From an uncultured Chloroflexia bacterium (GTDB lineage: Bacteria > Chloroflexota > Limnocylindria > Limnocylindrales > CSP1-4), in contig CAVRGP010000011.1 of NCBI GenBank assembly GCA_963720755.1, positions 704,001 through 768,000 on the forward strand: a stretch of DNA of 64,000 nt, given 5' to 3'. Under the pieces are notes generated by a model, which saw only the letters and a program-made list of their open reading frames with translations, had not been told where the DNA came from and did no database searches. Shown piece after piece: positions 1 through 64,000 of the stretch. The position numbers and the translations under genes are program-made. Each line of letters begins with the position of its first letter. The first letter of the stretch is position 1.

Positions 1-2
1 AC

Positions 3-476
3 GCCTATATCTGCGCGCACGGGGCATCGGGCCTGCGCGAGGTCAGCGACGATGCCGTCCTGGCGGCAAACTACCTCAAGGCCCGGCTGGCCGGGACCTA
101 TGACATCCCATATGACCGGCCCTGCAAGCACGAGTTCGTTGCCTCGGCCGCGACGATCAAGGCGCGGACCGGTGTGCGCACCCTCGATATCGCCAAGCGA
201 CTGATCGACTACGGCTACCATCCGCCGACGATCTACTTCCCCCTCATCGTCGAGGAGGGGATGCTGATCGAACCGACCGAGACGGAATCGGTCGAGACCC
301 TCGACGCCTTCGCCGATGCGCTCATCGCGATCGCAGCCGAGGCCGACACGAGCCCGGACCTTGTCACCGGCGCACCGCACGACGCCCCGGTCCGCCGGCT
401 CGATGAGGCCGCGGCCGCCCGGCACCCGAACCTGCGCTGGCGCCCGACTGCCGCGGCGGAGGGGGTCGAGGACTGA
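3..476 (+). CDS. gcvPB: Glycine dehydrogenase (decarboxylating) subunit 2, 3' part (truncated by window start)
   Basis: Frame open from base 3: [12 protein letters not shown]...CKHEFV...[36 protein letters not shown], the typical GcvPB C-terminus. Confidence 0.95.
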
Positions 477-532
477 CAGGCCCCAGGGCGCGGAACGGAC
501 ATCCTCGCCGAACGCGCTAGGATGTCGCGGAC

Positions 533-1465
533 ATGAGGACTACCGTGCGAACCGGCCGACTGGGGACCCTCGTCGTGGCCGGTACCGTGATCTCCCTGGC
601 GTTCCTGATCTCTGGCTGCGGTGGCGCGCCGGCCGGCGGGGCCGGCTGGACATTCGGCCCGACGCTGGCCCCGGCCGCAACGTCGACCAGCCCGGCCAGT
701 GCGGTCCCGAGCCAGGCGACCCCGAGCCAGGCGGCAGCGAGCCCGGTTCCGGCCAGCCCGGCCGCCACGCCCGTTCCCGCAAGCCCGTCGGCCACGTCCT
801 CGCCCGTGCTCTCGACGCCGGGTCCGGGTGAGACCCCGAAGGCCTTCAGTGGCCGGATGACGCCGCAGGTGATCCTCCACGACGGCTACGTCTCGATGTA
901 CATGGACCTGGAGAACACCGGCAGCGAGCCGTTGACCTTCCTGAACACCCTGTATGACATCGAGCCAGACAAGCTCTATGCGCCGGTCGTCGATTTCCCG
1001 TGGACGACGGGCGAGACGGCGGTGTACACGCGGCAGGGCCGGTTCTTCCCGAGTCCGGCGATCGTGCAGCCGGGCGACCGGGCCGTCTACGTGATGGGCG
1101 GGATGGAGGCGCGTGGAAATGGTCAGCTCGCCCAGCCGGTCGCCAATATCAAGTTCTGCCCGACGCGGGGGATGGATGACACCCCGTCACTCCCGGTGCA
1201 GGTGGACGGGGTCACCTGGTCGACGACGGGTGGGGTCACGTCGGTCTCGGGGACACTGGTCCAGACGAGCGGTCCGCAGCGAGTCGATCCGCCGGTCGTC
1301 GCGGTCGCGTTCTTTGACGCGAGCGGAGCCTTCGTGGGCGCCGTGGTCGGCTCACGGGTGGGCGATCACCTGGTCCCGGGCGAGGTCACGCCATTTGCGA
1401 TCGAGGGACGTGGGGTGGAGACCGACCGGATCGTTCGAGCGGAGGCCTACGCGTTCGTTTCGTGA
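533..1465 (+). CDS. Hypothetical lipoprotein with Pro/Ala/Ser/Thr linker and a possible FxLYD-like C-terminal domain
   Basis: Signal peptide with lipobox LISGC, low-complexity linker, C-terminal VAVAFFDASGAFVG...L.PGEVTPF motif. Confidence 0.65.
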   Translation: MRTTVRTGRLGTLVVAGTVISLAFLISGCGGAPAGGAGWTFGPTLAPAATSTSPASAVPSQATPSQAAASPVPASPAATPVPASPSATSSPVLSTPGPGETPKAFSGRMTPQVILHDGYVSMYMDLENTGSEPLTFLNTLYDIEPDKLYAPVVDFPWTTGETAVYTRQGRFFPSPAIVQPGDRAVYVMGGMEARGNGQLAQPVANIKFCPTRGMDDTPSLPVQVDGVTWSTTGGVTSVSGTLVQTSGPQRVDPPVVAVAFFDASGAFVGAVVGSRVGDHLVPGEVTPFAIEGRGVETDRIVRAEAYAFVS

Positions 1466-1493
1466 CCCATACGAACGCTTGTTAGGTTCGAAG

Positions 1494-1522
1494 TTGACAG
1501 TCGGCGAAACCCTGTGGATAGT
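1494..1522 (+). promoter_or_regulatory. Putative sigma70-type promoter of the opp operon
   Basis: TTGACA (1494-1499), 17 bp spacer, GATAGT (1517-1522). Confidence 0.5.
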
Positions 1523-1693
1523 ACCCGCAGCGCACCGACCCGACTTGTGCTGTCGTTGCTACTCGACCGTGGGCTGCTCCGAGCGGGAGGCTCGTACCGG
1601 ACCGCGACCGACACGCTGCGACGTTCATGGCACAGGCGAAACGCGGTAGCGAGAGAACGTCATCGGGTAAGCACCCGTTTCGGAGGAGAATCC

Positions 1694-3406
1694 ATGCGCA
1701 AACGCCTTCTAGGCATCATGGCGAGCGCCGCGGTCATCGCGGCAGCTTGTGGCGGTTCCACCGCCACGACGGCGCCGGTCACCTCGACCGAGCCCGGGTC
1801 GTCAACGCCCGCTGAGACGCCGGCTCCCACCACGGACATGGCGGCTGACCAGATCTTCAACATCGATCTCGGCAACGAGCCGCCGACCCTGGACCCGACG
1901 CTGGCCCAGGACTCGACCTCGATCGCCGTGCTCCACGCCCTCACCCGGCCGCTCGTCTACTTCGACAAGGACCTCAAGGTCGTCCCGGAGCTGGCCGAGT
2001 CGTACGACGTCTCGACCGACGCCAAGACGATCACCTTCCACCTGCGTGACGCCAAGTACAGCGACGGCAATCCGATCGTCGCCGGTGACCTCGTCTACAG
2101 CTGGAAGCGGCTGGTCGATCCTCGCACTGCGGCCCCGTACAGCTACGTGACCCAGGAGATCGATGGCGCACCGGACCTGCTGGCGATGGCCGGCGAGGAC
2201 CCGCTCCCGTCTGACGCAGACATCACCGCCGCACTCGACAAGCTCGGTGTCGCGGCGCCGGACGACAAGACCTTCGTGGTCACCCTGAACACCCCGGCGA
2301 CCTACTTCCTGTCGGCCGCGGCCCTGTGGGTCTTCGCGCCGATCGAGGAATCGTGGATCACCAGCACCGGTGCGACCGAGGCCGGCAACTATGTCAGCTC
2401 CGGCCCGTACATCCTGGACACCTGGAACCACAACAGCGAGATCGTCCTCAAGCCGAACCCGAACTGGTACGGCGAGACCAAGTCCACCCTGACCGAGATC
2501 CACATGTCGATGACCGCCGAGCCGGCGCAGGCGCAAGCCGCGTTCGAGGCTGGCGAGCTTGACATGGTGGCCCCGCCGACCGAGGACATCCGGCGCATCC
2601 AGGACGATCCGATCCTGAGCCCGCAGGTCCTCCAGCAGCCGACCTTCTCGATCTACTACTTCGACTACAACAACACCAAGGGCCCGACGACCAACAAGGA
2701 CTTCCGGATCGCGCTGACCCAGGCCATCGACAAGCAGGGCCTGATCGATGCGACCTTCTCCGGCGTCGGAGCCGTCGCCAACAGCTTCGTGATGCCCGGT
2801 ATCCCCGGATATCAGGCTGACCTGGATCCCTATCCGTACGATGTCGCCGCCGCCAAGGAACACATGACCACGGCCCTCGCGGCCCTGGGTGTGGCTTCGG
2901 TCGCGGACCTCGGCAAGATCTCCGTGGGCTTCAACTCGGGCTCCGGCCACGAGACCAAGGTGGCCTACATGGCCGAGGCCTGGCGACAGGCGTTCGGTCT
3001 TGAGACCGAGCAGATCGGCAGCGAGTGGAGCGTCTTCCTGACCCAGCGTCAGGCCGGCGACTACACGATCGCCCGAGATGGTTGGGGTGCGGACTACCCG
3101 CATGCCAACAACCAGCTCAACGGCATCTTCACCTGCGGTGGCGGGAACAACGCCAGCCAGTACTGCAACCCGGCCTTCGACGCGCTCATCGCCCAGGCGG
3201 CGAGCGAGCCTGACCAGGACAAGCAGGTTGCGCTGTACAACCAGGCCCAGACGATGCTGTTCGGAGATGCTGCGGTCCTGCCGCTGCGCTTCGGCCTGGC
3301 AACCTATGAGATCGCGCCGTACGTGGGTGGTGTCATCCCGACTGGCTCGGACTCGCAGCTGCCGGGTGACCTGTTCTACGAAAACATCTACATCAAGGCT
3401 CACTAG
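1694..3406 (+). CDS. oppA: Oligopeptide ABC transporter substrate-binding lipoprotein (SBP family 5)
   Basis: SD GGAGGAG before ATG 1694, lipobox AAACG, motifs EPPTLDP, PELAESY, YSDG.PIVAGDLVYSWKR, SSGPY, W.ADYP. Confidence 0.93.
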   Translation: MRKRLLGIMASAAVIAAACGGSTATTAPVTSTEPGSSTPAETPAPTTDMAADQIFNIDLGNEPPTLDPTLAQDSTSIAVLHALTRPLVYFDKDLKVVPELAESYDVSTDAKTITFHLRDAKYSDGNPIVAGDLVYSWKRLVDPRTAAPYSYVTQEIDGAPDLLAMAGEDPLPSDADITAALDKLGVAAPDDKTFVVTLNTPATYFLSAAALWVFAPIEESWITSTGATEAGNYVSSGPYILDTWNHNSEIVLKPNPNWYGETKSTLTEIHMSMTAEPAQAQAAFEAGELDMVAPPTEDIRRIQDDPILSPQVLQQPTFSIYYFDYNNTKGPTTNKDFRIALTQAIDKQGLIDATFSGVGAVANSFVMPGIPGYQADLDPYPYDVAAAKEHMTTALAALGVASVADLGKISVGFNSGSGHETKVAYMAEAWRQAFGLETEQIGSEWSVFLTQRQAGDYTIARDGWGADYPHANNQLNGIFTCGGGNNASQYCNPAFDALIAQAASEPDQDKQVALYNQAQTMLFGDAAVLPLRFGLATYEIAPYVGGVIPTGSDSQLPGDLFYENIYIKAH

Positions 3407-3424
3407 TCGCCACCGGCGATTGAT

Positions 3425-3458
3425 CGCTGGGTGGCCGGCTTCGGCCGGCCACCCAGCG
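3425..3458 (+). terminator. Perfect 15-bp stem with a C(UUCG)G tetraloop after oppA (mRNA-stabilising or attenuating hairpin)
   Basis: cgctgggtggccggc-ttcg-gccggccacccagcg, without a strong U-tract. Confidence 0.75.
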
Positions 3459-3502
3459 CCTTACCCATTCCAATCCACGATCATCGATAGCTACGTGATG
3501 CC

Positions 3503-4420
3503 GTGATCACCTACATCGCTCGACGCTTCCTCTGGATCATCCCGGTCCTGTTCGTGGTGTCGGTCATCACGTTCACGCTGATGCACTCAGTGCCCGGCGG
3601 TCCCTGGGATCGCGAGAAGTCGCTCCCGGCCGCGACCGTCTCCCGCTTGAATGCCAAATACGGACTCGACGATCCGATCTACGTCCAGTACATCAACTGG
3701 GCCGGTAACTTCCTCCAGGGCAACCTCGGCCCGTCCTATCGGTACGTCGACCGCTCGGTCAACGACATCGTCGCGGACGGGATCTGGACGACCGTGCAGC
3801 TCGGGGTCATGGCGTTCCTGCTGGCCGTCATGGTCGGCATCCCGCTCGGGATCTTCGCCGCGCTCGGGCATAACCGCGGCCCGGACTACGTTTCCACGAG
3901 CATCTCCATCATCGGCATCTCCACGCCCAGTTTCGTGCTGTCCATCCTGCTCATCGTGTTCTTCGCGGTGCAATTACGGTGGTTCCCGACCGGCGGGTGG
4001 AAGGGTCCGGAGTACTGGGTCCTGCCGACGATCGCCCTGGCCGGGTTCCCGATCGCGGTCATCGCCCGGTATACCCGAGCCTCGATGCTCGAGGTGACCC
4101 GGAAGGACTACATCCGGACGGCCCAGAGCAAGGGCCTCCGCGAGCAGGCCGTGGTCACCCGCCACATGATCCGCAACGCGCTCATCCCGGTCGTGACGAT
4201 CCTTGGTCCGACCCTCGCCTTCCTGGTGACCGGCTCGTTCATCATCGAGACCATCTTCGGCATCCCCGGCGTCGGCCGCTTCTACATCACGGCGATCGGC
4301 ACCCGGGACTACGGCCTGCTGATGGCGATGACGATGCTGTATGCCTTCGCGGTGGCGTTCCTCAATGTCGTGGTCGATGTCCTGTATGCGTACATCGACC
4401 CGCGCATCCGGTATAGCTAG
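3503..4420 (+). CDS. oppB: Oligopeptide ABC permease
   Basis: YIARRFL...PGGP, GNLGPS, EAA-like loop DYIRTAQSKGL, C-terminal DPRIRY. Confidence 0.93.
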   Translation: MITYIARRFLWIIPVLFVVSVITFTLMHSVPGGPWDREKSLPAATVSRLNAKYGLDDPIYVQYINWAGNFLQGNLGPSYRYVDRSVNDIVADGIWTTVQLGVMAFLLAVMVGIPLGIFAALGHNRGPDYVSTSISIIGISTPSFVLSILLIVFFAVQLRWFPTGGWKGPEYWVLPTIALAGFPIAVIARYTRASMLEVTRKDYIRTAQSKGLREQAVVTRHMIRNALIPVVTILGPTLAFLVTGSFIIETIFGIPGVGRFYITAIGTRDYGLLMAMTMLYAFAVAFLNVVVDVLYAYIDPRIRYS

Positions 4421-4431
4421 GAGGCCGCGAC

Positions 4432-5376
4432 TTGGCCACGAACACGACGGTCGTCCAGGGTCGACTGGCAGAACCCAAGGCGTCGGCCGGCCCCTGGCGC
4501 GAGGCTGCCGGCCGCTTGTTCAAGAACAAGCTCGCGATCGTCGGGCTGGTCCTCGTCTCGCTCCTCCTGTTCGCCGGGATCTTCGGACCGTTCCTTGCGC
4601 CGTGGCCGTATCAGGTCCAGGATCTGCAGGCGATCTTCGCCAACGGCGGTCGGCCCCTTCCGCCCCTCTCGCCGAACCACATCCTCGGGACGGACCAGCT
4701 CGGACGTGACCTGCTCAGCCGCCTCCTCGATGGTGCCCGGATCAGCGTGACCGTCGCGTTCGTCGTCCAGATGGTCATCATCTTCATCGGCGTCCCGCTG
4801 GGCGCGCTGGCAGGCTGGTATGCCGGACTCATGGATAGCGCCGTGATGCGCTTCACCGATGTCATCTACGCATTCCCGGATCTGCTGTTCATCATCCTGC
4901 TCTCGGTCGTCTTCCGGGAGACCCCGTTCGGCCAGGCCCTGGACGGCCTGTTCCTGGTCTTCGTGGCCATCGGCCTGACGTCATGGGTCACGGTCGCCCG
5001 GCTCACCCGTGGCCAGTTACTGTCGTTGAAGGAGACCGAGTACGTCGAGGCGGCGAGAGCCATCGGCGTCAGCGACCGCAAGATCGTGCAGCGCCATCTC
5101 CTGCCCAATGGGATGGGCCCGATCATCGTCGCGATCACGCTCGGGATCCCGACCGCGATCCTGGCCGAAGCGACCCTCGCCTACATCGGCATCGGCGTCC
5201 AGCCACCGCGCGCCTCATGGGGCAGCCTCATCGCCGAGGGTCAGAAGTCGATCCGCTCGGATCCGCATCTCGTGACCTTCCCGGCGATCTGCATCGCGCT
5301 TGCCCTCATCGGATTCACCTTCCTGGGTGACGGACTCCGGGACGCCCTGGACCCGAAGCTCAAGGGAAAGCAGTAG
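4432..5376 (+). CDS. oppC: Oligopeptide ABC permease
   Basis: LGTDQLGRD, EYVEAARAIG, HLLPN, GDGLRDALDPK. Confidence 0.93.
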   Translation: MATNTTVVQGRLAEPKASAGPWREAAGRLFKNKLAIVGLVLVSLLLFAGIFGPFLAPWPYQVQDLQAIFANGGRPLPPLSPNHILGTDQLGRDLLSRLLDGARISVTVAFVVQMVIIFIGVPLGALAGWYAGLMDSAVMRFTDVIYAFPDLLFIILLSVVFRETPFGQALDGLFLVFVAIGLTSWVTVARLTRGQLLSLKETEYVEAARAIGVSDRKIVQRHLLPNGMGPIIVAITLGIPTAILAEATLAYIGIGVQPPRASWGSLIAEGQKSIRSDPHLVTFPAICIALALIGFTFLGDGLRDALDPKLKGKQ

Positions 5377-5379
5377 CTG

Positions 5380-6483
5380 GTGAACGCCCAGGAAGACGTA
5401 CCCGCCGGCGAACGCCCAACGATCATCGAACTCTCGCCCGAGGACGTCCTGCGCGAGCGCAAAGCGGAGGTCGTCGAGGCAGCCGTAGGGCAGAAGGCGG
5501 CCCACCTGCTCGAGGTCCGCGGCCTGTCGACCCACTTCTTCACGCCCGACGGCGTCGTGCAGGCGGTCGACGACGTCAACTTCGATGTCGGATACGGCGA
5601 GACGCTCGGCCTCGTCGGCGAATCCGGTTGTGGCAAGAGCGTCACCGCCCTGTCGATCGCCCGCCTGGTCGCCGACCCACCCGGCAAGATCGTCTCCGGT
5701 TCGATCGCGTTCGATGGGATCGACGTCCTGAAACTCAGCGGCGACGATATGCGCAAGCTTCGCGGGAAGGAGATCGGGTTCATCTTCCAGGACCCGCTGA
5801 CCAGTCTCAATCCGACCTTGACCATCGGCTACCAGATCGGTGAATCGATCCGTGAACACCTCGGGTTGTCCACGAAGGCGGCTCGGGACCGGATCACCGA
5901 TCTGCTCGCGAAAGTGGGCATCCCGCGGCCGGCCGAACGGCTGAACGACTACCCGCACCAGTTCTCCGGCGGCATGCGCCAGCGGGTGATGATCGCCATC
6001 GCCCTGTCGTGCGATCCGAAGCTGATCCTGGCCGACGAACCGACGACGGCGCTTGACGTGACCATCCAGGCGCAGATCCTCGAACTGATCCAGCGACTGT
6101 CCTCCGAGTTCGGGACGGCCGTTCTGCTCATCACCCACGACCTCGGGATCGCAGCGGGGATGTGCGATCGAGTCAACGTCATGTACGCCGGCCGGATCGT
6201 CGAGACCGGCACGGTCGACACGTTGTTCGAAAACCCGCGGATGCCCTACGCCTGGGGTCTGCTCGATTCGCTTCCGCGGATCGACGACGTCCGTGGCGAT
6301 CGCCTGCGGACGATCGAGGGTCTGCCACCGTTGTTGATCGATCCACCGGACGCGTGTCGGTTCAACCCGCGCTGTAGCTATGCCCGCGACGTGTGCCGCA
6401 GTTCAGAGCCCGCGTTGAACGAGCGCGATCCGGGGCATTGGGCCCGTTGCTGGGCGACGGAACCCGGGGGGTGGATCGAATGA
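5380..6483 (+). CDS. oppD: Oligopeptide ABC ATP-binding protein
   Basis: Walker [26 protein letters not shown], Cys-rich C-terminus. Confidence 0.93.
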
Positions 6484-7760
6484 CCGCGACCGCGACACCG
6501 CCGACCGCGAAGCCGGTCCGACCGCATGACCCGACCAACCTCGTCGAAGTCGACGACCTCAAGGTCCACTTCCCGATCCGGTCGGGGATCTTCAAGACGG
6601 AGAAGGGCAGCGTCAAGGCGATCGACGGCGTCACCCTGGACGTCCGTCGCGGCGAGACGCTCGGCCTGGTCGGTGAGTCCGGCTGCGGCAAGAGCACGAT
6701 CGGTCGGGCGATGATCCGCCTTCGCGAGGCGACCGCCGGAACGGTCCGGTTCGACGGTGTGGACCTGACCTCGGTCAGCCCGGACGAACTGCGACGGATG
6801 CGTCGTCGGATGCAGATCATCTTCCAGGACCCGTACGGGTCGCTGGATCCGCGGATGTCGGTCGGGGCGATCATCAGTGAGCCGCTCGACACCCACCACC
6901 TTGCCGATGGTCAGGCGAAGGTCGACCGGGTCGCTGAACTGCTCGAACTCGTGGGACTCGACCCCAACTACGTGCGTCGCTATCCGCACGAGTTCTCGGG
7001 TGGCCAGCGACAGCGGATCGGCGTCGCGAGGGCATTGGCCGTCGAGCCGGAGTTCATCGTCTGCGACGAACCGATCTCGGCGCTCGACGTGTCGATCCAG
7101 GCGCAGGTCCTGAACTTGCTCACCGACCTCCGCTCGAGCCTTGGCCTGACCTACCTGTTCGTGGCACACGACCTGTCCGTGGTGAAGCACATCAGCGATC
7201 GCGTCGCGGTCATGTATCTCGGCAAGATCGTCGAAGTCGGACCGCCGGACGTGCTGTACGGCGCGCCCGGGCATCCGTATAGCCGGGCCTTGCTTTCGGC
7301 GGTCCCGGTTCCTGATCCGGTCGCCGAGCGGCGACGAAAGCGGGTGATCCTCAAGGGTGATGTGCCGAGTCCGGTGAACCCACCGCCCGGCTGCCGGTTC
7401 CATACGCGGTGCTGGCTGTACGAGCAGCTCGGCGAACCCGAGGAGTGCCGGACGATCGACCCGGAGCTTGCCGTCGTGGCCGGGAATACCGACCACATGG
7501 CTGCCTGTCACTACACCCATGAGGCCCTCAAGACGGACGTCGGGATCGCCCACATCGATGCGACGCTCGTCCGGCGGGGGACGCCGGCCAATGCGCTGGC
7601 GATGCTGTCCGCCGCCGATGGGGCCTCCGGTCCCGGACTCGAGTCGCCGGCGTTCGGCGACATGCCGGAGTCGGCGGCGAAGACGTCGGCGACCGACGGG
7701 TTCGCCGTGGAGGATCCAGCGTCGACGTCGACCCCGACCGACCGCCTGGACCCATTCTAG
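6480..7760 (+). CDS. oppF: Oligopeptide ABC ATP-binding protein
   Basis: ATGA overlap with opp[37 protein letters not shown]. Confidence 0.93.
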
Positions 7761-7888
7761 GAAAGCACTCGCAGACCCGATCGCCACAGAGCGTCCACGG
7801 CGACGCCAAGGTATCCTGTGGCCCGTTCGGTCGCCCACCGCGGATCGATGACGATCCGGGCGGCGGGGGCCATGGAGGAGGAGAGTCT

Positions 7889-9601
7889 ATGAAACGACTG
7901 CGCATCGGTGCGCTCTTCGCCGTGACGGCGATCGCGTTCGCCGCCTGCGGCGGCAACAGCGCGACCACCGCGCCATCGGCGGCCGCGTCCACCCCGGCAG
8001 GATCTGAAGCCCCGGCCGCCACGCCAACGCCAGATGCCAACGCGATCAAGACCGGTGGCGTCCTCGTCGTCGGTATCCCGAGCGACATCAAGTGGACCGA
8101 TCCGGCCCTCGTCGATGATGGCTCGTCGATCTATGTGTGGCAGAACGTCCTCGAGACGCTGGTCACCCTGGCGCCCGGCAGCGGCAGCGATATCGTCGGC
8201 AGCCTGGCCGACAGCTGGACCGTCAGCGACGACGGCCTGACCTACACGTTCAAGCTGCATCCCGGTGTCAAGTTCCATGACGGGACCGACTTCGATGCGG
8301 CTGCCGTGAAGTTCAACTTCGACCGCTGGATCAACATCCCGCAGTCCTACAGCGACCTCGGCTACACCTACTACATCGACACGGTCATCGGCCGGGGCGA
8401 TGCGAGCAACATCGCATCCACAGAGGCCCCGGATGCGAGCACGTTCGTGCTGACCCTGAAGGCGCCGAACTCGGCGTTCCTCGTCACCATGACCCTGCCG
8501 GTGTTCGCCATCTCGAGCCCGACCGCCCTTCAGGCCGGCGGCGCGAGTGACGCGGACTTCAAGAACAACAAGTACGCGCAGGGTGGCCCGCCCGCGGCCG
8601 TCGGCACCGGTCCATTCATGTTCAAGGAATGGGTCCTCGGTGATCACGTCACGGTCGTCAAGAACCCGGACTACTGGAACGCCGCCGCCGGTGGCCCGTA
8701 CCTCGACTCGCTGACCTTCAAGCCGCTGACCGACTCCACGGCGATCCTCAATGCGCTCCAGGCGGGCGACATCGATGTCACCCAGACCTTCGCGCCGGTC
8801 GACGTTCCAACGGTCAAGGCAGATCCGAACCTGCAGTTCTACGATCGCGGCAGCGCCTGCAACGTGGGCGTCCTGGCCATGAACCAGACGCACAAGCCGT
8901 TCGACAATCTCAAGATCCGACAGGCGGTCGCCTACGCGATCAACCGCCAGGCGATCGTCGATGCCTACTTCGGTGAGACCGGCGTCGTCCTCAAGAACTG
9001 GACACCGCCGGGCACCCTGTTCGCGAACGACCTGGCTGTCCCCGACTACAACCCGGATATGGCCAGGCAGCTCATCTCCGAGAGCGGCGTGACCGACCTG
9101 TCCTTCGACATGTGGTATCCGTCCGGCGTCAGTCGGCCGTACATGCCGGATCCGAAGGGTGAGTTCCAGGCCATGCAGACCGACCTCGAGGCGGTCGGCT
9201 TCAAGCCGAATCCGATGACCGCGCCATGGAACCCGGACTTCCTGGGTGCCGAGGCCAAGGGCGACTACCCGGCCTGGCTGATCGGCTGGAACTGCGACTG
9301 GCTCGGGATCGACAACTTCCTCAAGACCGCGTTCTTCGGCTACCAGAACGGCGTGCCGAACCCGGAGTACGCGTACAAGAACGACGCGATGAACCAGGCC
9401 ATGAACGACGCGCTCGCCGCTTCGGACGAGGCCACCCAGCAGGCCGATTGGACCGCTGCCCAGAACTACATCGTGGCCGACATGCCGTCGGTCCCGATCG
9501 TCTCGGGCAAGACCCCAGCGGCCGGCCAGATCTACGTGAAGGGCTTCGTCCCTGCGCCGACGCAGCTGGAACTCTTCACCAACGTGTGGGTCGATAAGTG
9601 A
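7889..9601 (+). CDS. dppA: Dipeptide/peptide ABC substrate-binding lipoprotein (SBP family 5)
   Basis: SD GGAGGAGG, lipobox FAACG, LADSWTVSDDGLTYTFKL.PGVKFHDG, GTGPF, SRPYMPDP. Confidence 0.88.
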   Translation: MKRLRIGALFAVTAIAFAACGGNSATTAPSAAASTPAGSEAPAATPTPDANAIKTGGVLVVGIPSDIKWTDPALVDDGSSIYVWQNVLETLVTLAPGSGSDIVGSLADSWTVSDDGLTYTFKLHPGVKFHDGTDFDAAAVKFNFDRWINIPQSYSDLGYTYYIDTVIGRGDASNIASTEAPDASTFVLTLKAPNSAFLVTMTLPVFAISSPTALQAGGASDADFKNNKYAQGGPPAAVGTGPFMFKEWVLGDHVTVVKNPDYWNAAAGGPYLDSLTFKPLTDSTAILNALQAGDIDVTQTFAPVDVPTVKADPNLQFYDRGSACNVGVLAMNQTHKPFDNLKIRQAVAYAINRQAIVDAYFGETGVVLKNWTPPGTLFANDLAVPDYNPDMARQLISESGVTDLSFDMWYPSGVSRPYMPDPKGEFQAMQTDLEAVGFKPNPMTAPWNPDFLGAEAKGDYPAWLIGWNCDWLGIDNFLKTAFFGYQNGVPNPEYAYKNDAMNQAMNDALAASDEATQQADWTAAQNYIVADMPSVPIVSGKTPAAGQIYVKGFVPAPTQLELFTNVWVDK

Positions 9602-9609
9602 TCTCCTGA

Positions 9610-9681
9610 GCAGGCGCCGCTCGCGGCGCCTGCCAGACCTGTAGTCAGGGATCCCCCGGCGGCGATCGCCCCGGGGGATCC
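9610..9681 (+). terminator. Two tandem GC-rich hairpins after the second SBP gene
   Basis: gcaggcgccg...cggcgcctgc (9610-9633) and ggatcccccgg...ccgggggatcc (9649-9681). Confidence 0.65.
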
Positions 9682-9716
9682 GAGTCCATCGACTAGGACG
9701 AGGCACGACCGGCGTC

Positions 9717-10721
9717 ATGCTCCAATTCATCGTTCGGCGTCTGCTCGGCGTGATCCCGGTGCTCTTCGGCCTGTCGATCCTCCTGTTCGCGTTCGTCCAC
9801 CTGTTGCCGGGTGACCCGGCGACGGCGATCCTCGGGCAGCACGCCACGGCGGAGCGGATCGCGGCGATGCGCGAGTACCTCGGTCTCGACTCGCCGCTCT
9901 GGCAGCAGTACCTGACCTACCTCAACAACGTCATCCACGGCGACCTGGGCGTCAGCATCATCAACAGCCAGCCGGTGCTGCGCGAGTTCCTGGTCCGGTT
10001 CCCGGCCACGATCGAACTGACCGTGGCGGCGATGATCTTCGCGGCCGGGATCGGGATCCCGCTCGGTCGCTACGCCGCCCGGCACGCGCAGCACTGGCCC
10101 GACGGCGCGGTGACGATCGTGTCGCTCCTGGGGATCAGCATCCCCGTCTTCGTGCTCGGGCTCACGCTCCAGTACGTGTTCGCCGTCCAGCTCGACCTGC
10201 TTCCCGCGTCAGGGCGGATCGACCCTCGTGCCGGGCTCGAGTACCGCACCAACTTCGTGCTCATCGACAGCATCCTGATGGGCAGTCCGCAGCTCTTCAT
10301 CGACGGTCTCAGCCACCTCATCCTGCCGGCCATCGCGCTTGGGTCCATCCCGCTTGCGATCATCACCCGGATCACCCGAGCGTCGGTCCTCGACGTGACC
10401 AACGAGGACTACGTTCGGACGGCCCGTGCGAAGGGCCTGTCCGAACGTCGGATCAGCTCGCGCCACATCATGCGCAACGCCTGGCTGCCGGTGGTGACCG
10501 TGCTGGGATTGCAGATCGGCGGGCTGCTCGGGGGCGCGGTCATCACCGAGACGGTTTTCGGCTGGGGCGGTGTCGGCACGTTCGTCGTCGACGCGATCTT
10601 CAACCGCGACTACTTCGTGATCCAGAACACGATCCTGATCTTCGCGGTGATCTTCCTCATGGTGAACCTGCTCGTCGACATCCTGTACGCGGTCCTCAAT
10701 CCACGGATCCGGTACGCCTAG
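9717..10721 (+). CDS. dppB: Dipeptide ABC permease
   Basis: PGDPA, GDLGVS, HLILPAIALG, DYVRTARAKGL, NPRIRY. Confidence 0.9.
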   Translation: MLQFIVRRLLGVIPVLFGLSILLFAFVHLLPGDPATAILGQHATAERIAAMREYLGLDSPLWQQYLTYLNNVIHGDLGVSIINSQPVLREFLVRFPATIELTVAAMIFAAGIGIPLGRYAARHAQHWPDGAVTIVSLLGISIPVFVLGLTLQYVFAVQLDLLPASGRIDPRAGLEYRTNFVLIDSILMGSPQLFIDGLSHLILPAIALGSIPLAIITRITRASVLDVTNEDYVRTARAKGLSERRISSRHIMRNAWLPVVTVLGLQIGGLLGGAVITETVFGWGGVGTFVVDAIFNRDYFVIQNTILIFAVIFLMVNLLVDILYAVLNPRIRYA

Positions 10722-11615
10722 ATGGCTGCGCCCGCCATTCCCGCCGTCCAGCCCGTCGACCAGCGCGCGAGCCGCGGGCTGTGGGGCGATGCGGCCCGTC
10801 GCCTCGTCCGCAACCGACCGGCCCTGCTCGGCCTGTTCTTCATCGGGGTCTTCGTGCTGGCCGCGATCCTGGCCCCGATCATCGCTCCGTACGGTCCGCT
10901 GGAGGGCGGTCTCGCAGATCGTCTCCAGCCGCCCTCGTCGGCCCACCTCATGGGCACGGACGCCCAGGGCCGCGACGAATACACGCGGGTGCTGTATGGG
11001 GCACAAGTCAGTCTCGTGGCGGGCGTGGCGTCGGTCGTGATGGGCGTCCTGATCGGCGGGACCATCGGGGCACTGGCAGGCGGCGTCGGCGGCAAACTCG
11101 ACTCGGTCCTGATGCGCTTCGTCGACGCCATGCTGGCAGTTCCCGGGATCCTGCTGGCCATCGGGATCGTCGCCTTCCTCGGGCGCGGCCTGCCCCAGAT
11201 CATGTTCGCCGTGGCGATCGTCAACGTGCCCATCTTCGCCCGGATCCTGCGAGGCAGCCTCCTGTCCTTGCGCGAGTCGGACTACGTCTCGGCCGCCCGA
11301 TCGATCGGTGCGACCGGACCGCGGATCCTGGTCCGGCATATGCTCCCGAATTCGATGTCGCCGCTGATCGTCGCGGCGACCCTGGCCCTGGCGACCGCGA
11401 TCATCGATGTCGCCGGCCTTGGCTTCCTGGGACTCGGCCCGCCCGATCCTCGCACCCCGGAATGGGGCACGATGCTGACCGATGCCACGAAGTACATCCG
11501 GCAGGCCCCCTGGCTCCTGTGGTTCCCGGGGGCGGCGATCGTGATCAGTGCGATCGGCTTCAATCTGCTCGGCGACGGGTTGCGTGAGTCGCTGGATCCG
11601 CGGATGCGGCGATGA
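10722..11615 (+). CDS. dppC: Dipeptide ABC permease
   Basis: MGTDAQGRD, DYVSAARSIG, PEWGTML, GDGLRESLDP. Confidence 0.9.
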   Translation: MAAPAIPAVQPVDQRASRGLWGDAARRLVRNRPALLGLFFIGVFVLAAILAPIIAPYGPLEGGLADRLQPPSSAHLMGTDAQGRDEYTRVLYGAQVSLVAGVASVVMGVLIGGTIGALAGGVGGKLDSVLMRFVDAMLAVPGILLAIGIVAFLGRGLPQIMFAVAIVNVPIFARILRGSLLSLRESDYVSAARSIGATGPRILVRHMLPNSMSPLIVAATLALATAIIDVAGLGFLGLGPPDPRTPEWGTMLTDATKYIRQAPWLLWFPGAAIVISAIGFNLLGDGLRESLDPRMRR

Positions 11616-12862
11616 CGACGGGCACGCAGCCGCTCCTGTCGGTGGACGATCTCGTCGTCCGCTTCCGAACCCACGAGGGCACGATCCACGCCGTCAACGG
11701 CGTGACCTTCCAGCTCGAGGAGGGCGAGCGTCTCGGGTTGGTCGGGGAGTCAGGCTGTGGCAAGAGCGTGACCAACCTGGCCGTGATGCGGCTGCTGCCG
11801 AAACCGGCGGGCCAGATCGAAGGTGGCCACGTGGTCTTCGATGGCCAGGAACTCACGACCCTCCGCGAGGATGAGATGCGCTCCATCCGGGGCCGTGACA
11901 TCGCGATGATCTTCCAGGACCCGATGACCAGCCTCAATCCGGTCCTGACCGTCGAGGAGCAGATGGTCGAGACGATCATGGCCCATCGCGAGATCGACCG
12001 GTCCACGGCACGGAAGCGAGCGATCGAGCTCCTGTCCCTGGTCGGGATCCCGCAACCGGAATCGCGTCTCAGCAGCTTTCCACACCAGTTCTCGGGCGGG
12101 ATGCGCCAGCGGGTGATGATCGCGATGGCGCTGGCCCTCGAGCCGAAGCTGCTGATCGCCGATGAGCCGACGACCGCGCTCGACGTCACGATCCAGGCGC
12201 AGGTCCTGGAATTGATCCAGCGCCTGTCGACGGAGTTCGGGACCGCGCTCATCCTGATCACCCATGACCTGGGCGTCGTGGCCGGGATGACGAACCGGAT
12301 CAACGTCATGTATGCCGGCTACATCGTCGAGTCGGCGACGACGTCCGCGCTCTTCGCGGAACCGACGCATCCGTATACGGTCGGCCTCCTCCATTCCATC
12401 CCGCGGCCGGACATGGCGGAGGGCGAAGCCCTCATCCCGATCGAGGGCAGGCCGCCGGACATGCGGCACGAGCCCACCGCCTGTCCGTTCGCCGCACGAT
12501 GCCGCTGGCGGCTCGATGTCTGCTGGCAGGAGAACCCGTCACTGCGCCCGGTCGGCGCCGAGACGACGGTCGTGCTGACCGGCTCCGAGGCGACCCACCA
12601 GATCGCCTGCTTCAACCCGGTCACCGCGGAGGAGCGAGCTGCCGGGCGGCCGCTCCGGCCCGGGTTCAGCGCAGCGCCGGCCCCAGCCGGGGTCGTCGAC
12701 GAGGTCGCGGGGGAGCGGATCGGTTCGACGGAGGATGTCGACCGCGACTTCCGATCGATCGAAGCGGAGGAAGGTCCGCTCTCGACGGGTCCATCTGCTG
12801 GCGGACTCCCGCTGCCAGCTGAGCCGGAGCACCACCAGGACGGCTTCCTCCATGACGACTGA
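11612..12862 (+). CDS. dppD: Dipeptide ABC ATP-binding protein
   Basis: [36 protein letters not shown]. Confidence 0.9.
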
Positions 12863-14072
12863 TGCCATGACGGCCCCCGCCAGCGCCACGGCGGGGACCG
12901 ACGGAGTCACGCCACCCCTGTTGCGACTCGATAACCTGAAGGTCTACTTCCCGATCCGGGACGGCATCATCCGCCAGCGTCATGTGGGCGATATCCAGGC
13001 CGTTGACGGGGTCACGCTCGAGCTGCAACGTGGGGAGACCCTCGGTCTCGTCGGTGAGTCGGGCTGCGGCAAGAGCACCACCGGGCGAGCGATCATCCGC
13101 CTGAACCCTCCGACTTCGGGTCGGATCCACTTCGATGGGGTCGACGTCACCGAGTTCAAGGGCGCCGCACTCCGGCAGCTGCGCAGGCGGATGCAGATGA
13201 TCTTCCAGGATCCCTACGCGAGCCTCGATCCCCGGATGACCGCGGGCGGGATCATCGCAGAGCCCCTGGACGTCCACGATGTCGGGACGAAAGCCGAACG
13301 ACGCGAACGGGTCGGCGAGCTTCTGTCGACGGTCGGACTCAACCCGGCCTACGCATCACGCTATCCGCACGAGTTCTCGGGCGGGCAGAGGCAGCGGATC
13401 GGCGTCGCCCGCGCACTGGCTCTTCGTCCGGAACTCATCGTGGCCGACGAGCCGATCAGCGCCCTGGACGTGTCGATCCAGGCCCAGATCATCAACCTGC
13501 TCGAACACCTTCAGGCCGATTTCGGGCTGACCTACCTGTTCATCGCCCACGATCTGAGCGTCGTCCGCCATATCAGCGATCGAACGGCGGTCATGTATCT
13601 GGGTCGGATCGTCGAGATCGCCAGATCGCGCGAATTGGACGTGGTGCCGCTCCATCCGTACACCGTCGCCCTGCTGTCGGCCGTCCCGATCCCCGACCCG
13701 AGCATCGAAGCGCGCCGTCGGCGGATCATCCTCAAGGGCGACGTGCCGTCACCGGTCAACCCGCCGTCCGGATGCCGATTCCACACCCGCTGCTGGCTTC
13801 GAGAGAAGCTCGGCAACCCAGAGCAGTGCGCCACCGTCGACCCGCCGCTTCGGACGATGTCGGCTGGCCACGAAGTCGCCTGCCATTTCGCCGACCAGGT
13901 GGATGGTTCGACCGAACAGGTGCAGGCCACCGGGCGGCCCCGCTCGAGTGGCGTATCCGACCGCGAAGACGCACAGACTGGAACATCCGCGACGGCCCCC
14001 CCGATCCCATCGGTCCCGCCGATCCCACCAACCGTTCCGCCGAGTCCGGCCGACCGGTCCCCGCGGCCCTAG
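12852..14072 (+). CDS. dppF: Dipeptide ABC ATP-binding protein
   Basis: [33 protein letters not shown]; start placed at ATG 12852, overlapping the end of dppD. Confidence 0.9.
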
Positions 14073-15850
14073 CCTGCCGGTGGTGGGGGATGCAGGTACC
14101 CGCCGAACAGGGTCGTGAACGTGGTTGACCCATCGACCTGGCCGGCATGGAGTGGGTGGTTCGCATCCCATTGGATCGCATAGCTGAGGGCGACGTCGTC
14201 GGCCTCGAAGCGAGCGCCGTCGTGGAAGGTGATGCCCGGTCGCAGGGTGCACGTCCACACCGTGAGGTCCTTGTTGGGCACGCAACGCTTCGCCAGGTTC
14301 GGCACCGGCGCGGCACCGGTCGGCGCGTAGGCGTACAGGCCCTCGACGAGCTGGGAGCAGACGAGCATGCTGACGGGCTCGAGCGCATCGGCGCACGAGG
14401 GTCCGGTCGGCTCCGACGTGGTCAGCCAGACGAACTGGCGCCGATCGCCGGGCGTCATCCTCGCGAATCGTTCGAGACGAAGTGGTGAGGTGGTCGCCCC
14501 GTCGACGTCCGCCCGGAAGGCAGCGACCGAACCGACGTGGGCGATCGGGACCATGGGCACGTGGGTCCGGATGGCATCGTTCGCGTTCGCATAGGCCGTC
14601 TCGCGCTTGTCGTCGTTAGCCGTTGCGGCACCCGCCGCCAGCGCCTTCGTGACGTCGTCGAACGGTGTCCCGAACTCGGCCGACGCCCCCGAGCCGAACT
14701 GCGGATCCAGGTACGCCCCGACGTCGGGATACGCCGCGTCGCCGACCATCAGGTGGAGCCCGACGATCTTGCCGGCCGACAGGTCCGCGAGGTACGTATC
14801 GGCCGGTTCCGGCACGAGTTCGACGTTGATGGCGAGGTTGTCGAGGAGCTCGGCCTGGATCTCCTGGGCGATGGCCGCTGGATCGGGCATGGATGGAGAA
14901 CCGGTCGTCGGGTAATGCAGGCTCGTGTCGAAGCCGTCCGTGTAGCCGGCTCCGGCGAGCGTCTCGTCGGCCAGGGTCGGATCGTATCCGTACCAGCTTT
15001 CGCCGGCGCAGCCGTGCGGGATCGCGCACGGGGTGTAGTGCGAGGCGACCTCGGAACCGGCCGGCAGCATGGTGTCGTTGATGTGCTGACGGTCGAGTGC
15101 GAGGGCGATCGCGCGTCGGACCTGCTCAGAACCATACGGCGACTGGGTGACGTCGAACCCGAGGTAGACCGTCTCCAGGCCCGACCTCGGGACGAGCGAA
15201 AGGGATACGTCATTGATCGCGGTGGCAACGCCGGCGGCGTCGACCTCATCGATCCCGTCCACTGACCCGGCCTGAAGCTCGGCGACACGCGCGCCCGGAT
15301 CCGTGTCCCAGCGAACGATGAGACGCTCGGCATCGGCCCGGGGGCCCCAGTAGCCATCGTTCCTCGCGAGGCTGATCTCGGTGCCTGGCGTCCAGCGTTC
15401 CAGGCGGAATGGCCCGGTGCCGTTGCTCCGGACGGCCCCACCCGAACCCGCGTCGGACTGCGTTCGCAACCAGCCGGCATCCTCGATGCCCATGGCCGGC
15501 GAGGCAACCTTCGACAGGAATGCCGCGTCCGGCCGGCAGAGCTCGAAGACGACCGTCGTGGGATCCTGGGCGATGATCCTCTTGAGATCGCCGGTATAGG
15601 GGCCGTGCGCCGCATCGGGCGGGTCGGTCTGGCCGCACGGGGCGTCGCCACCGGGTGGATAGGCCATCGCGCTGAATGGGCGATCGCTCGACGTCGACGT
15701 CGACGGGTCGGGCGTGGGGATGGGGGTCGCGAGCACCGGGGCCTGGGTGGGCGGCACGGACGGATCGCACGCCCCGGCGACCAGCACGACGAGGATCAGC
15801 AGGATGCGTCCGACTCCGGGTCGGGCGGCTCGTGCGCGTGCTGGGGACAA
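14069..15850 (-). CDS. Circularly permuted family-5 (peptide/nickel) ABC substrate-binding lipoprotein
   Basis: Lipobox [26 protein letters not shown]; the canonical N-terminal block (PNLA..C...[18 protein letters not shown]) sits at the C-terminus. TTG 15850 start chosen from an upstream AGGAG; start uncertain. Confidence 0.85.
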
Positions 15851-16016
15851 GCTGGCAGACGCTCCTGTCGTTGATCCACCCCCGGACGGCAGCGACACGG
15901 TTCGAACGGTCGCGACCGACGGGAAGCCTAGCATCGGCCGAGGATGTCGTCGAAATCGATGTGGGGACGCGGGCGGACATCGCTCTTGCAGCGGACGGTC
16001 GCGTATGCTCGGCATC

Positions 16017-16997
16017 GTGCAGACCATCAAGATCGCGCTCGCCCAGATCGCGCCGAGGCTCGGGCAGCTCGAGGCCAACCTGGCCACCCACCAGCGGCTC
16101 CTGGACGAGGCCCGGCAGGGTGGGGTCGACCTGATCGTGTTTCCGGAGCTTGGCTTGACCGGCTACCAGCTCCAGGACCTCTCCTCCGAGGTGGCGATGC
16201 GCCTGGATGATCCACGCCTGGCGGCGCTCGCGGGGGCGACCCACGGGTTGTCGGCGATCGTGTCGTTCGTCGAGGAGTCGGCCGATCATCGCTTGTTCAT
16301 CGCAGCCGCCTTGCTGGAGGACGGCGACATCCGCCATGTCCATCGCAAGCTGTTCCTGCCGACCTATGGGCTGTTCGACGAACGGCGGTTCTTCGCCGCC
16401 GGCGACACGTTGCGGTCCGTCCCTTCGCGCCTCGGGGTCGGGCTCGGGATCGGCGTGTGCGAAGACTTCTGGCATCTGTCGGTGCCCCAACTGCTGGCGC
16501 TCGACGGCGCGCAGATCCTGGTCAACGTGTCGTCCTCGCCGGGCCGAGACCTGGCCGCCACGAGCGAGGTCGGTCTCGGAACGGCGACGTCCTGGCGGAC
16601 CATCATGCGGACGTATGCCCAGCTGACGACGTCGTATGTCGTCTTCTGCAATCGGGTCGGCGTGGACGAGTCGATCTCGTTCTGGGGCGGGTCGGAGGTC
16701 ATCGCACCGACCGGAGAGGCGCTCCTGAGCGCGCCGCTCTATGACGCCGGGTTGTTCATGGTTGAGATCCCCGTGGCGGCCATCCGACGCGAGCGGATCA
16801 CCCTCCCGCTGCTGCGCGACGAGCGTCCGGAGCTGCAGGTACGCGAGCTGCACCGAGTCATCGCCGAGCGCGCCGGGATGGCCACCGATTCGACGGCCGA
16901 GCCGGGCGCGGAGCCGGGGCACGATCTGGCGCCCGCCGATCCTGGGTCAGCGCCGAACGGGTTCGGGCGCCCCGACGAGCATGACCGATACCCATGA
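16017..16997 (+). CDS. Carbon-nitrogen hydrolase (nitrilase family), probable glutaminase subunit of NAD synthetase
   Basis: Catalytic triad motifs FPEL, HRKLFLPTYGLFDE.RFF, VCEDFW; ATGA-coupled to nadE. Confidence 0.88.
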   Translation: MQTIKIALAQIAPRLGQLEANLATHQRLLDEARQGGVDLIVFPELGLTGYQLQDLSSEVAMRLDDPRLAALAGATHGLSAIVSFVEESADHRLFIAAALLEDGDIRHVHRKLFLPTYGLFDERRFFAAGDTLRSVPSRLGVGLGIGVCEDFWHLSVPQLLALDGAQILVNVSSSPGRDLAATSEVGLGTATSWRTIMRTYAQLTTSYVVFCNRVGVDESISFWGGSEVIAPTGEALLSAPLYDAGLFMVEIPVAAIRRERITLPLLRDERPELQVRELHRVIAERAGMATDSTAEPGAEPGHDLAPADPGSAPNGFGRPDEHDRYP

Positions 16998-17890
16998 CCA
17001 GCTCAGATCGGACGCCGTTCGACCTGCCATCGGAATTGTCGATCGACACCGATGTCGCCCGCCGGGTCATCGGCGGGTTCATCCGAGGTCAACTCGAGCA
17101 GGCGGGGTTCGAACGGGTCGTCGTTGCACTCTCGGGCGGGATCGACTCCGGGCTGGTCGCCTACCTCGTGGCGGAGGCGATCGGCCCTGAGCGGTTGCTG
17201 GCGGTCATGCTGCCGTATCGGAGCTCATCGCCGGACTCGCGGTCGGACGCGGAGTCGGTCGTGGCTGACCTCGGCTGCCGGAGCGAGTTGATCGAGATCA
17301 GTGCGATGGTCGATGGGTACTTCGGCACCGAGGGAGATGTCGGCGCCGGCGGACCGGATGCCCTCGAGGCGACGGCGCTCCGGCGCGGCAACTTCGCGGC
17401 CCGAATGCGGATGGCCGTCGTGTACGACCGGTCCGTGACCTGGGGCGGGCTCGTCGTCGGGACCGGGAACAAGACCGAGTCGCTCATCGGCTACACGACG
17501 ATCTTCGGTGACGCGGCCTGTGCGTTCAATCCGATCGGAGACTTGTACAAGACCCAGGTCAGACAGATGGCCATCGCGATGGCTGTTCCGGAGCCGATCA
17601 TCACCAAGGCCCCGTCGGCCGACCTCTGGCCGGGCCAGACGGACGAGATCGAGGGGGGCTTCAGCTATCCGGTCCTGGATCGGCTGCTCTTCTGGAGGGT
17701 CGACAAGCGTCGCTCGACCGAGGAGATGGTGTCCCTCGGCTTCGATGCCGCGATGGTCGATCGGGTGGACCGGATGGTGGCGGCGGCCGAATTCAAGCGT
17801 CAGATGCCCCCGATCGCCAAACTCGGGCCGCGGACCGCCGGCGTCGACTATCTGTATCCGAGGCGCCGCCCGGGCTCGGCCCGGACGTGA
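16994..17890 (+). CDS. nadE: NAD+ synthetase (synthetase subunit)
   Basis: ALSGGIDS, GNFAARMRM, GTGNKTE, DLYKTQV, KAPSADLWPGQTDE. Confidence 0.95.
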   Translation: MTSSDRTPFDLPSELSIDTDVARRVIGGFIRGQLEQAGFERVVVALSGGIDSGLVAYLVAEAIGPERLLAVMLPYRSSSPDSRSDAESVVADLGCRSELIEISAMVDGYFGTEGDVGAGGPDALEATALRRGNFAARMRMAVVYDRSVTWGGLVVGTGNKTESLIGYTTIFGDAACAFNPIGDLYKTQVRQMAIAMAVPEPIITKAPSADLWPGQTDEIEGGFSYPVLDRLLFWRVDKRRSTEEMVSLGFDAAMVDRVDRMVAAAEFKRQMPPIAKLGPRTAGVDYLYPRRRPGSART

Positions 17891-18858
17891 CGTCGCCCGG
17901 GAACGACTCGGGGCGCGGGGTCCTGTACGTGGTCGCGACCCCGATCGGCAACCTCGGCGACATCTCCCTGCGGGCGATCGAGGTCCTCCGGTCCGTGCCC
18001 CTCATCGCGGCCGAGGACACCCGTCACACGCGTCGCCTTCTGGTTCGGCACGAGATCGACACGCGGATGTCGAGCTATCACGCTCGGAGCCCGGTCGGAC
18101 GGGTCGCGGCGTTGCTCGGCCATCTCCGTGGCGGGGCCGACCTCGCGCTGGTCACCGATGCCGGGACCCCGGTTGTCAGCGATCCCGGTGGCGAACTCGT
18201 CGGCGCCTGGGCGGCCGAAGGTGGCCGGGTGGTTCCCATCCCGGGGCCGAGTGCCGTGCTCGCGGCCGTGTCGGCCTCCGGGGTCACGGGTCCGCGCTGG
18301 GCGTTCGAGGGATTTCTGCCGAGGCGGGGTCGCGAGCGGCGCGAGCGTCTTGCCAGGATCGCCACCGATGACCGCGGGACGGTGATCTTCGAAGCGCCGG
18401 ATCGTGTCGCGGCGACCCTGCGAGACCTGGTCGAGGCATGCGGACCGGGCAGACCGGCCGCCGTGTGCCGCGAGTTGACCAAGATGCACGAGACGATCGT
18501 CCGCGGGACGCTCGACCGACTCTCCGCGATGGCGGCGTCGACGGAGATCCCGGCGCGCGGAGAATTCGTGATCGTCGTCGGGGTCGCCGACCCGTCGCCG
18601 CCGGACGCCGCGCCAGAGGCTCTGGACGCGGCTCGGGAGGCTGTCGAGCGGCTCGTCGAGTCAGGGGTCGCTCGTGGAGACGCCGCTCGACAGGTGGCCG
18701 CGACGACCGGACTACCGCGCCGGCGGTCTCTATGGACGTGGCAACGACCGAGGGGAGGAGCGGTGAATCAGACTATCAGTTCCTCAAGTCAGACGGCACG
18801 GTGGATGGCGATGTGTGGCATGGCCAGAACGGCGACTTCCACGACGGCGGTGGGTTGA
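17887..18858 (+). CDS. rsmI: 16S rRNA (cytidine1402-2'-O)-methyltransferase; true 3' end probably 18766 after a +1 frameshift near 18726
   Basis: LYVVATPIGNLGDIS.RA, AAEDTR, DAGTP.VSDPG, FEGFLPR, CRELTK.HE, GEFVIVV. Confidence 0.93.
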   Translation: MTSPGNDSGRGVLYVVATPIGNLGDISLRAIEVLRSVPLIAAEDTRHTRRLLVRHEIDTRMSSYHARSPVGRVAALLGHLRGGADLALVTDAGTPVVSDPGGELVGAWAAEGGRVVPIPGPSAVLAAVSASGVTGPRWAFEGFLPRRGRERRERLARIATDDRGTVIFEAPDRVAATLRDLVEACGPGRPAAVCRELTKMHETIVRGTLDRLSAMAASTEIPARGEFVIVVGVADPSPPDAAPEALDAAREAVERLVESGVARGDAARQVAATTGLPRRRSLWTWQRPRGGAVNQTISSSSQTARWMAMCGMARTATSTTAVG

Positions 18859-18960
18859 TCCCGGGTACCGCGGAGTTGCGGGCCGACGTCCGGACTCGCG
18901 CGCGGAGCGGCGGCGGCACGGGAGGGGACCGCGCCGCCGCCGAAGGGGAGTTGCCGGGGA

Positions 18961-19440
18961 TCAGGCGACCGCAGCTCCCTCCATGAACCCATCCTCGGCC
19001 TCGGCGTCGTCATCTGCGGTGCCGGGGTCGAAGGACGGCTCGACGATCGGCTCGGCGGCCGGCGACCCGACCGCGCCTGCTTGTGCGGCCAATGAGTCGG
19101 CCGCCTGCTGAGCCTCGTAGTCCTTCTTCCGCCGTCCGGAGAGCATCTCCACGTGCGAGGCCACGATCTCAGTCTTCCAGTGACGAGCGCCCTTGTCGTC
19201 ATCCCAGGACCGAGTCTGGAGTCGCCCCTCGATGGCGACCTGCTGACCCTTCCCGAGGTAGCGTCCGGCGATCTCGGCCAGGCGATCCCAGGCGACGACC
19301 GGGTGGTACTCGGCCTTTTCCTTGCCGCCTCCGACGAACTCGTTGCTTGCCACGGTGAACGTCGCGACGTTCTTGCCCGAGGCGAGACTGCGCAACTCCG
19401 GGTCGCGCGTAAGGCGCCCCGTGAGCAGGACCTTGTTCAC
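18961..19440 (-). CDS. ssb: Single-stranded DNA-binding protein
   Basis: MNKVLLTGRLTRDPELR, YLGKGQQVAIEGRLQTRSW, acidic tail. Confidence 0.95.
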   Translation of the reverse strand: MNKVLLTGRLTRDPELRSLASGKNVATFTVASNEFVGGGKEKAEYHPVVAWDRLAEIAGRYLGKGQQVAIEGRLQTRSWDDDKGARHWKTEIVASHVEMLSGRRKKDYEAQQAADSLAAQAGAVGSPAAEPIVEPSFDPGTADDDAEAEDGFMEGAAVA

Positions 19441-19567
19441 GGTCCGATCTCCTTCCCGGTCGGCCGGCTGCGCCGATCACGACCCTGCGTCTCCGGCGGG
19501 ATGACAGGGTCAACCTAGCGAGGGGCGCTGCACGGAGGCTTATCCGGCCGGATCGGCCCGACCAGGC

Positions 19568-21256
19568 TCAGCCCGGGTTGGAGGCGACGCCGCGCTCGCC
19601 TGGTGGCGTCGGTGGGCTCTCGGCCGCACGCGATCTCGTCCGCTTTCGGCGACTGGACTCGAGTTCGACCATCCCCCCCGCGCCATCTGCGAGGGTCCCG
19701 CTCGAGACGTTCGGGACCGGCGCCTTTGGCGATCGGCGGCCGACCATGGTCTTGGGCGGGTCGGTGATGGCCAGGACGGTCGGGTCGGGGCTGGGTGCCC
19801 GATCCGCGTACAGGTCGCAGAAGAGCACGACGAGTTCGGGATCGAACTGGGTGCCGGCGTGCTCGCGCAGCTCGGCGATCGCAGCGTCGTGGCCGATGGC
19901 GCGCTGGTACGGCCGGTCGCGAGTCATCGCATCGTAGGCATCGGCGATGGCCACGATCCTTGCGCCCAGCGGGATCTCGTTCGCACGGAGGCCGTAGGGA
20001 TAGCCATGTCCGGCGAATCGTTCGTGATGGTGGAGGATGATCGGGACCGCGTCGCGGAGGGCGGACGCATGCTCCAGGATCACCTGCCCGATCCGCGGAT
20101 GCTGGATGACGGTCCGCCATTCCGTCTGGGTGAGTGGCGCCGGCTTGTCAAGGATCTCCTCGGACACAGCGACCTTGCCGACATCGTGGAGGAGCGCGGC
20201 AAGGCGGATGCGGTCCACCTCCGCGTCGGGCAGCTGCAGGCGTCGGGCCATGTCCACCACGATCGAGGCGATCAAGGCGGATGGCTGGCCGCGATAGTGG
20301 GGGAGCGGTGCGATGAACGAGGTCAGCATGTCCGTGGCCGCATCGCGCGCCCGGCGACCGATGTCCGCGGCCCGGGCACGGCCGGCTTCGGAGATCGGCG
20401 CCCTCGGCACGCGAGCGTCCTCGTCGGGCTCTTCGAAGATATAGGTCTGATTGCGGCCCAGCGCCTTCGCCGAGTACATCGCGGCGTCCGCGTCGCGGAT
20501 GAGCGCGTCCAGGCGGACTTGCGAGCCTGTCCCACCGGCGATCCCGATCGAGATGGTGACGGACAGGTTCGGGTTGCCCTCGACCTTGAACTGGAGGCCC
20601 TCCACGATCGTCCGGAGTTTCTCGCTGAGGACTGCCCCATCCTCGACGTCGGTCTCGGTCAGGATGAGCATGAATTCCTCGCCGCCGTAGCGGCCGATCA
20701 TGTCACTCGCCCGCAGATTCTGGGACAGCGACTGAGCGACGCCCCGGAGGACGATGTCTCCGGCGGCATGACCATACGAGTCGTTGACGACCTTGAACAT
20801 GTCGATGTCCACGAACGCGACACACAACGGACGTCCGTATCGGGCCGCCCGCTCGACCTCGGAGAAGAGCTCGGCCAGCAATGCATGACGGTTCGGGATG
20901 CCGGTCAACCGGTCGACCGTGGCTCGGGTGTGGCTGTCCGCCAGCGATGCCGAGATCTCGTTGATGGCCCGGCCAAGGCGTGCCTCGAGTCCGCCGCCCG
21001 TGGTCGGCACCGTGACCGTGTAGTCGCCTCCGGCGATGCGTTCGGCCGCCCGGATCAGGCGGCCGTACCGGATACGACCGATCAGCCAGAAGATGACGGC
21101 ACTGACGCTGACCGCCATCGCGACGGCCATGACCGAGGCCGCGAACGGGCGATCGGCCGGAGCGACGAACGGCGCCGCAGCATCGGGCGACCCCACGAAG
21201 AGGATCCCCACCGCCGCCGGCACGGTGACGGCAAGAAGTGCGAGCAGTCGTATCAC
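19568..21256 (-). CDS. Membrane HAMP-GGDEF-HD-GYP diguanylate cyclase/phosphodiesterase
   Basis: Two N-terminal hydrophobic segments, HAMP-like linker, DRLTG..NR, DID.FK.VNDSYGH, RxxD + GGEEF, HDVGK, HHER..G.GYP, ADAYDAM. Confidence 0.92.
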   Translation of the reverse strand: MIRLLALLAVTVPAAVGILFVGSPDAAAPFVAPADRPFAASVMAVAMAVSVSAVIFWLIGRIRYGRLIRAAERIAGGDYTVTVPTTGGGLEARLGRAINEISASLADSHTRATVDRLTGIPNRHALLAELFSEVERAARYGRPLCVAFVDIDMFKVVNDSYGHAAGDIVLRGVAQSLSQNLRASDMIGRYGGEEFMLILTETDVEDGAVLSEKLRTIVEGLQFKVEGNPNLSVTISIGIAGGTGSQVRLDALIRDADAAMYSAKALGRNQTYIFEEPDEDARVPRAPISEAGRARAADIGRRARDAATDMLTSFIAPLPHYRGQPSALIASIVVDMARRLQLPDAEVDRIRLAALLHDVGKVAVSEEILDKPAPLTQTEWRTVIQHPRIGQVILEHASALRDAVPIILHHHERFAGHGYPYGLRANEIPLGARIVAIADAYDAMTRDRPYQRAIGHDAAIAELREHAGTQFDPELVVLFCDLYADRAPSPDPTVLAITDPPKTMVGRRSPKAPVPNVSSGTLADGAGGMVELESSRRKRTRSRAAESPPTPPGERGVASNPG

Positions 21257-21377
21257 CGCCTCAGGCTACGTGCCAACGGGCGCGTGGCGGACCGACCGGA
21301 CGTACCGCGGCGAGGCCTCCGGAAGTACGGTGGTGCCCGAACGTCCCACCGGCGGGCCGGTCGGGCAGGTGGCGTCC

Positions 21378-21386
21378 TGCTATACT
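21378..21386 (+). promoter_or_regulatory. Extended -10 promoter of the pur operon
   Basis: TGcTATACT, about 220 nt upstream of the purA ATG. Confidence 0.65.
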
Positions 21387-21442
21387 CCCGCCGTCCTCGA
21401 ATCGTGCGGATACGACGCCGCGAACCAGGAGGTCAGCGATCG

Positions 21443-21484
21443 CGCTTTCATGGCGCATCGGCCGTCCCGTGAGGCGCCCGAGCG
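21443..21484 (+). promoter_or_regulatory. Putative PyrR-type RNA binding loop in the pur leader
   Basis: CGUC-CCGUGA-GGCG (21463-21476) resembles the PyrR consensus ARUCCNGNGAGGYU and caps a longer stem; CUUUCA upstream resembles CUUUAA. Confidence 0.5.
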
Positions 21485-21542
21485 ACCGATCGATGGCGAT
21501 CCGCCGATACGTCGGCGGCGCGACGCGGGAGAGGTCTATCCG

Positions 21543-21577
21543 GGTCCCGGGCCGATCGCCCAGGGGCCTTTTCGTTT
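21543..21577 (+). terminator. Intrinsic terminator (attenuator) upstream of purA
   Basis: GGUCCCGGGC-cgauc-GCCC(A)GGGGCC followed by UUUUCGUUU, ending 28 nt before the ATG. Confidence 0.7.
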
Positions 21578-21605
21578 GCCCGATCGCCAGCCGAGGGTCT
21601 CGCTG

Positions 21606-22913
21606 ATGCCGGCCACCGTCATCGTCGGGTTGCAGTGGGGCGACGAGGGCAAGGGCAAGACCACCGACTTCCTCGCCGAGCAGGTGAGCATGGTCGTCCG
21701 GTACCAGGGTGGCGACAACGCCGGTCACACCGTGGTCAGCGGGGACGAGGTCTTCAAGTTGCGGCTCACCCCATCCGGTGTGTTGTACCCGCACATCACG
21801 TCGGTGATCGGCAACGGGGTCGTCGTGAACCCGATCACCCTGATCGCCGAGCTGGACATGCTGACATCGCGAGGGATCGACGTCTCGCGGGTCAGGGTCA
21901 GCCGGAGCGCGCACGTGATCATGCCGTACCACGTCGCGCTCGACCAGGCGAACGAGGCCCGACTTGGCGGCGCCAAGGTGGGTACCACCGGGCGGGGCAT
22001 CGGCCCGACCTACGGTGACCGGGCCTGGCGGATCGGTTTGCGCATGGAGGACCTCCTCGATGCCGAGCTCCTGCGAGAACGGATCGAGCGGGTCCTGATC
22101 GACAAGAACGTCCTGCTCGCGGCCGGCGGCTTACCGGCATTCGAGGTCGAACCACTGGTGGAGACCGCCCTGGGGTGGGGTGCGCGCCTGCATGCCCACC
22201 TCGACGATACGACCTGGCTCGTGCAGACCGCACTGGCCCGCGGCGAGCACGTCCTTCTCGAAGGTGCCCAGGGCACGCTCCTCGATATCGACCACGGCAG
22301 TTACCCGTTCGTCACGTCATCGAACCCGGTGGCGGGTGGAGCCTGCACCGGCGGCGGGATCGGTCCTCTCCAGGTCGACGAGGTCATCGGCGTGATGAAG
22401 GCCTATTCGACCCGGGTCGGATCCGGCCCGTACCCGACCGAGCTGACCGACGAGGTGGGCGCCGGCATCGCCGAACGCGGGCACGAATTCGGGACGGTGA
22501 CTGGCCGCCCGCGCCGGGTCGGCTGGTTCGATGCGGTGCCCCTGCGCTACGCGGTGGCGGTCAACAGCGCGAGCAGCATCATGCTCAACAAGCTGGACAT
22601 CCTGTCGGGTATCGAAACGATCCGGCTCTGTGTCGCCTACGAACTCGATGGCCAGCGGGTCGAGACCTGGCCCTCGAGCGGCGCTGCCCTGTCGCGGGCG
22701 ACGCCGATCTACGAGTTGTTCGAGGGATGGGACGAACCCATCCACGACATCCGGTCGGTGGCGGAGCTGCCTGACAACGCGCGCCGCTATGTGTCCGCGC
22801 TCGAGGAGCATGCGGGCGTACCCATCGTGCTCGTCTCGGTCGGCCCTGAGCGGACGCAGACCATCGACCGAGCCTGGCGACCGATACGAAACCGGTCGGC
22901 GCTTCAGGCATGA
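21606..22913 (+). CDS. purA: Adenylosuccinate synthetase
   Basis: GLQWGDEGKGK, RYQGGDNAGHT, GTTGRGIGPTY, LEGAQG, EFGTVTGRPRRVGWFD. Confidence 0.97.
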   Translation: MPATVIVGLQWGDEGKGKTTDFLAEQVSMVVRYQGGDNAGHTVVSGDEVFKLRLTPSGVLYPHITSVIGNGVVVNPITLIAELDMLTSRGIDVSRVRVSRSAHVIMPYHVALDQANEARLGGAKVGTTGRGIGPTYGDRAWRIGLRMEDLLDAELLRERIERVLIDKNVLLAAGGLPAFEVEPLVETALGWGARLHAHLDDTTWLVQTALARGEHVLLEGAQGTLLDIDHGSYPFVTSSNPVAGGACTGGGIGPLQVDEVIGVMKAYSTRVGSGPYPTELTDEVGAGIAERGHEFGTVTGRPRRVGWFDAVPLRYAVAVNSASSIMLNKLDILSGIETIRLCVAYELDGQRVETWPSSGAALSRATPIYELFEGWDEPIHDIRSVAELPDNARRYVSALEEHAGVPIVLVSVGPERTQTIDRAWRPIRNRSALQA

Positions 22914-24244
22914 CGGTCGACGCACCACGCCGGATCCTGGTCGTGGGCGGTCGCGGGCGCGAGCATGCCATCACCTGGAAGCTCGCCGCAGAACCGGGCG
23001 TGGACACGGTCCTGGTGGCGCCGGGAAGTGCGGCCATCGCGGCGGAGCCCCGTGTGGAGACGGTCGACGTGCCGGCGACCTCGATCGACGCGATCGTCGA
23101 ACTGGCGGATGCACGAAGGATAGAGCTGGTCGTGGTCGGGCCCGAGGCGCCGCTCGCTGCCGGGCTGGCCGATCGGCTCGAGGCAGCGGGGATCGCGGTC
23201 TTCGGCGCCAGCAGCGCGGCATCGGCGATCGAATGGTCGAAGGCCTTCTGCCACGACGTCGCCGCATCTGCCGGGGTGCGAATGGCCGAAGCGCAGGTGT
23301 GTCGATCGCGCGCGGCCGCCGAACAGGCCATCGATCGACTGCGCAGTCCCGACGGCGGGTTCGTCGTGAAGGACGACGGGCTGGCGGACGGGAAGGGCGT
23401 CACGGTCTTCGGGCCGGGCGCGACCCCGGAGGCACACCTGCCCCGGCTGCTTGACGACTTGTATGGCGCGACGAGTCGTGAGCGCACGATCGTCGTCGAG
23501 GAGCGGCTCCACGGCCTGGAGGCCAGCGTGATCGCCGTGTGCGATGGCGTGCGAGCGATCGCCCTGCCCGCTGCCCGGGACCACAAACGCCTCGGCGACG
23601 GCGACCGAGGCCCGAATACCGGTGGCATGGGTGCGTATTCACCCTTGCCGGACCTCGACGACGCGGGCGTCGACCGGGTCCTGGCCGACGTCCACGAGCC
23701 GGTCCTGCGCGAACTGGCGGCCCGTGGCACGCCGTTCCGGGGGTTCCTGTACGCCGGTCTCATCCTGACCGCGACTGGCCCCGTCCTGCTGGAGTGCAAC
23801 GCCAGACTGGGCGACCCGGAGGCGCAGGTCATCCTGCCGCGGGTCGACCTGGCCCTGGGCCCGATCCTGCTCGCCGCCGCACGGGGAGCGTTGCCGCCCG
23901 GTCTCGCCACACGTCTTCCGGTCCTGCCGGAGGCCGCTGTGGGGATCGTCATGGCGGCCGGTCGCTATCCGGCCGGATCGAGTGTCGGCGTGCCGATCGC
24001 CGGGATCGAAGCCGTCCGACGTCGCGGGTCGCTGGTCTTCCATGCCGGAACGATCCGAACCGCGGATGGATGGGCGACGAATGGCGGTCGGATCCTGACC
24101 GTCGTGGGTCGGGGTCCCGACCTCGACGCAGCGCGGGCGAACGCGGAGGATGCAGCCGACCTGATCACGTTCGAGGACAGCCAGCGTCGGCACGACATCG
24201 GCCGATCCACGGCCCCGGTCGAGTCGTCGGCGGTGGTCCGATGA
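22910..24244 (+). CDS. purD: Phosphoribosylamine-glycine ligase
   Basis: GGRGREHA, VVGPEAPL, DHKRLGDGDRGPNTGGMGAY, NARLGDPE. Confidence 0.95.
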   Translation: MTVDAPRRILVVGGRGREHAITWKLAAEPGVDTVLVAPGSAAIAAEPRVETVDVPATSIDAIVELADARRIELVVVGPEAPLAAGLADRLEAAGIAVFGASSAASAIEWSKAFCHDVAASAGVRMAEAQVCRSRAAAEQAIDRLRSPDGGFVVKDDGLADGKGVTVFGPGATPEAHLPRLLDDLYGATSRERTIVVEERLHGLEASVIAVCDGVRAIALPAARDHKRLGDGDRGPNTGGMGAYSPLPDLDDAGVDRVLADVHEPVLRELAARGTPFRGFLYAGLILTATGPVLLECNARLGDPEAQVILPRVDLALGPILLAAARGALPPGLATRLPVLPEAAVGIVMAAGRYPAGSSVGVPIAGIEAVRRRGSLVFHAGTIRTADGWATNGGRILTVVGRGPDLDAARANAEDAADLITFEDSQRRHDIGRSTAPVESSAVVR

Positions 24245-25602
24245 TCCCGCGCTACACGCTTCCCGAGATGGGCGCGATCTGGTCGGACACCGCCCGGTTC
24301 GAGGCGATGCTGCGAGTCGAACTGGCAGTCGCACGTGCCCAGACCGCCCGTGGGCAGATCCCGCCGGACGCGCTCAAGGCCCTCGAACAGCGAGCCCAGG
24401 TCGATGTCGGTCGGATCAGCGAGATCGAGCGGACGACCGACCACGATGTGATCGCCTTCGTGAGCCAGGTGGCGGAACGCGTCGGACCCGAGGGGCGGTT
24501 CCTCCACCTCGGCCTGACCAGCAGCGACGTCGTCGATACCGGCCTGGCGCTCCAGCTCCGCGCGGCCGGCGAGCACCTCCTGACCGACGCGGATCGACTG
24601 ACGACCGTCCTCGTCGGGCGCGCCAGGGCCGAGGCCGGGACCGTCATGATGGGTCGCACCCATTCCGTCCACGCGGAGCCGACGACGCTCGGCCTGAAGC
24701 TCGCAGGCTGGGCGTTCGAGCTTGAACGGGGACGCGACCGGCTGAGCGCCGCCGTGGACGAGATCGGGACCGGCAAGATCTCCGGACCCGTCGGCACGTA
24801 CAGCCACCTGGATCCAGACCTGGAAGCGGAGGTGCTCGCGGCACTCGGCCTGCACGTGGACCCGGTGAGCACCCAGATCGTCCAACGTGACCGACACGCG
24901 GCCCTGCTGACCGCCATCGCGATCATCGGTGGCTCGCTCGAACGGTTCGCCACCGAGATCCGCAACCTGCAGCACACCGAGATCGGCGAGTTGCGCGAGC
25001 CATTCCGCGCCGGCCAGAAGGGTTCATCGGCGATGCCGCACAAGCGGAACCCGATCGTGTCGGAGCGGATCGCGGGACTGGCCCGCCTGCTGCGCGGCTA
25101 TGCCCAGACGGCCCTCGAGGACCAGCCCCTCTGGCACGAACGCGATATCAGCCATTCGAGCGCCGAACGAGTCATCCTCCCGGATGCGACGATCGTGCTC
25201 GATTACATGCTGGTCCGGATGGCCGGACTGATCGAGGGTATGGAGGTCCATGCCGACCGGATGCGCGAGAACATCGACCGCGGTCTCGGCCTCCACGCGT
25301 CGTCGCACGTGCTCGTCGCGTTGGTCGATATCGGCGGCCTGTCGAGGGAGGATGCCTATGCGATCGTCCAGCGGGCTGCACTCCGGGCGGCCGATGAGCG
25401 CTTGCCGCTGCGCGACCTGCTGGCGGTCGATGCGGGCGTCGCTCAGCGCCTGTCGCTCAGTCAGCTCGATGCATGCTTCGACGACGCGGCTTTCCTGGGC
25501 CACGTCCCCGACGTGATCGGTCGGCTGGATGCCATCGCTGCGCGCCAGGCCGCCCGGTCGATCGGTGGGCAGGTGGAGGTGGCCGGTGTCCATGGCATCT
25601 GA
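24241..25602 (+). CDS. purB: Adenylosuccinate lyase
   Basis: MIPRY...MGAIW, H.GLTSSDV, GRTH, QKGSSAMPHKRNP, HERDISHSSAER. Confidence 0.97.
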   Translation: MIPRYTLPEMGAIWSDTARFEAMLRVELAVARAQTARGQIPPDALKALEQRAQVDVGRISEIERTTDHDVIAFVSQVAERVGPEGRFLHLGLTSSDVVDTGLALQLRAAGEHLLTDADRLTTVLVGRARAEAGTVMMGRTHSVHAEPTTLGLKLAGWAFELERGRDRLSAAVDEIGTGKISGPVGTYSHLDPDLEAEVLAALGLHVDPVSTQIVQRDRHAALLTAIAIIGGSLERFATEIRNLQHTEIGELREPFRAGQKGSSAMPHKRNPIVSERIAGLARLLRGYAQTALEDQPLWHERDISHSSAERVILPDATIVLDYMLVRMAGLIEGMEVHADRMRENIDRGLGLHASSHVLVALVDIGGLSREDAYAIVQRAALRAADERLPLRDLLAVDAGVAQRLSLSQLDACFDDAAFLGHVPDVIGRLDAIAARQAARSIGGQVEVAGVHGI

Positions 25603-26488
25603 GTTGCACCACGTGCGCTCCGGGAAGGTCCGGGACCTGTACGACCTGCCCGACGGTCGTCTGATGCTCGTGGCTTCCGACCGCATGTCCGCGTTCGACG
25701 TCGTGTTGCCGACCGCGATCCCGGACAAGGGCCGAGTCCTGACCGGGTTGTCGCGCCACTGGTTCGCGCGAACCCGACAGATCGTGCCGAACCACCTGCT
25801 GGGAACGACCGTGGACCCAGGCCTTGATCCCGACGGCGAGCTCCGGGGCCGGGTCATGCTCTGTCGGCCGGCCGAGGTCGTGCCGATCGAGGCGGTCGCC
25901 CGCGGCTACCTCGCGGGCTCGGGCTGGAAGGCGTACCGCGACGGCGGAGCCATCTGCGGGGTCGAACTCCCGCCCGGGCTTGCCGAGAGCGACCGGCTGT
26001 CACGCCCGATCTTCACGCCGGCGATCAAGGCCGAGGCCGGTGCGCACGACGAGAATGTCACCTTCGATGCAATGGTCGATCTCGTCGGCGGCGACCTTGC
26101 CGAACGCATCCGCGCGATCACCCTCACGCTCTACGACGTGGCCGCGACCGTCACGTCGGCGGTCGGGATCTTGCTGGCCGACACGAAGTTCGAATTCGGG
26201 ATCGTGCCCACTACGGGTGAGCTCATCCTCATCGACGAGGTCCTGACACCCAATTCCTCGCGTTTCTGGGATGCTTCGACCTACGAGCCCGGTCGGGCCC
26301 AGGCGAGTTACGACAAGCAGTTCGTGCGCGACTGGCTGGAGACCCAGCCGTGGGCCAAGGTGGCCCCCGGACCGGCTCTGCCCGACGACGTCGTGGCGGG
26401 GACCCGGGCGCGCTACATCGAGGCGTTCGAGCGGATCACCGGCGCGAGCTTCGCACGCTACCTCCAGGAGGATGTCATCGCCTCATGA
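25592..26488 (+). CDS. purC: SAICAR synthetase
   Basis: SGKVRDLY, SDRMSAFD, LADTKFEFG, DEVLTP.SSRFW, SYDKQFVRDWL. Confidence 0.96.
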   Translation: MASELHHVRSGKVRDLYDLPDGRLMLVASDRMSAFDVVLPTAIPDKGRVLTGLSRHWFARTRQIVPNHLLGTTVDPGLDPDGELRGRVMLCRPAEVVPIEAVARGYLAGSGWKAYRDGGAICGVELPPGLAESDRLSRPIFTPAIKAEAGAHDENVTFDAMVDLVGGDLAERIRAITLTLYDVAATVTSAVGILLADTKFEFGIVPTTGELILIDEVLTPNSSRFWDASTYEPGRAQASYDKQFVRDWLETQPWAKVAPGPALPDDVVAGTRARYIEAFERITGASFARYLQEDVIAS

Positions 26489-26775
26489 CCAGCTTCCGGT
26501 TCGCGGTCAATGTCACCCCGAAGCCCGGCATCCTCGACCCCGCAGGCCGCGCCGTCGAGGGCAGTCTCAACCACCTCGGCATCACTGGCGTCCACGACGT
26601 GAGGATCGGCCGGCGCGCCGAGTTGACGGTCGACGCCGTCGACGAGACGGCAGCGCGGGCCGTGGTCGACCGGCTCGCCACCGACCTGCTGTCGAACCCG
26701 CTCATCGAGGCCTTCGAGGTGGAGTCGGTGGCCGCGGCCTCGTCGCTCCACAGCGACCGGGTCGGGGAGGGCTGA
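26485..26775 (+). CDS. purS: FGAM synthase subunit PurS
   Basis: V..KPGILDP.GRAV, VRIGR, LLSNPLIE. Confidence 0.92.
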   Translation: MTSFRFAVNVTPKPGILDPAGRAVEGSLNHLGITGVHDVRIGRRAELTVDAVDETAARAVVDRLATDLLSNPLIEAFEVESVAAASSLHSDRVGEG

Positions 26776-26777
26776 GC

Positions 26778-27521
26778 GTGGCCGTGCGGATCGGTGTGGT
26801 CGTCTTTCCCGGCAGTAACTGCGATCGCGACACCATCCGGGCGCTCGACCTCGCCGGAGCTGAACCCGTGGTCCTGTGGCATGAACACGCATCCCTCGAA
26901 GGCGTGGCGGCGGTCGTCCTGCCCGGCGGCTTCGCCTACGGCGACTACGTGCGGGCCGGCGTGATCGCGCAATTCAGCCCGGTGATGCGGTCGGTGACAG
27001 CCTTTGCGGCCGATGGCGGCCTGGTCCTGGGGATCTGCAACGGCTTCCAGGTCCTGGCGGAGGCCGGACTGGTCCCAGGAGCATTGCTTCGCAACGAGTC
27101 GCTGCGGTTCGCCGGGCGGAGCGTCACGATCGCCCCCGACCGGGTCGACACGCGGTTCACCCATGCCCTGGAAGCCGGCCGCGGCCTTCGGATGCCGGTC
27201 GCCCACGGTGAAGGTCGGTTCTATGCCGACGGCCCGACGATCGATGCGCTCGAGCGCGACGGTCAGGTGCTGTTTCGGTACGTCGATCCCGTTGACTCGG
27301 CGTCTGCCACGGACGGGCCAGCCAACCCGAACGGCTCTGTGCGAGCGATCGCCGGGGTGATGAATGCGGCCGGGAACGTGGCGGGCCTGATGCCGCACCC
27401 GGAGCGGGCGTCCGAGGCGATCCTCGGGTCGGACGATGGGTTCGGGATCATCCGGTCGCTCGTCGAGAGCGCAGCCCAGGTGGCCCACGGGTCGGACGTC
27501 GTCGGGGCGGCTCGTTCATGA
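26778..27521 (+). CDS. purQ: FGAM synthase glutaminase subunit
   Basis: [44 protein letters not shown]. Confidence 0.96.
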
Positions 27522-29809
27522 GCGTCGCCGCGGCCTCGACCGAACCGCTCCATCGCCGGCTCGGCGTCACCGACGACGAGCTGGAGGCGATCAGGTCGCG
27601 CCTTGGAGGGCGAGAGCCGAACGATCTTGAACTGGCGATGTTCAGCGTGATGTGGAGCGAGCACTGCTCGTACAAGAGCTCGAAGCCGCTGCTCCGGACG
27701 CTCCCGATCGCGGGCGAGGGCGTCGTCGCCGGTCCGGGTGAGAATGCCGGGGTCATCTCGATCGGTGACGGCCTGGCGGTCGCCTTCAAGATCGAGTCGC
27801 ACAACCATCCATCGGCGGTCGAGCCGTACCAGGGTGCGGCGACCGGCGTGGGCGGGATCCTGCGCGACATCTTCACGATGGGCGCCCGGCCGATCGCGGT
27901 GCTCGACGCCTTGCGGTTCGGTGACCCCGCGGACTTGCGGACGCGCCACCTCGTGGACGGGATCGTGCGCGGCGTCGGCGGCTACGGCAACTGCGTGGGC
28001 GTCCCCACCGTGGGTGGCGAGCTCGTGTTCGATCCGGGCTACCAGGGCAACCCGCTGGTCAACGTCATGGCCATCGGCCTGCTCGAGGAGCGCCGGTTGA
28101 CGCTCGCGTCGGCCCCGGGACCGGGCAACCTCGTCGTCCTGTTCGGGTCCGCGACCGGTCGCGATGGGATCGGTGGGGCATCGGTGCTGGCCAGTGCCAC
28201 GTTCACCGACGACGACCCGTCGAAGCGGCCGTCCGTCCAGGTCGGGGACCCGTTCGCGGAGAAGCTCCTCATCGAGGCGAGCCTGGAACTCATCGACCGA
28301 GGCCTGGTCGAGGGCCTCCAGGATCTCGGTGCCGGTGGGATCACCTGTGCGACGTCGGAGACGGCGGATCGGGCTGGGACGGGGATCCTGGTCGACCTGG
28401 ACGCCATCCCGCGTCGCGAGCCGGGTCTTGAACCCTTCGAGGTCATGATCTCCGAGTCGCAGGAACGGATGTGCGCGGCGGTCCTGCCGGAACACTGGGC
28501 GGCGGTGCAGGAGGTCTGCCAGCGCTGGGGTCTGCCCGTCGCGGTCATCGGCCGGGTGACCGACGACGGCGACATCGCCATCGTCGAAGCAGATCGGGAG
28601 ATCGCCCGTGTCCCCGCCCGAGCCCTGACCAGTGACGCCATCGTCCACGACCGCCTCGCCCTCGCTCCGACCCATCGACGGGAAGCGCCGGCCCCGGGTG
28701 CTCCGGCCACCGTCAGCGACCGACTACCGGAGCGCGGCACGGATCCCGGTGCCGTCCTGCTGGCCCTGCTCGGCTCCGCCAACCTGTCGTCGCGTCATCA
28801 GGTCTTCCAGCAATACGACTCGACCGTCGGGGCCGACACCGTCGTCGGGCCTGGTCGCGGCGCGGCCGTCCTTCGGGTGCCCGGGACGCCGAAGGCCCTC
28901 GTCGCGACGACGGACGGCGATCATGCGGTCGGCCGGCTCGATCCATGGCTTGGCGCCGCCCTGGCGGTCGCCGAGGCGACTCGGAACGTCTCGATCACGG
29001 GCGCCCGGCCGCTCGGCGTGACGAATTGCCTGAACTACGGGGATCCAACCCGGCCAGAGGCGTTCTGGCAACTTCAGGAGGGGGTTCGAGGCCTCGCAGA
29101 CGCCTGTCTCGCCCTCGGATTGCCGGTCACCGGCGGGAACGTTTCGCTCTACAACGAGTCGCCGACGACCGCCATCGCGCCGACACCCGAGATCGGGGTC
29201 GTGGGTCTCCTCGACGACGTCAGCACCCTGGTCGGCCCGGCGTTCGTGGCCGCCGGCGATGCGATCGTCCTCGTGGGCGAGGTCGGGCCCGGACTGGCTG
29301 GGTCGGCGTATGCGGGATTGGCCGGCGGATCGGTGGACGATGCACCGCCGAATCTTGACCTTGACCGCGAGGTGGCCATCCAGGCGTTCGTGCGCGAGGC
29401 CATCGCTCGCGGGTTGGTCGCGTCGGCCCAGGACATCTCCGGCGGCGGTTTCGGGGTGGCGCTCGCGGAGGGTGCGATCTGGAGCGGTCTCGGGGCCTCG
29501 GTCCGCCTGCCGATCATCCACTCGCCGGCGGTGGACCTGTTCGGGGAGAGCCCGTCACGGCTCATCGTGTCGTGTCGCCCGCGGTATGTCGCGGCGCTCG
29601 AGCTCCTCGCGCGCCACCATGGACTCCCGGTCGAAGCCATCGGCACGGTCGGCGGCGATCGCCTCGTCGTCGAGCTGACGATGGCCGGAGCGACCGGCGC
29701 GGCGGAAGAGCGCGGTGGCCGGGTCGCCGACGCGCTGGAGGTCGCGGTCAAGGACCTCGCCCATGTCTGGGAGCACGGGCTGGCCCGCGCGCTCGGCTGG
29801 GAGGGCTGA
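27518..29809 (+). CDS. purL: FGAM synthase large subunit (small-form PurL)
   Basis: [45 protein letters not shown]. Confidence 0.97.
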
Positions 29810-29812
29810 CCG

Positions 29813-31264
29813 ATGTGCGGCGTGTTCGGGGTCGTCCTGCCGAACGGTGAACCGACAGAGGCCGCGTCCCTCGCCGCCCTGGGCCTGTTCGCGCTGCAGC
29901 ACCGCGGCCAGGAGTCGGCCGGGCTTGCGGTCAGCGACGGCGATCAGTTGATGCTCTACAAGGACCTCGGGATGATCAGCTCCGTCCTCGATGAGCGTCG
30001 GCTGCCGAGCCTCCGGGGTCAGATCGCGATCGCTCATTGCCGCTATTCCACGACCGGCTCGACGGTCTGGGAGAACGCGCAGCCGACCTATCGGTTGGGA
30101 CCACGGCGAGCCCTGGCGATCGGACACAACGGGAACCTGGTGAACACCCGGGAACTGCTCGACCAGCTCACCGGGGGCCGGGCGCGCCTGCCCGCGTCGA
30201 CGGACACGGAACTGCTGACCGCCCTCCTCGCCGACGAACCGGCGGCCGACACCGTCGAAGCGCTGACGCGCGTCCTTCCTCGGGTCCGCGGCGCATACAG
30301 CCTGGTGGTGCTCGACGAACGACGGGTCATCGGGGTTCGCGATCCGTTCGGGTTCCGTCCACTCGTCTTGGGCCGATTGCCGGCGTCGGGCACATCGGAC
30401 GACGGATTGTGGCTGGGCGATGACGCGTCGGTCGGCTGGTGCCTGTCGTCAGAGACCGCGGCGCTCGACATCATCGGGGCCGACTACGTCCGCGACGTCC
30501 AACCGGGCGAGATGATCATCCTTGAGGCGGGTCAAGCTCCACGCTCCGTCCGGTTCGCCACCGCGACGCCGGCATTGTGCGTGTTCGAGCTCATCTATTT
30601 CGCCCGACCCGACTCCTACATGGAGGGCCGAAACCTGTACGAGGCCCGGCGCCTGATGGGGATGCAGCTTGCCGCCGAGCATCCCGTCGACGCGGACCTC
30701 GTCATGCCGGTGCCCGACACGGGGGCCCCGGCCGCGGCAGGCTTTGCGGAAGCGTCCGGCCAGCCCTACCGCGAGGGGATGTACCGCAACCGGTATGCGG
30801 GACGAACCTTCATCCAACCATCCGCCGGACTGCGCCATCGCGGGGTCACGATCAAGCTCAACCCGCTCCGCGAGGTCGTCAGCGGCAAGCGCCTGATCGT
30901 CGTGGACGATTCGATCGTTCGCGGGACGACGACGAAGCGGATCGTCGAACTCCTGCGCCGGGCCGGTGCGACCGAGGTCCACGTTCGGATCAGCGCTCCG
31001 CCCATCTTCCATCCATGTTTCTACGGGATCGATACCCAGATCGAGACCGAGCTCATCGCGTCGACCCATACCGAGCCTGAGATCCAGGCCTTCATCGGCG
31101 CCGATTCGTTGGGCTACCTGTCGATCCGCGGCGTGCTCGCTGCGCTCGACCTGCCCTACGAGCGCTTCTGTTTCGCCTGTTTCGACGGCCACTATCCGGA
31201 GCCCGTTCCGTATGACGCGGCCAGCCGGAAATTCATGCTCGAGGAGGCGGTGGTCGGTCGATGA
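29813..31264 (+). CDS. purF: Amidophosphoribosyltransferase (Fe-S type)
   Basis: N-terminal MCG, LQHRGQE, RYSTTG, CVFE.IYFARPDS, VDDSIVRGTT, CFYG, CFAC. Confidence 0.97.
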   Translation: MCGVFGVVLPNGEPTEAASLAALGLFALQHRGQESAGLAVSDGDQLMLYKDLGMISSVLDERRLPSLRGQIAIAHCRYSTTGSTVWENAQPTYRLGPRRALAIGHNGNLVNTRELLDQLTGGRARLPASTDTELLTALLADEPAADTVEALTRVLPRVRGAYSLVVLDERRVIGVRDPFGFRPLVLGRLPASGTSDDGLWLGDDASVGWCLSSETAALDIIGADYVRDVQPGEMIILEAGQAPRSVRFATATPALCVFELIYFARPDSYMEGRNLYEARRLMGMQLAAEHPVDADLVMPVPDTGAPAAAGFAEASGQPYREGMYRNRYAGRTFIQPSAGLRHRGVTIKLNPLREVVSGKRLIVVDDSIVRGTTTKRIVELLRRAGATEVHVRISAPPIFHPCFYGIDTQIETELIASTHTEPEIQAFIGADSLGYLSIRGVLAALDLPYERFCFACFDGHYPEPVPYDAASRKFMLEEAVVGR

Positions 31265-32421
31265 CCCGGTCGGGCGCCAAGGGCGCGGCCGGACGCGATC
31301 GATACCGTGCTGCCGGGGTCGACGTCGCTGCCGGGGAACGGGCGGTCGACCTGATGCGGGCGCACGTCGAGTCGACCCGCCGCCCCGAAGTGGTCGGCGG
31401 CCTTGGCGGCTTTGGGGGCGCGTTCACGATCCCCGCGGGGTATCGCGTGCCGCTGCTCGTGGCATCGACCGACGGCGTCGGGACGAAGACCGCGATCGCC
31501 GCGTCGCTTGCGCAATTCGACACGATCGGGATCGATCTCGTGGCGATGTGCGCGGACGACGTCGTGTGCTGCGGGGCGGAGCCGCTCGCGTTCCTCGATT
31601 ATGTCGCGGTGGGTCGGGTGACGCCGGAATGGGTCGCCGGTCTCGTCGATGGGGTCGCCGCCGGTTGCCGGGCGGCCGGCTGCGCACTCGTGGGCGGCGA
31701 AACGGCCGAACATCCTGACCTGATGGCGCCCGAAGCCTATGACCTGTCCGGATGTTGTATCGGCGTGGTCGAGCGCGACGACGTGATCGATGGACGGACC
31801 GTCGGAGCGGGCGACGCCATCGTCGGTCTCGCGGCATCGGGACTGCACGCCAACGGCTACTCGCTCGTCCGTGCGCTGATCGCGAGCTGGGACCTGGACC
31901 TGACCGAGCCGTACCAGGAGCGGTTGCGTCGGTCGCTGGGCGACGCTGCAGCTGACCGGGCGCTCGCCGACGCCCCGGCCGAGGCGATGGCGACGCTCGG
32001 CGACGTCCTTCTCACCCCGACCAGGATCTACGCCCGAGCCGTCCTGGCGGCGCGCGCCGCGGTTCGGGCGAGCGGCTCCGACATCCGTGGCCTGGCCCAT
32101 ATCACGGGCGGAGGCCTGCCCGGTAACGTGCCTCGCGCGCTGCCGGATGGCCTGGCCGCGCGACTCGACCCGGATCGCTGGCTGATGCCGTCGATCATGC
32201 GCCTGTTCGGTGCCCTGGGTGGACTTGACGATGTCGAGATCCGGGCGACATTCAATGGCGGGATCGGGATGGTCGCGATCCTGCCGTCGACGGCGGTTGC
32301 GACGGCCGTCGATGCGTTCTCGACGTTCGGGATCGATGCGAACGTGGTCGGCGAGGTCGTCGAGAGCGGCAGCGTCGGTGGTCACCGGTACGTCGAGGGA
32401 CCACTCGACGGATACGCATGA
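31261..32421 (+). CDS. purM: AIR synthetase
   Basis: YRAAGVD, STDGVGTK, GGETAEHP, SGLHANG, AHITGGG, TFNGGIG. Confidence 0.97.
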   Translation: MTRSGAKGAAGRDRYRAAGVDVAAGERAVDLMRAHVESTRRPEVVGGLGGFGGAFTIPAGYRVPLLVASTDGVGTKTAIAASLAQFDTIGIDLVAMCADDVVCCGAEPLAFLDYVAVGRVTPEWVAGLVDGVAAGCRAAGCALVGGETAEHPDLMAPEAYDLSGCCIGVVERDDVIDGRTVGAGDAIVGLAASGLHANGYSLVRALIASWDLDLTEPYQERLRRSLGDAAADRALADAPAEAMATLGDVLLTPTRIYARAVLAARAAVRASGSDIRGLAHITGGGLPGNVPRALPDGLAARLDPDRWLMPSIMRLFGALGGLDDVEIRATFNGGIGMVAILPSTAVATAVDAFSTFGIDANVVGEVVESGSVGGHRYVEGPLDGYA

Positions 32422-34673
32422 TCGATCAGGCGAGCCGATCCGGCGGGGTCGCCGTCGGGGTATCCGGGTCAGGCTCCAACCTCCGGGCACTCGTCGCGGC
32501 GGCAGATCGCGGCGAACTCGGGGGCGAGATCGTGATGGTCTTCGGCGACCGGGCGTGCCCCGCGCTCGACTGGGCAGCCGAGCGCGGGATCGAGACCGCG
32601 CTGGTGCCGCTGGGGGATGACACGATCGTGGCCGAGACCCTCGGCGCCGTCCGCCCCGACGTCGTCGCCCTGGCTGGCTACATGCGGATCGTCGGCCCGG
32701 CCGTGCTGGCGGCGTTCGCGGGCCGCATCGTCAATACTCACCCGTCGCTCCTGCCGGCCTTCCCGGGCGCGCATGCGGTCGCGGATGCCATCTCGCACGG
32801 CGTCGCGGTGACCGGTTGCACGGTTCACTTCGTCGACGAATCGCTCGACGGCGGGCCGATCATCGCGCAGGAGGCGGTACCCATCCTGGCGGGGGACGAT
32901 GCCAGGACGCTTCACGAGCGGATCCGGGCGGTCGAACACCGCCTGTTGCCGCGAACCGTGAGTCTCCTGCTCGCCGGCGCGCTGAGCGTCGCGCCCGATG
33001 GCCGACAGGTCAGGCTCGATCTCGACCTGGCCGACCGATCCGTGCCTCGTCCGCGTCGTGCCCTGCTGTCGGTCTGGGACAAGACCGGGCTGGCCGACTT
33101 TGCCGGCGGCCTCGTTCGGGCGGGATTCGAACTCGTCTCGACCGGCGGGACCGCTGCGGCGCTGCGGGACTCGGGCCTGCCGGTGACCGAGGTCACGGCG
33201 GTGACCGGTTTCCCCGAGATGCTCGACGGTCGGGTCAAGACCCTCCACCCGAGGATCCATGGCGGCCTCCTCGCCGACCGACGATCGGCCGGCCATCGGC
33301 GCCAGGCGCTCGCGGCGGCCATCGCGCCGTTCGAGCTGGTGGTCTGCAACCTGTACCCATTCGCGGCCGCCGCCGAGCGCCCGGGGATCCTGCTCGACGA
33401 ACTGATCGAGGAGATCGACATCGGCGGGCCGTCGATGGTCCGGGCAGCCGCCAAGAACCATGCGAACGTAGCGGTCGTGACCGCACCCGAGCGGTATCCG
33501 GCGATCCTCCGGGCGATCGAGGAGGAGGGGAGCGTCGGGCCCGGCCTGCGTGCCGCGCTCGCGATCGATGCGTTCGCCTCGACCGCTGCCTATGACGCCC
33601 GGATCTCGACGGTGCTCCCCGGCCGGATGTCGGCCGCGGGCGTCGCCCTGCCGGACGAGCCGGGCTTGCCGGGTGCGTCCGACCCGTACCCGGCCACCCT
33701 GGCGATCGGACTCGAGAAGGTCGAGACGCTGCGATACGGCGAGAACCCGCACCAACCCGCCGCCCGATACCGGCGACCCGGTGCGACCGCGACGGACGGG
33801 CCGTTCGCGACCGGTGCGCCCATCCTGCAGGGCAAGGCGTTGTCGTACAACAACGTCCTGGACGCCTCGGCTGCGGTCGCGCTGGGTCGTGCCCTCCGGG
33901 GTCCCGGATGCATCATCGTCAAGCACATGAACCCGTGTGGGGCAGCGGAGCGGCCGACGATCATCGAGGCTTGGCAGGATGCTCTTGCCGGCGATCCGGT
34001 CTCGGCCTTCGGTGGCGTGGTCGCGCTGACCCGTCCGGTCGATGCCCAGCTGGCCGAGGCGCTGACGTCGATCTTCCTCGAAGTCGTCATCGCGCCCGCC
34101 TATGACGCGGCGGCCCTGCACGCGTTGGCCACCAAGGCCAACCTGCGGGTCGTGCTCGACCCCTTGCTGGGTGGTGACGCAGACGTTCCGGCACCGGGCC
34201 CGACGAGTTCGATCCGATCGGCTGGCGGCGCGGTCCTGGTGACCGCCTCGGATATCGGAGTCGATGATCCGGCGACGTGGGCGGTCGCCACGCGTCGTGT
34301 TCCAACGGATGCCGAATCGGTTGACCTGGACCTGGCCTGGCGGCTGGTCCGCGGTGTGACCTCGAATGCCATCGTGCTCGTACGGGACAGCCGGCTCATC
34401 GGCATGGGTTCCGGCCAGACGTCACGGGTCGATGCGGCGCGCGGCGCCGTGGACAAGGCTCGCGCGTTCGCCGGGGCCGGATCGCTCGCCGGGGCGGCCT
34501 GTGCCTCGGATGCGTTCTATCCGTTCCCCGATGCGGTCGAGGTCTGCCTGGCTGCCGGCGTGACGGCGTTCGTTCAACCAGGGGGCTCGATCCGTGATGC
34601 CGAATCGGTCGCTGCCGTGGATCGAGCCGGTGGGACGATGATGGTCACGGGCGTGCGTCATTTCCGTCATTGA
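32418..34673 (+). CDS. purN-purH: Fused GAR transformylase (PurN) + IMP cyclohydrolase/AICAR transformylase (PurH)
   Basis: N-terminal SGSGSNL, LAGYM, N.HPSLLP.FPG, LDGGPII; then ALLSV.DKTG, STGGTA, GRVKTLHP, IDIGGP, LRYGENPHQ, ASDAFYPF, RHFRH, all in one open frame. Confidence 0.95.
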   Translation: MIDQASRSGGVAVGVSGSGSNLRALVAAADRGELGGEIVMVFGDRACPALDWAAERGIETALVPLGDDTIVAETLGAVRPDVVALAGYMRIVGPAVLAAFAGRIVNTHPSLLPAFPGAHAVADAISHGVAVTGCTVHFVDESLDGGPIIAQEAVPILAGDDARTLHERIRAVEHRLLPRTVSLLLAGALSVAPDGRQVRLDLDLADRSVPRPRRALLSVWDKTGLADFAGGLVRAGFELVSTGGTAAALRDSGLPVTEVTAVTGFPEMLDGRVKTLHPRIHGGLLADRRSAGHRRQALAAAIAPFELVVCNLYPFAAAAERPGILLDELIEEIDIGGPSMVRAAAKNHANVAVVTAPERYPAILRAIEEEGSVGPGLRAALAIDAFASTAAYDARISTVLPGRMSAAGVALPDEPGLPGASDPYPATLAIGLEKVETLRYGENPHQPAARYRRPGATATDGPFATGAPILQGKALSYNNVLDASAAVALGRALRGPGCIIVKHMNPCGAAERPTIIEAWQDALAGDPVSAFGGVVALTRPVDAQLAEALTSIFLEVVIAPAYDAAALHALATKANLRVVLDPLLGGDADVPAPGPTSSIRSAGGAVLVTASDIGVDDPATWAVATRRVPTDAESVDLDLAWRLVRGVTSNAIVLVRDSRLIGMGSGQTSRVDAARGAVDKARAFAGAGSLAGAACASDAFYPFPDAVEVCLAAGVTAFVQPGGSIRDAESVAAVDRAGGTMMVTGVRHFRH

Positions 34674-34764
34674 GCGGGGCGCCATCGAGCGGCCCTCAGC
34701 CGGCGTATCTTGGTGAGAGTCCGGCGCGGGCTCAGGTACATGAGCAGTCTTGGGGAGTTTGACG

Positions 34765-35244
34765 ATGGCGGAATTCCTGGCGGTGACGTTCGACGGCGCG
34801 GATGACGGCGAGGCGGCCCTGAAGTCGATCCGTATCCTGGAGAAGAATGGTGGCATCGGCCTCGAAGACACGGCCGTGGTGCGCAAGGGTGCCGACGGCA
34901 AGGTCACCTTCCACAACGAGGCCTCGAGCGGGACTGAGACCGGTGCCGTGATCGGGGCCGTCCTCGGCGGCCTCCTGTTCGTGGTCTTCCCGGTCGGTGC
35001 GGTCGTGGCCGGGGCTGCGGCGGGCGGTCTGATCGGTCGGGCGGCGGCGCCCGGGATCGATGGCCAGTTCGTCAAGGAGGTCGGTGCCGACCTGCCGGCG
35101 GGTGGCTCTGCGCTCTTCCTGCAGATCAAGTCCGGGAGCGATACCGGGCTCCTGGTCGGGGCCTTGCGGCAATATCACGGCCGTGTTCGACAGACATCGC
35201 TGCCAGATGACGTCGAGCAGGCACTCGACGAGTCGCTCCGCTGA
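34765..35244 (+). CDS. DUF1269-family membrane protein
   Basis: LEDTAVV.K..DGKV, Gly-rich TM hairpin, GID..FVKEV...L..G.SALF. Confidence 0.8.
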   Translation: MAEFLAVTFDGADDGEAALKSIRILEKNGGIGLEDTAVVRKGADGKVTFHNEASSGTETGAVIGAVLGGLLFVVFPVGAVVAGAAAGGLIGRAAAPGIDGQFVKEVGADLPAGGSALFLQIKSGSDTGLLVGALRQYHGRVRQTSLPDDVEQALDESLR

Positions 35245-36500
35245 GGGCGGATCCTCCTTCGGATCGATCCGAGGCTGCCGCCTCGCCGATCGCGCCAACG
35301 GCTGCCCCCAGATTGACGGTCCTGATGCCGTGCTGGAACGCCGCGGCGTCGATCGAGCGCGCCCTGTCCTCGATCCTCGCGGAACGTGACATCTCGCTCG
35401 AGTGCATCGTCATCGACGACGGGTCGACCGACGGGACCGGTGACGTCGTCGGATCGATCGCCGATCGCGATCCGCGGGTCGTCGTCCTCCGCCTTCCCTC
35501 GAACGTCGGCGTCTCGGCGGCCCGCAATGCCGGCCTGGCGGCCGCCCGTGGTGATTGGCTTGCATTCATGGACGCCGACGACCGATTCCTGCCGGGCGCT
35601 ATCGGCGTTCTCATGCGTCCGACAGCGGACCCCGAGGTCCTGGCGGTGATCGGCCAGCGGATCTGGTCGGACGGCCAGCGGACGTGGCTATCCCCGCTGT
35701 ACGACATCCCCGACATCCGCGAACCGGGTCGGAAGTCCATCCGGACCCACCCCGGTCTGCTCTATTACGCGGCCCTCGCCGGGAAGGCGTTCCATCGTTC
35801 GCTCGTCGGCGACCTCCAGTTCGACGGGCGCGTCCTGGGTGACCAGCCCTGGACGATCCGAGCACTGCTCCGGGCCGGCGACCGGATCGAGGTCATCGGC
35901 GACACCATCTTCGAGTGGTCGCGGCCGCATCCGGATCGGCAGGTCGAGACGATCACGGTCGTCGCCCGCGCTTCGGCTCGGGGCGCGACGGAGATGGCGA
36001 CCGTCGCCATCACGGCGTTTCGGGACGTCGCCGACGAGGTCGATCGCCAGATCGACGATGAGACGGGCCGGAACACGGTCAAGCAGGCATATTTCGACCG
36101 GCTGCTCCGGTCGGACCTGGGCGGGCCTATCGGCAAGGCGCTGGAGCGACGTGACCCTGCGATCGGCGAGTACCTCGGATCGATGGTCCGCTTCCTCGAA
36201 TCGATCCCATCGTCGATCCTCGCCACGTCTGGTCCGTTCGCCACCCTCGTGCTCCGACCGCCCGCCAGGCGGTGGCCCCGGCTGCCACGGTCTGCCCGGC
36301 CGGCCTATCGGTCGATGCTTCGCGTCGCCTTCGAGGCCGACCCGCGGGTGGCGCGACGGATCTCGTGGAGCCCGGTCGTGACGCCGGTCTTCGAGCTCAT
36401 GCGGCGCTCCGATTCGCCGCTGAGTCGGGTCGTGGCTTCGGCCTGGCTGACCGCGGCGTCCGTGGCGGCCGATCTCTATGTTCGGATCCGCCGACGATGA
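35241..36500 (+). CDS. Glycosyltransferase family 2 (start at CTG 35241 or TTG 35313)
   Basis: PRLTVLMPCWNA, IDDGSTD, N.GVSAARN.GL, AFMDADD. Confidence 0.88.
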   Translation: MRADPPSDRSEAAASPIAPTAAPRLTVLMPCWNAAASIERALSSILAERDISLECIVIDDGSTDGTGDVVGSIADRDPRVVVLRLPSNVGVSAARNAGLAAARGDWLAFMDADDRFLPGAIGVLMRPTADPEVLAVIGQRIWSDGQRTWLSPLYDIPDIREPGRKSIRTHPGLLYYAALAGKAFHRSLVGDLQFDGRVLGDQPWTIRALLRAGDRIEVIGDTIFEWSRPHPDRQVETITVVARASARGATEMATVAITAFRDVADEVDRQIDDETGRNTVKQAYFDRLLRSDLGGPIGKALERRDPAIGEYLGSMVRFLESIPSSILATSGPFATLVLRPPARRWPRLPRSARPAYRSMLRVAFEADPRVARRISWSPVVTPVFELMRRSDSPLSRVVASAWLTAASVAADLYVRIRRR

Positions 36501-36636
36501 GGGAGCTGCGGTCGGGTAGGCCCGACGACCGCTACAATCCGGCACGTCCGCGCAACGAGATCGGAGACCACTTGTCCCTGGTGGCCGCATCCACATCAGC
36601 CGGGCTTCGCCGCGATGAGGCCGTCTGGCAGGTCCG

Positions 36637-37602
36637 ATGGCGTCGCTAGGCTCCCGCATCCCGAAGCCTGTCCGGCGACGTCTCGGAGCGATCAGGCGAT
36701 CCGTGCTCGGTCGAAAGGATGGCAGGGCTCGGACACCTACTCCATCGGCAAGGCTTCGGATCCGGCGCGACTTCGTGTTCAGGACCGCGGATCGCGCCGG
36801 CACCGCCCTGGAGATCGGACCCGCGCACAACGCGATCCTGCCCAAGCGCGATGGGTTTCGCACGAAGACCGTCGACTACATCGATCGCGACGGCCTCGTC
36901 GAGAAGTACCGCGAGTTCAAGCAGTACTCCCCGGATGCCATCGAAGACGTCGACTACGTGATCCCGGCTGGTGCCACGATGGCGGAGGTCATCCAGGAGC
37001 GATTCGATCTGGTCCTGGCATCGCACGTCCTGGAGCACACCATCTCCCTGATCGATTTCGTCAATGACTGCACGACGCTGTTGGCCCCAGCGGGTGTCTT
37101 GTCGCTGGTTGTGCCCGACCACCGATACTGCTTCGACCGGTTTCGCGAACGGTCGTCGATCGGGCGCGTGATCGACACATCGACCAATCCTCCGCCGGTC
37201 CATACGGTCGGCACGATGGCGGAGTTCGCCTTGAATGCGGTGAAGCATCGCGGTACGACGTCCTGGTCCGCCGGCCATACGGGCAGCTACCGGTTCCTCC
37301 ACGACCTCGACGCGGTCAAGGCGAAGACGGCACAGGCGCGGGGCGACGGATACATCGACGTCCACAACTGGGTCTTCACGCCGAACCACCTGCGCCTGCT
37401 GCTCCAGGACCTCCACGCGCTCGGTTTCATCTCCGTCCGTGAGGCGGCCTTCCAGGACACGATCGGGCACGAGTTCTTCCTCAACCTGACGGTCGATGGC
37501 CCGGGCACCGGCCTCACCCGGGAGGCGCTCGTCGTGCTCGCCGATGCGGAGCAGACCACCATGGACGTGCCGGTCTTCGACCCATCGGAGCGGGACGGGT
37601 GA
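36637..37602 (+). CDS. Class I SAM-dependent methyltransferase-like protein (surface glycan related)
   Basis: LEIGP, FDLVLASHVLEH, GVLSLVVPD.RYCFD; lies among glycosyltransferases. Confidence 0.75.
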   Translation: MASLGSRIPKPVRRRLGAIRRSVLGRKDGRARTPTPSARLRIRRDFVFRTADRAGTALEIGPAHNAILPKRDGFRTKTVDYIDRDGLVEKYREFKQYSPDAIEDVDYVIPAGATMAEVIQERFDLVLASHVLEHTISLIDFVNDCTTLLAPAGVLSLVVPDHRYCFDRFRERSSIGRVIDTSTNPPPVHTVGTMAEFALNAVKHRGTTSWSAGHTGSYRFLHDLDAVKAKTAQARGDGYIDVHNWVFTPNHLRLLLQDLHALGFISVREAAFQDTIGHEFFLNLTVDGPGTGLTREALVVLADAEQTTMDVPVFDPSERDG

Positions 37603-38703
37603 GATTCGTCGTCACCGTCATGGTGCGCGACGAGGTCGACATCATCGCCGCGATGGTCGAACACCACCTGGCGCAGGGCGCCGACCTGATCATCGCGACC
37701 GACAACGGCTCGGTCGACGGCACCACGGAGGTCTTGCAGCAGTACGCCGATCTGGGTGTCCTCGAACTCCACCACGATCCCGTGTTCCGCAAGCAGCAGC
37801 ATGCAGTCGTCACGGGCATGGCCCGCCGGGCCTTCACGGACCATGCAGCCGACTGGGTGATCAACGCCGACGCCGACGAGTTCTGGGTTCCCCGCGACAA
37901 GCGCCTCACGCTCCGGTCGGCCCTCGAGGCGACCCCCCTGTCCCTCGACGCGTTCACGGTCCCGGTCACGAACCTTGTCGGCCCCCCCGCGATGCGCGGA
38001 TCCGGCGTGGACCGGTTGCTCTGGCGCGACCAGCGCACGCCCGAGCAGCTGCAGGCGGTCGGGATCTTCGCCCAACCGACCGACGACGCCGTGCATCGCG
38101 GCGACCCTGAGATCGTGGTCTCCCAGGGCAATCACTTCGTCTCGCTCACGAGCGCCGGTCAGCCCGATCCGGCGTTCGCGCTCGAGGTCTTGCATCTCCC
38201 GTGGCGGTCGTTGCTCCAGTACGAGCGCAGGGTCGTCAACAGCGGACGGTCGTACGAGGCCAACCCCGATCTTCGGCCAAGCAAGAACCACCACGGTATG
38301 GCGGACTACCGACGATATCTCGCCGGTCGCCTGACCTACGCGTTCCTGGTCCGTCTGCCGCTGGGGAAGGATCTCGGTGGAGGTGAGCCGGACAGCTCGT
38401 TCAGCGTACGACCCCTGGCTGCGCGATCATCTCCACGCTCTCACGGATCAGGCGCTCCTGGCCGATCTCTTCGAACGTTGCCTGGACGCTTCGGACGATG
38501 GACCGATCGACCCCACTGAGCATGAACGGGCCGCGGACCTTGGCCGACTCTTCGTCGCCCTGGAGCGAGAACGGGACGCCGCGCGCAACCTGGCCGATGA
38601 ACGTGGCAAGCCACCCCCGCTGCGAGAGGACTGGCAGCGCATCACCCGGCGGACGGCGGGCGCCGTCAGGCGGCGACTCGGAGGCGGTCGTCGCAAACGC
38701 TGA
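37599..38703 (+). CDS. Glycosyltransferase family 2-like protein, frameshifted near 38404 (uncorrected ORF ends at 38519)
   Basis: MVRDE.DII...HH, DNGSVDGT, WVINADADEFW; well-formed coding continues in the +1 frame (YDPWLRDHL...) to 38703. Confidence 0.75.
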
Positions 38704-38749
38704 GCAGGGTGGACGCAGCTGGATGACCGCGTTTGCCCGCGAATGGCCC

Positions 38750-41392
38750 CTACGAGGCGATCGCGCTCCCGTCGATCCCCGCCGGTCGAGCCTTGGCGAG
38801 CTGGACCGCCACATCGCACAACGCCTTGGCGCGCAGGTCGAAGGTGTGCCGCTCGAGGACGACGGCGCGGCCGTGGGCGGCGAGTCTCCGACGCTCATCC
38901 GGGTCGTCGAGGTAGCGGGTGATCGATGACTCGAGGTCCGCTCGTGAGCGGTACGTCGGGACCGCTCCATCGAATTCCTCATCGATACCGTGGATGTGGT
39001 CCGAGAGCACGAACGCCCCGCACGCGAGGGCGTCGTACAGGCGGTTCGAGATGAATCCCTCGACCCGCATGTCATCCCAGTGGTCGTTGAGCACGATGTC
39101 GGCAGCGCCGTAGTAGCGCGCGAGTTCGGTATTGGGGATGACCTCGCCCCGCACGAAGCGCTGGTCGACCAGATCGGGCGTCCAGTCCCGGCCGTAGATC
39201 GCGAGGTCGCGGGTGGTGTTCGCGAGGTCGTCCACGATCCGGCGATGGACCTTGCGCGAGTTGGCGACGAACAGGAGTTCGTGATGTGGCCCACCCGGCG
39301 CCGGGCGGAAGCGTTCCGGGTCGGTCGCCTGGTGAAGGGACGACACCGGCACGGCCGCTTGCCCGGCCATCATGGCGGCGAACCGGTCCGAGGCGACGAA
39401 GACGTGGTCGTACCGTTCGTAGAGTTCCGGCGTGGCGAGGTCGGGGTGGCTGATCTGCCACAGGATGTTGACCTGGCCCGGTCGGGTCGGGGCTTCCTTG
39501 AGCCCGAACAGGTGGACGGCGACGTCGTCGCGGGCGGCAGTGGATGACGTCCAGTCCGGCAGGAAGTGGACCCGCGTCGGGTGGCCGGCTCGCTCGAGGG
39601 CCCGCTGGAGGCCGCGCGCAAAGTGGTAGTCCCCCCAGCGATCGATGACCTCCCAGCTCGGGACACCGATCCGCAGCCCGAACCGAGTCGCGGACGCCCA
39701 GTCGATGAGCGCGTCGCGGATCGCCATCGCGCTCGGAAGATACCGGCCAGAGCCGGTGGCGACGACCGCATCGCCCCGTGCCGGCAGGCCGCGAGCCACC
39801 TTCGTGCTCCGCTCCCGGATGATCGCGGCGATCTCGTCACTCGATGCGAAAACGAGGTCGAACTCATCGAACCAGACCCGGTCAAGCCAGCGTTCGGGCC
39901 CGTCGACGACCCAGGCCAACGCGATCGCCTGTCTCGGCAGCCGTCGGATGTCGCAAGCATCATCGAGGACGATGACGGCCTCCACCGATGGATCGGGCTC
40001 GGACCATCCGTCGTCGTGGCGTGTCAGGTAGCTGACGCGCCAGCCGTGACCCTTGAGTGCGTCGCCAAGTTCGCGTCCGTTCGGTGACTCCCGGACCGCC
40101 GTGCTTGATCCGTCGGTGGTGTCGGTGATCGCGACGTGGAACGGATCACTCGAGAACCGATCGCCGCCGCGCAAGGCGTCGAGCAGCGCGTCACGGAAGA
40201 GCCGTGGTCCCCAGGTGTCGACGAAAGTCTTGCGGTTACTGGCCACGCGGGCGGTGTACCCGGCTCGGTCGGATGCACGTGTCGCGGATTCGTGGTGCCA
40301 CAGGGCGGCCCGGCCGTCGTAGACGAGCCGGCCACCGGCCGCTCGCAGCTTGAGGCACAGGTCCACATCCTCCGCCCCGTAGTCGTACGCGGACGAAAAG
40401 CCGCCGACCTGGTGGAACGCATCGAGGCGCACGAGCAGGCAGGCGGCCGTGAGCGCCGGCCGATCGGTGATCTGGGTGGCGACGGGGCCGAGAGGATCCT
40501 CGCCGGCCCCGATGGCGCGTGCGACCGGGACCGCCCGGCTCCGATCGAACCGCACGCCGGCGTGTTGCAGCGAGAGGTCGCGCAGGTGCGATCCGGCGCG
40601 TGCGCCGCCTCGATGACGCGGATAGATCAGGCGCGCCCCGACCGCGACCGCCTGGCGGTCCGCCATCGTTGCCACCATGTAGCCAAGCCAGTCGTCGGTG
40701 ATCGGGTCGACGTCGTTGTTGAGGAAGCAGATCAGCTCGCCGCTGGCGGCTGCGACGCCCTGGGCGTTCGCATCGGAGAAGGATCGGTTCACCGCGTTGC
40801 GGATGACCTGGATCGGGAATGGCAGGTCGAACGCCGCGGCGAACTCGGGCGATCCGTCGGTCGAACCGTTGTCGACGACGATGACCTCGATGTCTCGATA
40901 CCTCGTCCTGGCGACCGCGCTGAGGCACCGCTCAAGGTGGTCGCGTCCGTCGCGGTTGAGGATCACGATCGACACGACTGGGCCGCGATCCGGGGCCGGA
41001 CTCGAGACGTTCTCGCGAAGGGTCGCGATCAGGGCCATCTCGGCGGCCGGGGAGACGCGACGACCCCGACGTCGGCCCAGTTCGGCGATCCGCCGGCCGA
41101 CTCGGACGACGCGTCGACGGATGCCGGCGGGGGCTCGACGCGCGACCGAGGCGATCCGTTGTCTGCTCTTCGACACGACCAGGGCGTAGCGGACCGATCG
41201 ACGTCGCTTGAGGCCACGGACTTCACGTCGAGCCTGATCGCGCTCGGCTGCTTCGGATCGTCGGGCCGCAGCCGTCTCTCGGAGGAGATCGCGAGTGAGG
41301 CGCAACTCTTGCTCGAGGCGTTCGACAGTCGCACGGAGGGAGGCGACGCTCTCGTCGTCCGGGACGGGGCCTTCCTCCGGATCGCCGATCAC
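38750..41392 (-). CDS. Multidomain glycosyltransferase (coiled coil + GT2 + CgeB-like GT-B domains)
   Basis: VSIVILN, VVDNGSTD, FLNND, TAACLLV, EDVDLCL, H.ES; then WGDYHFA, VLNDHW.DM...GFISNRLYDALACG. Confidence 0.88.
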   Translation of the reverse strand: MIGDPEEGPVPDDESVASLRATVERLEQELRLTRDLLRETAAARRSEAAERDQARREVRGLKRRRSVRYALVVSKSRQRIASVARRAPAGIRRRVVRVGRRIAELGRRRGRRVSPAAEMALIATLRENVSSPAPDRGPVVSIVILNRDGRDHLERCLSAVARTRYRDIEVIVVDNGSTDGSPEFAAAFDLPFPIQVIRNAVNRSFSDANAQGVAAASGELICFLNNDVDPITDDWLGYMVATMADRQAVAVGARLIYPRHRGGARAGSHLRDLSLQHAGVRFDRSRAVPVARAIGAGEDPLGPVATQITDRPALTAACLLVRLDAFHQVGGFSSAYDYGAEDVDLCLKLRAAGGRLVYDGRAALWHHESATRASDRAGYTARVASNRKTFVDTWGPRLFRDALLDALRGGDRFSSDPFHVAITDTTDGSSTAVRESPNGRELGDALKGHGWRVSYLTRHDDGWSEPDPSVEAVIVLDDACDIRRLPRQAIALAWVVDGPERWLDRVWFDEFDLVFASSDEIAAIIRERSTKVARGLPARGDAVVATGSGRYLPSAMAIRDALIDWASATRFGLRIGVPSWEVIDRWGDYHFARGLQRALERAGHPTRVHFLPDWTSSTAARDDVAVHLFGLKEAPTRPGQVNILWQISHPDLATPELYERYDHVFVASDRFAAMMAGQAAVPVSSLHQATDPERFRPAPGGPHHELLFVANSRKVHRRIVDDLANTTRDLAIYGRDWTPDLVDQRFVRGEVIPNTELARYYGAADIVLNDHWDDMRVEGFISNRLYDALACGAFVLSDHIHGIDEEFDGAVPTYRSRADLESSITRYLDDPDERRRLAAHGRAVVLERHTFDLRAKALCDVAVQLAKARPAGIDGSAIAS

Positions 41393-41583
41393 GTGGACGT
41401 CCGTGCGCGAGGCATTCGACCTTCGGGTAGGGCCCCCACGACGGCGGATGAGCGAAGCGTCTTCGCTCGCGATGTCGCCATCGACCGACAGTAGCAGGAT
41501 ACGTGCCGGCGAGTGCGACTCGGTCCGGCCGGGCGATACGGTCCGCGCGACCCTGGCCTGGCCGCTGCTACCATCACGCTCCC

Positions 41584-43230
41584 ATGTCCGACCGTTCGCG
41601 CTTCTACCTGACGACGTCGATCGCCTACGCCAACAACAAGCCTGGCTTGCACACGCTGTACGAGGTCATCGGCGCCGATGTCATCGCGCGGTGGCACCGG
41701 ATGCTCGGTGACGACACCCGGTTCCTGACCGGGACCGACGAGCATTCGATCAACATCGCCCAGGCGGCGCTCGACGAAGGACGCCCGACCCGCGAGTTCG
41801 TCGACGAGAAGGTGCGCCTGTTCAAGGCGGCCGAGGCATCCCTCGGCATCGTCCCCGACCGGTTCATCCGAACGACCGATCCGGACCACCTGAGAGCCGC
41901 CCAGGAGATGGTCCGCCGAGCCTTTGCCAACGGCGACATCTATCTCGGGACCTACGAGGGCTGGTACTGCCCCAGCGAGGGCTTCCGCAACGCGACCGAT
42001 GTCGTCGAGACGCCCCGCGGGACGATCTGCCCGAACCATCCGGAGATCCCCCTGCAGTGGCTCACGGAACGCAACTGGTTCTTCCGTCTGTCCGCGTACC
42101 AGGAGCGGCTCGAGCGCCACTTTGCCGACCACCCGGATTTCGTCCAGCCGGAACACCGCCGGAACGAGATGCTCGGGTTCATCCGCAGCGGCCTGGAGGA
42201 TTTCTCGATCAGCCGCGAGCGGACGCCGGGCGACTGGGGGATCCCGTTCCCGGTCGCCGAGGATGGATCCTCGACCTTCCGTGCCGATGGAACGTGGGAT
42301 CCGTCCGCCGGGAAGATCTATGTCTGGTTCGATGCCCTGATCAACTACATCACCGGAGCGGGCTTCCCGGACGACTCGTCGTCCTTCGATCACTGGTGGC
42401 CAGCCGATCTGCACATCATCGGCAAGGACATCGCCCAATTCCACACGATCTTCTGGCCGGCGATGCTGTGGAGCGCCGGACTCGAGGCGCCTCGGCACGT
42501 CTGGGTCCACGGATGGCTGTTGGCGGCCGGCGGTGAGCGGATGAGCAAGAGCCGCGGCAACTTCCTCGATCCCAACGACTTCGTGGCGGCATTCGGTTCG
42601 GACGGAGCCCGCTACGTCGTCCTTCGGGAGGTCCCGTTCGACCGGGACGCCGAGGTCAGCTGGGATTCCTTCGTGCGTCGGTACAACGCCGACCTGGCCA
42701 ACGATCTCGGGAACCTCGTCAATCGGACCGTGTCGATGGCCGGTCGCTATCTCGCAGGGGAGCGTCCGGCACCCCGACCGGTGTCGATGTCGCCGCTCGG
42801 GCGTGCATGGTCCGAGACACTTCGAACCTATCGGCAGCGGATCGATGGCTACCTTCTGCACGACGCCCTGGCCACGCTGTGGGACTTCGTCGGCCAGGCG
42901 AACAAAGCCGTCGACGCCGAGCAGCCGTGGGTCCTCGCCAAAGCGGCGAATACCGGCGACGAAGCAGCCGGCGAACGACTCCGCGACGTGCTCGCCGACC
43001 TCATCGAGGCGTGTCGGCTGATCGGGCTTGCGGCCGGCCCGTTCCTCCCCGCGACGACTCCGCGACTCCTCGCCCAGCTCGGGCACGACTATCCCTACGC
43101 ATCGGATGGACGTGATGGTCCGCCGATCCTGGATGGACTCGAATGGGCGGCGCATGCGGCCGGGGAGGGCCGCCTGACCGCGCCCGAACCGCTTTTCCCA
43201 CGACTCGATGTCGAGGTTGATACGCCGTAG
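41584..43230 (+). CDS. metG: Methionyl-tRNA synthetase (monomeric type, no C-terminal dimerisation domain)
   Basis: FYLTT.I.YAN, FLTGTDEH, FIRTT, YVWFDALINY, IGKDI..FH...WPAML, RMSKS, LAN.LGNLVNR, LFPR. Confidence 0.95.
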   Translation: MSDRSRFYLTTSIAYANNKPGLHTLYEVIGADVIARWHRMLGDDTRFLTGTDEHSINIAQAALDEGRPTREFVDEKVRLFKAAEASLGIVPDRFIRTTDPDHLRAAQEMVRRAFANGDIYLGTYEGWYCPSEGFRNATDVVETPRGTICPNHPEIPLQWLTERNWFFRLSAYQERLERHFADHPDFVQPEHRRNEMLGFIRSGLEDFSISRERTPGDWGIPFPVAEDGSSTFRADGTWDPSAGKIYVWFDALINYITGAGFPDDSSSFDHWWPADLHIIGKDIAQFHTIFWPAMLWSAGLEAPRHVWVHGWLLAAGGERMSKSRGNFLDPNDFVAAFGSDGARYVVLREVPFDRDAEVSWDSFVRRYNADLANDLGNLVNRTVSMAGRYLAGERPAPRPVSMSPLGRAWSETLRTYRQRIDGYLLHDALATLWDFVGQANKAVDAEQPWVLAKAANTGDEAAGERLRDVLADLIEACRLIGLAAGPFLPATTPRLLAQLGHDYPYASDGRDGPPILDGLEWAAHAAGEGRLTAPEPLFPRLDVEVDTP

Positions 43231-43263
43231 CCCTGCCGCGCCGAATGCGCCTACGATGCGTGC

Positions 43264-44094
43264 GTGCGCCTGATCGACAGCCATTGCCACCTGAACGCCG
43301 ACCGGTTCGCGTCCGACGCCGACCAGGTCATCGGAGGCGCCCGGCTGGCGGGCGTGGAGCGCGCACTGATCCCGGGTTGGAATGTCGGCTCGTCCGCGCG
43401 GGCGTTGACGTGCGTCGACAGGTTCCCATGGCTGGATGCGGCCGTCGGTGTCCATCCCCACGATGCCGACAAGGTGAGCGCGGATGACTGGCGGTCGATC
43501 GTCGAGTGGGCGAGCGACCCGCGGGTCGTGGCTATCGGCGAGACCGGTCTCGACTATGACCGGATGTTCAGCCCGATCCCGGCCCAGCTCGCGAATCTCA
43601 CCCGCAACCTCGCCATCGCCCTCGAGACCGGGAAACCCGCGATCCTGCACTGTCGCTCCGGGGAGGGGAAGCGCGATGCACAGGACGCGCTCGTCGATGC
43701 GTTACGGACCGCTGGAGTCGGCGGGGCAGCCTGGAAGGCTGCCTTCGATGGCCGGCCACCCGCGGTGATCCACTCATTCTCCGGGCCCGTCGACTACGCC
43801 GAGATCGTCCTCGACCTCGGACTGGCCGTCAGCTTCTCTGGGCTCGTCTTCCGGGCCGGAGAGGAGACATCGGCAGCGGTCGCGCCGCTGGTGCCGATCG
43901 ACCGGCTGCTCGTGGAGACCGATTCGCCGTTCCTGGCACCGCCTGGGGCTCCGCGGTCGCGCAACGAACCGGAGTGGGTGCGCGTCACAGCGGCATGGCT
44001 TGCAGAGCGCCGGGGCGTCAGCCCGGACGATCTAGGCCCGCATCTCGTCACCGCATACGATCGAACCTTCCCGACTTCGCGGAGGACAACATGA
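43264..44094 (+). CDS. tatD: TatD family DNase
   Basis: IDSHCHL, GVHPH, IGETGLDY, LHCR, HSFSG, LLVETDSPFLAP. Confidence 0.93.
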   Translation: MRLIDSHCHLNADRFASDADQVIGGARLAGVERALIPGWNVGSSARALTCVDRFPWLDAAVGVHPHDADKVSADDWRSIVEWASDPRVVAIGETGLDYDRMFSPIPAQLANLTRNLAIALETGKPAILHCRSGEGKRDAQDALVDALRTAGVGGAAWKAAFDGRPPAVIHSFSGPVDYAEIVLDLGLAVSFSGLVFRAGEETSAAVAPLVPIDRLLVETDSPFLAPPGAPRSRNEPEWVRVTAAWLAERRGVSPDDLGPHLVTAYDRTFPTSRRTT

Positions 44095-44777
44095 ACCGCC
44101 AGGATTCGATCAGGGGATCCCGTGCCGGCCACCCGTTCGCACCTCGTTCAGGCCCGGTCGTCATCGGCCTGGCCGCGATCGCCCTCATCGTGGCAGCCTG
44201 CACCTCGGCGTCGCCCAGTCCCTCCTCGTCCGCGCTCGCCACGCCTGGACCGTCCGACTCGGCGCAGCCGACCGTCGCTCCGACGAGCACCCCAGCCGCC
44301 TCGGAGGCCGCCGTCACGCCCGGGCCGTCGCCGACCGACTGTGCCCTCGCCGTGGCCGATGTCGAGCTTCCGTCCGACCGGCTGATCGATACGTCGGTGA
44401 CGTCGGGTGCGAACTCGGACCAGATCACCTTCGTCTTCGACCAGGGGTCCCTGCCCGGCCCCGCCGGGACACCGAGCGTCTCCGTCGCCATCGCGCCGAC
44501 CCCGTATTCATTTGCCGGGAGTGGGGCTGAGATACCGATGTCGGGGGAGCACGTCCTGCTCGTCCGTTTCGACCACATGTCGCTGGCCAACGACGTCGGG
44601 CAGGAGACATATGTCGGTGACCGGGAGTACGAACCGGGATTCTCGGCGCTCCGAAAGGCGATCCTGTTCGATGAGTCCGAGGGCGTGGTCGGCTGGTACG
44701 TCGGCTACGACGGGACGGGCTGCGTGACGATGGACAGCGTCGGTTCGAAGGTCACGCTGACCATCGATCACTCGTAG
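44091..44777 (+). CDS. Hypothetical lipoprotein (S/T/P linker plus beta-rich domain)
   Basis: SD GGAGGA, ATGA overlap with tatD, lipobox VAAC, C-terminal EGVVGWYVG. Confidence 0.65.
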   Translation: MNRQDSIRGSRAGHPFAPRSGPVVIGLAAIALIVAACTSASPSPSSSALATPGPSDSAQPTVAPTSTPAASEAAVTPGPSPTDCALAVADVELPSDRLIDTSVTSGANSDQITFVFDQGSLPGPAGTPSVSVAIAPTPYSFAGSGAEIPMSGEHVLLVRFDHMSLANDVGQETYVGDREYEPGFSALRKAILFDESEGVVGWYVGYDGTGCVTMDSVGSKVTLTIDHS

Positions 44778-44791
44778 GCGGCGAGGGTGAG

Positions 44792-44821
44792 TTGACAGGC
44801 CCGGGCCAGGTTCTGTAGTCT
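44792..44821 (+). promoter_or_regulatory. Sigma70-type promoter of groESL
   Basis: TTGACA, 18 bp spacer, TAGTCT, immediately upstream of CIRCE. Confidence 0.7.
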
Positions 44822-44825
44822 CCAC

Positions 44826-44852
44826 TTGGCACTCTCCCATTGAGAGTGCCAA
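44826..44852. promoter_or_regulatory. CIRCE element (HrcA operator)
   Basis: TTGGCACTC-N9-GAGTGCCAA upstream of groES. Confidence 0.95.
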
Positions 44853-45032
44853 GCATCGCGAGATCACCGAATCCGACGGCGCCTGGGTGACCGGCTGGAG
44901 GGTCGGACGGGGTCCGGCGCGATGCCTCCATAGCGATTCCGGGGGAGATCGTTCCCATGGCCCGACCCGGCCGACGATCGACCACGGTCCACGCCCCGCG
45001 GCCGGCTATGGCCGATACAGGAGGAATGCACG

Positions 45033-45347
45033 TTGGCCAAAGCCACTGCGACACATTCGAAGCTCCGCCCGCTCGGTGACCGCGTCGTCATCAAGCCGAG
45101 TGCCCGCGAGGAGATGACCAAGAGCGGCATCGTCCTGCCGGACACCGCCAAGGAGAAGCCCCAGGAGGGAGCGATCGTCGCTGCCGGACCCGGGAAGATC
45201 CTTGAGGACGGCAAGCGCGAGGCGATGGACGTCAAGGTCGGGGACAAGGTCCTCTATGCCAAGTACGCCGGGACCGAGTTCAAGGTCGACGGCGACGACC
45301 TGCTCATCGTCAGCCAGAAGGACATCCTCGCCATCGTCGAGGACTGA
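45033..45347 (+). CDS. groES: Co-chaperonin GroES
   Basis: [34 protein letters not shown]; SD AGGAGG, TTG start. Confidence 0.97.
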
Positions 45348-45379
45348 CGGCGATCGCGCCGCAGCATCTGACCTAATAG

Positions 45380-47029
<1,650 letters not shown>

Positions 47030-47085
47030 TCCATCTCGAGGTCGCGCTCGGAACGCACCGGCGCGACCGCACACCGCAACAGACC

Positions 47086-47119
47086 GAGCCGGGTCACCCG
47101 TCCGCGGGTGATCCGGCTT
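47086..47119 (+). terminator. Terminator hairpin after groEL
   Basis: gagccgggtcacccg-tccg-cgggtgatccggctt. Confidence 0.7.
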
Positions 47120-47216
47120 CTCGTTACCGGCCACGGGGCCGCGATGGGGCTATGCGTGGGCACATGGAACTGGTAGCCTCCCGCGAAACACGTTCCGTGG
47201 GAGGTTGGGTTCGCAC

Positions 47217-47720
47217 ATGCCTTCGAAGGGACCAGCAGTCGCCCGGTCCGTCATCGACGACGACGACCTTGCTCCTGCCCCGATCAACCCGGCATGGATC
47301 GTCGAGGGTGAACCGGTAGCCCGGGCTCGCTCCGTGTCGGTCGACCAGGATGGGAGCGTCCGCGTCTGGCTGTGGGAGTGCTCGGCTGGACGGTTCGATT
47401 GGCACTACGGCAGCACGGACGAGACCGTCCACATCCTCCAAGGCGAGGCGGAACTGACGACCTCGGACGGGTCGATCCTGGCGATCCGGGCCGGGGATGT
47501 CGTCCACTTCCCGAACGACGAGATCGTCCGGTGGCATGTACCGCGGTACATCAAGAAGGTCGCGTTCTTCAGTGTCCACGTGGCCTGGCCACGACGGATG
47601 GCTCAACGGGTGCCGTTCGCTCGAAGGATCGTCCACACGCTGCGGCGATACCGGGTCGCGACGTTGGGGATCGCCGCCGGCGCGCTCCTTTCCGCGCCCG
47701 ATCTGAACACCTTCCTGTAG
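47217..47720 (+). CDS. Cupin-3 (EutQ/DUF861-like) protein
   Basis: WIVEG.P.AR, WECSAG.F.WHY, E.VHIL.GE, AGD.V.FP, W.VP.YIKK. Confidence 0.8.
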   Translation: MPSKGPAVARSVIDDDDLAPAPINPAWIVEGEPVARARSVSVDQDGSVRVWLWECSAGRFDWHYGSTDETVHILQGEAELTTSDGSILAIRAGDVVHFPNDEIVRWHVPRYIKKVAFFSVHVAWPRRMAQRVPFARRIVHTLRRYRVATLGIAAGALLSAPDLNTFL

Positions 47721-47844
47721 TCGCAGTCATCCATCATCCGTCCGGCGCTTCGTGCTCCGGCGGCCCGCTTCAGGCGCTTCGGCACTTGTCGGTGGCCATC
47801 GGCCCCGGCAGTCTCGGTGTAGACAGCCGCAGGGAGCTGGAAGC

Positions 47845-48379
47845 ATGCGCACGCTGATCGTCTATGAATTCGATGTTTGGCAACACCCATGCCGTTGCCG
47901 AGGGGATCGCCGAAGGGCTTCGGCCCGACGCGGAGGTGCGGACAGTGCCGGTCGGCGACGCCACGAACGATCTCGTGTCGTGGGCAGAACTCGTGATCGT
48001 CGGAGCTCCGACCCATGCCCACGGGATGACTCGTGCGTCGTCGCGCAGGAGCGCGAGCGATACCGCGGCGCGCTCCGGCGGCACCCTCACCCTCGATCCA
48101 AGTGCCGACGGTCCCGGGATCCGGGATTGGCTGGCCTCGGCCGGCCGCGTCAGCGACAAGTCGGCTGCGGTCTTCGACACCCGGGTGGGTGGCCCACCGC
48201 TCCTGACCGGTCGAGCGTCGAGTGGGATCGCCTCCGGGCTGCGCCGCCGCGGCTTCAGGATCGCCGGCAAGCCGGAGAGCTTCCTGGTGGACCGGAGCAA
48301 CCGTCTGGTCCCGGGCGAGGTCGAGCGGGCACGTCGGTGGGGCGCCGAACTGGCCCTTCAGCTGATGCCGACCGGGTGA
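47845..48379 (+). CDS. Flavodoxin-like protein, frameshifted (+1) at about 47869
   Basis: Removing one T gives MRTLIVYESMFGNT..VAE.IAEG; IVGAPTH, AAVFDTR, ESFLV. Confidence 0.8.
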
Positions 48380-48544
48380 TTTGTGTCGACGGCGCTTGGA
48401 TCCGCGTCCGTGCACCGGCACGGCGCTCGACACCTGGGCCCATACGTCCCTCGCCGATAGGGTGATTGACACGGATCCACGTCACCATGACCCTACCGTT
48501 GGTCGTCGGACGATCACACGTTCACCGAACAGATCGGGAGTCCC

Positions 48545-49327
48545 ATGAACCATCGATCCGCATCCAAGCTTGTCGGGGTCGCCTTGCTGGCCGTCGTCAT
48601 CGCCGCCTGCAACGGCAGTTCGGGTACGGCGACCCTCACCGACCCGACCGAGATCGTGAATGCCGCCATCGCGTCGACGCAGTCGGCCAAGAGCGTTCAC
48701 CTGGAGATCGCCGTCGATGGGACGGCGACGGTTGCCCTGCCGATCGGCGGAGGTGGGACGCCGGTCGACCTGACCGGGACGACCGCATCCGCGGACATCG
48801 CCTTCTCAGCGGGGGCATTGCGTGCCACGTTCGCGGCGCCGTCCCTGCTTGGCCTCGCCGGTGAAGTCATCGCAGTCGACGGAACGACCTACCTCAAGAC
48901 GACGTTGACGGGACCGCTGTACCAGGCGTCGTCGGCGACATCGGGACCGGTCGACCCGTCGGCCTCGACCGGACTGATCAATGGCCTCGGCGACCTGCTT
49001 CTCGGAGATGGTGTCCAGTTGACCAAGGGTGACGACGTCGCCTGTGGTTCAGCGACGTGTTACACGGTGTCCACGACGCTGACCGCGGCGGACCTCGGGA
49101 CGAGCGGTGCCGATCCGCTCGGCAGCCTTCCGATCGACCTGACCGGCGCGAGCCTCGCCCTCACCATCCGGGTCGAGCAAGCCTCGCCGAACCATCTTGC
49201 CGGCGTCCAGGCGGTCGCCACGATGGCCGACGGGACGTCGATCACGATCGACGTGACGGCGTCGAAGTGGGACGCACCCGTGACCATCACCGCGCCCCCG
49301 GCCGACCAGGTCAAGCCGGCGGGTTGA
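48545..49327 (+). CDS. LppX/LprAFG-like lipoprotein
   Basis: Lipobox IAAC, AKSVH, EVI.VDG.TY.K, C-terminal SKWDAPVTITAPP.DQV. Confidence 0.65.
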   Translation: MNHRSASKLVGVALLAVVIAACNGSSGTATLTDPTEIVNAAIASTQSAKSVHLEIAVDGTATVALPIGGGGTPVDLTGTTASADIAFSAGALRATFAAPSLLGLAGEVIAVDGTTYLKTTLTGPLYQASSATSGPVDPSASTGLINGLGDLLLGDGVQLTKGDDVACGSATCYTVSTTLTAADLGTSGADPLGSLPIDLTGASLALTIRVEQASPNHLAGVQAVATMADGTSITIDVTASKWDAPVTITAPPADQVKPAG

Positions 49328-49350
49328 GTCGCCCGACCTACAATGGGCGG

Positions 49351-52004
49351 GTGAGCCCGCCCCACCGTCGCCGAACTGTCGCTGTCGACCTGGATCCGAC
49401 CGTGGACGCCGCTCAGGTGTCGCATGGGGCCGCCTTCACGGAGCTCGCCGAGGAGCCGTCGACCGTCCCCGACGAACCGGACTGGATGTCGGTCGCTCCG
49501 GATGCGATCACGACCGATCCGACCGCGCCCGTGGCACCGGCGGACCCGATCGCTCGAGCGACCGCCGTTCGACTTCGTGAAGCGGAGATCGTCCGGGCGT
49601 TGAACCCGGAACAGGCGCGGGCCGTGACGACGACGGACGGGCCACTGCTCATCCTCGCCGGGGCCGGATCTGGAAAGACACGCGTCCTGGCCCACCGGAT
49701 CGCCTATCTCGTGGGCGTCAAGGACGTTGCGCCGTGGCGGATCCTTGCGGTGACGTTCACCAACCGAGCGGCCGCCGAACTCCGCGAGCGGATCATCAGC
49801 CTGGTCGGCGAGGGCGGCCGAGACGTCGTCGCCGGCACGTTCCACTCGCTGGCTGCCCGCGTCCTTCGGGCGGACGGGGAGGCGATCGGGATCAGCCGCC
49901 GGTTCGTCATCTACGACACGGACGATCAACAGGCGCTGATGAAGCAGATCCTGCGCGAAGAGGATATGCCGCTCACGGGTGAATTCCGGCCGAGTGCCGT
50001 CCTCGGCGCCATCAGTCGGGCAAAGAACGAGATGCTCGACCCGACATTCCTGGCCGAGCATGCGGCCAACCACCGCGAGCGGACGATCGCCCTGCTCGCC
50101 ACGCGCTACCAAGCGCGTCTGCGCAAGGCCGAGGCGCTCGACTTCGACGACCTGCTGCTCGAGGCCGTCCGCCTGTTCGACGAGGCTCCCGGCGTCCTCG
50201 CCACGTACCAGGAGAAGTGGCGCTTCCTCCACGTTGACGAATACCAGGACACGAACCGGGCCCAGTATCTGTGGGTCCGCGCCCTGGCCGCCCGCCATCG
50301 GAACCTGTGCGTCGTCGGCGACGATGATCAGTCGATCTACTCATGGCGCGGCGCCGATCTGCGCAACATCCTGGACTTCGAGCGCGACTGGCCCGATACG
50401 GCGGTGGTCAAGCTCGAACAGAACTATCGGTCAACCCAGCTGATCCTCGACGCCGCGCACGCGGTCGTGTCGCGAAATACGGCTCGCAAGGACAAGAAGC
50501 TCTGGACGGACAACAGCGGTGGTGTGCGGATCCAGCGGTTCGAGGCCTACAACGAGGAAGAAGAAGCGGAGTGGATCGCCCGCCAGGTCGAGGGGTTGGT
50601 GGGCGGTCGCGGGACGACGCTGACCCGCCGCGCCGACGATCAGGCCGACGCGTCCGTTCGCGCTCGCGAGATCGCGGTGATGTACCGGATGAACGCTCAA
50701 TCGCGTGCGATCGAGGAATCCTTCCTGCGCTACGGGATCCACTACCAGCTCGTGGGGGGGACCCGGTTCTATTCACGTCGCGAGGTCAAGGACGCCCTGG
50801 CGTACCTGCGCATCCTGCGCTCGGACACGGACAGCGTCAGCTTCGAACGGGTGATCAACGTGCCAGCCAGGGGGATCGGCGACAAGACGATCGAAGCCCT
50901 CAGGGCCGCGGCCGCTCGCGAGGGCGGCAGCACCTGGGGGGCGATCGAAGCGGCCGCGTCCGGCGATCTGCCCGGCCTGGCCCCACGTGCCCGCAACGCG
51001 CTTGCCGATTTCGCCGCCACCGTCCGCCGGTTGCGTGCCAGCATCGGTGTGCTGGCGCTCCCGGAACTTCTCGACGAGGCCCTCGAAGCCTCGGGTTACC
51101 GGGCCATGTTGGCGGACGGCTCGGAAGACGGCGAGGAGCGTTGGGCGAACCTGCTGGAGCTGCGATCGGTCACGACCCGCTACGACGATCTCGCGCCGGA
51201 CGATGCCCTCGATCGACTCCTTGAGGAGACGGCCCTCGTCGCGGATCAAGACTCATACGAGGGCGATGCCGACGCGGTCACCCTCATCACCCTGCATGCG
51301 GCAAAGGGCCTCGAGTTCCCGGTCGTCTTCATCGCGGGTCTGGAAGAAGGGCTGTTCCCACACGCTCGCGCACTGGACGACGAGAAGGAGCTGGAAGAAG
51401 AGCGCCGGCTCGCCTATGTCGGGATCACCCGGGCCAAGCGGCGGCTGTTCCTGTCGCACGCCTGGCGTCGCGCGACCTGGGGGATGGGTCAGGCCTCGGT
51501 CCCGTCTCGTTTTCTGATGGAGATCCCGGCTGAACTCATGGACGGCCCACAACTTGGCGCCACGGACGACCGGGACCTGGACCTGGACCTCGTGTTCGGT
51601 GCCCGGCGCACGAGTCGCTTCGGCACACCGGTTCGCAGCGCCGGTGCCGGCCCCGCCTACCGGCAGGGAAGCGGCCGGCCGGGCGCACCGCCGCCGGGAG
51701 AGACGTTCCGACCCGGCCGCGACCTTGCGGCACGACGAGAGTCGTACGAAGGAGGGGCGCCATCCGGGGTCCTCGCTGATCCGCCTGGATCGACGACGGG
51801 AACGGTCAGGCCGGCTCGTCCGATCATCCCTGGCGAGCGACGGTTCCGGGACGGTGATCGAGTCCGACATGCCAGATGGGGCACCGGCATCGTGGTGATG
51901 AGCAAGCTGACGCGAAGCGACGAGGAAGTGACGGTGGCCTTCAAGGACGCCACGATCGGGCGCAAGACGATGCTCGCCAGCCTGGCCAATCTGGACCTCG
52001 TCTG

Positions 52005-52005
<1 letters not shown>
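49351..52005 (+). CDS. pcrA: ATP-dependent DNA helicase PcrA/UvrD
   Basis: LNPEQ, AGAGSGKT, DEYQDTN, VGDDDQSIY.WRGA, NYRS, H.AKGLEF, EERRL.YV.ITRA, C-terminal Tudor-like GDRV.H..WG.G. Confidence 0.96.
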
Positions 52006-55758
<3,753 letters not shown>

Positions 55759-55917
55759 CGGGCGCTTCGCCAGCTTGCGCTGTCGGTCGAGGGCGACATG
55801 GGTCGGTTCGGACTCCGGTCAGGTCAAGAGGTGTGCCCTCAGGGTGGCCGGTGAGCGACCCTCTGACCATCACCCCATCGGGTGTCCGACGGGCGCCGTT
55901 CGGGCCATCGCGCGCCA

Positions 55918-56754
55918 TCAACCGATGGCGTGGTCGAACTGCCCCCAGATCCATTCGGGGTGCCAGGTCAGGGGATCGCCCCGGACCATCCGGGGTGCGC
56001 TCCATGCCTCCGTCCAACCCGAAGCAAGGAGTCGGTCGAGACCCGCCTCGTTCTCGAGCAGCAGGCCGGCCCGCACGCGCTCGTCGGCCGCGCGGCCCGC
56101 GCGTCGACTGTCGAGGATCGCGATGGCGTCGCCGATGTCGGGTGCGATCGTCTGGCCGCCGCCCCAGGGCGCCCGCACCGTGAAACCGCCGATCGACCCG
56201 TCATCGTGCTCCAGGCATCGCGCGGTCTCGACCGAGGCGAAGGCGTCCAGCAGATGGGTCCGGTCCTCTCCCGTCGCGGCCAGGGACAGCTCGGCCATGG
56301 CCGCCAGGTCGGCGGGCGCGAAGGGACGGATCCGCGGGTCCATCTGGTGGGCCGCGGGACCGGCGATCTCGAGGATCCGATAGGTCGTCTGGACCTCGAA
56401 CCCGATCCGCTCGTACAGCCGCCGGCCCGCCTCGGTGGCGACGAGCACGAGCGACCGACAACCGGCAGCCTCGGCAGCCTCGATCGTCGCCTGGGTCAGG
56501 GCCATCCCGACGCTTCGGCGACGCCAGGCCGGTTCGACCCAGATCGTGCCGATCCAGGCCACCGATCCGTGGAGACTGGCCACCCCGGTGCCGACGACGA
56601 CGCCATCGGCTTCGGCGACGAATGGTCTGGACCGGGGTTCGCGAACGACGTAGTCGAGCTTGATGCGACGGTCGCCCCAGTCCTGGCGCAGGAATGCGGC
56701 CGTGATCGGTCCCACGTCGGCGACGGTCATCGGACGGATACGCGGCAGCTGCAT
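55918..56754 (-). CDS. GNAT family N-acetyltransferase with a C-terminal accessory domain
   Basis: WIGTIWVEPAWRRRSVG, LVATEAGRRLYERIGF, G.DR. Confidence 0.85.
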   Translation of the reverse strand: MQLPRIRPMTVADVGPITAAFLRQDWGDRRIKLDYVVREPRSRPFVAEADGVVVGTGVASLHGSVAWIGTIWVEPAWRRRSVGMALTQATIEAAEAAGCRSLVLVATEAGRRLYERIGFEVQTTYRILEIAGPAAHQMDPRIRPFAPADLAAMAELSLAATGEDRTHLLDAFASVETARCLEHDDGSIGGFTVRAPWGGGQTIAPDIGDAIAILDSRRAGRAADERVRAGLLLENEAGLDRLLASGWTEAWSAPRMVRGDPLTWHPEWIWGQFDHAIG

Positions 56755-56793
56755 CGACCGATCGTAGCGGTCGCGTCGGCTATCATCGCGGCG

Positions 56794-57090
56794 ATGGCCA
56801 CCTTGTCCCGATCCGACGTCGCTCACGTCGCCCACCTTGCCCGGCTCGGCTTGACCGACGCGGAGTTGGGCCGGCTCGAGGGTGAGCTCAATCACATCCT
56901 CGACCAGTACGCGATCCTGGCCGAGCTGCCGACCGACGACATCCCGCCCACGGCCCAGACCATCGAGCTCGTGAACATCCTGCGGGACGATGTCGTCCAG
57001 CCATCGCTGTCGGTCGAAGCAGTCCTCGTGAACGCCCCGGCCCGCGACGGCGACTTCATCGTGGTGCCGGCAATCCTCGACGAGCGCTGA
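56794..57090 (+). CDS. gatC: Asp/Glu-tRNA amidotransferase subunit C
   Basis: V.HVAHLARL, IL, PPT, LRDD, NAP.R.GDF..VP.IL. Confidence 0.93.
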   Translation: MATLSRSDVAHVAHLARLGLTDAELGRLEGELNHILDQYAILAELPTDDIPPTAQTIELVNILRDDVVQPSLSVEAVLVNAPARDGDFIVVPAILDER

Positions 57091-57095
57091 CCTCG

Positions 57096-58682
57096 GTGTC
57101 CGACGTCACCCGCCTGCTCGCGCATGAGATGGCCGCCCTCCTGCGGTCCGGTGATGTGTCGTCGCGCGAGCTCACCGAGGCGCACCTGTCGGCCGCCGAG
57201 CGGGACAACCCGGCGCTCAATGCCTGGCTCCTGATCGACCGCGATCGAGCCCTCCAGATGGCGGACACGGCCGACGCCCGGCTTGCGGCCGCCAGGAGCG
57301 AGCCAGGCGATGCCCTCGACGGATCGCCGCTGCTGGGCATCCCCGTGGCCCTGAAGGACCTCGTGTCGGTCGCTGGCGGCCCATGCACGGCCGGATCCCG
57401 GATCCTCGCGGGATACCACGCCCCGTATGACGCCCACATCACGGAGCGCCTGCGGGAGGCAGGGGCCGTCATCCTGGGCAAGACGAACATGGACGAATTC
57501 GCGATGGGCTCGTCGACCGAGCATTCGGCGTTCGGGCCCACGGCGAACCCCTGGGCCCTCGACCGGGTCCCGGGTGGCAGCAGCGGCGGGTCGGCCGCCG
57601 CCGTCGCGGCATTCCATAGCCCGCTGTCGATCGGCACCGATACCGGAGGGTCCATCCGCCAGCCGGCGGCCCTGTGCGGCATCGTCGGGATGAAACCGAC
57701 GTACGGGCGGGTCAGCCGATACGGGATCGTCGCCTTCTCCAGCTCGCTTGACCAGATCGGTCCGTTCGCCCGGGACGCGCGTGATGCCGCCGCGCTCTTG
57801 TCCGCCATCGCTGGACGTGACGACCGCGATTCGACGTCGTCGCCGGAGCCGGTCCCAGCCACCCTGACGGCGTTGGCGTCCGGCGACGACGAGGCCGCTG
57901 CAGGGTTGCGCGGAAAGCGGATCGGTCTTCCTCGCGAGTACTTCGTGGCCGGCATGGAGCCCGGCGTGGAACGGCTGGTCCGCGATGCGGTCGCGGCCCT
58001 CGGGGCCGCCGGGGCGATCGTCGAGGACGTCAGCCTGCCGCACACCGACTACGGCCTCGCCACCTACTACATCGTCGCCCCGGCTGAGGCGTCGGCCAAC
58101 CTCGCCCGATACGACGGGATCCGCTTCGGGCCGAGGATCGGCGACGGCGACGTACTCGCGAATTACCTCGCGACCCGGGGGCAGGGCTTCGGGGCGGAGG
58201 TCAAGCGCCGGATCATGCTCGGGACCTATGCACTGTCGGCCGGGTACTACGACGCCTACTACCTGAAGGCCCAGAAGGTCCGGACCCTGATCAAGGCCGA
58301 TTTCGATGCGCTCTGGGCGGATGGGTTCGATGCCCTCGTCGCGCCCACGTCCCCGACCGTGGCGTTCCGCTTCGGGGATCGTCTGGCCGACCCGGTCGCC
58401 ATGTACCTGTCCGACGCCTGCACCCTGCCGGTCAACATGGCCGGCCTGCCCGGCGTCTCCATCCCGTGCGGCCTGTCCGACGGACTGCCGGTCGGCCTCC
58501 AGCTCATCGGGGCGCCGTGGTCGGAGGCAGCGCTCCTCGGCCTGGCGCGCGGCTATGAAGCGATCACCGTCGATGAGCCGTGGCGATCGCTCGAGCCGAC
58601 TGATCTTGCCGCCGCGGCGGATCCGGCCGCCCCGAGCCCATCGGAGCGGATGGCCGCGCTGGTCGCATCGTCCGCGACCTGA
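57096..58682 (+). CDS. gatA: Asp/Glu-tRNA amidotransferase subunit A
   Basis: GKTNMDEFAMGSSTE, PGGSSGGS, GTDTGGSIRQPA, EVKRRIMLGT, GYYDAYY.KAQKVR. Confidence 0.97.
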   Translation: MSDVTRLLAHEMAALLRSGDVSSRELTEAHLSAAERDNPALNAWLLIDRDRALQMADTADARLAAARSEPGDALDGSPLLGIPVALKDLVSVAGGPCTAGSRILAGYHAPYDAHITERLREAGAVILGKTNMDEFAMGSSTEHSAFGPTANPWALDRVPGGSSGGSAAAVAAFHSPLSIGTDTGGSIRQPAALCGIVGMKPTYGRVSRYGIVAFSSSLDQIGPFARDARDAAALLSAIAGRDDRDSTSSPEPVPATLTALASGDDEAAAGLRGKRIGLPREYFVAGMEPGVERLVRDAVAALGAAGAIVEDVSLPHTDYGLATYYIVAPAEASANLARYDGIRFGPRIGDGDVLANYLATRGQGFGAEVKRRIMLGTYALSAGYYDAYYLKAQKVRTLIKADFDALWADGFDALVAPTSPTVAFRFGDRLADPVAMYLSDACTLPVNMAGLPGVSIPCGLSDGLPVGLQLIGAPWSEAALLGLARGYEAITVDEPWRSLEPTDLAAAADPAAPSPSERMAALVASSAT

Positions 58683-58772
58683 CCGACACAGCGACACGCG
58701 GCCCGCGACAACGGGCGGTGCGGCCCTCGCGCTCTGGCCGATCGCCGACGACCATTCCATCGGAGGTGACGT

Positions 58773-59588
58773 ATGCGGTTTCAGAAGCGCATCGCGCTCG
58801 GTGCCGTCCTCGGGACGGTCGCCGGGATCACGGCCAGTCGGACCGTCAAATGGTGGCGGACGTGGGGGGCGGACCCGGTCGAGAGCACGAAGGCCCTGCC
58901 CGGCGACGATCTCGTGCCGACGCCCACGGCGGTCGACACTCGGGGGATCACGATCGATGCCCCACCCGAAGCCGTCTGGCCATGGCTGGTCCAGATGGGC
59001 TATGGCCGGGCCGGCTGGTACAGCTACGACGCGCTGGACATGCGCGGCAAGAGCGCCGATCGGATCGTGCCCGAGTGGCAGACCATCGAGGTCGGCGATG
59101 TCATGCCGAACTCCCCGGGTGGCGGATTCTCGGTCCGGGCCGTCGAGCCCGGCCGGACGCTCGTGCTCTACTCCGACACAGACCTCGTCGCCAGTCAGGC
59201 CGAGGCGGCGAATGGGTCCGACCCCGGCGACGCGCCCAAGGGTCTGGCAGCCTCGGGTGCGATCCTGCGCCAGACGCCGACCGAGTTCGCGGCAAGCTGG
59301 GCGTTCGTTCTCGAGCCACTCGATCTCGGTCGAACCCGCCTGATCGAGCGCTTCCGGGTCCGCTTCGGCCAGCCGACGCCGGCCTTCAGGATCATCGCAC
59401 CGACGATGGGCTTCGGTGTCTTCGTCATGCTCCAGCGGCAGATGCTGGGCATCCGCGACCGGGCCCAGATGACCGCGGTCGCGCCGGCCATGCCGACGCC
59501 CGCCGGCAAGTCGAGCAAGGGCAAGACCAACGGGCACGCGGTCGAAGACGCCACGGCGACCGAGGTCGTGGTCGGCGCACCCGCCTGA
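58773..59588 (+). CDS. SRPBCC-like hypothetical protein
   Basis: WGA...E....LPGDD, ITIDAPPEAVWPWLVQMG.GRAGWYSYD, TRLI.R, MQRQMLGI. Confidence 0.75.
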   Translation: MRFQKRIALGAVLGTVAGITASRTVKWWRTWGADPVESTKALPGDDLVPTPTAVDTRGITIDAPPEAVWPWLVQMGYGRAGWYSYDALDMRGKSADRIVPEWQTIEVGDVMPNSPGGGFSVRAVEPGRTLVLYSDTDLVASQAEAANGSDPGDAPKGLAASGAILRQTPTEFAASWAFVLEPLDLGRTRLIERFRVRFGQPTPAFRIIAPTMGFGVFVMLQRQMLGIRDRAQMTAVAPAMPTPAGKSSKGKTNGHAVEDATATEVVVGAPA

Positions 59589-59658
59589 CGACGGCCCCGG
59601 CGCTCGCCAACCGGGCGGAGTGGCCCATCGGGGGCTCGATGACGTACGCTTCGAGGCG

Positions 59659-60876
59659 ATGGTGACCGAGTCGAGCCCCCGCGCGCCCCTGACCGAACGC
59701 GTGCTGTCGGATCGGGTCAAGAGCGTCCCCCCGTCCGGCATCCGCCGCTTCTTCGACATCCTGGCGACGATGGACGACGTCATCAGCCTCGGGGTGGGCG
59801 AGCCGGACTTCGACACCCCGCGGGTGATCGTCGAGGCCGGTGTCGAGAGTCTTCGCGAAGGTCGGACCCATTACACCTCGAACTACGGGACGCTGGAACT
59901 CCGGCGTGCCCTGACCGATCACCTCGAGGGCCGGTATGGCGTGCGCTACGACCCGGCGACCGAGTTGCTCATCACGGTCGGGGCGTCGGAAGCGGTCGAC
60001 CTGGCGCTTCGCGCGACGTGCGACCCGGGCGATGAGGTCATCCTCCATGAGCCGAGCTACGTCGCGTATGTCCCGGCGATCGTCTTCGCCGGCGGAGTCG
60101 TTCGGCACGTGGCGACCCGGTTCGAGGACGACTTCGCCCTGGATCCGGCGGCCGTCGAGGCGGCTATCACGCCGCGGACCAAGGCCCTGTTCCTGGGCTA
60201 CCCATGCAACCCGACCGGCGCAGTCCTGCCCGAGGCGGTCGCGGATGCCATCGCCGAGATCGCGGTCCGCCACGACCTGCTCGTCTACAGCGACGAGATC
60301 TACGACCGGCTAGCCTACGGGACCTACCGCCATCGGGCGATGAGTGCCCTGCCCGGGATGCGTGAGCGGACGATCCTGATGGGCGGCTTCTCGAAGGCCT
60401 ACGCGATGACCGGCTGGCGGGTCGGGTATGTCGCGGCGCCGGCCGAGATCCTTGAAGGGATGGTCAAGGTCCACCAGTACGGGATCATGTCGGCGCCCAC
60501 CACTGCCCAGGACGCCGCCCTCGCGGCGATCCTCCTCGGCGAGTCCGAGGTCGAGCGGATGCGCGCGGAGTACGACCGACGCCGTCGGCTCCTGGTCGAT
60601 GGGCTGAACGCCCTCGGTCTCGACACCTTCGAACCCCGGGGTGCGTTCTATGCCTTTCCCCGGATCTCGTCGACCGGACTGACCGATCAGGCCTTCACCG
60701 AGGGCCTGCTGACCGAGGAGCGGGTCGCGGTCGTCCCCGGCAGCGCCTTCGGACCGTCTGGCAGCGGACACGTCCGCATGTGCTATGCGACGTCGTATGA
60801 GCGACTCGAGGAAGCGCTCGTCCGGATCGGCCGGTTCGTCGAGCGACATCGGTCGGAGCCGGTCGCTCCGGCATGA
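59659..60876 (+). CDS. PLP-dependent class I aminotransferase (aspartate/PatA-like)
   Basis: SLGVGEPDF, P.NPTG, SDEIY, SKAYAMTGWR.G, GAFY.FP, VPG.AFG. Confidence 0.93.
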   Translation: MVTESSPRAPLTERVLSDRVKSVPPSGIRRFFDILATMDDVISLGVGEPDFDTPRVIVEAGVESLREGRTHYTSNYGTLELRRALTDHLEGRYGVRYDPATELLITVGASEAVDLALRATCDPGDEVILHEPSYVAYVPAIVFAGGVVRHVATRFEDDFALDPAAVEAAITPRTKALFLGYPCNPTGAVLPEAVADAIAEIAVRHDLLVYSDEIYDRLAYGTYRHRAMSALPGMRERTILMGGFSKAYAMTGWRVGYVAAPAEILEGMVKVHQYGIMSAPTTAQDAALAAILLGESEVERMRAEYDRRRRLLVDGLNALGLDTFEPRGAFYAFPRISSTGLTDQAFTEGLLTEERVAVVPGSAFGPSGSGHVRMCYATSYERLEEALVRIGRFVERHRSEPVAPA

Positions 60877-62342
60877 CCGTCACGGAGCGTGCTCGGTACG
60901 AGGCGGTCATCGGGATCGAGGTCCATTGCCAGCTTCGGACCGCGTCCAAGATGTTCTGTGGCTGCTCCACCGCCTACGACGGCGCGGACCCCAATACGCA
61001 TGTCTGTCCGGTCTGCCTCGGTCTTCCTGGGGCGCTTCCGACGATCAACCGACGCGCGGTCGAACTCGTCCTGACGACGGGAGCGGCGATCGAGGCGACC
61101 GCGCCCGAGGCGACCCGCTGGGACCGCAAGAACTACTTCTATCCGGACCTTCCGAAGGGCTACCAGATCAGCCAGTACGACCTCCCGCTGGCATCACTTG
61201 GGCGGCTGACCTTCGAGACGTCAGATGGGCCGTTCACGGTCGCGATCACCCGGGCGCACCTCGAAGAGGACACGGCCAAGCTGGTCCACGCCACCGATCC
61301 CGATGGCCGCAAGGTCAGCCTCGTCGATTTCAACCGGTCCGGCGCACCGCTCATGGAGATCGTCACCGAGCCGGACATCAGAACGGCCGAACAGGCCCGT
61401 CGCTATGCCGAGGAACTCCAGCTGCTCCTCCGATCGATCGGCGCATCCGATGCGGACATGGAGCGTGGCCAACTGCGAGTCGAGGCGAACGTTTCGCTCC
61501 GTCCGGCGGGCACGGAGCCCTTCGGGACGCGGGTCGAGGTCAAGAACATGAATTCATTCCGGGCGGTCGAGCGGGCGATCGCCTTCGAGATCGACCGTCA
61601 GGGGGCCATCCTCGATGCGGGCGAGTCGCTCGAGCAGGAGACCCGCGGATGGTCCGAGGAGAGAGGCGAGACGTATCGGATGCGGGTGAAGGAGACATCC
61701 GACGACTATCGCTACTTTCCGGAGCCGGATCTGCCGCCGTTGCATCTCGATCCCGCCTGGCTGGCCGAGATCCGCTCCAGGCTGCCGGAACTGCCCGGTT
61801 CGCGGCGAGAGCGGTACGTGGCCGTCCTCGGCCTCAGCCCCTATGACGCCGCGGTCCTGGTGGCCGATCCCGCCGCGACGACCCTGTTCGAACGGATCCT
61901 GGCCACCGACCCCGACTCGGTGCCGAAACCGGTCGCCAACTGGGTCATCGGCGAATACCTTCGACTGCGCAACGCCGCCGAAGCGCCGGTGACGATCGAT
62001 CCGGCCGAATTCGCCGTCATCATCGCCGCTGTCGAGGCCGGCTCGATCTCGCGGGCCCAGGGTCGGGAGACGCTCGAGGTCCATGCGTCCACGGGCGCAG
62101 CGGCGAAGGCGATCATCGCGGAGCGCGGCTTCCGGCAGATCACCGACAGTGACGAGATGGCGGCCGCCGTCGATGCGGCCATCCGGGCCAACCCCGGTGC
62201 CGTTGCGGACTTCCGGGCCGGCAAGGCGCAGGCGGTCGGGTTCCTCGTCGGCCAGGTCATGAAGGCGACCCGCGGACAGGCGAACGCGGCGACCGTGCAA
62301 GGGCTCGTTCGCGAGCGTTTGGCCGGGGCAGGGGAGGACTGA
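60873..62342 (+). CDS. gatB: Asp/Glu-tRNA amidotransferase subunit B
   Basis: IGIEVH.QL, KMFC.C, RKNYFYPDLPKGYQISQ, HLEED, EIVTEPD, DYRYFPEPDL. Confidence 0.97.
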   Translation: MTVTERARYEAVIGIEVHCQLRTASKMFCGCSTAYDGADPNTHVCPVCLGLPGALPTINRRAVELVLTTGAAIEATAPEATRWDRKNYFYPDLPKGYQISQYDLPLASLGRLTFETSDGPFTVAITRAHLEEDTAKLVHATDPDGRKVSLVDFNRSGAPLMEIVTEPDIRTAEQARRYAEELQLLLRSIGASDADMERGQLRVEANVSLRPAGTEPFGTRVEVKNMNSFRAVERAIAFEIDRQGAILDAGESLEQETRGWSEERGETYRMRVKETSDDYRYFPEPDLPPLHLDPAWLAEIRSRLPELPGSRRERYVAVLGLSPYDAAVLVADPAATTLFERILATDPDSVPKPVANWVIGEYLRLRNAAEAPVTIDPAEFAVIIAAVEAGSISRAQGRETLEVHASTGAAAKAIIAERGFRQITDSDEMAAAVDAAIRANPGAVADFRAGKAQAVGFLVGQVMKATRGQANAATVQGLVRERLAGAGED

Positions 62343-62345
62343 CCG

Positions 62346-62627
62346 GTGAGCCTCCTGAACATCGTGCTGTGGCTCGGTGGCGTGGCGCTCATCATCGTGG
62401 GCTACCAGCGAGCGCGGCGACCGTGGGCCCGCTACCAGGCGCTCAAGGCCCAGGACGAGAACGTCGCACGCTACCAGTCGTGGCGAGGAGGCGTTCGCGA
62501 CGATACGGCGTCGGGACCGACCGGAGCCTCGGTGGCAATGGCCATCCTCCGCCGTCAGGCGCAGGTCGGTGGCGCCATCCTCGTCACCGGAGTGGTCCTG
62601 GTCTTCGTCGGGTTCCTCATCCGCTGA
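62346..62627 (+). CDS. Small two-TM hypothetical membrane protein
   Basis: SD GGAGGA, hydrophobic N- and C-terminal helices. Confidence 0.6.
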   Translation: MSLLNIVLWLGGVALIIVGYQRARRPWARYQALKAQDENVARYQSWRGGVRDDTASGPTGASVAMAILRRQAQVGGAILVTGVVLVFVGFLIR

Positions 62628-63095
62628 TCCGTCGCAACTCGATCGAGGTGCACCGGTTCATCGCGACCTCCAGGCCGCCCTCGTAGGCGATCCGGGCCGC
62701 CTCCCAGTCCAGCACGCCGAGCTGGAGCCACAACACGCGAGCGCCGATGGCGACCGCTTCACGAGCGTGGTGGGCGCACAGCTCGGATCGCCGGAAGACG
62801 TCCACGAGGTCGAACGGTCCGGTCGCCGCGGTCGCGGCGGCCAGGGTCGGATAGGCCGGCGAACCGAGGACCTCGGTGGCGGCCGGGTTGATCGGGACAC
62901 AGTCGAACCCTCGCGCCAGGAGATCCCGGAAGACGCCATTGGACGGCCGGCCAGGGGTCGCCGACGCGCCCACCACGGCGATCCTGCGCGTCGCACCAAG
63001 GATCCGTTCGATCCCGGCATCGTCGAGGACCGGGACCGGCCCGCGCCCTTCCTCCAGGTCGAGGAAGGCAGCGGCGCGTATCCGCTCTTCCCGAG

Positions 63096-63099
<4 letters not shown>
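62617..63099 (-). CDS. CoA-binding protein (YccU-like), probable CTG start
   Basis: IAVVGAS..P.RPS..V, P.NP, DLVDVFR, LWLQLG, VAMNRC. Confidence 0.88.

Positions 63100-64000
<901 letters not shown>

Follow-up and report, generated by a model that had tools for sequence, protein, structure and literature searches.

The purine biosynthesis operon of an uncultured Chloroflexota bacterium (Limnocylindrales) is headed by a leader that appears not to be an untranslated RNA and carries a conserved upstream ORF (uORF), which runs through the hairpins and the intrinsic terminator of the leader and ends at the start of purA, the first gene of the operon. This changes the mechanism to be considered. The leader is conserved in its anatomy, the reading frame of its uORF is constrained, and one of its hairpins (designated here as H2) is of a type that also precedes pyrR and carA. 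In our judgement, there is about an even chance that the leader acts as a ribosome-dependent attenuator and translational coupling device, probably gated by PyrR at H2; ribosome traffic on the leader would then probably decide whether the whole purine operon is made, with repression as the presumed sign of control.

The window (i.e. the entire stretch of 64,000 nucleotides analysed in this study) contains a 13-kb operon with the gene order purA-D-B-C-Q-L-F-M-NH, in which purA (adenylosuccinate synthetase; 21606–22913, forward strand) is followed on the same strand, up to position 34673, by purD, purB, purC, purQ, purL, purF, purM and a purN-purH fusion (purNH), all identified using Pfam. Successive ORFs of the operon abut or overlap, and all genes located 3′ of H2, from purA to purNH, are purine rather than pyrimidine genes. 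The leader exhibits 75–83% identity across the genus, beginning exactly at the −10 element, and was shown to be present as a single copy when the genome was searched with it using nhmmer, while it is absent from six sister-family genomes. Species differ greatly in the length of the leader, the differences nearly always being multiples of three. Assembled RNA-library contigs of relatives, from two studies, span the leader and purA; as they may derive from DNA carry-over, the evidence they provide is weak. Sequence comparison supports a conserved cis-regulatory leader with a conserved terminator, which heads the whole pur operon. The whole-leader fold of this particular sequence was no more stable than that of shuffled sequences (z = +0.42), single-sequence folding statistics not being significant for an RNA of such high G+C content.

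The extended −10 element TGCTATACT (21378–21386, forward strand), reported in the initial annotation, was retrieved unchanged in 19 of 20 aligned relatives, the remaining one carrying TGG; a promoter scan identified no −35/−10 pair and also missed this conserved element. Transcription would be expected to start at around position 21392–21394, ~7 nt 3′ of the extended −10. At this 5′ end, a nearly invariant GUCCUCG segment (21393–21399) was observed, of which CCUC (21395–21398) is predicted to act as a 5′ anti-Shine-Dalgarno (anti-SD) sequence: in the minimum free energy structure of 21393–21451, it pairs with GAGG of the uORF Shine-Dalgarno (SD) sequence and encloses a hairpin, H1. Covariation was not observed for this pairing because both sides are invariant. 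H1 (UGCGG...CCGCG; 21405–21422) was predicted for almost all of the 67 different sequence versions (mean z = −1.1), with a conserved stem, including the compensatory variants GCGGG/CCCGC, ACGGG/CCCGU and GCGGC/GCCGC, and a loop that is variable in both sequence and length. RNAalifold recovered only H2 and a further hairpin, H3; a 5′ pairing which it proposed was rejected, as it uses bases of the −10 box. Pairing of the SD flank GGUC(A)GC with GCGACC was likewise rejected, the sole double change corresponding to A-G in this pairing and to U-G in a base pair of H2.

The uORF (21439–21606, forward strand; 55 codons), delimited by frame conservation, extends from a putative AUC start codon (21439–21441) to a TGA stop codon (21604–21606) that shares its A with the ATG of purA, and passes through H2, H3 and the terminator in a frame other than that of purA. 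It is preceded by the SD sequence AGGAGG (21427–21432), which sits 6–7 nt 5′ of the AUC in the relatives listed, with AGGAGA, CGGAGG and GGGAGG as variants. An SD-like sequence of purA itself, GAGGG (21593–21597), lies within the 3′ end of the uORF, and G-rich SD-like runs were observed 8–11 nt 5′ of the purA start in the relatives listed. The ATC at the uORF start is kept in all true pattern matches, even where adjacent bases differ, and AUC 21439, a poor start codon, is presumed to be the start of the uORF. Translation of PurA from the in-frame ATG at 21450, which would have spoken against a regulatory leader, was rejected as an explanation: this ATG is not conserved, and 28 of 78 relatives have stop codons in the purA frame between the AUC and the ATG of purA.

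Counted from the AUC, the purA start lies at a distance of 2 modulo 3 in 27 of 29 informative loci of the genus and in 65 of the 78 species retrieved by pattern search. In the latter set, this distance takes 45 different values between 131 and 356 nt, 34 of which comply with the rule (binomial p = 8e-9). Similarly, the distance from the AUC to a conserved CGGGAG sequence is a multiple of three in 93 of 98 cases. The uORF stop codon overlaps the purA start (as TGATG, TAGTG or TAATG) in 72 of the 78 pattern-found species, and where a 1-nt deletion has shifted the frame the stop has shifted along with it (TGAC-ATG; L025 and four others); such a stop at the purA start was observed in none of the six sister-family genomes that lack the leader. 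A family-wide frame test, performed on 73 hairpin-bearing leaders from 30 genera, produced a concordant result: in the frame in which bases 3–5 of the H2 loop form a G-N-G codon, the first stop is located at −6 to +15 relative to the purA start in 72 of 73 leaders, whereas another frame that is open across the loop, used as a control, ends at the purA start in only 5 of 73. The rule is broken in 13 of the 78 pattern-found species, 12 of which derive from one record series (12/46 vs 1/32; Fisher p = 0.011), a concentration that may be due to assembly indels. As open frames are common in G+C-rich DNA, openness of the uORF alone proves little, and a second frame is also stop-free in 50 of 78 relatives. 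The three-base periodicity in length and the frame-tracking stop cannot be explained by an untranslated RNA, and point to a uORF reading frame that is maintained by selection.

At the homologous position, AUU, UUG or AUG is found in other genera. An SD-preceded, in-frame candidate start codon 5′ of the hairpin was identified in 42 of the 73 family leaders (AUC in 20, AUU in 10, UUG in five, GUG in four, AUG in two and CUG in one), most AUC and AUU candidates being located 28 nt 5′ of the loop and the UUG, GUG and AUG candidates 10–52 nt 5′ of it. In genera g17, g36 and g3, a canonical start codon, UUG or AUG, is present in the uORF frame 22–34 nt before the loop. No combination of SD and start codon was detected, by the criteria used, in the other 31 leaders.

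Hairpin H2 (21452–21487, forward strand), which is supported by covariation, carries the apex CGUC[CCGUGA]GGCG at 21463–21476 (CGGCCGUC[CCGUGA]GGCGCCCG), with a PyrR-type hexaloop at 21467–21472; the short hairpin of the initial annotation is thus the apex of a longer stem. Among 69 distinct sequences, 13 of the 14 pairs of H2 are at least 93% paired, and 43 distinct stems with compensatory changes were found family-wide. The general form of the hairpin is G-Y-C [CNGNGA] G-R-C, starting ~20 nt after the uORF start codon. Conservation of the loop in relatives, on which the initial annotation had made its proposal depend, was observed in 27 of 30 BLAST-found relatives, for which no pattern was imposed, and GA at loop positions 5–6 is kept in 76 of 78 relatives; a strict CNGNGA hairpin is absent from 21 of the 94 leaders in the family, and from 9 of the 39 genera (e.g. 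g4, g8 and g26). The closing C-G pair is present in all 73 family hairpins, being required by the search in the same manner as CNGNGA was used as a filter, and the second pair is U-G in 40 of these, C-A in 22, C-G in four and U-A in three. The loop and top pairs of H2 agree with the Bacillus subtilis PyrR consensus ARUCCAGAGAGGYU, as given in the accessible text of PMC7430163. A pseudoknot between CCCG of the loop and CGGGAG was rejected, since variation at loop position 2 is not accompanied by compensatory changes in CGGGAG.

A pyrR gene, the presence of which had been named as a check on PyrR-like control, is encoded in this genome (NF003549; score, 250.7 bits; cut-off, 138). Tandem CNGNGA hairpins precede pyrR in 24 of 24 and carA in 22 of 22 genomes of the genus, and the purA, carA and pyrR leaders follow the same loop rule (C, G, G and A fixed; N2 and N4 free), with a common closing C-G and a Y-R second pair (U-G, C-A, C-G or U-A). 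In a descriptor scan of this genome, pyrR, carA and purA were the only genes with such hairpins at clear upstream non-coding sites. Across the genome, the 12-mer GTCCNGNGAGGC shows no enrichment (14 matches vs 12 for the reversed control), and its chance of occurring in a 220-nt stretch is ~1e-3, based on 10 forward matches in 3 Mb; genome-wide hairpin descriptors were abandoned as a means of defining a PyrR regulon, the motif being too short. The Rfam PyrR model (RF00515) gave no match at the gathering score, at E up to 10 (21230–21680) or at E up to 1 (genome), a silence that carries no weight at purA because the model likewise fails to match the leaders of pyrR and carA in this genome. The purine-rich internal bulge and lower stem on which binding depends in B. 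subtilis were not found in H2, which has single-base interruptions only, and the local pyrR and carA hairpins likewise lack the purine-rich bulge. PyrR is regarded as the probable binder of H2, with uridine and guanine nucleotides as its presumed effectors. Of the PyrR-like control suggested in the initial annotation, the hexaloop common to the pyrR and carA leaders and the presence of pyrR were borne out; the uORF had been overlooked, and the leader appears to be translated.

Downstream of H2, the UACG-capped hairpin that had been described at 21501–21518 was confirmed as part of H3 (CCGCCGA-UACG-UCGGCGG with outer GCG/CGC; 21496–21521, forward strand), as judged from folds in relatives. H3 is optional: it is kept with many different stem sequences and is missing in several relatives (e.g. 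L026, L076, L087 and L106), the gap in L026 and L027 measuring 24 nt, a multiple of three. It is followed by a purine-rich box, CGGGAGAGGUCUAUCC (21526–21541), which was recognised from the alignment of relatives, adjoins the 5′ side of the terminator, and contains an invariant GGGA with flanks that are at least 90% conserved; speculatively, this box might serve as an internal SD-like ribosome hold or as an NTP-sensitive pause.

The G+C-rich hairpin with U-tract previously proposed to precede purA was found to be conserved as a structure, and represents an intrinsic terminator located inside the uORF (21542–21577, forward strand), with a stem-loop at 21542–21569 (−20.1 kcal/mol) and the U-tract UUUUCGUUU at 21569–21577. 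Its stems differ widely in sequence between species, yet pair: 80 distinct versions exhibited a mean z of −3.4, with 97% below −1. Of the 73 family leaders, 60 have a terminator between the hairpin and purA, and it lies inside the uORF in 59 of 72. A simple terminator scan missed 21542–21577, likely because of the bulged stem. The initial annotation had also suggested that upstream segments pair with the terminator sequence GGCCGAUCGCC, which would allow a classical antiterminator/terminator switch. This sequence proved to be the terminator loop of the present genome only, the proposed pairings are not conserved, and no conserved alternative pairing with the terminator was detected across the terminator segments of relatives. 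For these comparisons, per-segment folds and fixed-register pair counts replaced all-against-all column mutual information from a MAFFT alignment, which was discarded as too noisy because variable hairpins misalign.

In the mechanism that we propose, the strong SD (21427–21432) would load ribosomes onto the weak AUC (21439), and the 55-codon uORF would be translated, the sequence of its peptide being immaterial. A ribosome trailing RNA polymerase through 21542–21577 would prevent the terminator hairpin from forming, allowing read-through into purA-D-B-C-Q-L-F-M-NH, and, on ending at the TGA at 21604–21606, could restart at the overlapping purA ATG; if the uORF were left untranslated, the terminator would form and the operon would be cut off. 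The likely control point is H2, the same element as that found before pyrR and carA, where bound PyrR would block ribosome start or progress and the operon would be repressed. In Bacillus, uridine nucleotides promote RNA binding by PyrR, and guanine nucleotides antagonise it. The broader proposal, that PyrR was recruited throughout this family of soil and freshwater Chloroflexota to gate the purine operon by means of an AUC/AUU-initiated uORF, and that the resulting attenuator, gated by a protein and executed by the ribosome, makes purine synthesis depend on the U/G nucleotide ratio, is made tentatively and is given somewhat less than an even chance. Points against the PyrR-gated attenuator include the following: a uridine-activated protein that represses purine synthesis has no obvious physiological logic, and purA has one hairpin, located after the start codon and not before the SD, where pyrR and carA have two.

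The leader might alternatively operate without any trans-acting protein, polymerase slowing at low purine NTP levels (e.g. on the conserved purine run CGGGAGAGG at 21526–21534) allowing the ribosome to mask the terminator, with H2 and H3 as pause or timing hairpins. This has a direct logic for a purine operon, makes use of the invariant purine-rich box directly 5′ of the terminator, requires no antiterminator, none being conserved, and matches the architecture of Escherichia coli pyrBI, whose terminator lies inside the leader ORF according to the accessible text of PMC4824070. We nevertheless consider it unlikely. A pause hairpin needs no conserved loop, yet CNGNGA is retained in 30 genera despite variation in the stems; in a leader of 70% G+C, where G is everywhere, pausing in response to GTP would lack site specificity; and in genus g17, where hairpin, uORF and stop-start overlap are all retained, the scan found no terminator in six of the seven leaders. 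A similarly low likelihood is assigned to binding of H2 by another RNA-binding protein or by the ribosome, in which case the resemblance to pyr leaders would reflect a shared but different regulator or a structural preference. The motif is indeed short and not rare in the genome, and the purA site is single and positioned differently from those of pyr leaders. Conversely, the loop rule, the closing C-G and the Y-R second pair held in common by the three leaders, the fit to the published PyrR consensus (in the accessible text of PMC7430163) and the restriction of clear upstream non-coding hairpins in this genome to pyrR, carA and purA all favour PyrR as the binder.

An undescribed metabolite riboswitch, with H2, H3 and the conserved box as an aptamer that controls the terminator and with an incidental open frame, would account for a long, conserved and structured leader with a terminator before biosynthetic genes, and for the otherwise unexplained invariant unpaired stretches GAGCGACC and CGGGAGA. 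It is regarded as improbable, since H3 is dispensable, no alternative pairing with the terminator is conserved, the loop-CGGGAG pseudoknot is ruled out, and both the length periodicity of three and the frame-tracking stop would be left unexplained by an untranslated RNA. Moreover, models of purine-related riboswitches (purine, ZTP, PRPP/ykkC, xanthine, 2′-dG and THF) matched neither the window (gathering score) nor the loci of 12 relatives (E up to 0.1), and the leader had no Rfam match down to E = 10, searches of the leader and relatives' loci returning noise only (sR53 and Xoo8); this agrees with the initial annotation, which had seen no ZTP, ykkC/PRPP or guanine riboswitch. Least probable of all, and very much so, is a uORF whose amino acid sequence matters, its product being a small, functional basic protein or an arrest peptide. 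The frame is conserved, and within the genus most of the variation in codons 7–13 (G-R-P-V-R-R-P) affects third positions; overall, however, the three codon positions have equal column entropies (0.67, 0.70 and 0.68), stem changes across genera are non-synonymous but preserve base pairing, H3 can be lost along with eight codons, and the C-terminal part, with lengths from 43 to 108 codons, is unalignable. These data argue for covarying RNA stems and for a peptide sequence that is not under selection.

Limnocylindria are abundant, uncultured soil and lake bacteria. To our knowledge, control of purine operons outside Proteobacteria and Firmicutes is largely unknown, and we know of nothing in this respect for Limnocylindria; no literature on riboswitches in Limnocylindria was found, nor, judging by the titles and abstracts of the papers listed, any report of PyrR controlling purA. 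If the PyrR-gated attenuator proposed here is correct, an RNA-binding pyrimidine regulator reaches into the purine pathway, regulation is built by a protein-binding hairpin inside a translated uORF instead of in an untranslated switch, and the regulatory ORF of many genera appears to use AUC or AUU as its start codon, both belonging to a class that is ignored by gene callers. The combination of length changes in threes with a stop codon that follows the frame to the start of the next gene would then provide a comparative signature for translated leaders that look non-coding.

Like the trp, his and leu attenuators, the purA leader would employ a short translated leader ORF to control a downstream terminator; unlike these, its uORF has no regulatory codon run and no conserved 2:3 antiterminator, and passes through the terminator rather than ending before it. 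With the Bacillus PyrR loop, H2 has in common the hexaloop CNGNGA, closed by C-G and with U-G as second pair. In contrast to Bacillus PyrR elements, H2 is single, located after the start codon inside a uORF and directed at a purine operon, and, unlike Bacillus pyr attenuators, the purA leader has neither an anti-antiterminator/antiterminator pair nor the purine-rich internal bulge. Translational repression by PyrR is reported for Mycobacterium smegmatis (Fields and Switzer 2007, by title). The carA leader of the same genome (G000:C15:216349-216500; L161:175-301) resembles that of purA in its related extended −10 (TGCTACTCT here, TGCTACCCT in most relatives), its 5′ GUCCU anti-SD, its CNGNGA hairpins and a uORF that runs through the terminator to a stop (GTGA) overlapping the carA start; it differs in having two hairpins 5′ of the SD, a canonical ATG or GTG start codon and a uORF of only 21–32 codons, compared with 55 at purA.

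A close architecture is that of E. coli pyrBI, in which, according to the accessible text of PMC4824070, the terminator lies inside a translated leader gene, and the ribosome suppresses termination, itself serving as the antiterminator and making an antiterminator helix unnecessary. Correspondingly, the apparently translated ORF of the purA leader crosses an intrinsic terminator before nucleotide biosynthesis genes. The likeness is one of sequence architecture, pyrBI sensing by NTP-dependent pausing. Unlike pyrBI, the purA leader serves a purine operon, appears to start on AUC or AUU in many genera, ends its uORF on a stop that overlaps the start of the structural gene, and retains a conserved hairpin of a protein-binding type inside the ORF.

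The purA gene (21606–22913; Pfam Adenylsucc_synt, E = 1e-169) is followed by abutting or overlapping ORFs for purD, purB, purC, purQ, purL, purF, purM and a purN-purH fusion, which together extend to 34673. The apparent PurN-PurH fusion at the operon end (32418–34673) is a single 751-aa ORF with Formyl_trans_N (PurN-like), MGS and AICARFT/IMPCHase (PurH) domains. A 416-aa ORF at 26271–27521 carries a PurQ-type amidotransferase domain confined to residues 172–383; its N-terminal part, which overlaps the purC ORF (25529–26488), may represent a hidden purS or may reflect a later true start. The divergent neighbour (19568–21256, minus strand) codes for a protein that joins a GGDEF diguanylate-cyclase domain to an HD/HD_5 domain, placing a cyclic-di-GMP enzyme next to the purine operon of this 3.0 Mb, 15-contig assembly. 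The gap upstream of purA measures 350 nt, and all leader features described in the initial annotation were located in it at the positions assigned there.

A 391-nt query covering the leader matched 34 of the 36 genomes of the genus at 72–92% identity, the leader match beginning exactly at the –10 box of its promoter, and the terminator was recovered in 80 distinct versions. In the sister family, the match to this query was limited to the coding part of purA. Across an alignment of 20 sequences (A1), TGCTATACT, the SD, CGATCGCGC, GAGCGAC, GGGA, the terminator T-run and most of hairpin H2 were invariant or nearly so, and a purine-rich box of the leader was likewise conserved. As the folding energy of the whole leader was no better than that of shuffles (z = +0.42), it is conservation, not folding energy, that marks the leader as more than chance.

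The individual RNA structures of the leader are real. H1 (21405–21422) was predicted as a hairpin in almost every one of 67 distinct versions, its stem showing compensatory variants and its loop carrying inserts. H2 (21452–21487) kept 13 of its 14 pairs at 93% or above in 69 distinct sequences; in the sister genus g7, G-C pairing in its stem gives way to A-U and to C-G, with both sides changed. H3 (21496–21521) is retained with many unrelated stem sequences and is absent in several species. The stems of the terminator (stem-loop 21542–21569, U-tract to 21577) differ widely yet pair, with a mean z of –3.4 over the 80 versions (mononucleotide shuffles). The alternative pairings proposed in the initial annotation depend on this genome's terminator loop, whose sequence is not conserved. 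A 5' CCUC is predicted to pair with part of the SD of the upstream ORF (uORF) described below. At 21436–21444, an invariant palindrome, GCGAUCGC, folds as AGCG-AUCG-CGCU with the putative AUC start in the 4-nt loop, and has an alternative partner in the 3' strand of H1 (CGCGA/UCGCG).

Scanning species-representative genomes by pattern gave 114 loci. Among the 80 listed, all but one had titles pointing to Chloroflexota, chiefly 'Candidatus Limnocylindrales' or 'uncultured Chloroflexia', and a single exception was labelled as a Patescibacteria group. This places the organism in the Limnocylindria rather than among the actinobacteria, which its G+C content could have suggested. A clade of relatives (L028, L030–L038 and many pattern-found loci) possesses an extra conserved insert of 110–170 nt between terminator and purA, which holds the hairpin GCGCACC...GGTGCGC and across which the uORF frame is preserved. 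Two weak copies occur elsewhere in this genome (C2:62622–62705 and C11:501557–501658), and the insert may be a small dispersed repeat.

The central element of the leader, overlooked in the initial annotation, is a probably translated uORF (21439–21606, 55 codons). In the genus, 29 of 30 loci have a stop codon overlapping the purA start, mostly as TGATG, as TAGTG where the start is GTG, and once as TAATG. The frame ending on the purA start has no stop over at least 185 nt in the genus loci and contains an invariant ATC at 21439, 6 nt 3' of AGGAGG. Of the 29 informative genus loci, 27 had a distance of 2 mod 3 between this ATC and the purA start (L031 contains an N run; L025 and L036 give 1 mod 3). 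In L025, the stop is shifted one base earlier (TGAC-ATG), matching a 1-nt deletion and thus indicating an intact uORF.

The same relationships were observed in 78 analysed species of the 80 fetched after the pattern scan: the ATC-to-start distance was 2 mod 3 in 65, the ORF from ATC terminated no more than 4 nt upstream of the purA start in 65, and a stop overlapped that start in 72. The 45 distinct ATC-to-start lengths ranged from 131 to 356 nt, 34 of them being 2 mod 3 (p = 8e-9). The distance from ATC to CGGGAG was 33, 63, 84, 87 or 90 in 93 of 98 cases, and H3 deletions comprised 24 nt. Of the 13 species breaking the frame rule (L058, L069, L080, L091–L093, L100, L102, L106, L108, L110 and L115, plus L104), 12 derived from one series of record titles (12/46 versus 1/32, Fisher p = 0.011), and these breaks may be assembly indel errors rather than biology. 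Since a second frame was stop-free in 50 of the 78, an open frame alone is weak evidence, and the argument for the uORF rests on length periodicity and the frame-tracking stop. Six sister-family genomes, used as a control, have a short purA leader, with a stop on the start codon in none (0/6).

With the exact leader pattern (up to three mismatches), hits were concentrated in g1 (68/70) and g7 (29/37), the two main genera, and otherwise consisted only of a few single ones among the 401 genomes of the order. Other genera carry diverged versions of the same design, and purA upstream regions were therefore sampled family-wide, from 94 genomes in 39 genera. This set comprised 29 of the loci obtained when purA was located in 125 of 131 genomes, 5 earlier-fetched loci and 60 regions picked by genus before inspection; it omits ~30 genomes with a match as well as G253, an unpublished genome included in the pattern and purA-location tallies only. 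Of the 94, 73 (30 of 39 genera) have a strict CNGNGA hairpin no more than 300 nt from purA, with hexaloops CCGUGA (63), CAGUGA (4), CUGUGA (4) and CGGUGA (2), U at loop position 4 being preferred in scoring only among multiple candidates. Their stems occur in 43 different forms: every one of the 73 has C-G as pair 1, a requirement of the search, pair 2 is U-G in 40 and C-A in 22, both isosteric wobbles, and pairs 4 and 5 alternate among C-G, G-C and U-A. When loop bases 3–5 were read as a codon, the first stop fell in the range from –6 to +15 relative to the purA start in 72 of 73 leaders (–2 in 46, +13 in 10, –4 in 9, –3 in 4, +1 in 2 and –6 in 1), as compared with 5 of 73 for the other loop-open frame; where the stop lay at –4, –3 or –6, the hairpin was in the matching frame. 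A terminator was present between hairpin and purA in 60 of the 73.

The AUC at 21439 is the putative uORF start: substitutions in CGATCGCGC affect its first two bases, and ATC is retained in all true pattern hits. An in-frame candidate start with an SD 4–11 nt upstream was identified in 42 of the 73 leaders (AUC 20, AUU 10, UUG 5, GUG 4, AUG 2 and CUG 1), and none was found by these SD-plus-codon criteria in 31. AUC or AUU precedes the loop by 28 nt in genera g1, g3, g7, g15, g27, g29, g33 and g35, and some g3 genomes have AUG 34 nt before it. In g17, UUG lies 22–25 nt before the loop, and a terminator scan detected none in six of seven leaders. In one g5 purA leader (L224), the best combination of SD and start (AAGGAG, 6 nt, UUG) belongs to another frame, 10 codons long, whose stop is the hexaloop's own UGA. 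The long frame leading to purA is open there too, and the two uORFs may compete.

The genome encodes one PyrR (NF003549, 250.7 bits), the regulator sought following the initial annotation, and two pyr leaders outside the window carry comparable hairpins. The pyrR leader (G000:C13:29440–29500; L002:1425–1476) consists of a 5' CCCUUC anti-SD, the hairpins GGCC[CCGUGA]GGCC and GGCC[CAGUGA]GGCC directly preceding the SD GGAAGGAG, and the pyrR ATG, a layout that looks like direct translational autoregulation; all 24 of the 24 genus genomes keep both hairpins, each with a CNGNGA loop. The carA leader (G000:C15:216349–216500; L161:175–301) contains two tandem GUC[CUGUGA]GGC hairpins, the SD GAAGGAGG and a 22-codon uORF, which starts with ATG, reads through a terminator (CCCACCG...CGGTGGG then TTCGTTTTG) and ends as GTGA on the carA GTG start. 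All 22 genus relatives (22/22) retained its hairpins, and of the 17 analysable ones 14 shared the uORF design. The purA hairpin shares with those of the pyrR and carA leaders the loop rule and the second-pair spectrum (U-G, C-A, C-G, U-A), and fits the B. subtilis PyrR consensus ARUCCAGAGAGGYU (PMC7430163). The hexaloop 12-mer is itself not rare, a genome-wide search giving 14 hits versus 12 for the reversed control, with ~1e-3 expected per 220-nt leader; only at pyrR, carA and purA was it in a clear upstream non-coding position.

In the purA leader, the PyrR-type H2 begins 14–22 nt after the uORF start codon, the terminator lies inside the uORF, the uORF stop lies on the purA start, and the SD of purA itself is weak. 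By analogy with E. coli pyrBI, where it is established that the terminator is inside the leader gene and translating ribosomes prevent its folding (PMC4824070), ribosomes translating the uORF would keep the terminator from folding and, at the end of the uORF, would start again on purA. A protein bound to H2 would sit at the mRNA entry side of a ribosome initiating at a weak start and would block uORF translation, resulting in attenuation and lost coupling. If the effectors resemble those of Bacillus PyrR, whose RNA binding is favoured by uridine nucleotides and opposed by guanine nucleotides (PMC7430163), purA, a GTP-consuming step towards AMP, would be up when guanine nucleotides are plentiful; this logic suits the de novo genes of the same operon less well. 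RNA-library contigs of two studies span the leader into purA and are compatible with read-through transcripts, although such contigs show no ends and DNA was possibly present.

That the leader is a translated-leader attenuator is probable, and the full PyrR-gated model stands at about even chances. The interpretation in the initial annotation holds in part: its PyrR-type loop gains real support, and its antiterminator idea is unsupported. Sensing of NTPs in the manner of pyrBI, requiring no protein at H2, is unlikely, as is, to the same degree, binding of the hairpin by another protein. A riboswitch of an unknown class is more doubtful still. The leader matched no Rfam family at any threshold tried, the outcome of a check suggested by the initial annotation; the Rfam PyrR model gave no hit in the whole genome, and since it misses even the pyr leaders, its silence is uninformative. 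Least probable is a functional uORF peptide: column entropy is equal at codon positions 1, 2 and 3 (0.67, 0.70 and 0.68; 49 columns), stem changes are non-synonymous yet preserve base pairs, and the C-terminal half of the peptide is unalignable, with uORF length varying from 43 to 108 codons. Judged from these sequence patterns, selection appears to act on translation of the leader region, not on its peptide product.

At least 30 genera of one family conserve the architecture, putatively with AUC or AUU as the start in many of them. Its component kinds, the ribosome-suppressed attenuator of the pyrBI type and the PyrR-type hairpin, are already known; what is new is that the two are combined with each other and with stop-start coupling, on a purine operon.
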